In this document: piece by piece, positions 1-64,000 of the stretch
Layout: each line of letters begins with the position of its first letter
Numbering within the stretch: position 1 is the stretch's first letter
Origin: Caecitellus pseudoparvulus
Lineage: Eukaryota; Protista; Bigyra: Bicosoecida
Length of the DNA stretch: 64,000 bases
Direction: 5' to 3'
Assembly: GCA_965644315.1 (NCBI GenBank)
Contig: CBFFRQ010000069.1
Coordinates: forward strand, 1,364,001 to 1,428,000
The notes under the pieces: generated by a model
What the model saw: the letters and a program-made list of their open reading frames with translations, nothing else
Database searches by the model: none
What the model was told of the DNA's origin: nothing
Position numbers and translations under genes: made by a program

Positions 1-1584
1 CAGAGCACACGTCTTACCCACTGCCAGGCTTCCCATGAGGAGCAAGGTCCATGAGGTGCCAGTGATCCAGGCGTCTTGCACCGTGTCGTCGCCCAAGCAG
101 TACTGCATCCAGGCTCGGCTGCGCACCATGTGATCAGGAAAGGGGGTCGCCAGCGGCTCCAACAAGCGTTGAAGGCGCTGCGGGCTATCGCCGGTGGACA
201 TGTACGGGGTGTTCATCACTGTCATAGTACTGGCGCTCTCTGAGCTGTTCTTGGGCCAGCTGAGGAATTGCGCTGCCAGCCGCTGCCTGGCGCTTTCATT
301 GCCCAGGCTTGCTCCCATCCAAGAACGCAGTGCGTCTGACAAGTGGAGGTCACTCTCTTCTTTCCGCGTGCCATATGAGTTCACGTTCATCGTGTACGTG
401 CGGTGTGGGCTGCCCTGCATGTGCTCTGCGAGAGCCTCCGAGCTAAAGTGGGCTCGCTCGACCTCTCGCCATGTCGCAGAAGTGTTGGGTGACAGGGGCA
501 CATCAACAATGACGAAGGGGAAGAGACCGTGACGATACCTCCAGTTCTTTGGCGCGTACCATTCTCTGGTGGTCATGCGCTTGATGCTACGAACATTATG
601 CTGCAAGCCAACCTGCGCGCTACCGTGGCCAGTCATGTGCCCAGCGGCCTTGTACAGCGACGAAGGCAAAAGACACGCACTTTGGGGTTGCAGGCATGGT
701 CCTCAGCTTCATGAAGAGCTTGGCCTGTCCATGCCATTTGGTAGCGACACCGAGCCTGCACAGCAATGGCGAACTGCTTCGCAGTACTGTCGCCGGCTGA
801 TTCGTCGCCGCGACACCAGACTGGGCAGCACATCAGCAAGATTGCTAGAGCCCAGCCGAAGCCCGAAAGAAGGCCCGGAGAGAGCAGCCCCATTTCCTCT
901 TTCGTGTCTGGTTGAACCTGATCGAGGGTGCGACCGAGGCCTCACGCTTGAGCGCTTTGAGCGGCGGCTTCCTGGGTGGTGAATGAGGCAGCACGCACGC
1001 CACGTGCAACGGAAGCCTTGCGCTCACAGCTAAGAAATGAGGCAAGGCGCACAACACTGCCGTGGCCACAGAGACCACACACCTAAGACTCCCTGGGCAT
1101 GGGTTTGTTCAAATGGGTGCCACGATTGAGCGGTGACGGCTCGATGAAAGGGGGGGCAGCCCTTGCCATAGAATCCAAGCTGCGGGCCTAGCGGATGAGT
1201 AGCCTGACGGAGACGTGTCCAGGTACGGATCACGGAGGAATCATCGTGGTGGCACTACATGCCAGCTTACCTTGCCCCTTGGGCGCATGCTCATGTGCTG
1301 GGATCCGGGCCAAGAAATGGCAAAGTCAGGGAAAACCTCGAGAAGTTCTGCAGCATTCTTGACGTGTGCGCCAGTCGAGCCGCGTTGCCGCCAGGGGGGA
1401 CACAGTTGGCCCCTAGGCTATGATTTTGGCGGTACCTCTTACAATTGACCCTTCGCACCCCTTTCACGCACACGAATTCTGGGAGTGCACGATTAAAACC
1501 CACCCACTTTCTGCAAAGGCACTCGAATGATTGTTGCCCAACGGCAACTTGCGCACCACGCACGTGTCTTTCACCCAGCAACAT
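1..1584 (-). CDS. Multi-exon gene, 3' end off the left edge; protein of unknown family with a P-loop (Walker A)
   Basis: Minus frame is open from 702 to 1 and ends WTLLLMGSLAVGKTCAL (hydrophobic strand + GxxxxGKT). Candidate gccATG at 1584 and a GTAAG donor at 1270. Internal exon structure unresolved. Confidence 0.45.
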
Positions 1585-1761
1585 GGCTGCTCAAACTGCT
1601 GTCTCTACAAAGGAAGGACACCCGAGCCTTGCAATGCTTCCGGCATCGTGGCGAGCAATCCCAGTGGTGCAGCCTCACTGGACACATGCTGCTGAAGCTG
1701 TGAGTACCAGATTCCGCACCCTGCAGAGCAGCCATGCTTTTTACCCTGGCTGACGTTTGCT

Positions 1762-2716
1762 ATGCCGGCACAGCCCGAGGAGGCGAGCGAACTCATGTCA
1801 CGACTCGATGAAGTCATGGATCAGGAAGGCAACCGCGTTTGTGCCGAGTGCCCCATTCAACATCCACAGTGGGCTGTCCTGGATCGAGGTGCGATATGCT
1901 TGCACTTATCGCATCAAGCTGCTTGTCACTCTTGTGCCGTGCCCACAGGCATCTTCGTATGCAGTCTGTGCGCGGGGGTTCATAGAGAGGGGGTCTCCAA
2001 GCGTGTGAGGAGCGTCGCCTACGACTCGAGCACGTGGGCGGATGAGGCAAACGTGGCTTTGATGGAGAAGAAGGGCAACGCAAAGCACAACGCGCTCTAT
2101 GCGAGCAAGACAGGGAAACTGCCTCCACCACCGAGCGATCCAACGTATCCTCAGATGAGGGAGTACATCTTTGAGAAGTACTCGTTCACTCCAAGCGTTG
2201 CCGCAGGGTCTGCAGGCAAACAGCTTGCCGCGGCGCCCACATGCGGCATGCTATTTGTCACCGCGGTCTCAGCAGCCAAGCTGAAGAATAGAGACACTGG
2301 CATTGGAGGGGATGTGTCAGACCCATTCCTCAAAGTCACTCTTGGCGACCAGGTAGTGAAGTCCTCCATCGTGCAGGACAGCCTTGACCCAGTGTGGGAC
2401 CAAGAGCTCGACGCTCTCAAGTGGGATGGCATGTCGCTTCTACAGGTTTGTGCTCCTCGCGGTAGCTGCTGTGCTCTCCATGCCCCCCCCCCTTCACGCG
2501 ACAGCGCTCGCTGCGCAGCTGGAAGTCCTGGACTATGACAAGTTCACCTCCGATGACACACTCGGGAAGGTTGTCATAGATCTTGATAACATCCCAGACA
2601 GTGGCGAAGACGAAGCGGGCATCCAGCACCTGACTTTGTCCCTAGCAGGGGACCATGCCCTGCCAGGCAGCACCGTCTCAGTCTCGCTGCAGTACAAGGA
2701 CTTGCGCAAATGGTAG
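1762..2716 (+). CDS. ArfGAP zinc-finger protein with C-terminal C2 domain
   Basis: After removing intron 1889-1948: NRVCAECPIQHPQWAVLDRG|IFVCSLCAGVHR...SKRVRSV (ArfGAP CxxC-x16-CxxC with catalytic Arg). C2 motifs LKNRD..SDPFLKV..LDPVW, then intron 2446-2518, then LEVLDYDKFTSDDTLG. Stop TAG 2714-2716. Confidence 0.9.
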
Positions 2717-2890
2717 GCCCCTACTTCGACAAGCGCCGGAATCGTTCAAAACGAAACGTGCCACCCACCAGTGTTTCTGTGGTCATTGAACGACAAGCAG
2801 CGTATTTGCTGTTGGTGGCAAGGTTTGGTCCTCGCAGCTCAGCTGTTCGGGTACTGGAGTCAATGCACATGCGTCCGTCAGGTGTGCAGC

Positions 2891-5800
2891 ATGCACAGTC
2901 GCCAGGGTCCCCGAAGGCTGAATGTGGATGAGGACTCAGACGACAGCCTTTCCGACTCTTTCGCTGGGGGGCAGGGCTCAGCAGCCGCGGCAGAGGAAAC
3001 GACGTCACGTGGCCGCACCAGCCCAGACGCTTCCCAGCGCCCTTCGCCTCTACACTTGGCGTCGTACCTGTGGAAGAAATCCAGTGGCCGTTCCTTCTTT
3101 GGGCGCCGCAATTGGTTACGGCGCTGGTTTGAACTGGACCCCTTTGAGCCTTGTCTATGGTATGCGCCGTCTCCCGATCGTGAAGAAGGAGTGAGTTTGT
3201 CCTGCGGAAGTTGCATGCGATCAATCATCCTGGCACGCTTGTGCCTTTTGCCTCACAGAAAGCGATTCCACTGCTTGGTGCGAAAATTGCAACGTGTTCA
3301 CACAGAAAACATGACCATTGCTTCCAAATATCAAGCCCCCTTGATGGGGAGCAAGCGGTCCCGACCACTTGGCTCCTGAGAGCTGAAGATGACAGCACCC
3401 TGTGCACCTGGATGGCAGCGCTTAGTGGGGTGCGCTCCCTGTGGACGTTGCACGGCGAGCCTGACGCACTGACACTGGATCCACATGTCCATCCAGTTGC
3501 CCAGCCAGCACTGCTCATGCAGCTCACGACTGCAGCGCACGCAGCAGCAGCTCGGCTGGCACGGGCAGCCGATGAAAGTGCACCGAAACCCAGAGCTGAA
3601 AGAGCCGATAGCCTTGACAGCGACGATAGCTTGGCGATTGAAACAAAAGGCGCGTCTTCGCATGCTGTTGATGAAGATGAAGCTGCTCTTCCTGGTCCAG
3701 GCGTGCCCGGAGAGGCTGTGCACTTGCACGCTGAGGGAGAGGACCAGGCTGCGTTGCCCAGCCCGATTGCATCTTCACAGGAGTGCACGGGCACGCCCAC
3801 TGGCGGCGTTCAAACTCCTGCTCTAGAAGAAGGCTCTGATCGTTCACTGCCACCCAGCCCACCGAGCCCGAGAGCAGCTCCAAGCACTGGTCCTGTTCAA
3901 CCTGACCAGGCCACTGAGCAGCCGATGCCTGGTGGCAACCCGTTCTCCCCTGCCCCCGAGCGAGAGCCGTCAGTGCCTGGTGGCAACCCGTTCTCCCCTG
4001 CCCCCGAGCGAGAGCCGTCAGTGCCTGGTGGCAACCCGTTCTCCCCTGCCCCCGAGCGAGAGCCGTCAGTGCCTGGTGGCAACCCGTTCTCCCCTGCCCC
4101 CGAGCGAGAGCCGTCAGTGCCTGGTGGCAACCCGTTCTCCCCTGCCCCCGAGCGAGAGCCGTCAGTGCCTGGTGGCAACCCGTTCTCCCCTGCCCCCGAG
4201 CGAGAGCCGTCAGTGCCTGGTGGCAACCCGTTCTCCCCTGCCCCCGAGCGAGAGCCGTCAGTGCCTGGTGGCAACCCGTTCTCATCCTCCCAAGCTCCAA
4301 CGATTCAAGTACGGAGCGACGCCACAGATAGCTTTAGTGCAGAAGACTTGACAAGAGTGGCCTCTGAGGCTCCACAGCGACCCAATCACAGTGGAGTGCA
4401 ACCCGAAGGAAGCTATCCTGCCACTGAAGTGCAAGTTCCCGTCGAGGACGCACGGTCTCACAGTTCACGCGGTTCACGGGAAGAAGTGGCTGATCGCTCA
4501 GAACCCGAGAGCGTTCGGAGCTTTTCATTTGAACTTGAGGAGTCGCGCGGAGAGGCTTCGAGTGGTTGTCCTGATGCCGGTGAAACGGCCAGCAGTATTG
4601 TTGTGCAACCAGTGAGCGCCGCTTACAGCCGACACAATAGGCAACGAACAGCTTTTTCTGAGTCCTCCACCTCCTCTGGGACTGATTCCCACGCAAAGGT
4701 TTTGAGCGACGGCCAAGCGGGTGAATCGAAGAGTCCTGTGCTGATGAGCCTTGAGGAGGGGGACAAAACAAGGGCAGCAGGTCACGTTGTCAGGGCCTTG
4801 CGCACAAGGGCAGCTTTGAGGGCACTGGCTGAAGCAGGGCAGCACGAAGCCTCTTGTTTGCGGGCTGATGTGTTGACTGAGGAGGACGCACGGCCAACAA
4901 GCAGCGCTCGTGACGCTCCTCGCTTTTCTGCCACCTCCACCGGCAGCCCCATTTCCCCAACCAGCGAATGCGACGCTGAGCAGCCCTCCTCATTCTTGTC
5001 ACAACTTGAAGAGGGTCTTGTTAGTCTCAAGGCTTTCCACGACTCCACGGCAGAGCTTGATCTTGTACCTCCACTATCTACCGCCTCGCAGGCACCCATC
5101 GTGCATGCTGGGCATGCTCCCAGCGAAGTGCCGCCTGTGGGCGATATTATCCAGCCCATAGAGGGATTCGTGCGGCCCAACGCTGCCCAGGCTACGGCTG
5201 AAGAAAAAGTTCTTGAGGCAGCGTCCACATTCCCTTCGGAGAAGGGTGACTGCGAGGAGCCTACCGCAAGAGTTGTGACGACATCGAGCGCAGCTTCTCT
5301 GTCAGTCTTTGAAGGGGTTCGTGCTGATGTGGAGCCAAGTCATCGACTTCCTCTGTGCCACACTGCAGTCCCCACCCGGTCAGCGCACACGATGAATGGA
5401 GGCAGTGGGTCGTTTCAGCAGAGTGTGGGCGCGGAGGGCGGTGTGGTGGGGGTGTCTGGGGAGAGTGTGGGCGCGGAGGGCGGTGTGGTGGGGGAGTCTG
5501 GGGAGAGTGTGGGCGCGGAGGGCGGTGTGGTGGGGGTGTCTGGGGAGAGTGTGGGCGCGGAGGGCGGTGTGGTGGGGGTGTCTGGGGAGAGTGTGGGCGC
5601 GGAGGGCGGTGTGGTGGGGGTGTCTGGGGAGAGTGTGGGCGCGGAGGGCGGTGTGGTGGGGGTGTCTGGGGAGAGTGTGGGTGCGGAGGGCGGTGTGGTG
5701 GGGGTGTCTGGGGAGAGTGTGGGCGCGGAGGGCGGTGTGGTGGGGGTGTCTGGGGAGAGTGTGGGCGCGGAGGGCGGTGTGGTGGGGGTGTCTGGGGAGA

Positions 5801-6711
5801 GTGTGGGCGCGGAGGGCGGTGTGGTGGGGGTGTCTGGGGAGAGTGTGGGTGCGGAGGGCGGTGTGGTGGGGGTGTCTGGGGAGAGTGTGGGCGCGGAGGG
5901 CGGTGTGGTGGGGGTGTCTGGGGAGAGTGTGGGCGCGGAGGGCGGTGTGGTGGGGGTGTCTGGGGAGAGTGTGGGCGCGGAGGGCGGTGTGGTGGGGGTG
6001 TCTGGGGAGAGTGTGGGCGCGGAGGGCGGTGTGGTGGGGGTGTCTGGGGAGAGTGTGGGCGCGGAGGGCGGTGTGGTGGGGGTGTCTGGGGAGAGTGTGG
6101 GCGCGGAGGGCGGTGTGGTGGGGGTGTCTGGGGAGAGTGTGGGCGCGGAGGGCGGTGTGGTGGGGGTGTCTGGGGAGAGTGTGGGTGCGGAGGGCGGTGT
6201 GGTGGGGGTGTCTGGGGAGAGTGTGGGCGCGGAGGGCGGTGTGGTGGGGGTGTCTGGGGAGAGTGTGGGTGCGGAGGGCGGTGTGGTGGGGGTGTCTGGG
6301 GAGAGTGTGGGCGCGGAGGGCGGTGTGGTGGGGGTGTCTGGGGAGAGTGTGGGCGCGGAGGGCGGTGTGGTGGGGGTGTCTGGGGAGAGTGTGGGCGCGG
6401 AGGGCGGTAGGGCTAGTTGTGAAGGTGGCAAGGCTCTTCGCAAACCAGTAGGTTCAGCAGCCTCTCTAAGAGTTCATTCTCGTGTACCAGGCCTTAATGG
6501 AGAAGTCAACCGAGAGAGATTGCACACTGCTAGTGACTCTGAGACAGCGAGTGTTCGTCCATCAGAGTCTGTTCGGTCCACTTTGGGCGAGTTTCTCGCT
6601 TTTGCATGCGAGGAATCCTCCGACAGTGACGAGGATGATTGGGGTTTGCCCGTGCATGAACCTATGCCGCGGGAAACTCTAGCCGCTCTACACAAGGTGT
6701 TGCATGGGTGA
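2891..6711 (+). CDS. PH-domain protein with long disordered tail containing NPF repeats and a Gly/Val/Glu/Ser repeat
   Basis: PH domain SYLWKKSSGRSFFGRRNWLRRWFEL...|KAIPLLGAKI...HCFQI...WLLRAEDDSTLCTWMAAL joined across intron 3191-3258 (GTGAGT..CACAG). Start ATG at 2891 is uncertain. Confidence 0.8.
3928..4283 (+). repeat. Coding tandem repeat, 48-bp unit, 7 identical copies plus a partial copy (PGGNPFSPAPEREPSV)
   Basis: Unit CCTGGTGGCAACCCGTTCTCCCCTGCCCCCGAGCGAGAGCCGTCAGTG repeated head-to-tail with no spacers; gives 8 NPF tripeptides. Confidence 0.97.
5422..6408 (+). repeat. Coding G-rich minisatellite, 42-bp unit x 23.5 (SVGAEGGVVGVSGE)
   Basis: Unit AGTGTGGGCGCGGAGGGCGGTGTGGTGGGGGTGTCTGGGGAG. 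Only variants seen: GGC>GGT in copies 7, 11, 19, 21 and GTG>GAG in copy 2. Confidence 0.97.
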
Positions 6712-6760
6712 GTAAGCGATAAACATTTTGATGGGTTACATTGTGAAGGAATGTCAAGCA

Positions 6761-8593
6761 TCACTCATCGATTTCGTCTGCTCCGTCAAGTGCGGCGTAC
6801 ACGTCGGGTTGAGTTTTGAATGCTGCCTCGTAGAGCTTAGTGCTGGCTGCCAAGTCCACCACACCACACACTTCGCGGATGGAGTGCATGGAAAGCTGGG
6901 GCACCCCAACATCAACCGTTGGCATGCCAAGGGAGGCTGCGAGGATGGGGCCAATAGTGGTTCCGCAGCCCATGTCCTGCCGGACGACAAAGTGCTGCAG
7001 TTTCACACCAGCCGCAACAGCGAATTGCTTGAATGCATGGGTTGTCACAAGGTTGGTGGCGTAGCGCTGGTTCACGTTGTGCTTGATAACAACGCCAGCA
7101 TTCATGGCCGGGCGGTGGCACCGCTCGTGCTTGCCAGGGTAGTTGGGGTGAACAGAGTGGGCCATATCAGCAGAAACCAGGAGAGACTTGCGCACGCTCT
7201 GTCGTACAGCAGCTGCGTCGTCGCCGTTCAGCGCGCTGACGATTGTGGCCATGAGGGAGCCGTCAGCCCCTGAGCCAGATTGGGAGCCCACCTCCTCGTG
7301 GTCGAATAGGGCAGCCACTGAGACATGCTTGGCGGCAGCGATGGCCTCGTCCGAAGCGGACGCCTTCAAAAGCCCTTCAATGGCACCAAAGCAAGAAGCC
7401 AGGTTGTCCAGGCGAGGGGCGAAGACGAACTCGTTGTATACGCCTCCCAGGGCGCACGGCTGCACGTCAAAGAGAGCCAGCTCCATGTCTACAATGTCTC
7501 CGACGCTGACTTTCAGCTCCTCGGCCAACGCACCAAGCAAGGCAGAGTGGTGCAGGTCGGCAGCGCCAGGGCCGCCTGCATCGCCAGCTGCGGTTGGAGC
7601 CGGTGCCGGTGCGTTCAGGCTGTCCGCCGCAGCCGTGGCGAGAATGGGGGCCAGATGTTCTTCCTTGTTCACCTTGAATGCCGTGCGCTCCTCTGCAGAG
7701 GTCAGGTGGATGGCCAGGTTGGAAATGCGCAGCAGGGGGCGGTTGATCTTGACGAGGCGAGTCTTGAATGTGTCGCCCACTTTCACGATGACACGCCCAG
7801 CTACGGAGAGGTCCCGGTCGAACCAAGTGTGCCACAGTCCGCCACCGTATGTCTGCACCCCAACAGTCCTGCACAAGGAGGTGGGAGAACTGGGGTGAGG
7901 GCAAGCGTCTTACATTCCTTGTGCGCAAGTGGCACGTACAGGTAGCCCTCCTTTGTCTGCTTGGAGGCAGGTTTGACCTTCAGACACGGCGAGTCTGTGT
8001 GTCCTGCGACGACTGCAATCCCGTTCCCAGGTTCAAACCCCCCACCGATGGTGAATGCCACCAAAGAGGATTGGTTGCGGGTCAGGAAGTACCTGCGGGG
8101 GCGCCGGCAGCGCGCGGTTCGCTTGCGGGATTTGGCCGCAACCACGCCAACAGGACACGCACTTGCCGCCAGGCTTCAGCGACCATGGCTGCCCTTCCTT
8201 GAGGCGCTCGAATCCTGGAACGTAGATAATGGGTGGGGTTTCTCACCCATCTCAAGCTGCCGGCCAAGCCCCTTGCTCACCTGCAGCCTCGAAGCGCTTC
8301 TGGGCTTCCAGCGTGGCATGAAAGACACTCGACGAGCCATCGTTGAACGCCAAGAAGTCCTGGGCGATGGAAACTTCCGTCTCGGTGGGGAAAGACACTT
8401 TGGGCTCTGAATCTGAGGCAGCAGCCATGTTGCGGCGAGGGGTTGTTGTAGCTGGCACGAAAGAGGCAGCTGCTGAGAAAGCTGCTGCTGGCTTGGAGAG
8501 GGTCCGGCTTGGGCTCCCGAGCACAGCTGGCGTGGGGCAGACAACTGGAAGAGCTCTACGTGCAAGTCGGTGGAGACGAATGACACGTGCCAT
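6761..8593 (-). CDS. DNPEP: Aspartyl aminopeptidase (peptidase M18) with N-terminal presequence-like extension
   Basis: M18 motifs SVFHAT, YFLTRNQSSLVAF, GHTDSPCLKVKP, VQTYGGGLWHTWFDRDL, RLDN, FDHEEVGSQS, SADMAH, CGTTIGP, LSMHSIRE. Three short introns near 8280-8215, 8162-8093 and 7939-7869. Confidence 0.95.
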
Positions 8594-8912
8594 GGCGCTC
8601 AGTGGTCAGAATGTTGAAGGGGGGAGGTGGAATGTTGCAGTGGTCATGGTTTGCATCTCCCCTCAATGCCTGCAAACAGAACGCCCGTCTAACAGCCGCC
8701 TGAAAAGCGCAGTGGGCCTTGGCGACCACATCGCTGCACATCAACTCCATGCTCTTCTGGGTGCCCAGTTCTTGTTCCGCGAGCTCCACTCTTATCGCCA
8801 GTGGAAGTGCACGAGAGGCTCATTGCTTTCTCCACTTGTGCTATTTCCGCACCTCCGCTGCCAGCTGCTGCCCAAGTGCTTCAGGTCCTGACTTTCTGCG
8901 CGGAAGAGCGAC

Positions 8913-9753
8913 ATGGCATTCCTCCTAGCAAAATCTGCCAGTCGCATCTCCCCCGCAGCACAGCTCGCTTTCCGGGCTTGCAGGGCTAGGTACGCAAGCC
9001 GTGGCAATGCACGATTGTGCCCTGGCTCATGAGCAGCTTCCCGCGCCGGCCTTTTGCAGTTCAAACAGCGCGAGCCCCGGTACCCTGTCTTTCGACACCC
9101 TACATGGTGCTTACAAGGAGCACGTGGCGGCAGCTGAGTCCCGAAAGCAGCAGCTGGAGGAGCTGCAAGCGGCTGTCGCTTCCCCTGGGGGCCAGGCCAC
9201 GCTCTTGCAAGCAGCTTTGCTGAAGACTGTCGCGCAGCCCGGGGAGGACGCGCTGATGGAGCAGGCCAACAAGTCAGAGCATGTGCCTCGCAGCTTTGAC
9301 CCTCACACAGCCCAGCACTCTGACGAGTACGTGCCTGTGGCTGACCCTCTGGCTCACGGCGCGCTGCTGGTAGACTTGGATGCCTGTACACAGTTCATGT
9401 CGCTGAGCTTGCATGGCCCCGTCGACGCAGCAAGCGACGCCAAAGCGGAGCTGCAGGTTCCCGATGCGGCAATGCTGGTGTCACCCGTGGCACGCAAGTA
9501 CGTGCGGGAGCTGGCGGGCCCCAGATACCAGTGGCAGCACCGTCGCCTTCGCATTGTGTCCCGCAAGTTCCCTACGGCTTCTCAAAACCAACGACATGCT
9601 TTGGAGCAAGCCCAAGCCGTGTTGCAAGAAGCAGAAGCCTTAGCAGAAGAGTTTGGCGACTTCCACCAGCCCAAGGTGGTCCCCCTGCCTTACGGGCACA
9701 AGGCCCGCCGCCGTGCGAAGCGACGCAAAGCCAAGGCAGGGCTGGCGTTCTAG
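8913..9753 (+). CDS. MRPS35: Mitochondrial ribosomal protein mS35 (MRP-S28 domain) family
   Basis: Exon 1 MAFLLAKSASRISPAAQLAFRACRA is presequence-like; intron 8990-9059 restores frame. C-terminal RELAGPRY...RLRIVSRKFPTASQNQRHALEQ matches the mS35/Rsm24 motif. Confidence 0.7.
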
Positions 9754-9765
9754 GCACCATCTTGA

Positions 9766-9781
9766 ATGCAATGCATTGCAT
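9766..9781. terminator. Perfect 16-bp palindrome between convergent genes; candidate bidirectional 3'-end signal
   Basis: ATGCAATGCATTGCAT is its own reverse complement and contains AATGCA on both strands; it lies in the 60-bp gap between the mS35 and kinesin stops. Function is inferred. Confidence 0.4.
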
Positions 9782-9813
9782 GCGCTGTGCCAGTCGTTGG
9801 TTTTCGTCTTCCT

Positions 9814-12052
9814 TCACCGCAACTCCATGCCTGCGGCAAGGAGGTCCACGTGCGTGTTTGCCGTGTCCAGCACGCCTCGCACCTCCTGCGACATGGTGGC
9901 ATCCAGGGCAGGCTCCAGACGGGACCACACCGCTGCCACATCAGCTTCCCCTGCAATGCCTGACTGGCGCATCACAGCCCCCAGTGCCTCTTTCCCCACG
10001 CGTGCCAGGGACTGCCGCATGGCCGTCGACAGCGTCTCCAGCAAGCTGCTACGAGCTTTCTCCAAGGCAGGCGCCAGCTTACGCCTTCGAGCTGTCCAAC
10101 TCGCGTCATCACATTCAGCGGGCCTATGCCAGGTTGTCTCGCTGCGCTCTGAGTGGTGCCAGTAGCTCCTGGCGCGTTTCTTGTCCACGTGGTGCGTCCA
10201 GCCACCTCCGTCGCCCACCGAGGTGGAAGAGGCTGCGGCCGCGCCGACGGGTGTCACAGGGCCCTGGCTTCGTGCCTTGGAGTCCAATTGGCGCTGGAGG
10301 TTCTGGACCTGCACAGTGAGCGTGGAATTTTCCCCTGTCAGCCTTGCTGCCTGTTCCTGCAGCGTGTCCACGTGTGCGATGAACGCCTCCCTAGCGGATG
10401 CGACCTTGTCTTGAAGCTCCTGCACTTGTGCGGCATAGGCTTGGCCGACACTTTTCGCAGTTCCCGTGCCTCCAGACACCGCACGTTCCAAAGCCGCTTT
10501 CAGAGCTTCATTGGCACTCAGAACGGACGCCAGCTCTTTGTGGTACGACAGCACTTGCGAGCGCAGAGCAGCGAGGGTTTTCGTCTCCTCTTGGATCGTA
10601 TTGGCTGCTGACACTTCACGGGCTGCGTAGGTATGCATCAGCACCAATTGCCTCCTCCCCGCCTCTGACTCTGTCAGCTCTCCTTTCAACTGCTGCACCT
10701 GCCGGGCCAGCAACAGCGTGGCCTCCCTAGACGACTGACTGGGAGGGCTGCCCGCCACCCGCTTGGTCATAGCTGTGCCACTGTCCCCATGTGCAAGCAA
10801 TCGCTTCAACCTCTTGACTTCTTCTTGCAGCTGCTTTACCATGACTGTGGGAGGAATGCGCTCGTTTACGTGGGCGTGCACGACCACTTGCTTGGCCCGG
10901 TCAGCAAAGGACAGCGTGCTAAGGGATTCCTCCACAGCAGTGGGTGAGGGAGACAGGGTGATGAAAAAGGCTGTTCGGGTATTGCCCCCGAGGCTGTCCT
11001 GCAACAGCCGCGTGAGTTTGCTCTCCCGATATGGCACATGGCCAGCGCCGCTGGCCGTCAACGCCCGAATGCAGCGGCCGAGGCAAGAGAGGGACTGGTT
11101 GATGGCGGTCAGCTCTGACATGCGGCTGGGGGTGACGGACAGCTGATGCGCCTGGATCTTCTCGCTGCCAGCAAGGTCCACAAAGCACACCTTGCTCAGC
11201 ACACGAGCAGCATCCGGCCCGGTTCCTGCAGGTTGATCCAGGTGCACCATGAAAATGGTGTGACTCCTGCTCGAGTGCTCATTCATGTCCGTGCTGGCCA
11301 AGCTGCGGTTGCGTGCCCCTTGCCACAGGACGCCAAGCACATCGTCAGCACCCTGCACAGGCACGGAGACAGCATCGGGCACCACCACACCTGCATCTGT
11401 GGAGGAGTGCAGGCTGAGCCCGCGCCCTCCACGATCTGGTGAGCTGTCTGCCAAAAGGTCGAAGATGGCTTCGTTGTAGATTTCAAGGTACGACACGCTG
11501 ACCTGGCTTCCTGGCGCAACGCCAGCAAACAAGGCTTTCAGTGCTCGAGGCAGCAGACCCCATGAGCCCTCATCTGCAGCTGCCTGGAAACTTCCCGGCG
11601 TCTTTGGCTGCGACTCGGCAAGCCGCCAGACGTCCACCCCAAGCATGGTATGTGTCTTCCCCGTCGACGTCTGTCCGTACCTGGCAACGCATGGAGGGCA
11701 GCACGGTGCGAAGGTGTGCCGTTGAGCTGCAACTTCCGCAGTGTCGCCGGCCGTGCCGCGGCCTGAGCACTCACGCGAACACTGTGACATTGTAGCCTTC
11801 CAGGCAAGATTTAAGCTGGGGTTGCACCAGGGAAAAGGCGTCCTCTTGTGTTGAGGAGGAAGGCAGCACAGCATCGAACTGGAACTTGAGAGGCTTGGTG
11901 CTCTCTGGCGTTGAAACAGACACCTGCCGTGTCACTGCGTCTGCAGCAAGGGCCTGCTCCGCCACGCCCATGTGCTCCCGTGGCAGCAGCGGCCGGACAC
12001 GTGCATACACTTGAATGCGATCCATGTCGCTACCGCCGAGGAGCGCGGCCAT
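9814..12052 (-). CDS. Kinesin motor protein with coiled coil and WW domain
   Basis: IQVYARVRP, FQFDAV, GYNVTVFA|YGQTSTGKTHTM (intron 11681-11774), SYLEIYNE, NEHSSRSH, VDLAGSE, HVPYRESKLTRLLQDSLGGN. Tail GWTHHVDKKRARSYWHHSERSETTWHRP is a WW domain. Confidence 0.93.
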
Positions 12053-12208
12053 GCTGCTAGACCTGTGAAAAGGTCCTTTCGTGCCGTCGCTGGCAGAGCT
12101 CTGGCTAACAACTGCGCACGTGCCGCACTCTGAGAAGACGCTCTCGTCGGCGGAAGCACATATGCAGCGACAGGAATTAAATTTAATTTTCAATAGTTTC
12201 CGTCCCGG

Positions 12209-15200
12209 TCAAGGATCAGCGGTAGGAGCCTTCACAGCCTCAACCAGAGACCCCCATGTTTGTTGGGTCTGAGACAGGTACAGCTGCCGCTGCTTCTTCG
12301 CAGAGGATTCAACAATCTGTGCTCCACCTGAGCGTCTTCGCTTCCCATGGCGCTTGGCTGCCATGATCTCCGAGTCGAGAGAGCGCAATGGCGCCGCGAA
12401 CGGGCCGACCGTTTGGGAGGCTGCGGCCTCCGTGGCAGTCTGCTCGTGAACAGCCAGAGAAGGTGTTGTGCTCAGGCGGCGCCGAATGGGTGAGGGTGGC
12501 AAGTCTGCATCAGTGCTGACTTGCCCTGCACCCTGGCTGCGTTCGTCGGCGCTGATCACGATACCCTCACTCTTGCTGACCCCACGCGCTCCATGCCGCG
12601 CAGCTTGCTGCTGGCGATACACGAACTCCTCCATGGTATCTCTGGCCAAGAGCCTATACACAAAGCAAGTCGCTTGCTGCCCAAGTCGGTGGCATCGAGA
12701 CACAGCTTGCTCCTCAACCCCTGGCAGATCCACGGGATCCAGCACAATCACATGCCGCGCAGAGATCAGCGTTAGCCCAGAAGCGTCTGTATCGGAGCAA
12801 AGGAGCAAGACTCTCATGTTTCGTTTCGTCCTGAAGTGGCGGAGGGCTTTTGCTTTCTGGGCCCGCCCACCTCGAAGCTGCACCGCTTGGATGTGATTCA
12901 GCGCCAGCGCCTGCTGGGCAAGGTCCAGCAGGGAGCGCCACTGCGTGAAGACGAGAACCTTGTCATCCACAGGCAAGGATAAAATTCGGCGAACCATGCA
13001 CACAAGCTTTGTCCCGAATCGCTCGCTTTGAGCAGCGACGGAGATGGAGTTGGCAAGGGGTGTGCTGAATGGCGTGTACAACGACGCTGCCTGTGCACCT
13101 TCCACGTACTCCACACGGCCATGAGAAACGCGGGCTGTCGAATGAGGCACAAACGGATCAACTCCCTGAGCCGTGCCAGATGCTTGCAATGACTGGTGCG
13201 GAATGTAGGCCAAAGCAGACTCGTGTCCTGCGCCTCGATCTGCCGCGCGGAATGTGAACATGGTGTCTCGTGGCCACTCTGCCCGGCACTCGGGGCAAGA
13301 CACGACGCGCTGAGCAGCCTGTGGGTGATCGGCGTGCACGGCACGCGCTTGGATCCACGCATTGATGCAGGGCCAGCAATACACATGACCACATTGCAGC
13401 AGGGCTGGGTCCGGAGGCTTCGCTTCACCGTTCCACTCCCACCTTGCCTTGCAGATTGCGCACTTGAATCCATCTCGCAAAAGAGCAGTCTTCTGCTCTA
13501 AATACTGCAGTTTATCTTGGGCAGCTTGGAGCTGGGCGCGCAGAGGGAGGGAGGCCCGCAGGAGCGCGACACCGGCTGAGGCAAATCCCTCAACAAACTT
13601 GAGCACACTACCTGTCCAAGAGTGGCTTGACGACGAGAGACTTGAAGCGATCGATTCGTGTGCAACGGCTCCTTCAATCGGGAAACTGTCGAAAGTCGGT
13701 GCTTCGCGGGGTGGCAGAACCTCCCCTTTCACCTCGCTTGCACCAGCCAAGTTCAAGACGTGCTCCAGCACGGCTCTTGTCACTTGGCCGGGGATAGATG
13801 GCGTAGATCGTAGGCCCCGCACCGGCATCGCTAATGTAGCAACAGCTGTCCTCAGTGAGGCGCTGCAGTGCTCACTGAGCAAGAAAGCTCTCGTGGCTGT
13901 CCAGGTGGCATGTGGACCAGGGCGCACGTCCCACATCTCAAATTGGTCCACAATTGTGTGCTTTACTTCCGCACTAATTTGATCAACACTGCGAGAGGAC
14001 TGGTGGCTCAGAGAAGCTGTCTTAATGAAAGCCTCCACAGCCCGTCTTGCCGCCGGCGCCCAGGAACCGCTTCGATACCCGTCCCAGTCTAAGATGCCAA
14101 GGGCTGTGGCCGCTGGGGAGTCGCTACTGGACAGCCCCGACACTTCTGCCGTGAACCCCCGCGCCAGAGCATGATCTTCTTCTTTTAAGTGAATGGAAAA
14201 TGACCCTGCGGCCCAGGTCGTCCACAGCGTCGAGTCCAGGCAAGGAGGGGGTGGGGGCACCGTGCGGGATCGACGGTGGAGATCAGTCTCCATCTCTGCG
14301 TCTGCTTCGTGTGTCTCACTTGCTTGTGGTGCCAGGTCAAGCTTGAGATCTTCAACTTTGCGCGCTTTGTCTGTGCTGCGCAGGCCACAACCCGTCTCAA
14401 AATACAGCGCCTCATCCCACGGGCCAAGGATGGGCTCTGGCGGCTGCACGGGACTGGCTTCTCGGTCAAGCCCTGGCACGTCCAGGCGCAGTGCTTCTTG
14501 AAGCTCCATTGCCAAATTCGTGAATGGAAGCTGCAGCAGAGACCGAGTTGATACTTTGTGAGACGAGTGGGCCTTGAGTCCCGCGAGTGGGATGCTTCCT
14601 GCTGCCTGGGCTGCCTCCAAGCAATCTGCGACAAAGTCCGTACACTTTTCGTGAAGAGCATGCAGTCCAGCCGCCCCATTTCGAGCAGTTGCCTCGTAAT
14701 CATGCACCAGCTTTGCAAAGAACACGTTGTTCATGAAATCGGCGTACAGGTCGGGGCACATGGGCTGTGTCCACCTCAAGGGATGGCCAACGACGCAAAG
14801 TGGCCACTTGAGGCAAATGACCTCAGCTCCAGTTGGGACGGGGACTGAAGGCTGAGCGTCAGGGGCTCGCCACTGCGAGATCCGAAGTTCCACAAAAGAA
14901 AGTGCTCCTGTCCTCACTCGCCGCCCAAAGTCCTCAGCTGTGCTCTTATCGTACACGCTGTGCATGACTCCGTGGCGCGATCCCCAACGTGTGCAGGCGT
15001 CAGCCACCCGCTCGTGAAGCAGCATGGACCAAGGAATGCCCAGATTTGCCGCTGCAGCTTGGGCACGCTGTCGGTATGTGTTGAGTGCGCCGTTGAGGCT
15101 GGATGTGCCACTCTTAGCGAGCTGGCGATGGAAGCACTTCACAACCCAAGCGTCGGGGATGGTGGAGGATGCCCTCATCACATCTCCCGTCGAGAGAGGC

Positions 15201-18200
15201 GCCCCGAGGGCCTTGGAAACGCTTCGAGTAGTAGTAATGAGTTCGCTTCGCATCTGAGCCCGAATCTGAGCGCTCACCGTGGCCCCGGCTGCTGTGTTGC
15301 TCAAGTGGTACAGAATGTGAGATGCCTCCCGGAAGCCTTGCCAATTCAGCACGAAGGTAGCCCACTGCGATGCTCTGCGCTCCACTTCTTTGTAGGCTTG
15401 CAACATGCCCGGCGGAAGGGACGGAGGCGGAAGCATGTCTGCGTCTCCTCCTGTGCAGTCCATGGTGCGCAGGGTGATGGGCACTCGTTCAGTCCCCACC
15501 GCGTTGACTCGAGACAAGCCTCGAGCTCCACTCGGGACAACATTGAGAACAGTTACCTCAACCTCATGTTGCATGCCGTGAACGTGTGACTGCTCCGTTC
15601 GCATGGCAGAAATGAGGGCAGGGAAGTTCTCGACGAGCTCGGGGTCACACAAGCTGGGTGAGAAGAACTCACGCAAACGGCGCGCAAGGAAACCAGCTCC
15701 CTCCCGTGCGTTCGCTCGAACTGCCTTGCAATGCTGCTGTGCATACCGGAGCATGGTGTGCAGCGTTGTCTGCCGCAGACGCCGTACAGCAGTCCTCGCA
15801 GCTTCTTCTCTGCCTTGCACCCGGAACATTCGCAGCAGCAGCAAAATTGCTCGCACTTCAGTCATACCCCATTGTCGGTAGGCTGCCCGTTCAGCGGCAT
15901 GGGCCTCTCGCCACAGTTCAACATGCTGGGATGCACCCCACGCAGCACGGGCGTGGAACTCAGCTTGATGGCAATGCCACGCTGCTGTGCTGGGAGCTTC
16001 GCAGTTGATGGGGGACTGGCCCTGCCCTACGAGTTGCGAGGCACCCAGTGGCACTTCTTGAAATGCAGGCGCTGTACTTTGTGAGGCTGAGTCAGGGTCA
16101 ACTGCTGCCCACACGAGCCCCATGAGCCAGTGCCACTGCGCCAAGGCAAGCTGAAGCTCAATGTGGGCCAAGCGCAGAGGCTGAACACGGGTGGCTTTGA
16201 ATGCTGTCAGCTGCTTGTGCATGAGTTCATCGGGGGAGGAGGCAACATGGCTGTGAGGGACTTCTGCTGTGCTCTCGGCCCCCCTGCGGGAGCCTCGGCC
16301 ACGCTTCCGCCTCCTCTTGCCGCCAGTGGCTTGGCCCGCACCTCCCTCCTGCACGGCTTCATCCAGCACACCCCCTGCTGCCACACCAATCCTGTCGCTC
16401 AGGGCAGGGTGGCAGGCGGTGCGTCTCAGGGATGCAAGGTCTGCCCGGAGCTGAAGAGGCAAGGCATGAATGGGCTGAGACAGATCTGGGGCAGCCGCCC
16501 CACCTTCTGCAATAGCTGCCGCCAAGATTCGCTTGCGCACCTCAGTCGCGGTAGCGGCGTACCAGTCCCGCTCTGCAGGGCCGAGGCTTAGAGCGATGTT
16601 GTACGTGTGCCGTGCAGGCAGATCAAGCTCCGCTTCCACGTCAGATTTAGTGTTTCGCCAGAAACAGGGAGCCAGCAGCTCTCGCACAACCTGCAATCCA
16701 GCCACACTGCCTGATTGTGCCATGCGAGTCACGAGGCCGTGCCAGTACAGCGGACTGCTCAGTGGCTCATGGCGCAAAAACGACAACATGCCGTGAAGAT
16801 CCTGCAACTCCCGCAAAATGGGAGTTCCTGTGACGCACCAGCGATGCACAGCGTGAATGGTCCCCGCCATCTCCGCCGTGGCACTGACTGAGTGGCCTTC
16901 TACCTCCTGAGCTTCGTCCAGGACAAGCCTCCAGAATACAAGACAGCGAAGTGGGGAACGGGGAGGCGGGTACTTGGGCTGCTTGCGGCTTGAGCGGAGC
17001 ACCCCTTTGTAATGAACGTCCCCTCGCAACGTCTCGTAGTCGACAAGGACAATATCTGCCATGGCCAAGCAGGCCAGGGTGGACACCCACTCCTCAGCCG
17101 TGCGGCAGTCCTTGCTCACACCCCTGTACACGGCAATCCGCTGCCCGGAGTCGGGTGTAAACCAAGCCATGCTATTCATAACTGAAGAACAGTTGAATCG
17201 ACTGGCACTCGGTGTGTGGGGCTGACACCCCTGCGCAGACGCTCCGAGGGGGCTTCCCCACCGCTGCAGCTCCCCCAGCCACTGATCGATGATGCGGGAA
17301 GGCATACAGATGAGCGTGGCAGTGGACCGCACCACTGCCGCCTGTGGAAGAGATGCGGTGGCTAGAGGGGGGAGTTCAGCGTGCCCGTACGCAGTCAGTG
17401 CATGCAGCGCTGTCTGCAGGTGCTGAGAGACAGCGACTGCATCCCCAGCCACGGGTGGCAGCAGCTGCGCCTCACCAACGGCATATGGGTCGCCCTCAGC
17501 AAGCATGCCTTCGGCGGAAAACTGCGCCACAAACGCCGGCACCAAGTGATCGGGCAGGTGCTGCGCGGCTTGCTGGATGTGGGGGCTTGCAAACACGCCA
17601 GTGCATGCCGCGCTGACCGCTGCTCGATGGGGAGCCTGGCACCAGCGAATGTGAGCTATCGTGGTCGCGGTCTTGCCGAGGCCCATTTCATCTGCTAGGA
17701 TGCCGCCGCCACCACCCTGCAGGACTGGGCGAGGGCCTATGCACAGCTGCCCTGTCACAACGCACAGCCAAGCTTCTCGCGACTGCTTCGTGCCCTCCGC
17801 TTGTGCCGGGGTGTCTGCAAGGGTGGTCAGCTCAGACCAGGGTACGCTCACCCAAGCGGGGTGCAGTTCTTCCAGCCCTTTGCTGGATTCCCTCTCCTCC
17901 ATCCAGGCCATAGCCCTCAACTGGTACGCCTTCAGTGCCTCGCAGCCGGCAGGTGGAGGGGCTTGTGCGTGCCGACTGCTCGGGCGTAGCTCGCCCAGCA
18001 GTTGGGCGATGGAGGCTGTGGACTCAGCGGTTGCAGGGTGAGCCATGGCAATAGCTTCAGCTGATGCAAACGTTTCACCGTCTTGCTTGGCCTGTCTGGG
18101 GAGAGCTTGCAGCAAGGCCTGGGGAAGCTCCGCTGAGGAGCCGCCGAGCATTTGGTCCACGAACTTGCTCCTGAGGCAGCTGGCCGCGAGTCGTAGCCAC

Positions 18201-18641
18201 CTCCAGCTTGGCCCGGGCGCCTCCGACAGCCCATTCAGAGCGTGCAGTGGGTGTGTGAGAGGGACGAGGATTCTGACCTCCAGTTTCTTCGGGTCGCTAC
18301 CATCGTCGCTGGGCATGCTCGCCTCCAGAAAGCAGCCAGCTTGCGAGGCAAGGTAGCGAAGAAAGGAGGCCATCGGAGAAGCCTGCTGCGGCCTCCAGGT
18401 CCATGAATCTGTCGATGTATACTGGGCGTGGAGCTGCAGTGGGTGCGGTGTCAGGGACACCTCGCACGGAACCTGATGAAGGCAAAAAGTGAACCAGTGC
18501 ATTCAATTACCGCACGATCGCCTGCAAGGCACGCACATGAACCGTCCATGCCGTAGACCGAGAAGGTTGCTGCCAAGACGGGATAATGTCGATGAAGTAC
18601 ACTACGCAGGGCTCCTGCTGCCGCTGAGTGCTCGTTTGCAT
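12209..18641 (-). CDS. SNF2-family ATPase / RING E3 ligase, SHPRH/Irc20/Rad5-like
   Basis: GGILADEMGLGKT, LVLDEAQ, RWCVTGTP; RING CAICK..CGHVYCWPC..CPECR inserted before the second helicase lobe KVLVFTQW..GLTLISARHV..QAVSRCHRLGQ..RDTMEE. Small first exon inferred from ATG 18641 with a GTGCGT donor near 18536. Confidence 0.9.
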
Positions 18642-19006
18642 GCTGAAGCAAGTGCTCGAAGCTCTTGCTGCAGCACGAGGGCCGGGATGCACAGGCGCGG
18701 GGACAATGATGCCTTCAGCAAAGAAACCGAGACCAAGCGCTTCAGCGGAAGTTGCAACTTAGAATTGATTCAGTGATAGCAATTTTGGTGCCGCATGTGC
18801 CCTGCGTACTTGCAGTGGCGTTCATTGGCGCTCATAGCTGGGAATGAAAGCAGTCGCCAAATTTGAAATGAGACACACTCTCAGAAACCAATGCACCCGT
18901 CATTCCAGCTTTAACAGCTTGTACACTTGCGTGCGGGCCTGTGCACGCTTCAGTCCCATTGGACTAGCGGCCAAATTCAGCTGCGGGAGGCAGACTTCAG
19001 GCCAGC

Positions 19007-20258
19007 ATGGCAAGCCTGCCGCGGCAAGGAGAGCAGCCAGCACAGGAAGTGCTGCCCCCTCGCACCTTGCTGTGGCCAGCAATAAAGGCGCGACTGGAAC
19101 CGCTAGAGGTCAGGGAAGTGAAGGCGTTGATTGGAGCTGAGGCTGTGGAAGACAACGAGGTGGGCAAGCGAAACGCCGTGGCGTTTCGCGCCTGCACCCC
19201 ACACGCTGTCAAGTCTCCGGTTTCTCGCAGACGCACTATGCCGCGATTCAGAACATGTGCACTCTCGTTGTAGAAGCGAGGGCTGCAAATGCTCAGCTTC
19301 GCGAGGTGTGTTTGGCCGCCCCTCGCCCACCTCACCTCTGTCTGTCAGAAACGCCTGGCCCGCCGCACAGAGAATCCAGGAGTTGCCGTCGTCTTCAGGA
19401 GCATTGCCATCACTTCCCCAGCAGAACTCTGCACCCAGTCGCCAGGCAGTGGAGGTGCTTCAGTCGCAGATCAAGTACTTCGTGGAGCGTATTCAAGAGG
19501 CCAAAGGCGCCTCGGTGCCTGGCTCCGTGCCGCCTTTGCAGCTGCAGGCAGCCGCGTCAAGCACTTCGGAGGCTGCGGGGCTTGTCGCATCCACCCCCCG
19601 AGAAAAGGAAATCCTGCAGTTTATTTCTGGGCCGGGAAGGCCCCAGTCTTCGCGGAGCTCAGAACGCTTCGGAGCACGACCCCTCAGCGCACGCCCAGCG
19701 TCCAGCCGCCCTTCCACAGCTGCCTCGTGCAGCACTGCAGGGCAATCTGCGGCCTCCACAGCAGGTGTTCTGGACTCTTTGCAGGGCCGCCTGTCGCTGT
19801 TTACGCTGGACTCCGTCCTGCAGCAGCTGCGAGATGCGCTCGTCGACGAGGCGGAAGCGCTGTCGGCCGACCACGAGTACGTGGAGGTGTGCCTGCGCGA
19901 GGCAGCTGAGGAGCGCTTGGCGCTGGAGGGCGTGCTGGCTGCGCGGCGCACGGGAGGTGCACGGCCACCGACTCCCAGCCAGGGCAGCCCTGAGCAGCCC
20001 AGTGTGGAGGACCTGCGAGAGTACAAGGCTCGGCTGCAGGCCACGTGGCTGGCCATGGAGGGTGTTGAGGGGGGCCAGCAACAGCCCCGAGCCCCCTCAC
20101 GGCGCTTCGCGGCGCGTCTTAGAGGTGCCGTGGGCTCTGAAGATGCTGTCGCGGAGCCGTCATTCCGGCGTGGGGGCAGGGTCGTGCCAGCACAGGGCTC
20201 CAGCAAGGCTGGCACTGCGGCCGGTATCATGGAGGATTTGGAAGAGCTGTTTGGGTAG
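19007..20258 (+). CDS. CCDC24-like coiled-coil protein
   Basis: Three exons (introns about 19160-19230 and 19306-19369). LWPAIKARLEPLEVREVKALIG and LSLFTLDSVLQQLRDALVDEAEALSADHEYVEVCL resemble CCDC24 family blocks (from memory). Confidence 0.6.
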
Positions 20259-20446
20259 CAGCACCCCCTCCAAAGCACCCCCGCCGACAAGGATGACATC
20301 CAGTACCTGGCTCAAGACAATGTACTCAACCCCTCACCTTGAACTCTGCTGCTCCTTGATTCCTTGCTTGCCTGCGCCGAGTTGATGCGCTTGGCCCCAA
20401 CTGCAGCTCGCAAGTTCCACGGCCACCCTCTAGAAGCGCTTGAAGC

Positions 20447-22127
20447 ATGGGAGGACTGGGTGGATCAGGGGGGCATTTCGGGGGACATACCAGAGTGGAG
20501 CACACGTCAGTGTGTGGCAAGCTCTTGAACAGCCTGGTTGGCGTGCTGTGAGTTTCGACGTTGGCGTGTTGGGTCGATTTCCGCACATACTCAAGTTGCC
20601 CACGCGCCGCCCCCTGCTCAGCATTGGCTTTGCACTGTTTCTAGGGGGATTCCCCCTGTTGGCATGGAATGAGAACAACTACATTCGAGTGCGTGCTTGG
20701 CAGTCGATGGACCCCAAGCGGGGATGAGTTGACTGGCACCCGCCTGCCTGTACAGGTGTGGGAAAGCTTGACAGAGGGCCTTAGCAAGGTCGTGTCAGTG
20801 CAGGAGGTGAACACATTGGACTACTCATTGGATGGCAGCCTCGTGCACATTGCAGGACCCCTTTCCAACGTCCCGGTCCTCCGCGATACGTGCGCACCTG
20901 CCGTGCTCTGCCGAGGCCGCCGTACCAAACTTTAGTGCCCCCGCCCCCCCCCACCGACGCAGGGAATTCGGGGTGTCAGCCCGCGGAGTGCGCCTAGAGC
21001 GTGTGGTTGAAATGTACCAGTACAAGGAGCGCCGGCACACGAAGAAGCGCCGGAACGCAGGCGGCGGTGACACGACCGTGACCACCTACACCTACCCCAA
21101 AGTGTGGTCATCCAGCCTTATTCACTCGCATTCTTTCCAAGACCCATCCTTCTCCAACCCCGACGACATGCCCTTCGTGGAGGCGGTGGATACAGCCGAC
21201 GATGTGCAGGTGGGGGCATATCACCTGACCCGCGAGCAAGTGGGCATGTTGGGGCGTGGCACGGCCCTGCCCTTGACCCCCAACACGCTGGAGCTGGAGG
21301 GAGGTGGCAAGCGGCCCCGCGGGCGCCAAGGCAAGTCTGTCTCGCGGCGTGCGAGGCGGGAGGAAGTGGAGGAGGAGGACCCGTACGGGGCTGAGCTGCC
21401 CCACGAGTGGGACGAGGAGGACCCAGAGGAAGACGCGTACGACGACGCCCCACCCGTGGCTCGCCGCCGCTCGTCTGGCCGCAAGAAGAACCGCCGGCCA
21501 AGGGGCAGGCAGGGAGCCATGGCAGGGCAGCGTGACATGGTGCCAGCCGCACCAGCTGCTCGGGACCTGCTTGTGACGGGCAACTACTTGTACCTGGGCC
21601 GCAACCCCTCCAACCCTCGCGTGGGAGACACACGGGTGTCCTGGCAGGTGGTGAACCCCAGCGCGGCATCCTTGGTGGGCACCCAGCGCAGTGGCACGAT
21701 CGTCCCCTTCAAGAGCTCCAACGGCTACTCGGTGCATTTGGTGTCGGAGGGGCACCTGAGCGCGGAGGCCATGTTCGATGGGGCCCACACGGAGAACACC
21801 TTCTTCACGTGGCTGCTGCGGGGGGGCGGCTGGCTGCTCATGTTCGTCGGACTGCGCATGGTGGTGGAGCCGGCGGTGGTGGCGCCCCAACTCATCCCCT
21901 GTGTGGGTGGCATCCTGTCAGACATCCTGGCGTGTGGAGCCTGCCTGGCCACCTGCAGCACTGCTTCCGTGCTGGCGCTGGCCACCATTGCCGTCGCCTG
22001 GTTCTTTGTCCGCCCGACCTTCAGCTTGGGCTTGCTGGCGGTGGCAGCTGTTGTGGCCATCGTGGCACGCATGCTGCGCAGTGGGGACAAGGCGACCGGC
22101 CGGGGGGCTCCTGGAAAGGTGGAGTAG
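20447..22127 (+). CDS. TMEM43: TMEM43/LUMA (DUF1625) family membrane protein
   Basis: N-terminal TM LVGVL|IGFALFLGGFPLLAWNE, LVHIAGPL, LERVVEMYQYKE, YPKVWSS, NPRVGDTRVSW, SAEAMFD..ENTFFTWLLRGGGWLLMFVG, three C-terminal TMs; three 5' introns. Confidence 0.9.
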
Positions 22128-22134
22128 ACACGCA

Positions 22135-22841
22135 TCACCTTGCAAGCAGCCACGTGGCAGGGATGTCGCTGGAGGCGTCAGCGCCAGCGTTTGCGAGCAA
22201 GTCAGCGTTGGCGTTCAGCGCACGGGCGACATGAATGAACGCAACAGATGAGAAAGAGGCCGCCAGGTCCTGAACTGACCTACATAGCGGCTGTAGATGC
22301 GCGGCCTTCACGCGCCACTGCCCTGTCACTGTGCATGCAGAGAGAGGGCAGTGGCGCAGCAGGGCGCGGAAATTGAAAGCCACAATCACTCACGCTGACA
22401 TGCGACGAGCTTGGAATCCATCAGCACTGCCACTGACCGCAGGCCAGATTCATGGGCGAGCTCAAGTCCTAGTTTCACGGCCTGGTTGGCCCAGGCGAGG
22501 CGAAAGGTGCAAAGGCTGCGCCAAAGGGCAGCAGTGCTGCACCGTACCTCGTACTCTGCCATGTTGTTGGTGGCGGCGGGCCCGAGGTGGCGGTGGGCAA
22601 AGCCAACCACCTCGCGGCAATCACGGGAGACTATAAAGGCACCAGCCCCACCCAGACCCGGGTTGCCCCGTGCAGCCCCGTCAGAAAACACAATGGCTTC
22701 AGCTTGCCCCGGCACCGCAGGCAAACTCTCCCTGGACACAGGCGCAGACCATGCTGGCCAGCCTCCTTCCACGCACAGTCCGCGGCGGGGAGTCCTCACA
22801 GCGCACGACTGCGCCCTTGCCTGCAACGCCCCTCGAAACAT
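22135..22841 (-). CDS. Type 1 ribonuclease H (archaeal/actinobacterial-like RNase HI), possible organellar presequence
   Basis: FSDGAARGNPGLGGAG, ATNNMAEYE|AV, DSKLVACQ|LTGQWRVK, HVARALNANADLLAN; all four DEDD acidic residues present. Introns 22482-22547 and 22329-22393. Confidence 0.9.
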
Positions 22842-23138
22842 GGCCGCTTCAAGTCAAAGGGCAGGTGAACACAGCAACGGGCAGAAGCAACGCGCTCGGC
22901 AGGGAGAATTTGGCTCGCTCCAAGCCAGTCCACCAAGCCCCCCTCTCCCACACCATCCCAACGCATCCCTCCGACACTCATCTCACGGATGCAACAATAA
23001 CCAGCCTACAACAAGATCACCTGCGCAGCCCAGGGCACCCCAATCTCCACGTGAACCTGCTGCTGCTGCCACACGACGCTTTGCGGATTTTGAACGCAAC
23101 TCTTGGGGAGGTGTACTGCCCGTAGCACTGTGCCAACC

Positions 23139-25210
23139 ATGTCAGGCTTCAACCCCAATGCCCCTTCATTCAACCCGAATGCTCCTGCCTTTGACCCCAG
23201 CGCGGCTGCCTTCGGGCTCCCAGCCGGCCAAGGCGGGCAGGGTTTCCCTGCTTTCGGCCAAACACCGCAGTTTGGCGGGCAAGGCATGCCTTTTCCCATG
23301 CCTGGCATGCAAGGGCAACCTGGTATGATGTTCCCAGGTGGTGAGTGCATACGTTTTGCGTGGCTTCGGACCTCAGGCTCCGTGCAGTACCTTGCCGTCG
23401 CGACGTGTGCGCAGGTTCCGCGCCTGGTCAGGTTCCTGCCTATGTTCCGCCCCCCGGTGCAGGCATGCCAGCCCCCGTGCAGGGTGCACCAGTGCCTCCA
23501 CAAGCACAGGGTACCCCTGCAGAGGCTACCCCAGCGCCGGCAGTGCCAGCACCCGCCCCAGCGCCGAAGCCAGCGCCCCAAGCTGCTCCAGCTCCAGCCC
23601 CAGCCCCTGCGCCTGCCCCAGCACCTGAGCCAACCCCTGCCCCAGCACCGGCTCCAGCACCGGCTCCAGCACCCGCACCTGCACCTGCACCTGCACCTGC
23701 ACCTGCACCTGCACAAGCCCCTGCTCCTATCCCTGCCCCGGCCCCAGCCCCCTCCGCTGCGGCAGGCGCTGGCGGAGGCGGCGCCGCCACTCCTGCGACG
23801 CCCGGCACACCCTTCCCCGAGGGCGTTGGGACGAGGGAGGAAGTGGATGAACTGCTGGCCAAGGCTGACTCCCGGGACCACCTGAACGTCGTCTTCATTG
23901 GGCACGTCGACGCCGGCAAGAGCACGCTGTCAGGGCAGATGCTGTTCCTCACCGGCAGCGTGGACGAGCGCACCATCGAGAAGTTCTCCCGCGAGGCCAA
24001 GCAGCGCAACCGCGAGTCATGGTTCCTGGCCTTCATCATGGACACGTCAGAGGAGGAGCGCGCCAAGGGCAAGACGGTGGAGGTTGGCCGGGCTGAGTTC
24101 AGCACGGAGACACGCCGCTTCACCATCCTGGACGCGCCGGGGCACAAGAACTACGTGCCCAACATGATCCAGGGCGCGGCCCAGGCAGATGTGGGCGTGC
24201 TGGTCATCTCTGCCCGCAAGGGTGAGTTCGAGGCTGGCTTCGACCGCTCCGGGCAGACTCGGGAGCACGCGCTGCTGGCCAAGACCCTGGGCGTGCGCCT
24301 GCTCATCGTGGTGGTGAACAAGATGGACGAGGAGACGGTGCAGTGGAAGGAGGAGCGCTTCGATGAGATCAAGGGCAAGCTGGAGCCCTTCCTGAAGCGC
24401 AGCGGGTACAACACCAAGAAGAACGTGCACTGGGTGCCCATCTCGGCCATCTCGGGTGCCAACGTGAAGGAGGCCGTGTCCCCTGAGGAGTGCTCCTGGT
24501 ACAAGGGCCCCACCCTGTTCGAGGTGATGAACACCCTCAAGGTGGGCGGGCGCAACCCGTACGGGCCGCTGCGTGTGCCTGTGCTGGACCGCTACAACGA
24601 GCGCGGCGTCATCGCCATGGGCAAGGTGGAGTCAGGCATGCTGGTGCAGGGCTCCAAGGTCATGCTGCTGCCGGTGCTGAACATCGCCACCGTGGAGGAG
24701 GTGCGCATCGGGGAGTCTGAGGCAGATGTCGTGGAGGTCGCTCGCCCCGGCGACAACGTCTTCATCAAGCTGAAGGGGGTGGGGGACGAGGACATCATGA
24801 AGGGGTTCATGATTGTGGACCCAGCACACCCGGCCCCCGTCGCGACGCGATTCCAGGCCCAGCTCCAGCTGCTGGACCTGGACCACCGTGCAGTGTTCAC
24901 AGCGGGGTACAGTGCCGTGCTGCACCTGCACACTGCTGCCGAGGAGTGCACCGTGGACAAGCTCGTCGCCCTCATCGGGAAGGACGGCAAGCAGGTGAAG
25001 AACCCACGCTTCCTGAAGTCCAACCAGGCGTGCATTTGCAACATCAGCCTGACGCAGAACACTCCCATGGAGAAGTTCTCTGCCTTCCAGCAGCTGGGCC
25101 GCTTCACCCTGCGTGACGAAGGCCGCACCATTGCCATTGGGAAGATCACTGGCATCCCCGCTGCATCGTACACTGCCGTCGAGGAGGCCGCACGGAAGTA
25201 CGGCAAGTAA
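23139..25210 (+). CDS. GSPT1: Eukaryotic peptide chain release factor eRF3 (Sup35/GSPT)
   Basis: HLNVVFIGHVDAGKST, RESWFLAFIMDT..EERAKGKTVEVGRA, DAPGHKNYVPNMIQGAAQAD, GQTREH, NKMD, QLGRFTLRDEGRTIAIGK; N-terminal PAM2-like motifs; intron 23341-23414. Confidence 0.95.
23580..23752 (+). repeat. (Ala-Pro)n coding low-complexity repeat, partly perfect GCACCT hexamer
   Basis: APAPAPAP... in the eRF3 N-terminal region; gcacct repeated about 23675-23712. Confidence 0.85.
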
Positions 25211-25257
25211 GCGCGGGCCACCCCTTGCGGCTCGTGCGTCTGAATGCACTGTGCAAG

Positions 25258-26166
25258 CTACGGGAGAGCAGCATGGTGCCGAACTCGCTGCTCCACCAGG
25301 GCTGTGAGGTCGCTCGTGCCAAACTCAGCCTCCAACTGCCCCAACAGGCCAGGCATCGTGACCCTGTGGGGGTCTGCTGCTGCGAGCAAGGAGTCGATGC
25401 GCGTGGCGATGCTCTCCTGCCCTGCACCGCTGGCCGTCTGCAATTGCGCACAGTTGAAGTGCCGCCGCCGGCTCTTGCGCTGAGCCTTGGGCAGGGAGTC
25501 CAGGCCCAGCCACTCCCCACTCCACCTGGGTCGCTTGGAGCGAAGGCCTTTCGTGGAGCCAGTAGAAGTTGAAGCCTTCCCCTCGCTTTGTGTGCCGCTC
25601 GCGGCAGTGGCAAACTCTTTTGGGCTCTCCAGCCAGTCCGTGATGCGCTGCGTCAGGTTCACCTTGTCGGCGACGTTGTCAGCGAACGACTTGGGGGAGC
25701 GGTCGATGGCGAGCACATCGCACATTTGCTTGAGCAGAGGCAGCTTGCAGTCTGCAACCTTGAACAGCACCTTGTCGTAGGCCTCCGCGTAGCCGGCCGG
25801 AAAGGCCGAGCTGTCGTGCAGCGGCAGCCCCCTGAACTTGAGAATGCCGGCCTTCACCTGGGATGCCTTGGCTGTTTTGCCAAACATGAGGCGGTGGATG
25901 ACCTTCAGGGCAGGGTCGTCATCGCTGGCACCCTCCACTGCCGCCCTGACGGAAGGCAGTCGTTTCAAGGCGGTGCCGGATCCCAGGGGCCAGCCAGATG
26001 AGGCTGTGCTGCTGGCTGCTGCCTTGCCAAGCTTGCTGGCCGGCTTCAAGCGCTGCACAGACTTGCTCGTGCGGCCTGACGATGTCATGGATGAAACATC
26101 GATGCGGCCGCTGTCTCCGGTCTCGCTCAAAGTCGACGCCTGTAGCGACGCTGCGTCGGATGCCAT
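25258..26166 (-). CDS. DEK: DEK-like chromatin protein with DEK_C domain
   Basis: GSGTALKRLP..LKVIHRLMFG..VKAGILKFRG..LKQMCDVLAIDRS..KVNLTQRITDWLESP; C-terminal IDSLLAAADPHRVTMPGLLGQLEAEFG. Start at aacATGG 26166. Confidence 0.8.
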   Translation of the reverse strand: MASDAASLQASTLSETGDSGRIDVSSMTSSGRTSKSVQRLKPASKLGKAAASSTASSGWPLGSGTALKRLPSVRAAVEGASDDDPALKVIHRLMFGKTAKASQVKAGILKFRGLPLHDSSAFPAGYAEAYDKVLFKVADCKLPLLKQMCDVLAIDRSPKSFADNVADKVNLTQRITDWLESPKEFATAASGTQSEGKASTSTGSTKGLRSKRPRWSGEWLGLDSLPKAQRKSRRRHFNCAQLQTASGAGQESIATRIDSLLAAADPHRVTMPGLLGQLEAEFGTSDLTALVEQRVRHHAALP

Positions 26167-26496
26167 GTTTTGCGGCTTTTGAAGCGCAGCTTGCCACGGT
26201 GGGCCAGGAGCGCCACTCAGCACCGCCAGAGGGCAGGCCACAACCAGGAAGGTAAGGAGGGTGCTGCTTAGTGTGAGGCTTGTGACCTGGCGCTCAGCAA
26301 ACCGGGGAGTGACCTTGGCACGAAGATAGGGATGACGATTGTGCGCGTAACCTTGCTCTTCCACACCACGCCTTCTACATCTTGCCCCCCACCGCACTTT
26401 CGCGCTCCAGTCCCAACACCTCGCCCTACATGCCCTTGTCTTGCACGTTGCTTCGTGAGTGGCCCCCTTCCACTCTCAGCCTCGCCAACCGCAAGC

Positions 26497-28307
<1,811 letters not shown>

Positions 28308-28444
28308 GTGGTGTAAAAATGCACAGTCTGCATGACATGCAGCCTCTGTTTGCGACTGCCCACTCTACCCAGCACAAGTCAAAGTAGGGGCAAGTGGAGC
28401 CTTGGCGTGGTGCAGCCGGTCCCAGCAGCAGCACGTGCCAGGTC

Positions 28445-31400
28445 ATGGCAGCTTCCCCTGGTGCCGCTCCTGAGGCAACTGCGCTGCCCCTGATATACTG
28501 TGATGAAGATGGCGTCTTTCAAGTCGGCAAGGAAGCCCTGGGGGTGCTGAACAGCATTGCTGATCGCCTTGGTGAGCTGCAACGACAAGCTCCACTGCTG
28601 GTGTGAAGGGGACTGGCCCTCGGCACTTGCACCTGGCACCCCGTGCACAGCCGTCGTCATCGTCGCGGGGCAATACCGTTCCGGGAAGTCCTTCCTCATG
28701 AATCAACTCGTGCAGCAGCGGCAAGGTTTCAGCGTGTACGTGCGATGCACAGTGTGAGCCGGCACGAAGCCTTGCCCGACTCTCTGCCTTCACCTGTGCA
28801 CGCAGGGGACACACGTACCAGAGCCACACACGCGGGCTTTGGATGTACAAGGAGCCGATTGATGGAATGAGCAGTGACGGAAAGCCAATCAAGGTGCTGC
28901 TCATCGACTCGGAAGGCCTGGGGAGCTTCGAGAAGGATGTAAGCGCGACGCATGACACGACCATCTTCAGCTTGTGTGTCCTGCTCTGCTCCACCCTGCT
29001 GTTCAACGGTGGTGAGACTATCACGGAGGACTCCATCCAGAGCTTGAGCTTCATTGCCAACCTCACGCAGCATATCAGGGTTGGTGAGGACAGCGGGGAC
29101 AGCAGTTCATCTGCAGACTTGCAGCCCTTCTTCCCGTCCTTCATCTGGCTGCTTCGAGACTTTGCACTCAAGCTCGTTGACAAAGAGGGCATGGACATCA
29201 CTCTGGATGAGTACTTGGAGAATGCGCTGCAGCGGATCCCTGGCTTCTCTGCCGAGGTGGATGCGAGGAATCGCCCCCGGGACTACCTGCGAGCTTTTTT
29301 CAAGCAGCGGACGTGCAAGAGCCTCGTGATGCCGGCACCCCACGAGCAGCTGCAGAACCTAGACACTTTGTCAGACGAGGATTTGAACCCTGCCTTCGTG
29401 CAGGGCATGCAAGAACTGCGCGATCTGGTTTTTGGGCAAGCCAAGCCAAAGACTGTCGGTGGGGACGGCAGGCCTGTTACTGGCCCCATCCTTGCTCAGC
29501 TCGTGGGGCACTACGTGGCGGCAATCAACGCGGACGCCGTGCCCGCTATAAGCGATGCATGGACTGCTGCGACTGAGTCTGAAACGCGGCGAGCTCTGGA
29601 GAATGCCGAAGCTGACTTCGCTCGCGCGGTGAAGGCAGCCGCGCCCATCCCGTTGTCAGAGGAGCAGCCAACCCAAGAAGAGGCAGGGCCTTTGATCCTT
29701 CCAAAGGACACCCCCGACCTGGAGGCATACCTTCTCGCTGCTGAGCAGCGAGCCATGGGATTGCTGAAGGACCAAGTGCCGATGGGCACCGCTCCTCAGA
29801 TTGCTGAAGCAGCGCAGGAGAAGCTGACTGCAGCCTGCAAGACCCTGGCACAGAGGGCCAGGGAGGCAAATGTCTCGGCGGCACAGCGTGCATGTGAAGA
29901 TCACGTCGCCTCTGCCCGTGAATCGGCTGCAGCATCGGCGCTGCACCCGCACCGTGCAGCCGTTGACGCGTTCAAGAGCGACGCTGGCAACCTGGAGCCC
30001 CAGCAGGGGAAGCACCCTGAAGTGTTCAAAGCACAGGGCGTGTTCAGGAGCATGGTGGTAGCGTGGGGTGGGCTGAGAGAAGCCTATGGCGCTGGAGCTC
30101 GGGGCCCTGATGCAGTCAAACACACGGCACTGCTCGGCCACGGTTTGGACCCATTGCACCGAAGTGCTGCGACGATACTGCAGGACGTCGACTCTGCCAA
30201 CTCCACACAGCTCAGGTCTTTCCAGGATGCCTGGGCACTTTCCCAATCTGAAGTTGCTAGCCTCAAGCAAGACTTGGAGCAGGTTCGAGCAGAGCTTGAT
30301 GCGAGCAACAGTGAACGTGCTGCAGCAGAAGCTAGAGCTGCCAAGGCAAGTGAGGAGCTGGCCGCGACCTCAACACAGCTTGCAGACAGTCGGAAGACGG
30401 TTTCCGAGCTCCGAAAAGTCTGCGCAGAACTGCAAGCAGACGTTGAGTCTGGCCAGGCAGCGCTCGCAGCTGAGCAGCGCACGCACGGCGAAACCAAGGC
30501 CGCGCTGGAATCCGAGGAGCAACGTGCGAGGGACCTGACTGCCAAGTTGAAGGAAACATCAGCAGCAGCAGGGGCGGCGGCTGCGGAGGCTTCTGCTTCG
30601 CAGCAACAAGTGGCTTCATTGAGGGACAAGCTCACACACGCAAGGGCTTCAGCGGATGCCAAGGCAGAGTCTCTGGGCTCCTCCGAGAAGCGTCTGGAGG
30701 AAGCGCGTGCGAAGTACTCCCAAGAAGCAGATGCGCGCCGGGAAGCTGAATTGCAGTTGATCAAAACACGGCGGGACTTAGCAGAGGCAGAGGCTCAGCT
30801 GGCTAGCCTGCAGACGGAGTCTGCAGAGCTTAAGGGGTCGGCTGGGTCGAAGGAGACGGAGCTGGCATCCCTTCGGGCAGCCGAGGCTGCCAGCCAGAAA
30901 CGTATTCGCGATTTGATGGCTGCCAAGAACCTTGCCGATATGGAGCTAGCGGCTGCTCAGCAAGAGCTGCAGCGGTGCAAGGGCGAGCTGGAGAGTTTGG
31001 AGCAGGAGCAACGCACAACGAAGGCTCGCGCACAATCACTTGAAACTGACCTGGCCGCCTCCCAGCAAGAGGCTAAGGCATCAACAGAAAAGGCGGAGTC
31101 CCTCAAAGCTGCGCTTGAGCAAGCGCAGACGGACACACATAGGCGGCTAGCTGAAGTGCGGGAAGAACTGGTGTCTGTACAGGCTGCCCACAACTCCAGC
31201 GCCAAGCAAACAGCAGGTCTTGAAGAGCAGCTCCAGCAAGCACAGGCAGAGTGCTCGCAGCTAGAAGGTCAGCTACAAGCTGCGAAAGCCCGGTGTGATA
31301 GCCTCTCGTCTGAGGTGGAGGACTTGACGAGGCAGCACTCAGGGGCAGCTGCCTCCAAAGCCACGGCCGAGAAGGACGCCGAGGAAGCGCGGGCAGAGCT

Positions 31401-32937
31401 GCAAAAGGCCACAGCCGAAGCAGCGCGGCTTGTAGCTGACCTAGAAACCACGCAAGAAGAGCTAGCAGCAGCTCAAGCGCAGAACGCAGCCCTCCAGCAC
31501 GACTGCACATCTGCTCAGGGAGGTGAAGCTGCGGCATCTGCTCGGGTACAGCACCTCGAGCAAGAAGTCTTAGAACTGAAGCAGTCAGTGCAGTCAGCAG
31601 AACAAGCGACGCGTGAGGCACAGTTGAAGCTGAGCGAGGTGCAAGAGCGAGAGAAGCAGGCCACGGAAGTCGCAGCCGCTAACGCAAAGGCGCACAGCGA
31701 GCACTTGGAGCAACTGCAGCAGCAGCTGGGCGCTGCTGTCGCTGCGCATGCACACTGCTCCGATGCACAGCAAGCCCTGCGCGCGCAATTGGAGCAGTCA
31801 CAGGCGCGCCATGCAGCGCTGCGCGAAGAAATGGCGAAGACCATTGCCGTGGCCAGGGACACAGCCCAAGCTGCAGACGATGAAGTTGCGCGCCTCAGAG
31901 CCACCTCCAAGAAAGCGCGCGAGGCCCTGGGGCAGGAACGAGCTCGTCACTCAGCGACAAAGGCAGCGTTGGCTGAGGCCCAGCAGGAAAGTGACGCCAC
32001 AGCGCGTCAAGTGGCGGCGCTGAAGAAGCAGCTCAATGCCGCAATGGCGCGAGCAGCTCAGGCGGTTGAAAGCATGTCCACTGCAGTGAAGGGTGCTGCA
32101 GAGCAGCTCGAGCAGCAAGACGCCATCATCCTGCAGCTCAAGCAGGCAAAGCGAGACCTGCGTGTGATGGCCTACCGCCGGTCAGACATCAACCAAGCCC
32201 TCGCTGTTCTGCAGCAGGGCCTGCAGGTGTTCCTGGTGAAGGCGGGGGGCAAGCTAGCACGGCGCACTCTGAAGCTCAGTGCTGATAGGACTTGCCTGCT
32301 GCTTGCGTCGGTCCCTGCTGGCTCCACATCGTCGCCGGTGTCTTTGCCGATTGCCCAGGTCAGGTCAGTTGAGCTCGGCCCCGGATCCCCTGGATTTCGC
32401 GTGGCGCTGGGCTCAGCGTCTGCAGCGGATGTGGAACCTTCCATGTGCTTTACCGTATACGCAGCGCGAAGGGGGTATGACATGCTCATTGCCAGAGACG
32501 CTGAACTGCCGACTATTGCCCCTGACATGCCAGCCGGTGACGGCGTGTGGAGAGGCTCTGCAACTTCCAGCCTGGCGTGGAACCACAAGGAACTGCTGAT
32601 TTCAGTGGTGCATGGGATCAAGTGTCTCGTGTTGCAACGGTCCGGGCACGGCTTGTACTCTGTGGCGCGCATTGCCACTCGTCTGTCCCTGCTGAGCTTG
32701 ACCTTGTCTGCACGAGCCCAGGCGTTGGGCATTCCCATTCCACCGGATGCAGGTCACGAAGCTGTTGTCAAAGCGGTACTGGACCACCTAGCCCATGAGA
32801 CACTTCGACTGCGGCGGAGTGCTTCCAAGGGGGCAGAAAAGCGTGGGGGGGGGGCGGGAGGACAGGCAGCCAGCGGGCATGCGGCGAGTCCGGAAGGAGT
32901 GGAGGATGGCGGAGGAGCGCGAGCCACTCCGGCGTGA
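28445..32937 (+). CDS. Guanylate-binding protein (GBP/atlastin-class) GTPase with very long coiled coil and C-terminal PH-like domain
   Basis: G1 AGQYRSGKSFLMN, G2 SHTRGLW, G3 DSEG, G4 WLLRDF, LDEYLENAL. Introns 28572-28650 and 28736-28805. Ala/Glu/Gln heptads over about 30230-32170. Confidence 0.9.
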
Positions 32938-33082
32938 GCGCTAACTTTTCACAATACAAATGTATCCGCAATTTCACGGGCTGCGACTCGCTCACGAGGT
33001 GCAGCCCAGTTTGTGGCCAGGCCCAGTCCACGCCCACTTCTTGTGCTTCACCTTGAGCGGGAAGCTGCCAGCAGAGCCAGGC

Positions 33083-34756
33083 ATGGCGTCTGCTGGCGGA
33101 ATCTTCGAGGAGGCTGTCAGAATGAAGAGCGCCATGGTAGACCACAAGTGCAGGGCGTACAAAGCGAGGGCCCCCTCGCTGCAGCACTCCATTTTCCACC
33201 TTGACCAGTACAAAGACGGGCCGCACCGAAACGCCAACGAAACGGAGTGCCTGGAATGGGCCGAGGGTCTCAAGGCAGAGGGGAACAGTGCAGTAGGGGA
33301 GAAGGACTGGAACGCAGCTACATTAAAGTATGAGCGAGCCCTTGGCCTGCTGCGCTTTATCGTCTCTTCCAGGGAAGACTGGCGCAGCAACTTGGCAGAC
33401 GTTGACTTGGCGGTGGTGGACAGCGCAGCTGGCTCCTGCTGCTCGCTGGATGGCTCACGCAGGCCCAGCAGCGACTTCGGGTTGGGATCTTTGCCAGGCT
33501 TCTCAGAGGCTGGCAAAAGACAGGCGGCTCGGCTGTGTGCAGCGCTGTATGGAAATCTGTGCACTGTTGCCTTGGCACAGGGGCAGGCCTCGGTTGCGGC
33601 AGCGGAGGCTGCTGAGGGTCTCCGCGTCACGCCGGGCCACCCCAAGCTGCTCATGAAGCGCGCCAAGAGCTGGATGCAGCGCAAGGGGGCTGGCACCACA
33701 GAGCTGCGCGCAGCGTTGCTGGACCTGAAGACTGCCGTTGACATGTTCAAGCAGGCTGGGGACCTGTACGACGTGGGCAGCCGGGTGCTCTCGCAACTCG
33801 CTGCAGCGTACAAGGAGCATGCTTCCATGGCTGCTGCACAGCATGCAAAGGACAAGGCAGCTTTTGCAGGCCTCTTTGAGCGGGGGTCAATTGTGCAAGC
33901 CGCAGAGGAGAGCGAAGCGGCACCCACGTTGCCCGCCCCTCACAGCCGTCTCCCAGACACAACCCGCGCACAGCTGGCCGCGATGCGCCGCGCAAGAGCG
34001 GAAGCAGAGGCTGAAGGGCGCGTTCAAGATGCGAAAGAGCTCTCGGTGCACTTGAGCCGTGCAGAGGCCAGGCTGGCCGCCGGCGCAGGGCTGGAGCCGT
34101 CCCTCGACTTCTCAAAGCCAACCCCAGAGATGCGATCGCTGGCGGAGGAGATGGGCCTCGATCTGGATGACCCTGCTGTGCAGCGGGAGCTTGAGGTCGT
34201 GGATGCTCAGGCAGCTGCGAAGAGAGGCTTTGCTAGTGCCGCCGGCGCCGCCGCTGCGGCATCTACGGGCAAGCTGCCGAAGTCCAATGCGCCCGAAGTG
34301 ACTCTGGACGAACTGGAAGAGCACATTCGCAAAATGCCGCTGCCAGCCCTTGTGGAGTTCATGGTGCAGCAGGACATAGCCTCGGAACCCACCGTGCGAG
34401 GGTGGAGTGAGCAGCAGGTGCGCGAGAAAGCAGTTGCAATGCTGCGCTCCAGCGAAGACCCCATGGCTGGTGAACGCAAGGCCAGGTACGCCATGGTGAG
34501 GTACATTGCATTTACTGCCATTTGCCTGTTCATGCTGTGGCGGCTGTACAACATGGGCCTGCTGACGTGGCTCTTCACAGGCCAAACGCCGGCCGGGTGG
34601 GGTTCCCAGGCGGCCATAGCCGCCGCCTCAGCAACAGGGGCGACGAGCGCAGCACAAGATGCAGTCCCTGCCTACCCCACCACAAGTGACAGCGACGGCG
34701 ACGCGGCGTTCGGAGAACTGGAGGTCGATCCCCACGGCAGACTGCACCGCGTGTAG
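33083..34756 (+). CDS. TPR-repeat protein (FKBP/cyclophilin-type TPR clamp) with C-terminal transmembrane helix
   Basis: AEGLKAEGNSAV..ATLKYERAL, ALYGNLCTVAL..GLRVTPGHPKLLMKRAK..AALLDLKTA; TM YIAFTAICLFMLWRLYNMGLLTWLF. Start chosen at ggcATGG 33083. Confidence 0.7.
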   Translation: MASAGGIFEEAVRMKSAMVDHKCRAYKARAPSLQHSIFHLDQYKDGPHRNANETECLEWAEGLKAEGNSAVGEKDWNAATLKYERALGLLRFIVSSREDWRSNLADVDLAVVDSAAGSCCSLDGSRRPSSDFGLGSLPGFSEAGKRQAARLCAALYGNLCTVALAQGQASVAAAEAAEGLRVTPGHPKLLMKRAKSWMQRKGAGTTELRAALLDLKTAVDMFKQAGDLYDVGSRVLSQLAAAYKEHASMAAAQHAKDKAAFAGLFERGSIVQAAEESEAAPTLPAPHSRLPDTTRAQLAAMRRARAEAEAEGRVQDAKELSVHLSRAEARLAAGAGLEPSLDFSKPTPEMRSLAEEMGLDLDDPAVQRELEVVDAQAAAKRGFASAAGAAAAASTGKLPKSNAPEVTLDELEEHIRKMPLPALVEFMVQQDIASEPTVRGWSEQQVREKAVAMLRSSEDPMAGERKARYAMVRYIAFTAICLFMLWRLYNMGLLTWLFTGQTPAGWGSQAAIAAASATGATSAAQDAVPAYPTTSDSDGDAAFGELEVDPHGRLHRV

Positions 34757-34784
34757 AAGCAGGGCTCCAGGTGCAGGCCCAGGC

Positions 34785-37003
<2,219 letters not shown>

Positions 37004-37305
37004 GTCAATCTGTGGTGTTGGTGAACTCGGTGACTCAACCCGCCAACCCTGCGCACAGTGGCCGTGGCTGGGACTGGCAAGCAACACAGCTGCGTCGTGG
37101 TTCCGGGCTGGCGCCGCGCAGAAGCACAAAAACAGTGCCCCCCAAATTGGTGAACGAAGTGCAACACATGAAAAGTGGCCGGGCGGGTTCTAAACTCCCC
37201 TTGTCAGCGCCTGCCTGCCCCCACCCCCCCTGGACCTCACACTCTCGACGAGCGGAAATCGCTGCCAGGTGGCGGCACACCACTGGCACTGACGACGCGG
37301 CCACC

Positions 37306-38043
37306 ATGCACACTGTGCTGAACAGGGCCAACGCCCTGGTGTTCACTGGGCTGGCTGCCCTGGCCATGATGGCTGCTGCCACGATCATCACGACGTTGGG
37401 ACATGTGCCGCAGCCCAAGTTGACGCGCCTGCACGTCTCGGCTTTGAATGCGCTGGAGCACGCCACGGGAAGGGACCCCTACACCCGCAAATCCCTACAT
37501 GTAGATCGTGCTCGCGTCACGCTAGACCTTGATGCTGGTGAGTGCCGGCGTGGGGCATGCTGGCATGCGGCACCGGCCAACATTGCGCTGCTTCCTGCCA
37601 TTTCAGACCTCACCTCCGCCTTCAACTGGAACGTCAGACAGCTGTTTGCTTTTGTTGTGGCAGAGGTGCGCACTGAAGCTGGCTCTGTGCACCAGGTTAC
37701 GTTGTGGGACACTATCATCCGGGACAAGAGCGAAGCGCACCTTGTCCTGAACGAGGCCCAGACGGAGTACGAGTGGATGGACGATGCCCGTGATTTGAGG
37801 GGTGCCCAGGTCACTCTGGCGCTATTTTATGATGCCATGCCGTGGGTGGGGCCCTTGCACCTCTCCAGCTCGCACTCTGGCTCCCTGCGCCTGCCTGAGA
37901 AGTACTGCAACAGGGGCAAGTGCACCCTGCAGCAGAGCGCCGAGTTAGCAGACGGCACGGTGGCGGTGGAAGACATGCTGCCGGTGCGAAGAGTCGAAGG
38001 TGCAGCGGGTGCATTGCCAACTGTGCAGCGGTCGTGGTTCTAA
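37306..38043 (+). CDS. SPCS3: Signal peptidase complex subunit 3 (SPC22/23)
   Basis: MHTVLNRANALVF + TM, LDA|DLTSAFNWNVRQLFAFV (intron 37538-37606), QVTLWDTII, EYEWMD..MPWVG. Confidence 0.92.
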   Translation: MHTVLNRANALVFTGLAALAMMAAATIITTLGHVPQPKLTRLHVSALNALEHATGRDPYTRKSLHVDRARVTLDLDAGECRRGACWHAAPANIALLPAISDLTSAFNWNVRQLFAFVVAEVRTEAGSVHQVTLWDTIIRDKSEAHLVLNEAQTEYEWMDDARDLRGAQVTLALFYDAMPWVGPLHLSSSHSGSLRLPEKYCNRGKCTLQQSAELADGTVAVEDMLPVRRVEGAAGALPTVQRSWF

Positions 38044-38052
38044 TGCATGCAA

Positions 38053-39663
38053 TCAGCGTCGGCGGATGACCCGGCGCTTGCCGCCACCTCCACCTGCAGC
38101 AGCCCCAGGCCCGCCGCCGCCAAACATGCTCATGAGGTTGGCCATGCCACCTCCCCCGCCTCCTCCCATGGCAGACGCCAGGGCAGAGGGGTCCAAGCCT
38201 GACATTTGCTTCATCATGTTCATCATGTTTCCCATACCACCCATCTGGGCCATCATGCGCGGGTCGAAGCTCTTCTGCAGCTGCTGCATGACTGCTTGCG
38301 GGTTGCGCTTGAGCTGGCTCTGCAGAGCCGCATCGCCGCCTTTCATGAGACCAGACTTGCCCATTTTCTGCACCACCGTCGCAAACTGCTTGTAAGCCTT
38401 CAGCAACATGTCCACGTGAGCAGGGGACACGCCAGCTCCGCGTGCCACGCGGATCTTGCGGCCGGGCTCTTTCTCGAAGCTCGCCCGGCCGTCAAGCTCA
38501 GCAGCGGACATGGAGTCCATGATGCACAGGAAGCGCTTGATTTGTGCGCCGCTGTCCTGGCCTTGTCCCATCTGGCCCAGCATCTGCCCCATGCCACCCG
38601 GCAGCATGCCCATGACCTTGTCCAGGGGGCCGAGTTTCAGGATTTCGCTGAACTGGTCATACATGTCACGAAGCGTGAAGTCCTTACCCTTGCCGATGCG
38701 CTGCATCATGGCCTCTTGCATGTCCGTGTCGATGGTGTCGGTGAGCTTCTCCATGAGGCCCTTCACATCTCCGCGCCCCAGGAGTTTGGAGATGAAGGAC
38801 TCCGGGTCGAAGCGCTCCAAGTCCTCGAAGTGCTCACCCACACCCACGAAGGTGATGGGGGACCCCGTCGCGGCCACTGCAGACAGAGCACCGCCACCCT
38901 TTGCGTGGCCGTCCAACTTGGTGATGATGCACGAGCCCACGGGAACTGACTGCTTGAAGGCTTCTGCTTGGTCGAAAGCAGCCTGGCCGATGGAGGAGTC
39001 CATCACGAACACCACCTCGCTGGGGTTCACCGCAGCCGCCACCTCCTGCATCTCCTGGAAGAGAGCAGCCTCCTGCTTGTGCCGCCCAGATGTGTCCACG
39101 ATGATGACGTCATACTTCTCTGCGGTGAAGTGCTCCACGCCTTCCCGAGCGATGGCCACAGGGTCGGTCTCGCTGTACGACCCGTAGAAGGGAACTCGCA
39201 CCCGAATGGCGTTCTGCTTCAGTTGGTCAAAGGCACCTGCACGAAATGTATCAGCACACACCATGGCAACTGAGTACTTCTTCTTCTTGTAGTAGTGCGC
39301 GTACTTCGCGACGGTGGTCGTCTTGCCAGCCCCCTGCAACCCCACAAACATGACCACGTTGGTCTTGCCCTTCTTCATGCGGAACGGCTCGTGGCCTGGG
39401 TCAAGCAGGCCCACCAGAGACTCCACCACCGCCCGCTCCACCACTCGAGCAATGTTCACTCCGTCTGCCCCGCCCTCAAGCTTGATCCTGGTCTGCACCG
39501 TGTTGCGGAGCTGCCCCACAAGCTTCACGTTCACGTCTGCTGCAAGCAGAGCGCTCATGATGTCCTTCAAGACTGCCTTCACGACGTCATCGTCTACATC
39601 TGTCGCCGAGTTCAGGCGGGAGAGCGCCCCCGCCAACTGCATCCCCAGCTCGTGAAGAACCAT
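38053..39663 (-). CDS. SRP54: Signal recognition particle 54 kDa subunit
   Basis: MVLHELG, GLQGAGKTTT, DTFRAGAFDQLKQNA, DTSGRH, TKLDGHAKGGGALSA, Met-rich M domain; no introns. Confidence 0.98.
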   Translation of the reverse strand: MVLHELGMQLAGALSRLNSATDVDDDVVKAVLKDIMSALLAADVNVKLVGQLRNTVQTRIKLEGGADGVNIARVVERAVVESLVGLLDPGHEPFRMKKGKTNVVMFVGLQGAGKTTTVAKYAHYYKKKKYSVAMVCADTFRAGAFDQLKQNAIRVRVPFYGSYSETDPVAIAREGVEHFTAEKYDVIIVDTSGRHKQEAALFQEMQEVAAAVNPSEVVFVMDSSIGQAAFDQAEAFKQSVPVGSCIITKLDGHAKGGGALSAVAATGSPITFVGVGEHFEDLERFDPESFISKLLGRGDVKGLMEKLTDTIDTDMQEAMMQRIGKGKDFTLRDMYDQFSEILKLGPLDKVMGMLPGGMGQMLGQMGQGQDSGAQIKRFLCIMDSMSAAELDGRASFEKEPGRKIRVARGAGVSPAHVDMLLKAYKQFATVVQKMGKSGLMKGGDAALQSQLKRNPQAVMQQLQKSFDPRMMAQMGGMGNMMNMMKQMSGLDPSALASAMGGGGGGGMANLMSMFGGGGPGAAAGGGGGKRRVIRRR

Positions 39664-40048
39664 GGCTGCACTCTACGAAACGCTGCTGCACTGCACTTGA
39701 AACGCGAGGTTTCCGCAAGAGCTAAATCACCGCCGAAGGCCCCTGCAAGCTAGTCCGGGGGACAAATAGGCGATTAGATGTGAACACTTGCTGAATCAGG
39801 CCACCAGGTGACTGGGTGAGGCCTGCCGCGGCAAGTGAGCGGAACGCAAGCTTGGCCACGTGTGCTGGTGTGGCCCGCCGAAGCAAAGAGGCGTCAGTGT
39901 GAGCTCGGGAATGCCCCAACTGCAGGCTTGGCTGCCTGCATTATCACTCAGTGTTCCCGACGTGTCGAGAGGGGTTCAATTGTTGCAGTCTGGTGGTTGT
40001 CCCTGCCGACTGCCCACGCAGCTCGTCCTGCACCACCGCACATCACCA

Positions 40049-43000
40049 TCACGGGGCTGCTTTCTTCACCTTGCTGTCTACAAGCTTGCCCAAAGCATGC
40101 AAGCGCAGTAAATGAACTGCCCGCCGCGTCGCGCCTGCTTTTCGCTGGTCCACTGACCGGCAGTATTGCAACATCTCCTGGATGACATCCGCAGGGCTGC
40201 CGGGAAAGGCCACCGCAAGCAGCTCCTCCAATTCCAGCTCCCCAGAACCGTCAGCATCGACAGCCTTGAAGAGGGACTTTGCCACTGTCGGCAGCAGGCC
40301 AGAGAACATGTCTGAAGCCATGTACTCCTCCAGGTCCACAGCACCTGAGCCGTCAGTGTCGATTTCGTCGAACATTCGCTTCAGGGCCAGGACCCGATCA
40401 CGGTCATGGCCACCAAAAGCGTGGGGCTGGGAGAAGGATGAAGCTGTGGTTCTGGCCAGTCGCAGCTGCGCTTGCTCCGAAGCCGAGCGCCTGGACAGTG
40501 CCGAACGTTGGACAGCTGACGCCTTGCGTGATTTAGGTTCTAACACAGTGCTCATGTCCTTGTGCTTGTCCACGGTGTCTTGCCGCAGTGCGCAGAGCTC
40601 AGCGGCTTCCAGAGCAGGTTTGCCTCCAGGTCTTGAAGAGCTGCGCTCATCCTGCCATGCTGCTTGGGGCGAAGGCGAAGTGCTCGCAGCGTGACCACTA
40701 CAGTCGCTCGGGTGGGCGAACCCCCTTTGCTGCCGGGACTTGGAAGCAGCCAGCAGTGCGCAAAGCCTGGCTTCTTCTTGGCGAGCCAGCCGTGCGCTAC
40801 TCGGACGCATCGCACGCTCAGAACTCTCACCTGTGGCATGTCTTGGGCCTCCACCTAGCGACAGCTCCAATAGGGGCGCCTGAGAGGTCACTGGCTTCTG
40901 CTCAGATGATGTCCATGTCTGGCCCTGCATCTTCGGGTGCGCTGAGCGGGGCCGCAGTCGCGCCCTGGCCCGCTGACGAGATCCTTCTTGCTTTGAAGGA
41001 CCCGTACGCTCATGATGGCCCCCGCCCGTCGGCTTTCTCCGGAGATTTGAGCTGGAAGCCACTGGCGCTGAGGAAGGCTTTCGTTGAGGGGAGGACATCT
41101 GAACTTCTTGTCGGGACAGGACACTCGGGCGGAACGAGTCAGGCTCCGCTCGATCCAAGCTCGCAACCTTTGTTCGGCGGCGCAGTTGGACTTGGTGTGC
41201 TTTGGCTACCAGCCCAAAATTCTTGTACTTTCCGACCAGCGAGCGAGGCATGCGCGCATGTCTGTGCTTTCCAGCCTCCGCGCTCAACTGCTCGAGGAAG
41301 CTCGGGCGCTCAAGGCCTTCGAAAGCGGCAGGGAATCGCGCCTGTGATTCAGCCGACTTCGCCGATAGAGTCTCTGTATCCTCACCGTTCGAGCTCAGGT
41401 TGAGGTCAATGAGCTTCCTTTGCTCGGAGTCTGTGGTTGAACGAAGGAGGGCGGCCTCAGAGGCGGCTGCTTGGCGCTCGGACTCGAGCAAGTGAGCCTT
41501 CCTCTCAACGGCCCGCTGGCCAGCCACTTCCAGAGCGCGAGCAACATTGCTCTCACCCACTACCTTGTGGTCCCCTGGCCAACTGTCTCTCTGTCGCTCC
41601 AGCTCCGTGAGTATACCTCCATGATCGTCGAGTGTGAGTCTGTGCAGTGACATGGACCCAGCGCCAGTCCCTTTCGGAGAAGGCTCTTGACCTACACATG
41701 GCAGCGGCCGGGCAACTGGAGTTGGCCTGGGTGGATCCTTCAAGCAAGCTTCGGCTGCCTCTCCTGGAGTGTGGCGTCCCGCGCACACCGCATCGCAGGC
41801 TGCCCGGGTGGACTGCTGATTCGCAGCGCGGCTGGTTCGATCTGGCTGGCTCTGGCTCACGGACCTATTCACAGCAAGCACGGCTGAAGCGCCCGAAACA
41901 CGTTCGTCTTGCCCTTCCTGTACTCCTGTTGCCAAGCTGTCGATCGAAGAAGTTGAGCTGCGCAGCTCCCGCATCACTTCTTGTGCTTCGCTGCGACGGG
42001 CCTGCAAGAGGGTCGCGAGGCTTGGATCAAAGCTCCAGGGGCACTGCGCTTTGGACAGTGGCTTGATGCCGCCCGGGTTGCCAGTGATGCTTTCAGCCTC
42101 TGGAAGGTCATGATACACTCTCTCACACAGCACCGCAAGTGGGGCACCGACGATGCTCCACAAGCGAACGGAGAGATCTTGGCTCGTTGATGCAATGTCG
42201 GGGACCGGGGAGGTGTGAATGAAGGACAGGCTCAGGATGCTGCCTGAGTGTGCAGTCCATGCTGCGACAGGCGCCGCTCCTGGCAGCACACGACTGTCGG
42301 CCCAAGCCTGTGCTGAGACTTGTCTGCCTGGAAGCACAGGCGAGAACCCAGGATACTCCGCTCCTACCTTCAACGAAAACCAGGCAGGGTGCCTTGCATC
42401 CAAGTCACTGATGCTACTGGACAGCAGGACCTCGGGAACGCGCAGCCGCTCCCCAGTCGCGACTGGCACGCTGGGCGAAACTGGCCGGGTGGCTTTGGCA
42501 CCAAGCCAAGCCTCTGCCTGCCGCTGCCTCAGTGCCTTTTTGTCAAGTGAGGGATCATATGCTGCAGGTGCAGTGCTCTGGAGCACTCGCCTGCGCAAGA
42601 GGTGAGGGTCGTATCCAGCTTGGCTGGCTGGGCACTGGCTGGGCGGCACCGGCGAGCAGGGTCCCCGAACAACAGCATCGGTGAGATCCCACCACTTGAT
42701 CATCCCCTGAGCATCTCCAGTCACAATCCAGGCTCGGGGCAAGTTTTGCGAAGCTGCAGCTTGTGCCGAGTTCAGAATTTGCTGTGCAGAGGACCCCGGT
42801 GCGCCGTACAGGTGTCCATGTGATGCAGGAAGCGTGCTTTTGTCTGCACACATTACCATGTGTTCACGTGTAAACCCTGCGACCAGCACGTCCATGGCGA
42901 GAATCGGCACAGGTACAGTGCTCGGTTGGCAAAATGGGCGCTGCGCGGGCTGGCCAGGCTGTAGGGGGGGGGGCGGCGCTCCTCCCCTCCTCCCCTCATT

Positions 43001-46000
43001 CACGACACGCAAGAACAAACGCCCCGATCCTGGCACGTGAGGTGTGATGAATATGCTCAAACCACCACTACCATCAGCTGAGAAGAGAATGGGAAGGTTT
43101 TCTTGGGGCTGTGGCCCTTTCAGCACCGAGACTTCCCCGCCACACTCCACTTCGTGGTGCAGGTGCAACGAGCAGAAATCCCACATGCGTATGCTGCCAG
43201 ACACATCTGCAGAACACATGACGCTGAACGGGTGCAGAAGGCAGACGCTCGACATATCTGCGTCGTGAGAGTTGACAATACTCCGGAGCTGTGGCATTTC
43301 ATCTGGCTTGGAGTCGCTCCAGATTCGCAAAGAGCGGTCCCAGCTTGCTGACAGCACCACCGCATCTCCCCCTGCATGGCACATGGAGACAACGTCATCA
43401 GAGTGTCCCTGCCTGGGGGCCTTTAGCAAGTAACCGGAAAATGCGTTCAAGACAACAATGTTTCCGTCTGCATCCCCCACGAAGAGTTTGCGCTGCCGGT
43501 TGTCTAGGCACATGCTCACGATGAGATCGGGTGTGACTGCGTCCACAGCTCGGAGCAGGTTACCAGAAGATGCATCGTAGATGTTTATCGAGCTTCCTGC
43601 AGCGACGATGAGAATGTTCAACTCTCGCGAAAACTGCACTGCAACTGGGTACGGGTCTGCTGCAGTCTGGGCCACGGGAACTAGCAGGTGGTGCTTCAGA
43701 CCTGCCGCGACCAACGTCCCATGCGGCTCTTGGACGACAAAGTTCCGGATGGAGAAGGGAGGGGCATTTGCACGGAAGCACCCACTTTGCGTCGCCGTCC
43801 CTGCTGTCGTGTCAGCGACGTTCCACACCTTGAACAGCCCGGATTCGTCCAGCGTCACAACCTGCGGCGCCACCTGTCCCAGCACATCCACTGCCACCAA
43901 CCTTGATCGTCCAGGCACCACCTGCAGAAGTGCTACACAGGAAGCAGGGTCCCAAAGCCACAATCCCTCCGTGCCTCCGCCGCTGACCACTAAGTCGCGG
44001 TTGGGCAACGCTTTCATGAATCTCACAGCTTCCAGGTGCTTGCAGAACGAATGTGACAGCTTTGGCACCACCGGGAGACGGTCATCTGCATACTTGAGCA
44101 GGTGCACGTTGCTGTCCAGCCCACCCACAGCCATCAAGCTGTGCCTTGGCACATCAGCAAAGCAGGAGACATCCTCGGCGTGAAGGGCCAGTTCACACAG
44201 TTTCTCCCGCTGCAGCACGTCCCAAACGGATATGATCGGGCTGTTCGGGTGAGCAATGAAGAGAGCATTCGCAGAGTCACTCCAAGCCATGACGTGCACA
44301 GCCATAAGGAGGTGGACGTGCCCTCTCGCTTCGAACCTTCGCGTTCCCCAGAACGTCAGGGTCATGTCTCCGTTCGCAACGGCAAGCAAGTGTTGGGTGT
44401 CCTTCGGGCCCATCGAGCTCCATGCAATTGCTCTGGAGCACCGTGGCTTGGGTCGACAGTACTCAACGAAATGCAAGGCATCTCCAGCAGATACTTGTTC
44501 GGGCCTTCGTGGTCGCGCGTAGTCCGGTACGCCACTGTCTGCCGTGTCCCCTTCTCTGATCTCACCCATAGCGCGCACACATGGCCCACCATCAGGGTCA
44601 TAGAAGGGAACTGAGCCCCCACCTACCCCTGGTCGTGCGTACAGTCCAGCCTGTGGCGGTGGGTAGTCTGCCTCACTGTCCAACCTGGGCAGCGTTGGCA
44701 CATTGGCATGGCTGGAAGGCGTACCCTTGCCAGCAGGCAGACGCCTGTCCCTGGCCATGAGCAGCCGCCTACGAGCCTTCTGGGCTTCATAGTATGCGGA
44801 AGCTTCTTTCCTCTCTCTGGTGATGGCTGTAGCCCTGCGCTGCGCAGCTCTTGTGGCTGGCAGCTGCGGTGGTGCCGTAGCCCGCCACACGCTCGCTCGA
44901 ACTTTGTCCCCCTTCACTGCCTGAGCAGCATTTCCAACGGGAGACGGGACTTGCAGCACCCTGGATGTCTCGAGCAACATTCTCTCAGAAGCTGTCAGCT
45001 GCCCGCCCAATGCCGAGACCCTAGCAGCTGCTGACTGTACCTTCGCTCGCATGTCCCCCCGACGCTGCAAGGTGACAGTAGCACTTTCGTTTGAGCGCAC
45101 CTCCCCCAAGACACCCTCCTGGCCGGTTGAATGCCAAAGAAACTTGCTCCATCTGCTTCCTGTTCGCATGCCAGCGGTTGGCTGCCTACCCTCCAGTTCC
45201 CGTGCCTTGGCGCCTCCAACTGCGCCTCCAGAGACCACCTCGGCAGCTTCCAGCTTGTGTTGCGCATCCAAGTCTGAAGCTAGCTGGGGCGGACGCTTGG
45301 CTAGCCTGGTGGTGTAGCGTCTAGACCTATCCGACGCCACGATGACTGCAGCTCGTCTCCTCGATGCCGACACTGCACTGTGAGCTTTGCCGCCTCCAGG
45401 CATGGCTAGGGTGGCTTTGGCCCACTTGAGGGCTGCCTTTCGATGCACGTCAGCTTCCACTTGGCGCTGCCCAGCTGCAGTTTTTGCAAGCTGCATCTGA
45501 GCCCTTGCCTCCTCTGCCGCTGCTGCGTCCACAACTGCCCCGCGCTGCCGCGCAGCCCGGGACATGGCGGAACCGATCGCCAACGCCTGCACAAGTTGGA
45601 AGCCAGGACAGTGACAGCTATTCGGAGAGACAGGGGTGCAGCAGGCTCACCTTTTCCCGCATAGGAAGGCGGATGTGCACTCGCGCAAGGAGGCACAGAT
45701 CGTGGTTGTACACTTTCAGAACAGGGGACCCTGCCTCACAGACGCACAGCTGCTGCAGCTCAGGGAAGAACCGGATGCAGGTGACTGGGTCTTCAGGGTG
45801 AAACTCCGGGGGCAAGAAGCTCGTGTCCGCGTCTTCATACTGTCATAGCAATTCGTGCGGAAAACAGAGCTGGAGAGCTGCTGCAAGCGGGGGGCACGCG
45901 CTCGGAGGCTCACCTTGATCTGAGGGCCAGCTCCATTGCGTTGTGATGAAGCCAAGACGCCACTCTCGACGCAGAAACTAGTGAACTCGTCCCAATCAAC

Positions 46001-46294
46001 TGTCGCTGACCCATCAACATCAATGCGGCGGAACAGCTCAATCAACCCAACCATCACATCTTCTGCGGTTTGTCGCAGACGCGGCATTCTCGGGTGCTAT
46101 GCTGGGCGTTGCAGGTTGCGTTTCATACCGTTACTGGCACCGCCAGCTTCCACCATCTGGCTGATCACGCTGCAGAACTGCAGCAGAGACAAGCCATCAG
46201 ATTGTTTCTGGAGCTTCTTGTAGTTTATCCGGATGTTCGTGAGGGTCTTGCTGGTCAGCAACGTGCTTGTGTCCAGCGCCAGAGCAACTGCCAT
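40049..46294 (-). CDS. Large EF-hand / WD40-repeat protein (WDR49/WDR64/EFCAB8-like)
   Basis: N-terminal EF-hand LFRRIDVDGSATVDWDEF; many WD repeats (SASWDRSLRIW, SADVSGSIRMWD, TGDAQGMIKWWD); C-terminal EF pair DTDGSGAVDLEE and DADGSGELELEE. Introns 46063-46128, 45840-45913, 45587-45650. Confidence 0.8.
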
Positions 46295-46695
46295 GGCGTT
46301 GACCTGGGAAGCGGGATCACCCGCAGCCTGCACGACTAGAGCAGCAACTCAAACCCATGACAGCACCTAGTTTGTGCTGGCTGCCTCAATGCGATCCAAG
46401 GATTTTGCTGCCGTCCCTTGCCGGACTGCTGCAAGCTCATGTCGCGCGCAAGCACTGCACCAATGGCACTTTCCGGGCTGTCGCACAAAACACTCAGCTC
46501 AAAAGAAGCAACTCCTCAACCCATATGGCACTCACAATCATAAATCCAGCTTCGAAAGCTCCGGACTTTGGTTGCCTTTCGACGGTGTGCGCGCCTTTGC
46601 ACCACCGCAAAGGGTGAGAAACGCCAAGGCAGCTCAGCGAAGTTGCGCTGCTGATAGAAAGGCGCCATCAAGATCAAAGAGGAGTTCAAGAGACA

Positions 46696-49503
46696 ATGAG
46701 TGAAAGTGCTTCCCTGGCGGAGAGTAGCGCACTGGATACCGGAACTGTGCGTTGAAGAGCGCCTGCAGCCAATTTGAGGCAGTGCACCGGACCCATTTGC
46801 CTTCCGCGTAGGTTGCCGAGTCCGTCGCTCCCGGGGACAGCGCAGTGCTGCCCAGCATTGCGGACGATGCTGCTTCTGTCTCGGACTATGACGAAGGCGA
46901 GGACACCGAAGAAGAGGCGCAAGGCATTGAGACGGTATGCACGGCTTCCCGCGCCGGGTCATGGCAACGCAGCGGAAACGCCGCCTCGCACACTGCATGC
47001 GTGTACTGTGCAGGGGCTCACGCAAAACCAAGGGCGCTTGCTGTACATGATCAGCTTGTACACGAGGCCAGCACGTTCGGGGCTGGAGAAGGAGGAGTGG
47101 GTTCGGAAGCAAGCCCTGCTTGTGCTCATCTACGAGGCAGTGGTGGCGCAGGTGCTGGACTACGACTATGCCCCTGCTAGTACCATCGTCAATGGGCACC
47201 GCCGGTACTTCAACAAGTCCCAGGAAGGCACCAGTGACGTGGACTTCCTTCGAGAGGAAGACATGCTCAATGGGCTAAAGCTGTCCAGCAAGTCCTACAC
47301 GCCCGTGACTTGCTACCAGGTGTCCGCAAAAGGCATGGCCTTGGTGAAGAAGATGCCAAAGGCCGACAAGGATGCTGTGCATGAGCTCGTCTATGCGCCA
47401 GGCACCCGTGAGCTGCTGCGGGTTGTCTTTCGACACGATGAGTACTTGCTGGTCGGCCCCGGTGGCTTCGAGCGCCCGTCATCGGTGACAGATTGTGAAG
47501 ACGTGTCATACGTGTCATCGGCATATATCCCACAGTGCCTGCGTTTTGGGGGCCGGCCAACACTGTCGAATGCCCACCGTGCTGGGGAGTGTGCCGTGTC
47601 CGTGTCAAACATTCGGGATGAGCTGGACGAAGTGCTCACACTGAACTCCGTGTCAATTGTTGTGGCCGAGTTCATACCCTTCGGTGCAAATCAAATTGTG
47701 CAGATGAACCACAACCTTGGTTCCACCGAGCGAGTGCAAGGGGGCTTCTTCACCGCCCTTGTTGATGACAACGCGGATGGCACAAAGTTCGAAGTTGCGC
47801 CGGGGCTGACCTCCGTGAACATCTTGGACTACACCCTGACCAAGCACATCAACTTCGAGGCTGACATCAAGCTGCCTGAAGACGATGGGATTGTGCAGGT
47901 GGAGACGTTCGGGGTGTCCGTCAATGCGGACGGGACGGCATTCTACGGCATGCAGGTGGAGGCGGTCATGGACCGGATCAAGGACAACATCTCCCTGGAT
48001 CACCTGTCCCGCCTGCTTGCAGATGTGCACACGGACAGCTCCTCCATTGTGGACTCGGTCGTCTCAGCATACCAGCGCCGGCTGTTGAACCTCATCTTCA
48101 ACGGGGACGCAGGCAACAGGGACAAGATGAACCTCATCATTGCCAACGAGATCACGCCTCACCTGACAGCTGAAGAGTACATGGACAAAGGGGAGTACGA
48201 GAACGAGCTGAAGCAGGTGCTCGGGGACACCCGGGCGGCGTTTGACATCTCAGAGCACGACACGCTCGTGTTTGGCGAGACTGGTCTGCTCATCGCAGGT
48301 CCCAACTCCAGACACCACGAGCCGCTGCTGTGCTCGTATCTGCAGTTCACATCCATGGATCTGTTTGTGCGCAACTACTGGAACCGCATGTTCTTGCTGC
48401 TGGACAACATGAAGGAGGTTCGCCGCCTCATCAATAACTACACCTCAGACCCCACCAGCCTCCCGAAGATCAGGCGCAGGCTGCAGCAGCTCTCTGACAA
48501 TGTGCGCCTGATGAACGAAGTACTGGGGTACCTGACAGAGTCATTGGAGTCGTGCGAGATCCCCCCTGAGCCGCTGGACGCCGCGGGCCGGGCACTGTAC
48601 GAACGGCTTCAAATCGCAGACCTGGCCGGGCAGCTCTCCATGAGAGTGCTGGACTTGAAGAAGAACATGGATGGGGCTGGAGCAGAGCTGCAGTTCTTGA
48701 AATCGATGGCAAGCATTGTTGCTGAGAACCAAGCAGCGAGCTTGGTGGAGAATCTGCGCTCCAACACCCGGCAGCTCATGCTGCTGCACGAGACCAACGA
48801 GAAGACCTCTGCTACGGTGGAGATCTTGCAGTACCTGGGCTCAGCGATGTTTGCGTTCGGCCTCATTGACAGGCTCATTGGCCCTGGTTGGAGCGTCTCG
48901 CAGTCCGAGTACGTGTTTGCGCGGTACCAAGACCCTGAAGTCTGGGACAAAGATCTCGTCCCAGGCGCGTGGCAGTCCTTCGTGAATGCCATGATTGTTG
49001 GCGCACCGACCATGTGGTTTTGGATTTCCCTTGCCATGTGGGCAGCAGTGCTGTATGCCACCAACCGCATGTTAACGCAGATGAAGTTCGTGTCCTTGGG
49101 CAAAATGACGGTCCGCATCCGCATCATGCAGCGTCTTGACCTGGAACGCTTCCACGCGTACGTTCAGACGAAGGTGACTGCCCTCGAGGAGAGGGACTTC
49201 CAAGAACGCAACAGCATCATTCGTGTGTCGTGGGAGGAGGTCGACAAGGAAGCATGGGGAGGCTCAGCACCATACATTGTCCTGGAGTACGACGCTGAGA
49301 CGCAGTACTTGCACTCCATTTCCATCAACTACAACCGCCGTGATGCCATCAAAAATCTAGCTCTCACCGCACCTGAGCTGCGCAACAAGCTTTGTGATGA
49401 AATGCTGGACGCACAGGTGTTCGAAGATGGCAACTACACCTTCCGGGAGGCGACAGCTGAAGACTTGGAGGAGTTTGGGGCGATGAAGCTGCAGATGGGC
49501 TGA
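46696..49503 (+). CDS. Uncharacterised membrane protein: winged-helix-like N-domain, CorA/DUF155-like helical stalk, 2 TM, soluble C-domain
   Basis: Clean 3-exon model (introns 46747-46811 and 46935-47013 both keep frame). Globular composition. wHTH-like FLREEDMLNGLKL..YQVSAKG. TMs ILQYLGSAMFAFGLIDRLIG and MWFWISLAMWAAVLYAT. Gene is well supported; the function is not. Confidence 0.75.
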
Positions 49504-49549
49504 CCTGGTGCATCCCAGCAGCCCCAGGCCAAATGCACGATTGATGTGA

Positions 49550-51376
49550 CTACTTGCGTGAGGCCAGACGACGCCGACGGATGCCCAAGGTCTTCCTTGG
49601 GGCAGCCCCTTCCTTGGGCAGGTGAGAGAGTAAGGAGCTTGCTTTCGTGAAAGTGGGCTGCATCACGTTTGCTGCGGCAGGTGGCGGGGGGAGCATGGCC
49701 GCTCTCTTGCTTGGCTGGAAAAAGTCACCTTGACCGGTTGATGACGTGTCTGGAAGCTTGCTGACCATCCTGGCCGCTGCAGCAGCAGTGTCTGTGCGGC
49801 TGGTGCACACGTCACACGTCGGGAAGGCTGCCGAGGTGCACGATGGATGTGCTCGGAACGCACACTTGTCCCCGAAGTGCCTCCCGATGGCCACACGTCG
49901 GCAAGACGGCTCCAAGACATAGCTTTGCATCGCTTCAAATTCGTCCTGCACTTGCTCAGGTCGCCGCTTGGACAGGCGCGTTCTGGATGGCGCGTCAGCG
50001 CCAGCGTTTGCTGCTTGCTGAGCACGCCATTTGCACCTCCGCAGCTCTTGTGTGTCGGCGAATAGAAGGCAGTGAGAGGCTTTCCCGTCACGCCCAGCCC
50101 GGCCCGCCTCCTGGTAGTATGCGGCCAGGGATGTGGGGATGTTCCAGTGTGCCACCAAGCGCACAGTGGGGCAGTCAATGCCCATCCCAAACGCGATAGT
50201 GGCCACCATGGTGCAGGCCTTCCCAGAGCGCCAGTCCACGAGGGCTTCTCGCCTCTGCTTTGGGGTGATGCGGGCATTGAAGACAGCTGCCGAGATGCCC
50301 TCTGCCTTCAGCATGCCGGCGACGTTCAGAGTCTCGTCCACAGAAGAACAGTACACTATTGCGTGAGACGAGCTCCTTGCAGGAGCTGGCTTGAACATTT
50401 GCGGCACCACTCGCTTCTTCGGAGCTTTCACAGTGTCTTTAGCGTGCAGCAGGGATGTCGCAGATCGGAATGTTGTGCAAGCTGCTCCAGAGGGAGCTCC
50501 CAGGCTGGCCCACAGCTCAGATGCAGAGGGTTGGCGGGGGCGCTTCTCACCGCCAACAGCCGCACTGCCGTCAACCGTCGGCGGTGTCGGGAGGCCCAAA
50601 GCTTCACGAATGGCAGAAGCTAGAAACTGCAGCTTTGAGCGGTCGCCTGTAAAGTGCGTCTTGCCATATGCCACGGTGTACCGCAATTCAGGCCGATCCA
50701 CAGGGGCGCGAAGGACAATGGCAGCTTCGGGCGGAGGCAAAGTGGGAGCAGGCGGGGGGAGCGTCATGCCCAGCTGCTGACAAACAGCCTGGAGAACATA
50801 AGGGGTGGCTGTGGCTGTCAGTGCGAGCAGGGGCACTCCAGGCAAGCTGCTGCGCAGCCCCACTAACTTGGAGTACGAGGGTCTAAAGTCGTGACCCCAC
50901 TGGTTTATGCAGTGTGCCTCATCCACGACAAGGCGCAGCAGAAGACCCCGTTCAGCAAGGTCTGTGAGTAGCCGCATGCCAGTGTGCGACATTGCGCGCT
51001 CTGGAGAGCAAAGGACGACTCTTGTCTTCGGGGCTGCGCTCGCGAGGTCAACCAGGAGAGCACGCTCTGCGGCCTTGCCAATCTCGCTGTGCCAAGCAGC
51101 GGCAGGAACATTCCCAGTGGCTGAGAGGCGTCTTGCTTGATCGTCCATGAGGGCAATCAGAGGCGACAGGCACACTGTGACGCCCACGGCGGCCATGAGG
51201 CCAGGCAAAGCATACACAAGAGTTTTGCCGCCTCCAGTGGGCAGGCACACCATGGCATCCTTGCCAGACGCGGCCGCTTCTACGGCCTGGCGCTGGGCGT
51301 CAGACCGCCACGATGAATACCCAAACTTGGGCAACAATGCCTCCAGCTCTCCTGCCCGTTGGAGCTGTGCAGCCAT
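49550..51376 (-). CDS. RecQ-family DNA helicase (RECQ5-like core; no winged-helix or HRDC domain evident)
   Basis: [79 protein letters not shown], Zn site CRR..HFGD..CDVC. Confidence 0.95.
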
Positions 51377-51685
51377 GATGCGGCAGCTGCGTTTCAGCGT
51401 TTCGCGTGTGCATCGGCGGTCGGCTTTGAAGCGGGGAGCCCCAAAGCCCCGCGAGCCGGGCCGTCTGAAGCAAGCCTGGCTTAATGAAACAATAGTTTGC
51501 GAAGTCTTTCTGCTGGTGGCCACTGCCGACGCCGCTTGGTGAGCGCGCGGTGGAGTTCAAAGTGTCAGGTGGGGGGCTTTTGCCTGCCACGCAAAGGCTG
51601 GGACGTGGCTCGCACACTCTTGGCACGGAGGGTGCATTTGGACAGCAACTGAACACAATCGCGCATCAACGTGGGGCGGCCACAC

Positions 51686-54600
51686 TCAAGTGGTTTCCTT
51701 GGGCTCGAACGTTGTGCGCGTCTTCACTTCGTCGCGCTGGCGGCCAAGCCCAGCAAGCGGCCGACCAGCCAGAGGAGATGTCATCATGCCGCCGCCATCG
51801 GTGCCGATGCCAGACGACGCGAAAGCCTGTTTGCTCTCGGCTGCAGCTGCCTTCTTCGCCATGGGGTTGCTGGAGCCCTGCAGAGCAGCGTCATACTGGG
51901 CTTCGTCAGCCAGCATCTCCGCACGGATCTCGGCTGGAGAGCGCTTGTTCTTGCAGCTGCGCTTGATGCAGCGGGTGCAAGTCTTGAAGTGCTTCTCGCC
52001 AATGGCCTTACGAAGGCGGGACTTGGAGGCGTTGCCGCCCATGCCGTACAGGAAAATGATGAGAGTCACGATGAGGACGACGAACAGCACTGCAGTCAGA
52101 GCGGTGGCAGGGCCAGGCTCAGAACCCACCTGCCAGAAGAGCAGCGAGCCCAGCATGAGGATGAGCGTGGACACGAGAGACAGTGTCTCCAGGGCATTCA
52201 GCGCCGGGATCAGGTAGGGCTGCACAGAGAGTTGCAGTGCGAGGGCGACGGTGATGATGCCCGCTGCAGCAAACATCTGCGTGTGGCCGTCCGTGATGGT
52301 GGCAGACACGAGCACCACCAGGATCTTGCGCACAACAACGAGGGTTTCCCACCAGTACAGGTCATGGCGGTAGCCATCGTACAGGAATGAGAAGCGGTGG
52401 AAGACTTGGTGCTGGGCGAGCAGGGCGCTCAGCTTGGCTTGGTCTGAGCGCTCCATCTTGCCTTGGATCTTCACTGCCTCACGGAAGGCCTGGCTTTGGC
52501 GTCGAGGCTTCTTGGCAGAGGAAGCCTTGCCATCCAGCACGCCACGCTTCAGGCGATCTTCGAGAGCCAGGCCCTCGGCAGTGGGCCACAGGTGCTCGCG
52601 GTTGCGGTACAGCAGGATGAGCGTGCCGATTGGCAGGCCCACGGCGTACACAGCCAGCAGGATGCCAGCGATGACTCGCCAGAACAGGTGCTCTGGGGAG
52701 TCGGCAAGGACGGTCAGGTCAGCGGCGAGACGGGGATGTCCCTCCACGGGGTACTGATACTCGTGGAAGGCAGACACCAGCTCACGGAAGACTCGGTTGT
52801 ACACAAGGAAAACGAGCACGACCGCCGAGGCGTACGCCAAGTTCTTGGACCCCTCCACTGTGGGCGGCAGCTCAGGGCGAGGGATGCGGGGCTTCTTCTT
52901 CCCCTTGCCGTCTGCCTTGGCCTTTGCACCTTCGCCAGCCTTGGAGCCATCCTTAGCGGATTCTGCCGGGCTGCTGGAGGACTCATCGCCCCCTGGAGTT
53001 GCCTTTGAGCCTGCCACGCGCAGGGGGTTGGAGACCATGGCGTCATCCTTGCCAGATGCAGCGGCGGCATCATCCCCCGTCGCGCCCTCAGCCCCCAACT
53101 TCTTGATGAGCTCTTGGCGCTTCGCCTCTCGCTTCTCCCACTGCGCGCGACGGCAGGGGAGCGTGGCGAAGAGGACGATTGCAGGCAAGATCATGGCAAT
53201 GACAGGCATCAGCATGTAGCCCAGCAGCCGGTTGTGGTAGGTGGGGTGGAACGTGCACTGCACGGGGTACAAGTCCATGGACACGCCGTCACCGACAGAG
53301 CCGCCCTGCTCAATGACGCCGAAGAGCTCGGGCACACGCAGACGCAGCGCCGTGAGCACGGTGCACATCTGAATGAAAGACAGCCCAATACGCTGGGAGC
53401 CGGACTGGGTGGTGCGGAAGCGGCTGCGGCGCACACGGCGCCGAATCCAGAACACGGCGAACGCGGCGATGAAGATGACCGCCAGCACCATCAAAATCCA
53501 CGAGACGACGACGCCCGTGCACTTGGAGCAAGCGCCTGTGCCAGCGTTGACATACCCAGGGACACAGGACTGGCACAGTGGCCCCGTGTGTCCGTCAAAG
53601 CAGTACACACGCTGCTCAGACAAGGCAGCCAGGCTCAAGCTGAGGCTGCTGTCGTTCACCAGGGAAAAGTTGCCCAGGGACTGCAGGTGGCGTGCAGCCT
53701 CCTCCTCGGGCGCTGCGGCGCCCCGTGCCTCGGCCCACCAAGTGTTGAAGGAGCTGCGACCTGTTTCCAGGAACTTGCCTGTCTCAAAGTCCAAGTTTGT
53801 TGCAAACGCAGCCAAGCGCCGCGCACCCCCCGATGGCGCAGCAGAGGAGTCAGCCGCAGCAGCGTCGCTGGAGCGAACGTCTTCGACATTGCACAGGCCA
53901 ATCAGAGGGCATGAGTGAAAGCGCAGGCCGCTCGTGGCGGCGTCTGCAGCAGACAGAGTCTCGCCGCGCTCCCACCAGTGGTCGTCATCCACGCGCAGCA
54001 CGCCGTTCACACAGGTCGCACCAGAGTCAGGACACGCCTTACACGTCTCTGATCCAGGTGCAGAGAACTGCCCCGCAGAGCAGGACAGGCACTGCTCCAC
54101 AGAGTAGCCGGAGGACCGCTCGCCTGGCTCGCAGGGAGAGCACTCTACGCGCCCAGAAGACTCCTTGGAAGCAGCCAAGGATGACATGGCTTCCAGGGCA
54201 GAGAAGCGGAACGCGTCCGCCTCGGGAACGTACGCGGGGATGTTCAAGCCGCCGCTCACCTCCCCAGTGGCCTGGGTGTAAATGTTGCACACGTCGATGC
54301 CGCCTGTGTCTGCAAATCCTCCCGTGGCCAAGGAAATCTGGGCGATGGACTGCGGCATGCCCTCCAACACCAGCTCGTCCATGGCAGCCTGAACTTGGGG
54401 GCTCCAAAGAGCCGCCAACTGGGCTGAGTTGGCGCCCTGATCCCGCAGCGCATTCTGGGCAACAGCGGCGGAGATGCCGTCAGAAATAGCCCCGCCATGC
54501 CCAGGCGAGCACAGGCACGTCATGTTGTTCTGGGCTGTGTCCGGGAGCAGGCTGCCAGCAGTGCAGTTCGCGGGCAAAACCTTCACCTGCAAAGGCTGCA

Positions 54601-56523
54601 GAGGTGCTGTGGAGGCAGAGGACAGTCGGGCGCTCAGCTGCACGAGGCCGGGCAGCGCAGCACGCATGGAGACGAGGTACAGGCCCGGTCCCACAGCAGT
54701 GTACGATGTGACCACTGTTGAGCCGTTGCCAGTCTGCGCGCCACCCGCTGACCCGCCGCCGGGAAGGTCAACCAAGATCTGCTCAGCGTCGATGGCAGGC
54801 ACGTCACCAGCGCATGGGCGAGGGTGCCCAAAAGCGTCGCGCAAAGCCAGCAGGGCGACAGGGCGCAGGCCTTGTCCTTGGGCCATGATGTTTACGAATG
54901 CTGACGACTGGCGCCGCAGGGGAATGAGCTGCGAGCGCGCGCGGGAAGCCTGTCCCAGCAGGCGCTGCATGCCCACCTCCACCACACGCTGCTCCAGCAG
55001 ACGGTACTGAGGCACGCCAGCCTGGCCAGAGAAGTAGTCCGGGTCGCCATTGGACACTTCCTCAAAGAAGTGCAGAGTGAAGTGCTCGGTTTGGTCTTGG
55101 TCCAGGCGCGGGATGGAGCCCGGGTACGCGTAGAACACGCTCAGGTACACGCCCAATGTGGAGCCAGCAGGCACAGCAGCCGCAGTCAAGCCCTTCGGAA
55201 TGATAGTTGGGTGTGCCCCAGCGCCCTGTGCGTGTGCCGTTAAGTTGAAGGCATATGGGAAGCCGTCAATGGGCGACACAGCAGACGCGGAGAAGGCACA
55301 TGCCCAGTCCTCGCACGCGGTATCGGCATACTGCTGCCCAGGGTTAGTATTGACTGTGGCATTGCGCCACTCCCCGGGAGGGGTCACGAATTCTGCCAGG
55401 CGGAGAATGCCGTCCGAAGGAACTATGGAAGTGGGCCCGGACATCTCAAGGCTGGGCGTGACGACCACCACCACGCCTTGCACATCCAGGTTCGTGATCT
55501 CCACAGTCACAGAGGAGTCTTGCTGGTTCGGCAACATGGCGTACTGCACAGAGGTCGGGCACACAGCAGCGCTGGTCACGAGTGCTTGCCAGCCAAGCAC
55601 CATTTCGGGAGATGAAGTTGGGCTGGGGCTGCCGGCTGCTGCAACGCCAGACGTTGCGCCGCCGCCGAGCCCTGACGCGAGAACAGACAGCGACACCTGC
55701 ATGGTGTACACGTTGTACGCGCCCTGGTACACTCCCCTGCGCGGCAGGCGAGCTGAGGACACAGTCACAGAGGAGCTCCCCTGCGCAGTGTCGACGTTGC
55801 TGTACGCAGCGAGCAGATCTGCAACTGCCTTGCCAGTACTGCCAGCGCTGGCGTCTGAGCCAGACACTGCGGGCAGCAGCACTCCAGAGTAGGTCAGGTC
55901 AAGCAGGGGCTTCACGTTGCGTGTGTCGGGGCTGTCAGTGGCTGACTGGGAAGAATTCGTCGCCGCCGAGCGCGATGCCGCCGTCGGTTGAAGGAACCAC
56001 AGCGTGACTTGAGTTGAGGAAGCATCCTGAGAGGCAGGCACAGCTGTGGCACTCGAAGGCAAAGACAGGGTCACTGAAGAGACACCAGCCCTGTCTGGTT
56101 GCAATTGCTGTGAGGGGCGAGGGGACAGCGTGCCAAGGCCAAGTGCACTACACCAGAGAAGAGGAGCACTCGGCACGAGCTCTGACTCACAAGGGAGACG
56201 CTGGACGGCGCCACCTCGATGTTTTCGCTCCCTTGAAGCCCTCTTCGGGCTGAAGTGAGGTGCACGTGCTCCTGGGGCAGCCCGACGAAAGGGTTGCAAC
56301 CTGCGAAACGCCGGCGGCAAGGCGCACTGCATCGACAGCTTCAGACTCGCAGGCGCACGCCACACCGCAAAAGGTGGAATCCTAGAGCACTGATGGCTCA
56401 TTCCTATCCCTTCGTCGGCTAGTTCCGCTGTGACTCACCCGTGGAGGCCACAGCGGAAGCGTGCGTGGTGGCAGCCCCTGACAGAGCCGCCACAATGGCA
56501 AACAGGGCCGCTGCTGAGCGCAT
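51686..56523 (-). CDS. Secreted-pathway multi-pass membrane protein: Ig/filamin-like ectodomain, Cys-rich (GCC/ephrin-receptor-like) repeats, about 9 TM
   Basis: Signal peptide MRSAAALFAIVAALSGAATTHA at 56523; introns 56301-56438 and 56108-56190 join it in frame to the 1571-aa ORF. CSPCEPG, CLSCSAGQFS, CKACP, GHTGPLCQSC; TM region with FSFLYDGY..YWWE..RK..QPY..NALE. Confidence 0.85.
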
Positions 56524-58303
56524 GGCGAAGACTGCTGCGCGTATCTGCGCGAGAGAGGGAATCAAAAGGCAGTTTTCTATTCCTGCGTGGAACATGGAGG
56601 CCGCTCAGCCCCTCAGAGCTGACGACAGCCACAGCGGGAAACTCGGGATGCACCACAAGTGCATCAGGTGGAGCGCCCACGCACACACCTGAAGAGGCTG
56701 CTCCCGGAAAGGCAGCAGCGTCCAGCGGTGATGTGCAGCCTAACCAAAGACTAGTACCCTGCTTGCAGTGCTGGGAACACACGCTGCTCAAGCAGAGGGG
56801 CAGGCTGTGTGGCACAGCGCACGCGCCGCAACGCGACCCGCTCCCTGCTCGGTGCGTGGTGCAGGTGCAAGGCCCTACTGGCGTAGAACGTGCAGTGAGC
56901 TCCTGTGCAAATCCACGTGTGAAATGCGCGGGACCTTGTGCGATTTTGCATCAGGGGAGCTTTTGGGACGCAGAGCAGATCTGCACTCCGTCCCTGTGGT
57001 TGCTCGCTCCACTGGCTTTGCTGCGCAACTCAGACAGGAGTGAAGAGCGAGCCAGCTGAAGCACACAGCGCCGGCCGCGCAGCACAGTGCAGGAGCTCAC
57101 GAGTCTGACACATGCTGGGGATGTTCTGCGTCCGCACTCATGCTGGGCACGCTGCGCATCGGGCGCATCTGCCCGCCTCCAGCCGAAGAGGGACAACCCG
57201 TGGGAGAGTGAGAACACAGAAACTCGCTGCCAGCACCACAAGGACAGCGCAGAGCGTGGAGGTAGGTGATCTGGTCAGGTCCACGGTGCCTGCTGGAACC
57301 CGAGCTCACCCTCGCTGCTGCGACGCTCTGTCTCGCTGGCGTGGGCTGACACGCCGCCGCTCCAAGACCTTCCACAGCAAAATCTCAACAACAACAAAAC
57401 CACTGCCACAAGCACACGGCGTGGTACCCGCTTGTAAGGACTCAGACCGCGCCAGCATCGTTCCTGGGGTACTTTTTCCCCCTCGGTGTCGCGAGCTGCT
57501 TCGGCACCTCCGCGCTGCTGCAACATTTCTCCTTCCAGCATACGCACACTCTCGGCTGGAAGGCGTAGCACCCTGGTGATCGCAGGAGGCACATCCCGGA
57601 TCCATTTTGGTTCACGAGGGCTGCCCATCCCCCAGCCCAGCGACCCAGTCCCAGCCGCCTTCCGCTGCAGAGAGAGAGCAGTGGGCCCGCTGCCCACTTG
57701 AGCTCGCAGTCACCATCACCAGCTGAGACAACTTGCGCGCCAGACATGCTCCAGAGCACCTGCGAGCGCAGCCAAGAAACGATGATGTTGATGTCCAGGC
57801 GTGGACTGCAAGCAGACCGCGATTCTGGGGCTTTGAGGGAGGCGCTGCAGCGGCGGCGTGGCGGCATTTGTGTGCCGCCACATCGCTGTCGGCGAGGCCT
57901 CCCGCGCCGGGGCATCTCACAGCCTTCAGGCCGCTTCCAGCAAAGAATGGCTGCGTAGTTTGTCCCAAGAAGTAAGCAGATTCGTCAGGGTAGCCGCCAC
58001 GTCGTCACATTCGCTGCTTCCCTCGCGCTGGCTGCATGTCTCGAAATGGTGCGTGACGGGCACTGGCTCACGGAAGCCACTGGCGCTGGCGTGCGGTGGC
58101 GCTCAAGCTTCTGCCACCCCTTTGCTCCGCCCATGGCAAACGGGCTGCCATGCCCGATATAACGCAGCAGGTTCCATGCCCCCCCATCTGCGATTTGTGC
58201 TGTGCAGCGCGTGTTCTGCTTTCCACTGTCACCTGCGAAAGCCGGCGGAGTCTGATGGCAGTCGAAGAACCTATCACCGGGTCGACGCTCCCACACCACG
58301 CAG

Positions 58304-61300
58304 ACTCGGGCCCAAAGCCGAACAGAGTGTCCAGCGACCTGGACAGAGCACGGAGACCGCTGCTTCAAGGCTTTTGGGGTCGTGGAAAGCTGGGATGCTG
58401 CTCAAGCACGCTGTGCAGCGGCCGCCCCGGGTGCTCGCCTTGCCACGATACCAAACGCAGCCGCCCAAACAGCCCTCCAATCCGTCGCAAACGCGCCTGC
58501 TTGGCTCGGACTCAATGACATTCGGTCAGGTACGCCCAATGCTGCTTGCGCCTCTCCAGCAGCAGCTACTTGAAGCCACGCTCCCTGTTCACCACAGAGG
58601 ACAATCCGGTATGGCTTGATGGAACCACGCCGGCGATGAACGGGTACTCAAACTTCATCTCGCGTACGCCCCCACTTGGGACAGGCACAGTGTATGGTCG
58701 GGACACTGACCTTGGCAGGGACTGCTTCAGAATGACCACAACCGATTCCTGGATGTGGAACCCAATTCGTACGTTCGAGCAAGATGAACGCTCCACACAC
58801 ATTGACAAGCAGGATCCCCTTCTTCACAGAGTGCTCCTTCCCTGGTGGAAGAGCTTTGTGTGAGGTGCAGAAGGTTGTGTTCGAAATGAACACAACCGAG
58901 ACCCTGCATAAACCCCTGTGGATAGCAGGAGCTGGACCTCTCACCTGGCACGCGGCTCGAGCGGCTTGCGCTGAAAAAGGAGGCACCCTCTGGACGCCAT
59001 CCTCTGCCACTGAGGCAGACTGGGTGCTCTCGACTTTTGCTCTAGGAGCGGCATGGACAGGCGCATCCAGACCTCGCGGCACGCTGCATGCATGGCGCAC
59101 TGACTCCGGCGTGGCTCCATTTGGAGCTGGCATGCCCTTCGAGCCGTACTCCTTTGCGTGCAAGAACTGCTTGGGTATCCATGCTCTTGACAGCAAGCTT
59201 GTGCCACGAGACTGCTCGGAGCCCTTACATGCCGTGTGTGAGGCGCTCAGCCAGGGAGCAGGGGATGTGCACCATCGGTGCTCGCCAGGGTGGGTGTGGG
59301 ACCGCGAACACGGCACCTGCATCAGAATGGTGTCTTGGTCTGCGCCTTCGCTACAGAAAGCGCTTCAACTGTGCGCTGACAATGCTGCCAGTCTGGTGGG
59401 GGGCCTGGATTCAGTGTCAGACTCTGCGTGGGCGTTCCTGCACGAAGTTGGCGTGCTGCCTCGCTCAGCCATCGGTCCTTCAAGCACATCCTGGCTTGGC
59501 CTCTTGCGAGGTGAAGAGGTGGAGGGTTACGTACGGCTGCACGCTGGCACCATTTTCAACGAGTCTGCGCTGCCGCTGCATGGCCCACAAACAGCCCAGC
59601 CGTCCGCCCAAGCATACGTCGCACCAAACGGCTCAGGCTTCCGCTTTGAGTCGCCGCTTGAAGCCCCCGGCGCGGTGATCTGTCAGCGCCACATCTATGA
59701 AGGTGATGGGGGGCTAGGTGTGTGCCCAGAGGGATGGACTCCTGTGCTAGGGGAGTGCTGGCGTGCCTCTACTCAAATTACGCTGAAGGCAGCGGAGCTT
59801 GCGGGCGCTGCCCCTGCACAGCCGGCGCCACTGCCGTTCGCCGCAAACGTAAGAGATGCAAGGCGGGCATGCCACGCCTGGGGTGGGAGCTTCCTCGTCC
59901 CACTTGTGTCATCTTTCCGCTCGTTCATGCACCACACGCTCGCCACCTCTCGCGCAAGCGATTTGCAAGGCGACCCAGCCGAAACCTCACGCTGGTGGCT
60001 GGGCGCGCACAGCAAAGCGGACCACTTCGAATGGGACGGACTGGGTGGAGTACCCGGCAATAACACCTCCCACTACGATTGCTCGAACCCAACTTGCAAC
60101 CACGACAACTTCACCGCGCTGGTCGCATCTGCAACGTCTTGGCCGATGCTGCAAGCCGTGAACACAAGCGCCCGGGCATCCTTCATGTGCCTCATGCACC
60201 CCGCCGCCTGTCCATCTGGGAGAGTGTTCTATAGGGGGCACTGCTACTCGGTCTTTGCCTCACCGCAAATCCTGCCCAACGCTGCTGTCGTGTGCGCGGC
60301 CAATGGAGGCGGGCATTTGGCGACACTAACCAGCGACCACATGCGGCGATGGTTTGCCAACGGGTACACCTCCCTTCCCGACGACGTGTGGATGGGGGTT
60401 GACCCCATGAATTCCTACGCCGCGTTTCATGTCATGCATGGATCGTGGAACCTTGAAGGTCTGCCATTCGAAGCAGGCAACGTCGGCGGACCCATGTTGG
60501 CAAGCAACATTGGCTTCTACGCCAAGATGTCTGATGGTGCAAAAGTCTACAGTGAGGGTGCCTCGTCATCAAACCTGCCGTTTTGTCGACAAGCCATGGA
60601 TTTCCCCCTGATTCCGTTTTCCATCAACGATGACCCGCTCACGGTGTGTGCTCCTGGAACCAGCATGTACATGGAGCGCCACTGCTACGCTGTGGACCTA
60701 GCCGGTCACGACGCCCTGACTCATGAGGATGCAGCCGAAGCTTGCTTGACGTACATGCCCAACGCCCAGCTTGCTTCTATTTCGTCGTACGCGGAGGCGA
60801 TCCGGCTCTTTTCCATAATCCTTACAACTGCCCCCAGTGGCATTTATCATACCGGTCACACTGTGGTTGACGGTGGTTCACAGGGGCAGGCGTCTGAGTA
60901 CCGCCTGGACTCTGGGGAGTTCCCGTGGCAAGTTCCGTGGGAAAACTCACAACCAACTGCAAGCGGTACTTGCTCAACGGGCCAGCTCGTCTCTTCTGAG
61001 TTTCGAGTTAAAGCAGCCTCCTGTGCGAGCACGGCCGAGCCCATGTGCGAAGCCCCTGCCTATACAGCCTGCCCTTCAGGATGGATGCAGCTCTCAAGCT
61101 TGCAGCCGCTGCAAGAGACGCCCACACTGTATTGCTATCGGCTGATGCCCACTCAGGTGTCCATGCCGGCCGCACAAGCAGCGTGCTCCGACACAAATGA
61201 GGGGGGCGAACCTGGCGCCTTCTTATTCACACCTCGCTCCTCACGGCAAGTGCAGAACGTAGCTCGGTTCATCCGCTACACAACAGGGCAGGTGACTATC

Positions 61301-64000
61301 TCGGTGCACGTTGGTTTGGTGTACAATGCCACTACACTGGGCGAGCACTTCTATGCTCGCCTTGTCGATGGCACCCTCCTGCAGGCAGACGGCGCCACTG
61401 ATGCAGAACAGTTCAGCGACTTTGCACCCGGAGAACCTTCCCATGCAGGGGGGGCGCAAGGCGACTGTGTCTACACCGATGGAGCGGAGCTGTTTGATGG
61501 ACCGTGCGGCGACACGCGACTCGCAGTGTGTCAAATGCGAGTCCCTGGCATCACATCAGACGCACAGAGTCGACAGGGTCTGTCTTTGGAGCCACACGTC
61601 GATCGAGGCGCCATGCCGTATGTTCGATTCCACGGAGCTTGCCCCACGCCAAGCCCCTCTGTGTCAGCCACGGCCACACCTACGAGCTCTAGCACACCCT
61701 CCACTTCAGGCACCCCATCCTCCACCTCCAGTGTAACAAGCACGCCCTCCACTTCAGGCACCCCATCCCCCACTCAGAGTTCGACAGGCACGCCCTCCGT
61801 CTCTGGCACAGGGACCCCCTCACAGTCCACAACAGCGACGGCGTCACCGTCTGCGACAACATCGTCCACCTCCACCCCTTCACTCACCGGTTCCCCGACC
61901 CGTTCCTCGTCTGGGACGCCCACGCCAAGCGCATCGAGCTCAAGAACGGCCACGAAGACGCCCACTTCGAGCGCCTACCACACTCCGTCCCAGACAAGCA
62001 GCCCTTCATCAAGCGGGTCTGAAACAGTCACAACTTCCTCTACAGCAGTACCTTCTTTGTCCCCATCGTCCAGTATCACTGCCAAGGCTTCATCTTCAGC
62101 CCTGCCAACGGAGTCCGCGACTGCGAGCCACACTGCCGACGCGACACGCTCGCCAACAAGCACCTGCTCAGCTTCCAGCACACCCAGCCACAGTAGTGTT
62201 CTGCCCCCAGGCCATGTTCCCTCTGCTTCCAGCACGCCCTCGCAGACCAGCCGCCCCCTAGTCCCTGTATCTCCGACGCGCACCTCGAAGGCAACACCCA
62301 GCTCGGCGAGCACCCCAGCTGCCACGCGCCAGCCAGGCACGACACCCACTGCCACGGCCAGCAATTCGGCACCTCCGCTCCCCTACCTCACAACAGCTTC
62401 TCTACGTCAGTGGACGCTTCACCTCCTGCCTCACGAAACAGCTGCTTCGTATACGAGGGAGATCCTCATTCAAGCAGGGCCAAACGTCGTGTGGGGCCAG
62501 CCGCAGCCCGCCCCCTCTGCCAGTTCGTGGCTGAGTGCTGCCACGGCAGCCAGCGAGGTTGCAGGGGATGGACTTCTCACCTTGCAGGTAAACCCTCAGA
62601 GTATGCCGCCTGGTCTTCACAAAGCAAGCTTATCTGTGTCTGCACTCCGTGCACTGCAGGTCGAGCCCCCTGGCCGGCTGCGGGTTCAAGACCTACCTGC
62701 CGTGACGTTGCTTGTGCACGTACACGTTCTGGCACCAAAGCTCTCCATACAGCCAGGCTTCCTTGAGCTGTCCCTTCCTCCCGAGTCTTCAAGGAGGCTC
62801 CCTCTGAGACTGGAAAACGTGGGGACTGCGCCACTAACCTGGGCTGCCCAGCCAGACAATACTTCATGGCTAGTCCTGGGCGGCGCGCCGTTGTCCGGAG
62901 CCTTGGCCCCCGGATCAACTACCCTGCTTTCGGTGACCACAAACGCTAGTGCTGTCCCGACACTTGGGCGGTACTCAACCAGCCTCTCCTTCACATCAAA
63001 CGACGCTGCAGGTGTGCAGTCTCTGTCAGTGACCATGCTCGTCACCATCCTCCAGATACTGCCCAGCACTGCCCACCTGCCGGTTGAAAGTTGCAGGACT
63101 ACCACGAAAGATGTGCAGGTTGTGAGCCTGCTTGATACTGCAATTGGCATCGCCAGTGAACCAAGGGATCACTGCGGCGCCTCTGGACTGTGCGTCGAGA
63201 CCATTCACCTCGCAGGACCGCATCGCCTTGCTCCGCCCACCGTGCAGCGGCTGTTGCCAGGGAAAGGAGGGAAAGCATTCTTCAAGCTTCATGGAAGGTC
63301 ACTCTGTCCCGACTCACCAGCATATACAGACGCCGACATTCAAACCACTTCCGTGCGGCTGCTTGGCTCAGCGTGGCAAGCAGGACCACTTGAAACCTTG
63401 GATGAGCGAACACTCCCAGTTCAGCTCCAGCGTAAGCCTGGGCACGTCAGCGCCGAAAGAAGCTACTTTACCGCAGTGGTGGGACACAGCACCCTGGCTC
63501 CTTGCTTTTCGTCGTCAGCGACAGCGGACAGTCTGGTTCTTGTCTCCAACGCCCCGTCGCACTGCAGCAGCATCCGCATTGAGTTGCGGGATGCAAGCGG
63601 TGGATCCCCAAAGCTCGGAACCATTCCAAAAGTTGAGTGCTCTGAAACTCACTGTGTTGTGAGTTCCTCAGTACTGTCCCACACTCCGAACGCCACTGCA
63701 TTTACCTTACGACCCATGGCGGTGGGCGTATCCATGCTCAGGGTCAGCGTGGGTGGTCGGCGCGTCCACAGCGCTTCAGGAACCAGCATGCTTCGAGTGC
63801 AGGTCCTTCCCGCGGCTTGTGGCGCGGGCCAGATCACGACCGTCGATGGCATGGACTGTGAATGTGCCCAAGGGCATGCACGCCCCCCTGCTTCTGTGCA
63901 AGGGCAGTCCCTGGTGTGCCAGTCTTGTGATGCAGGCACCGTGCGCTTCGGGCCGGAAGCTGCCATGCCGCAGTGCACAGAGTGCCCGGTCGGCACGTTT
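58304..64000 (+). CDS. Large surface protein: 7 C-type lectin-like domains, Ser/Thr stalk, BACON/Ig-like and filamin-like domains, Cys-rich repeats; 5' end uncertain, runs off right edge
   Basis: Not in the ORF track because there is no stop in the window. Frame is open from 58832 to 64000 by my translation. CTLD1 CPATWTEHGDRCF..WDAAQARC..LATI..WLGLND spans introns about 58530-58597 and 58769-58829; further CTLDs start near 58900, 59278, 59722, 60209, 60646, 61069. Confidence 0.85.
61640..62370 (+). repeat. Ser/Thr/Pro-rich mucin-like low-complexity coding region
   Basis: TPSPSVSATATPTSSSTPSTSGTPSSTSSVTSTPSTSGTPS...; degenerate, with one near-exact duplication (ccctccacttcaggcaccccatcc twice). 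Confidence 0.85.

Follow-up and report, generated by a model that had tools for sequence, protein, structure and literature searches.

The gene at positions 46,696 to 49,503 of the stretch analyzed here (64,000 nt; hereafter the window) belongs to a conserved protein family without a characterized member, within which the gene itself is ordinary. The larger of its two parts, corresponding to MJ1566 of Methanocaldococcus jannaschii, has in the predicted models the layout of the CorA channels and is a separate, very distant lineage of them; the smaller, MJ1567-type part precedes it in the same polypeptide. Our best reading, which we hold at roughly even confidence, is that the protein may oligomerize into a gated, CorA-like pore or sensor in the membrane that carries its regulatory subunit within the same chain. 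All coordinates are positions in the window on the plus strand, and amino acids are counted from the ATG at 46867.

A conserved family of membrane proteins

Homology searches returned 709 word matches as well as 1637 representatives of clusters at E≤1e-3, with E=0 in many cases. A chance reading of an open frame is excluded, and this is a real protist gene, present in a single copy in its own genome. In precomputed Pfam annotation, a 100%-identical protein and all 120 listed homologs carry both PF27231 and PF27230; our assignment is taken from the annotation of that identical protein, and Pfam 38.1 labels also stand on the nearest ESM Atlas clusters. In Pfam 38.1 the family is the combination of MJ1567 (PF27231), which covers ~200 aa at the N-terminus, and MJ1566_N (PF27230), which covers the body. 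Both models are named after adjacent M. jannaschii genes. Homologs align over aa 49 to ~868 of the frame from 46867. Identity amounts to 55-75% across the classes of stramenopiles and falls to 38% with an ichthyosporean, and the ESM Atlas contains the fused architecture with the same two domains in oomycetes and chlorophytes.

The earlier note, made from the sequence alone, had called the system undescribed. This was right as to function, in that neither Pfam 38.1 nor the ESM Atlas gives one for PF27231 or PF27230, and a literature search on MJ1566, MJ1567, PF27230, PF27231 and the UniProt names found no paper, with a broader search likewise returning nothing relevant; it was not right as to the domains and their fusion, which both resources already catalog. 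No full-length match to a characterized family was obtained from Pfam, NCBIfam, PADLOC or PDB sequence searches. Queried with the complete protein, with each of its halves and with the two archaeal proteins, the Pfam models other than PF27230 and PF27231, NCBIfam, PADLOC and PDB sequences gave nothing above noise, and profile-versus-PDB searches from three family alignments returned coiled-coil or chance matches only. The name 'WD repeat-containing protein 35', attached by JGI and in Achlya to several homologs, was discarded, there being no WD40 repeat in the predicted model.

The gene probably has three exons

The nine motifs quoted in the earlier note were all found (9/9) in a single frame ending at 49503, with starts at 47017, 47125, 47158, 47218, 47245, 47314, 47497, 48595 and 48796. 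This unbroken frame opens at 46774 (TTG) and has its first ATG at 46867; taken from 46867 on, whole or in part, it was the input to all searches and models. The start previously placed at ATG 46696 fails when read unspliced, meeting a TGA after 19 codons, but holds if two short introns are removed. In the resulting structure, which the gene probably has judging from its sequence and that of its relatives, proposed exon 1 (46696..46746) would comprise 17 codons from ATG 46696 and be followed by the donor GTGCGT. Proposed intron 1 (46747..46811; 65 nt, GT..AG, phase 0) holds the in-frame TGA at 46753. Proposed exon 2 (46812..46934; 41 codons, without an ATG of its own) would encode an acidic Ser/Asp/Glu-rich tail ending in GIET, and proposed intron 2 (46935..47013; 79 nt, GTATGC..TGCAG, phase 0) has a length that is not a multiple of 3. 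Exon 3 (47014..49503) opens with 'GLTQNQ', closes with the stop codon at 49501-49503 and holds the conserved protein in its entirety.

A 72%-identical relative has introns at both of these positions, with a similar exon 1 of 16 codons followed by GTACGT and an exon 2 ending in 'DELET' followed by GTATGT. Furthermore, one homolog keeps an in-frame intron exactly at the intron 2 point, and in several homologs called as open reading frames, the unconserved N-terminus ends in 'QG', corresponding to CAG followed by G. The spliced model recovers an acidic tail that ends in 'ETG' directly before 'LT' and is present in most eukaryotic homologs, whose tails end in 'EDEDTG' before 'LTENQ'. A mitochondrial presequence was considered for the basic N-terminus of the unspliced frame (+12/-1) and rejected, because the basic stretch is most likely intron read-through and the homologs carry acidic tails.

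Domain layout

The MJ1567-type module (PF27231; aa 49-244, 47011..47598) consists of a winged-helix-like core (~aa 53-161) and a beta-rich piece; the majority of prokaryotic members have the latter as a CxxC..CxxC zinc ribbon, and its cysteines are lost here. The 'YDYAP' N-domain had been compared with small archaeal proteins, and the N-module alignment bears this out, with D52 invariant and Y53, A54 and P55 each at least 90% conserved. The module had also been likened to PadR/MarR-type winged helix-turn-helix domains. The wing-end motif 'Y-x-[VIL]-[ST]-x-x-G' is indeed present at aa 150-156, but no HTH sequence profile supports the comparison: when HTH families were run against 31 N-modules, a single module matched PadR, at E 0.052. 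The N-module profile found nothing relevant among PDB sequences, and at aa 102-117 the predicted model shows a beta-hairpin instead of the helix expected of a canonical winged-helix fold.

The alpha/beta domain that follows (aa 245-480, 47599..48306), delimited by conservation and models, is the most conserved part of the protein; polar positions that are invariant or nearly so include E268, N275, Q344, E346, D378, R382, D386, D390, S391, Q403, R418, K420, E447 and Q450. Next comes a helical bundle (aa 481-582, 48307..48612; helices at 481-523, 531-562 and 572-581), the counterpart of the CorA cytoplasmic helices, and then a single 88-residue helix (aa 583-670, 48613..48876) that forms the stalk, carries the nearly invariant D596 and runs into TM1. 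As had been described earlier, two hydrophobic membrane segments precede a soluble domain: TM1 (~aa 649-669, 48811-48873) and TM2 (~aa 705-730, 48979..49056) are separated by a variable loop modeled at low confidence (aa 671-704), and ~134 soluble residues make up the C-terminal alpha+beta domain (aa 745-878, 49099..49500). Asgard, Planctomycetota, Wallbacteria and metagenomic members have this last domain as well, and those of Methanocaldococcus lack it; a Bet v 1/START-like helix-grip fold is a candidate for it.

In place of GMN, TM1 ends in 'DRxxGxxW', which reads 'DRLIGPGW' here; the family consensus, 'DRxTGxW', is absent from the split forms of archaea. The earlier observation that GMN is missing stands for the entire protein, whose sole G-x-N triplets, at aa 273 and 478, lie well away from the membrane helices. 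G660 and G672, inside or beside TM1, are nearly invariant.

Resemblance to CorA

The full model was predicted with pLDDT 85 and the domain model with pLDDT 86 and pTM 0.84. Foldseek searches with the whole model and with the 245-640 domain returned CorA/ZntB for all top matches (E 1.8e-4 and 5.3e-5, respectively; probability 1.0; ~280-350 aligned columns), with a poor superposition on CorA (TM-score 0.25-0.33, rmsd 13-17 Å). In hhalign, 318 collinear columns covered the whole of CorA and placed TM1 on TM1 (P 1.4e-4; probability only 52%), with 'WSV' opposite the 'YGM' of CorA and no Asn. Both comparisons support the CorA layout of a stalk helix and two TMs that had been proposed from the sequence. 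The alpha/beta domain alone gave no hhalign signal against CorA, and HMM-versus-PDB searches found no CorA; among the matches listed, CorA chains were almost the only ones to reach the alpha/beta part of the model. Moreover, PF01544 had no match to the whole protein at E≤1 or to its two halves at E≤10; the same model finds other loci in this genome and in five prokaryotic genomes that have the family, and never this gene. The suggested likeness to DUF155/RMD1 was not upheld: PF02582 had no match in local Pfam scans, and no DUF155/RMD1 structure appeared among the fold matches listed.

Separate neighboring genes in archaea, one polypeptide in eukaryotes

The earlier guess that the protein is a fusion of prokaryotic neighbor genes proved correct, since the two parts are adjoining split genes in some prokaryotes and fused in others and in eukaryotes. 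Prokaryotic homologs were found as separately encoded neighbors: MJ1567-type and MJ1566-type genes lie next to each other in Methanocaldococcus, Asgard archaea and Coatesbacteria, and the eukaryotic members examined all have the fused form, as do Planctomycetota, Wallbacteria and Riflebacteria. The fusion is not specific to eukaryotes. In Methanocaldococcus, Hermod- and Promethearchaeota and one metagenomic contig, a gene of 176-211 aa stands directly upstream of one of 447-597 aa; the two are adjacent or overlapping in Hermodarchaeota and Methanocaldococcus and 1 nt apart on the metagenomic archaeal contig L002. Split and fused forms were mapped with phmmer, using the N-module and the body from the window against the open reading frames of the fetched loci. 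Adjacent pairs were matched in Methanocaldococcus, Hermod- and Promethearchaeota, Coatesbacteria and L002, with E values of 1e-7 to 1e-24 for the archaeal small proteins against the N-module and 1e-12 to 1e-69 for the large proteins against the body.

Beyond the pair itself, the neighborhoods in Wallbacteria, Riflebacteria, the metagenomic archaeal contig, Hermodarchaeota and Methanocaldococcus had no gene in common. The pair occupies the same place within the locus in four Methanocaldococcaceae loci, and the bacterial distribution of the family is patchy. Given that the parts are split in some genomes and fused in others (a 'Rosetta stone' case), the two archaeal proteins are predicted to form a complex. 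An ESMFold2 complex prediction for the N-module and the 245-640 domain, in which family alignments were not used, gave a score of 0.02 and a mark of 0.34, which favors neither binding nor its absence.

Possible function

In the gated pore or sensor that we favor, the protein would form a CorA-like ring in the membrane with all soluble parts in the cytoplasm. The acid-rich and strongly conserved alpha/beta domain would sense a ligand or cation, and the stalk helices would pass the signal on, gating a TM1-lined pore or eliciting another membrane response. The MJ1567 module, winged-helix-like with a degenerate zinc ribbon, would act as a permanently attached regulatory subunit and not as a DNA-binding factor. 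The Mg2+ sensor sites of CorA are acidic residues in its cytoplasmic domain and stalk. As regards a sensor, the present family is most conserved in the alpha/beta domain, where many acidic and polar positions are invariant, and D596 lies on the stalk.

A non-conducting protein is the main competing reading, and one to which we attach a lesser but appreciable probability. It would be a membrane-anchored sensor, scaffold or enzyme whose alpha/beta domain binds a ligand or catalyzes a reaction at the membrane surface, with the two TMs serving only to anchor and oligomerize it and the CorA likeness reflecting shared ancestry or fold, not activity. The alpha/beta domain is the best conserved region, and its ~14 polar residues that are invariant or nearly so exceed the usual number for a plain regulatory domain; the selectivity motif is missing. 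Conservation is comparatively low in the membrane helices and weak in the loop; together with the absence of 'DRxTGxW' from the split forms, this means that an anchor fits as well as a pore. However, the unbroken stalk-into-TM1 helix, the mechanical element of CorA gating, is kept in the model, G660 and G672 hardly vary, and an enzyme is further disfavored by the failure of any enzyme family to match by sequence or fold.

Two other readings start from the N-terminal module or from the archaeal gene pair. A membrane-tethered transcription regulator, in which a signal received by the CorA-like body would govern a DNA-binding winged-helix module, is very unlikely: the module lacks the sequence support of an HTH family, it is fused and highly conserved in eukaryotes, in which a two-pass protein would reach DNA only at special membranes, and the strongly acidic eukaryotic tail would repel DNA. 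In its favor, a language model points weakly to archaeal HTH/PadR clusters (0.82), and a zinc ribbon is added in prokaryotic members. It is highly improbable that the prokaryotic pair is a conflict module (toxin-antitoxin or abortive infection) of a small regulator and a membrane-damaging effector, comparable to the type III CRISPR CorA effector and later domesticated by eukaryotes. Such an origin would accord with overlapping or abutting genes for a small and a 2-TM protein, the existence of SAM-AMP-activated CorA-family effectors (PMC10600005), a weak feature-level likeness to the SocA_Panacea antitoxin domain and the patchy spread across bacteria, but the PADLOC search gave no match, no defense genes lay near the pair or fusion in the five loci inspected, the position within the four Methanocaldococcaceae loci is constant, and the eukaryotic gene is single-copy and under very strong purifying selection. 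The identity retained across stramenopile classes, together with the PADLOC result, suggests housekeeping rather than defense.

Returning to the gated pore, we tentatively raise a broader proposal that we consider doubtful as it stands: MJ1566/MJ1567 could be a third ancient branch of the CorA fold, spanning archaea including Asgard, bacteria and many protists, and forming a gated pore with a non-GxN filter that needs a winged-helix/zinc-ribbon subunit, fused to it several times, and so a new class of ion- or ligand-gated channel, strongly constrained across eukaryotic supergroups. Few eukaryotic membrane proteins are this conserved and yet functionless in annotation. Were the CorA-like reading true, a gated pore or sensor of a novel type would be shared by methanogens and Asgard archaea, by several phyla of bacteria and by many protists, among them algae and oomycete pathogens of plants and fish. 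What makes the finding valuable is the family, already recorded in Pfam, and it is therefore not unique to this genome. For structure determination, the small pair from thermophilic Methanocaldococcus is an evident choice.

Comparison with known systems

Relative to the archaeal MJ1567/MJ1566 pair, the present protein and all eukaryotic members examined are one polypeptide, and the present protein has an acidic N-terminal tail added. It also differs from most prokaryotic MJ1567-type proteins in having lost the zinc-ribbon cysteines and from Methanocaldococcus MJ1566 in its additional C-terminal domain. With the MarR/PadR regulators, a tentative comparison, it shares the wing-end motif; sequence-profile support is missing, and in the model a beta-hairpin stands in for one canonical helix.

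CorA, Mrs2, Alr1 and ZntB are '2-TM-GxN' divalent-cation channels (PMC6972854), and CorA-type channels are pentameric (PMC11919701). These proteins are the best structural match by two aligners, yet the present protein has neither PF01544 nor GMN/GxN. The order of a cytoplasmic alpha/beta domain, a helical bundle, a long stalk continuous with TM1, a short loop and TM2 is shared with CorA; the alpha/beta domain is larger here (~230 aa, 12 strands) and far more conserved, and a module before it and a domain after TM2 are extra. A CorA-family membrane effector of type III CRISPR is activated by SAM-AMP (PMC10600005, PMC12255297). As a divergent CorA-fold protein that acts as a ligand-gated membrane effector and not as a Mg2+ importer, it exemplifies the type of mechanism proposed here. 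That effector, however, is a recognizable CorA member in CRISPR loci, whereas the present family is unrecognizable as CorA by sequence, has no defense context in the loci inspected and is conserved in eukaryotes.

Proposed exon-intron structure of the query gene

The query gene is present as a single copy in the genome and lies in an uninterrupted forward-strand frame (46774-49503), whose first ATG, at 46867, opens 878 codons and serves as the origin of the amino acid numbers used here. Every motif quoted in the earlier note falls within this frame. Both flanking genes are unrelated to it and lie on the opposite strand: a long WD40 protein with EF-hand ORF pieces (40049-46294) upstream and a RecQ-type helicase (49550-51523) downstream. 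The WD40 neighbour is probably spliced, which would mean that introns are present in this genome. Approximately 400 nt separate the 5′ end of the WD40 gene from an ATG at 46696, and this gap could be a shared divergent promoter.

The earlier note had placed the start of the gene at 46696. Read straight through, this frame meets a stop after 19 codons; as the opening of exon 1 in a spliced model, however, the position would hold. Translated without splicing from 46867, the N-terminus is basic (+12/-1) and lacks conservation; most eukaryotic homologues start with an acidic Ser/Asp/Glu tail ending in EDEDTG/LTENQ. Such a tail is encoded in a different frame at 46812-46934, an exon without its own ATG, which is directly followed by GTATGC and, after 79 nt, by TGCAG/GGG CTC ACG, encoding GLT. 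The ATG at 46696 begins 17 codons followed by GTGCGT, the pyrimidine-rich acceptor ending at 46811 is TAG, and both splice junctions are in phase 0. The closest relative, at locus L029 (protein 72% identical), shares this three-exon arrangement: its introns fall at the same two places, with GTACGT and GTATGT as donors and CAG as acceptor, and in the homologue P0107 an intron has been retained in frame at the second of these places. From these splice signals, homologue tails, the L029 layout and the P0107 intron, we infer the gene model join(46696..46746, 46812..46934, 47014..49503), which would encode about 887 aa.

At 46867-47013, ORF callers translate the intron and the sequence upstream of it into an N-terminus that is basic and unconserved. 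The same artefact was observed in homologues P0006, P0009, P0085 and P0121, whose unconserved N-termini end in QG, corresponding to a CAG/G acceptor. Because this read-through recurs in several homologues, many deposited proteins of the family probably have wrong N-termini.

A family of split and fused proteins

A word search returned 709 matches to the query protein, the best at E=0, and precomputed PF27231 (MJ1567, the N-module) and PF27230 (MJ1566_N, the body) were present on all 120 of the matches listed, while an exhaustive search retrieved 1637 representatives at E<=1e-3. The ESM Atlas uses the same domain names (Pfam 38.1). No match to the query protein was detected in an older Pfam release, NCBIfam, PADLOC or PDB sequences. 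Named eukaryotic members include oomycetes, Tribonema, Mallomonas, chlorophytes, the ichthyosporean Chromosphaera and a record labelled Symbiodinium.

Among these records, the name "WD repeat-containing protein 35" ("WDR35") has spread in JGI and one NCBI record (P0010, P0018, P0052, P0124 and others). It is evidently wrong, there being no WD40 repeat in the structure model, and is likely an error inherited from one mis-named record. In one 933-aa member, P0104, which carries ubiquitin-family domains (PF00240, PF11976), the N-terminal stretch closes with LRGG immediately ahead of the acidic tail, as in genes for cleavable ubiquitin fusions. An ANKRD40-type ubiquitin-like domain is found in chlorophyte members, and SprT-like is added in another Atlas cluster.

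Proteins of ~590 aa match the query at aa 245-852 only. On a metagenomic contig (L002), a 201-aa PF27231 gene ends 1 nt before a 597-aa PF27230 gene, and a pair in this order, small gene first and large gene second, recurs in Hermodarchaeota, Promethearchaeota, Coatesbacteria and four Methanocaldococcaceae loci. These adjacent genes bear out the earlier proposal of a fusion of prokaryotic neighbours. Fused genes were found in a Planctomycetota MAG, Wallbacteria and Riflebacteria. On L005, an uncultured-archaeon contig closely related to L002, where the pair abuts, the small (1058-1663) and large (5001-6797) genes lie 3.3 kb apart with several small unannotated ORFs between them. A CxxC..CxxC zinc ribbon is usual in prokaryotic N-modules, and its cysteines are lost in eukaryotes and Methanocaldococcus. 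The Methanocaldococcus proteins also stop right after TM2, without the C-terminal domain.

In a quick ML tree, the eukaryotic sequences formed one clade (SH-aLRT 100), at whose base lay a fused protein from Riflebacteria and one metagenomic protein; the Asgard pairs were not sister to this clade. P0127 (L030:6001-8373), 47% identical to the query, falls inside this clade; its contig looks bacterial, as genes are spaced 2-26 nt apart and acyl-CoA dehydrogenase and LysM plus peptidase M74 (murein endopeptidase) genes are present, and P0127 may represent a transfer between domains of life. Given the short search and long branches, we draw no firm origin.

The query gene is an ordinary orthologue in a family that, with its fused form, is already in Pfam and the ESM Atlas. 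A literature search by the names MJ1567/MJ1566_N found no paper, and we found no earlier description of a CorA-like architecture without GxN, of the split/fused pattern across three domains of life, of the zinc-ribbon loss or of any function for the family.

A predicted CorA-like architecture

The full-length AlphaFold2 model (pLDDT 85, pTM 0.69) is of low confidence only at aa 1-48 and in the TM1-TM2 loop; a model of aa 245-640 reached pLDDT 86 and pTM 0.84. The predicted chain comprises the N-module (aa 49-244), an alpha/beta domain (aa 245-480), helices at aa 481-523, 531-562 and 572-581, an 88-residue helix continuing into TM1 (aa 583-670), a loop, TM2 and an alpha+beta domain (aa 745-878). 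Hydropathy places two membrane-type segments at aa 649-669 and 705-730, in agreement with the two noted earlier, and the query protein indeed contains no GMN.

When Foldseek compared the models with the PDB, the top matches were exclusively CorA/ZntB: E was 1.8e-4 with the whole model and 5.3e-5 with the aa 245-640 domain, at probability 1.0, and the roughly 280-350 aligned columns spanned the entire CorA chain; the weakness of the likeness lies in TM-scores of only 0.25-0.33. Alignment of the body by hhalign to eight CorA sequences, from genomes that also hold the family, was collinear over 318 columns, TM1 on TM1 (P 1.4e-4, probability 52% only), and the alpha/beta domain alone gave no signal. 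The nearest other folds in the ESM Atlas were unnamed bacterial families (TM 0.64-0.67), MJ0711_N (0.55) and CorA (0.45). The query protein is therefore predicted to have a CorA-like architecture and is probably a very remote CorA relative, without being a member of the CorA family. Fold assignments of the N-module (winged-helix-like) and the C-terminal alpha+beta domain (Bet v 1/START-like) are leads only.

An ordinary CorA/Mrs2-type protein is also encoded in the genome, where PF01544 scores 67.7 bits at G000:C32:122302-122613, within an open frame of 928 codons; a second, weak match lies at G000:C68:934993-935400. With at least one such protein present, the query gene is not the organism's sole CorA-fold protein.

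Candidate mechanism

Conservation is maximal in the alpha/beta domain, the membrane helices being less conserved. Invariant or nearly invariant residues comprise E268, N275, Q344, E346, D378, R382, D386, D390, S391, Q403, R418, K420, E447 and Q450 in this domain, and D596 in the stalk. By analogy with CorA, the most likely reading, to which we give about an even chance, is that the protein would oligomerise in a membrane, that its cytoplasmic domain would sense a cation or small ligand and thereby gate a pore lined by TM1, and that the MJ1567 module would act as a fixed regulatory subunit. The main rival, a membrane-anchored sensor or enzyme that does not conduct, is almost as compatible with these data as the gated pore is, and we regard it as a possible but less probable account. 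A tethered transcription factor appears unlikely, and a conflict module slightly more so.

For the gated pore, known CorA proteins supply two comparisons. In CorA, acidic residues in both the cytoplasmic domain and the stalk sense Mg2+ and move the stalk helices, which gates the pore. The SAM-AMP-gated CorA effector provides a second analogy for such a gating mechanism (PMC10600005).
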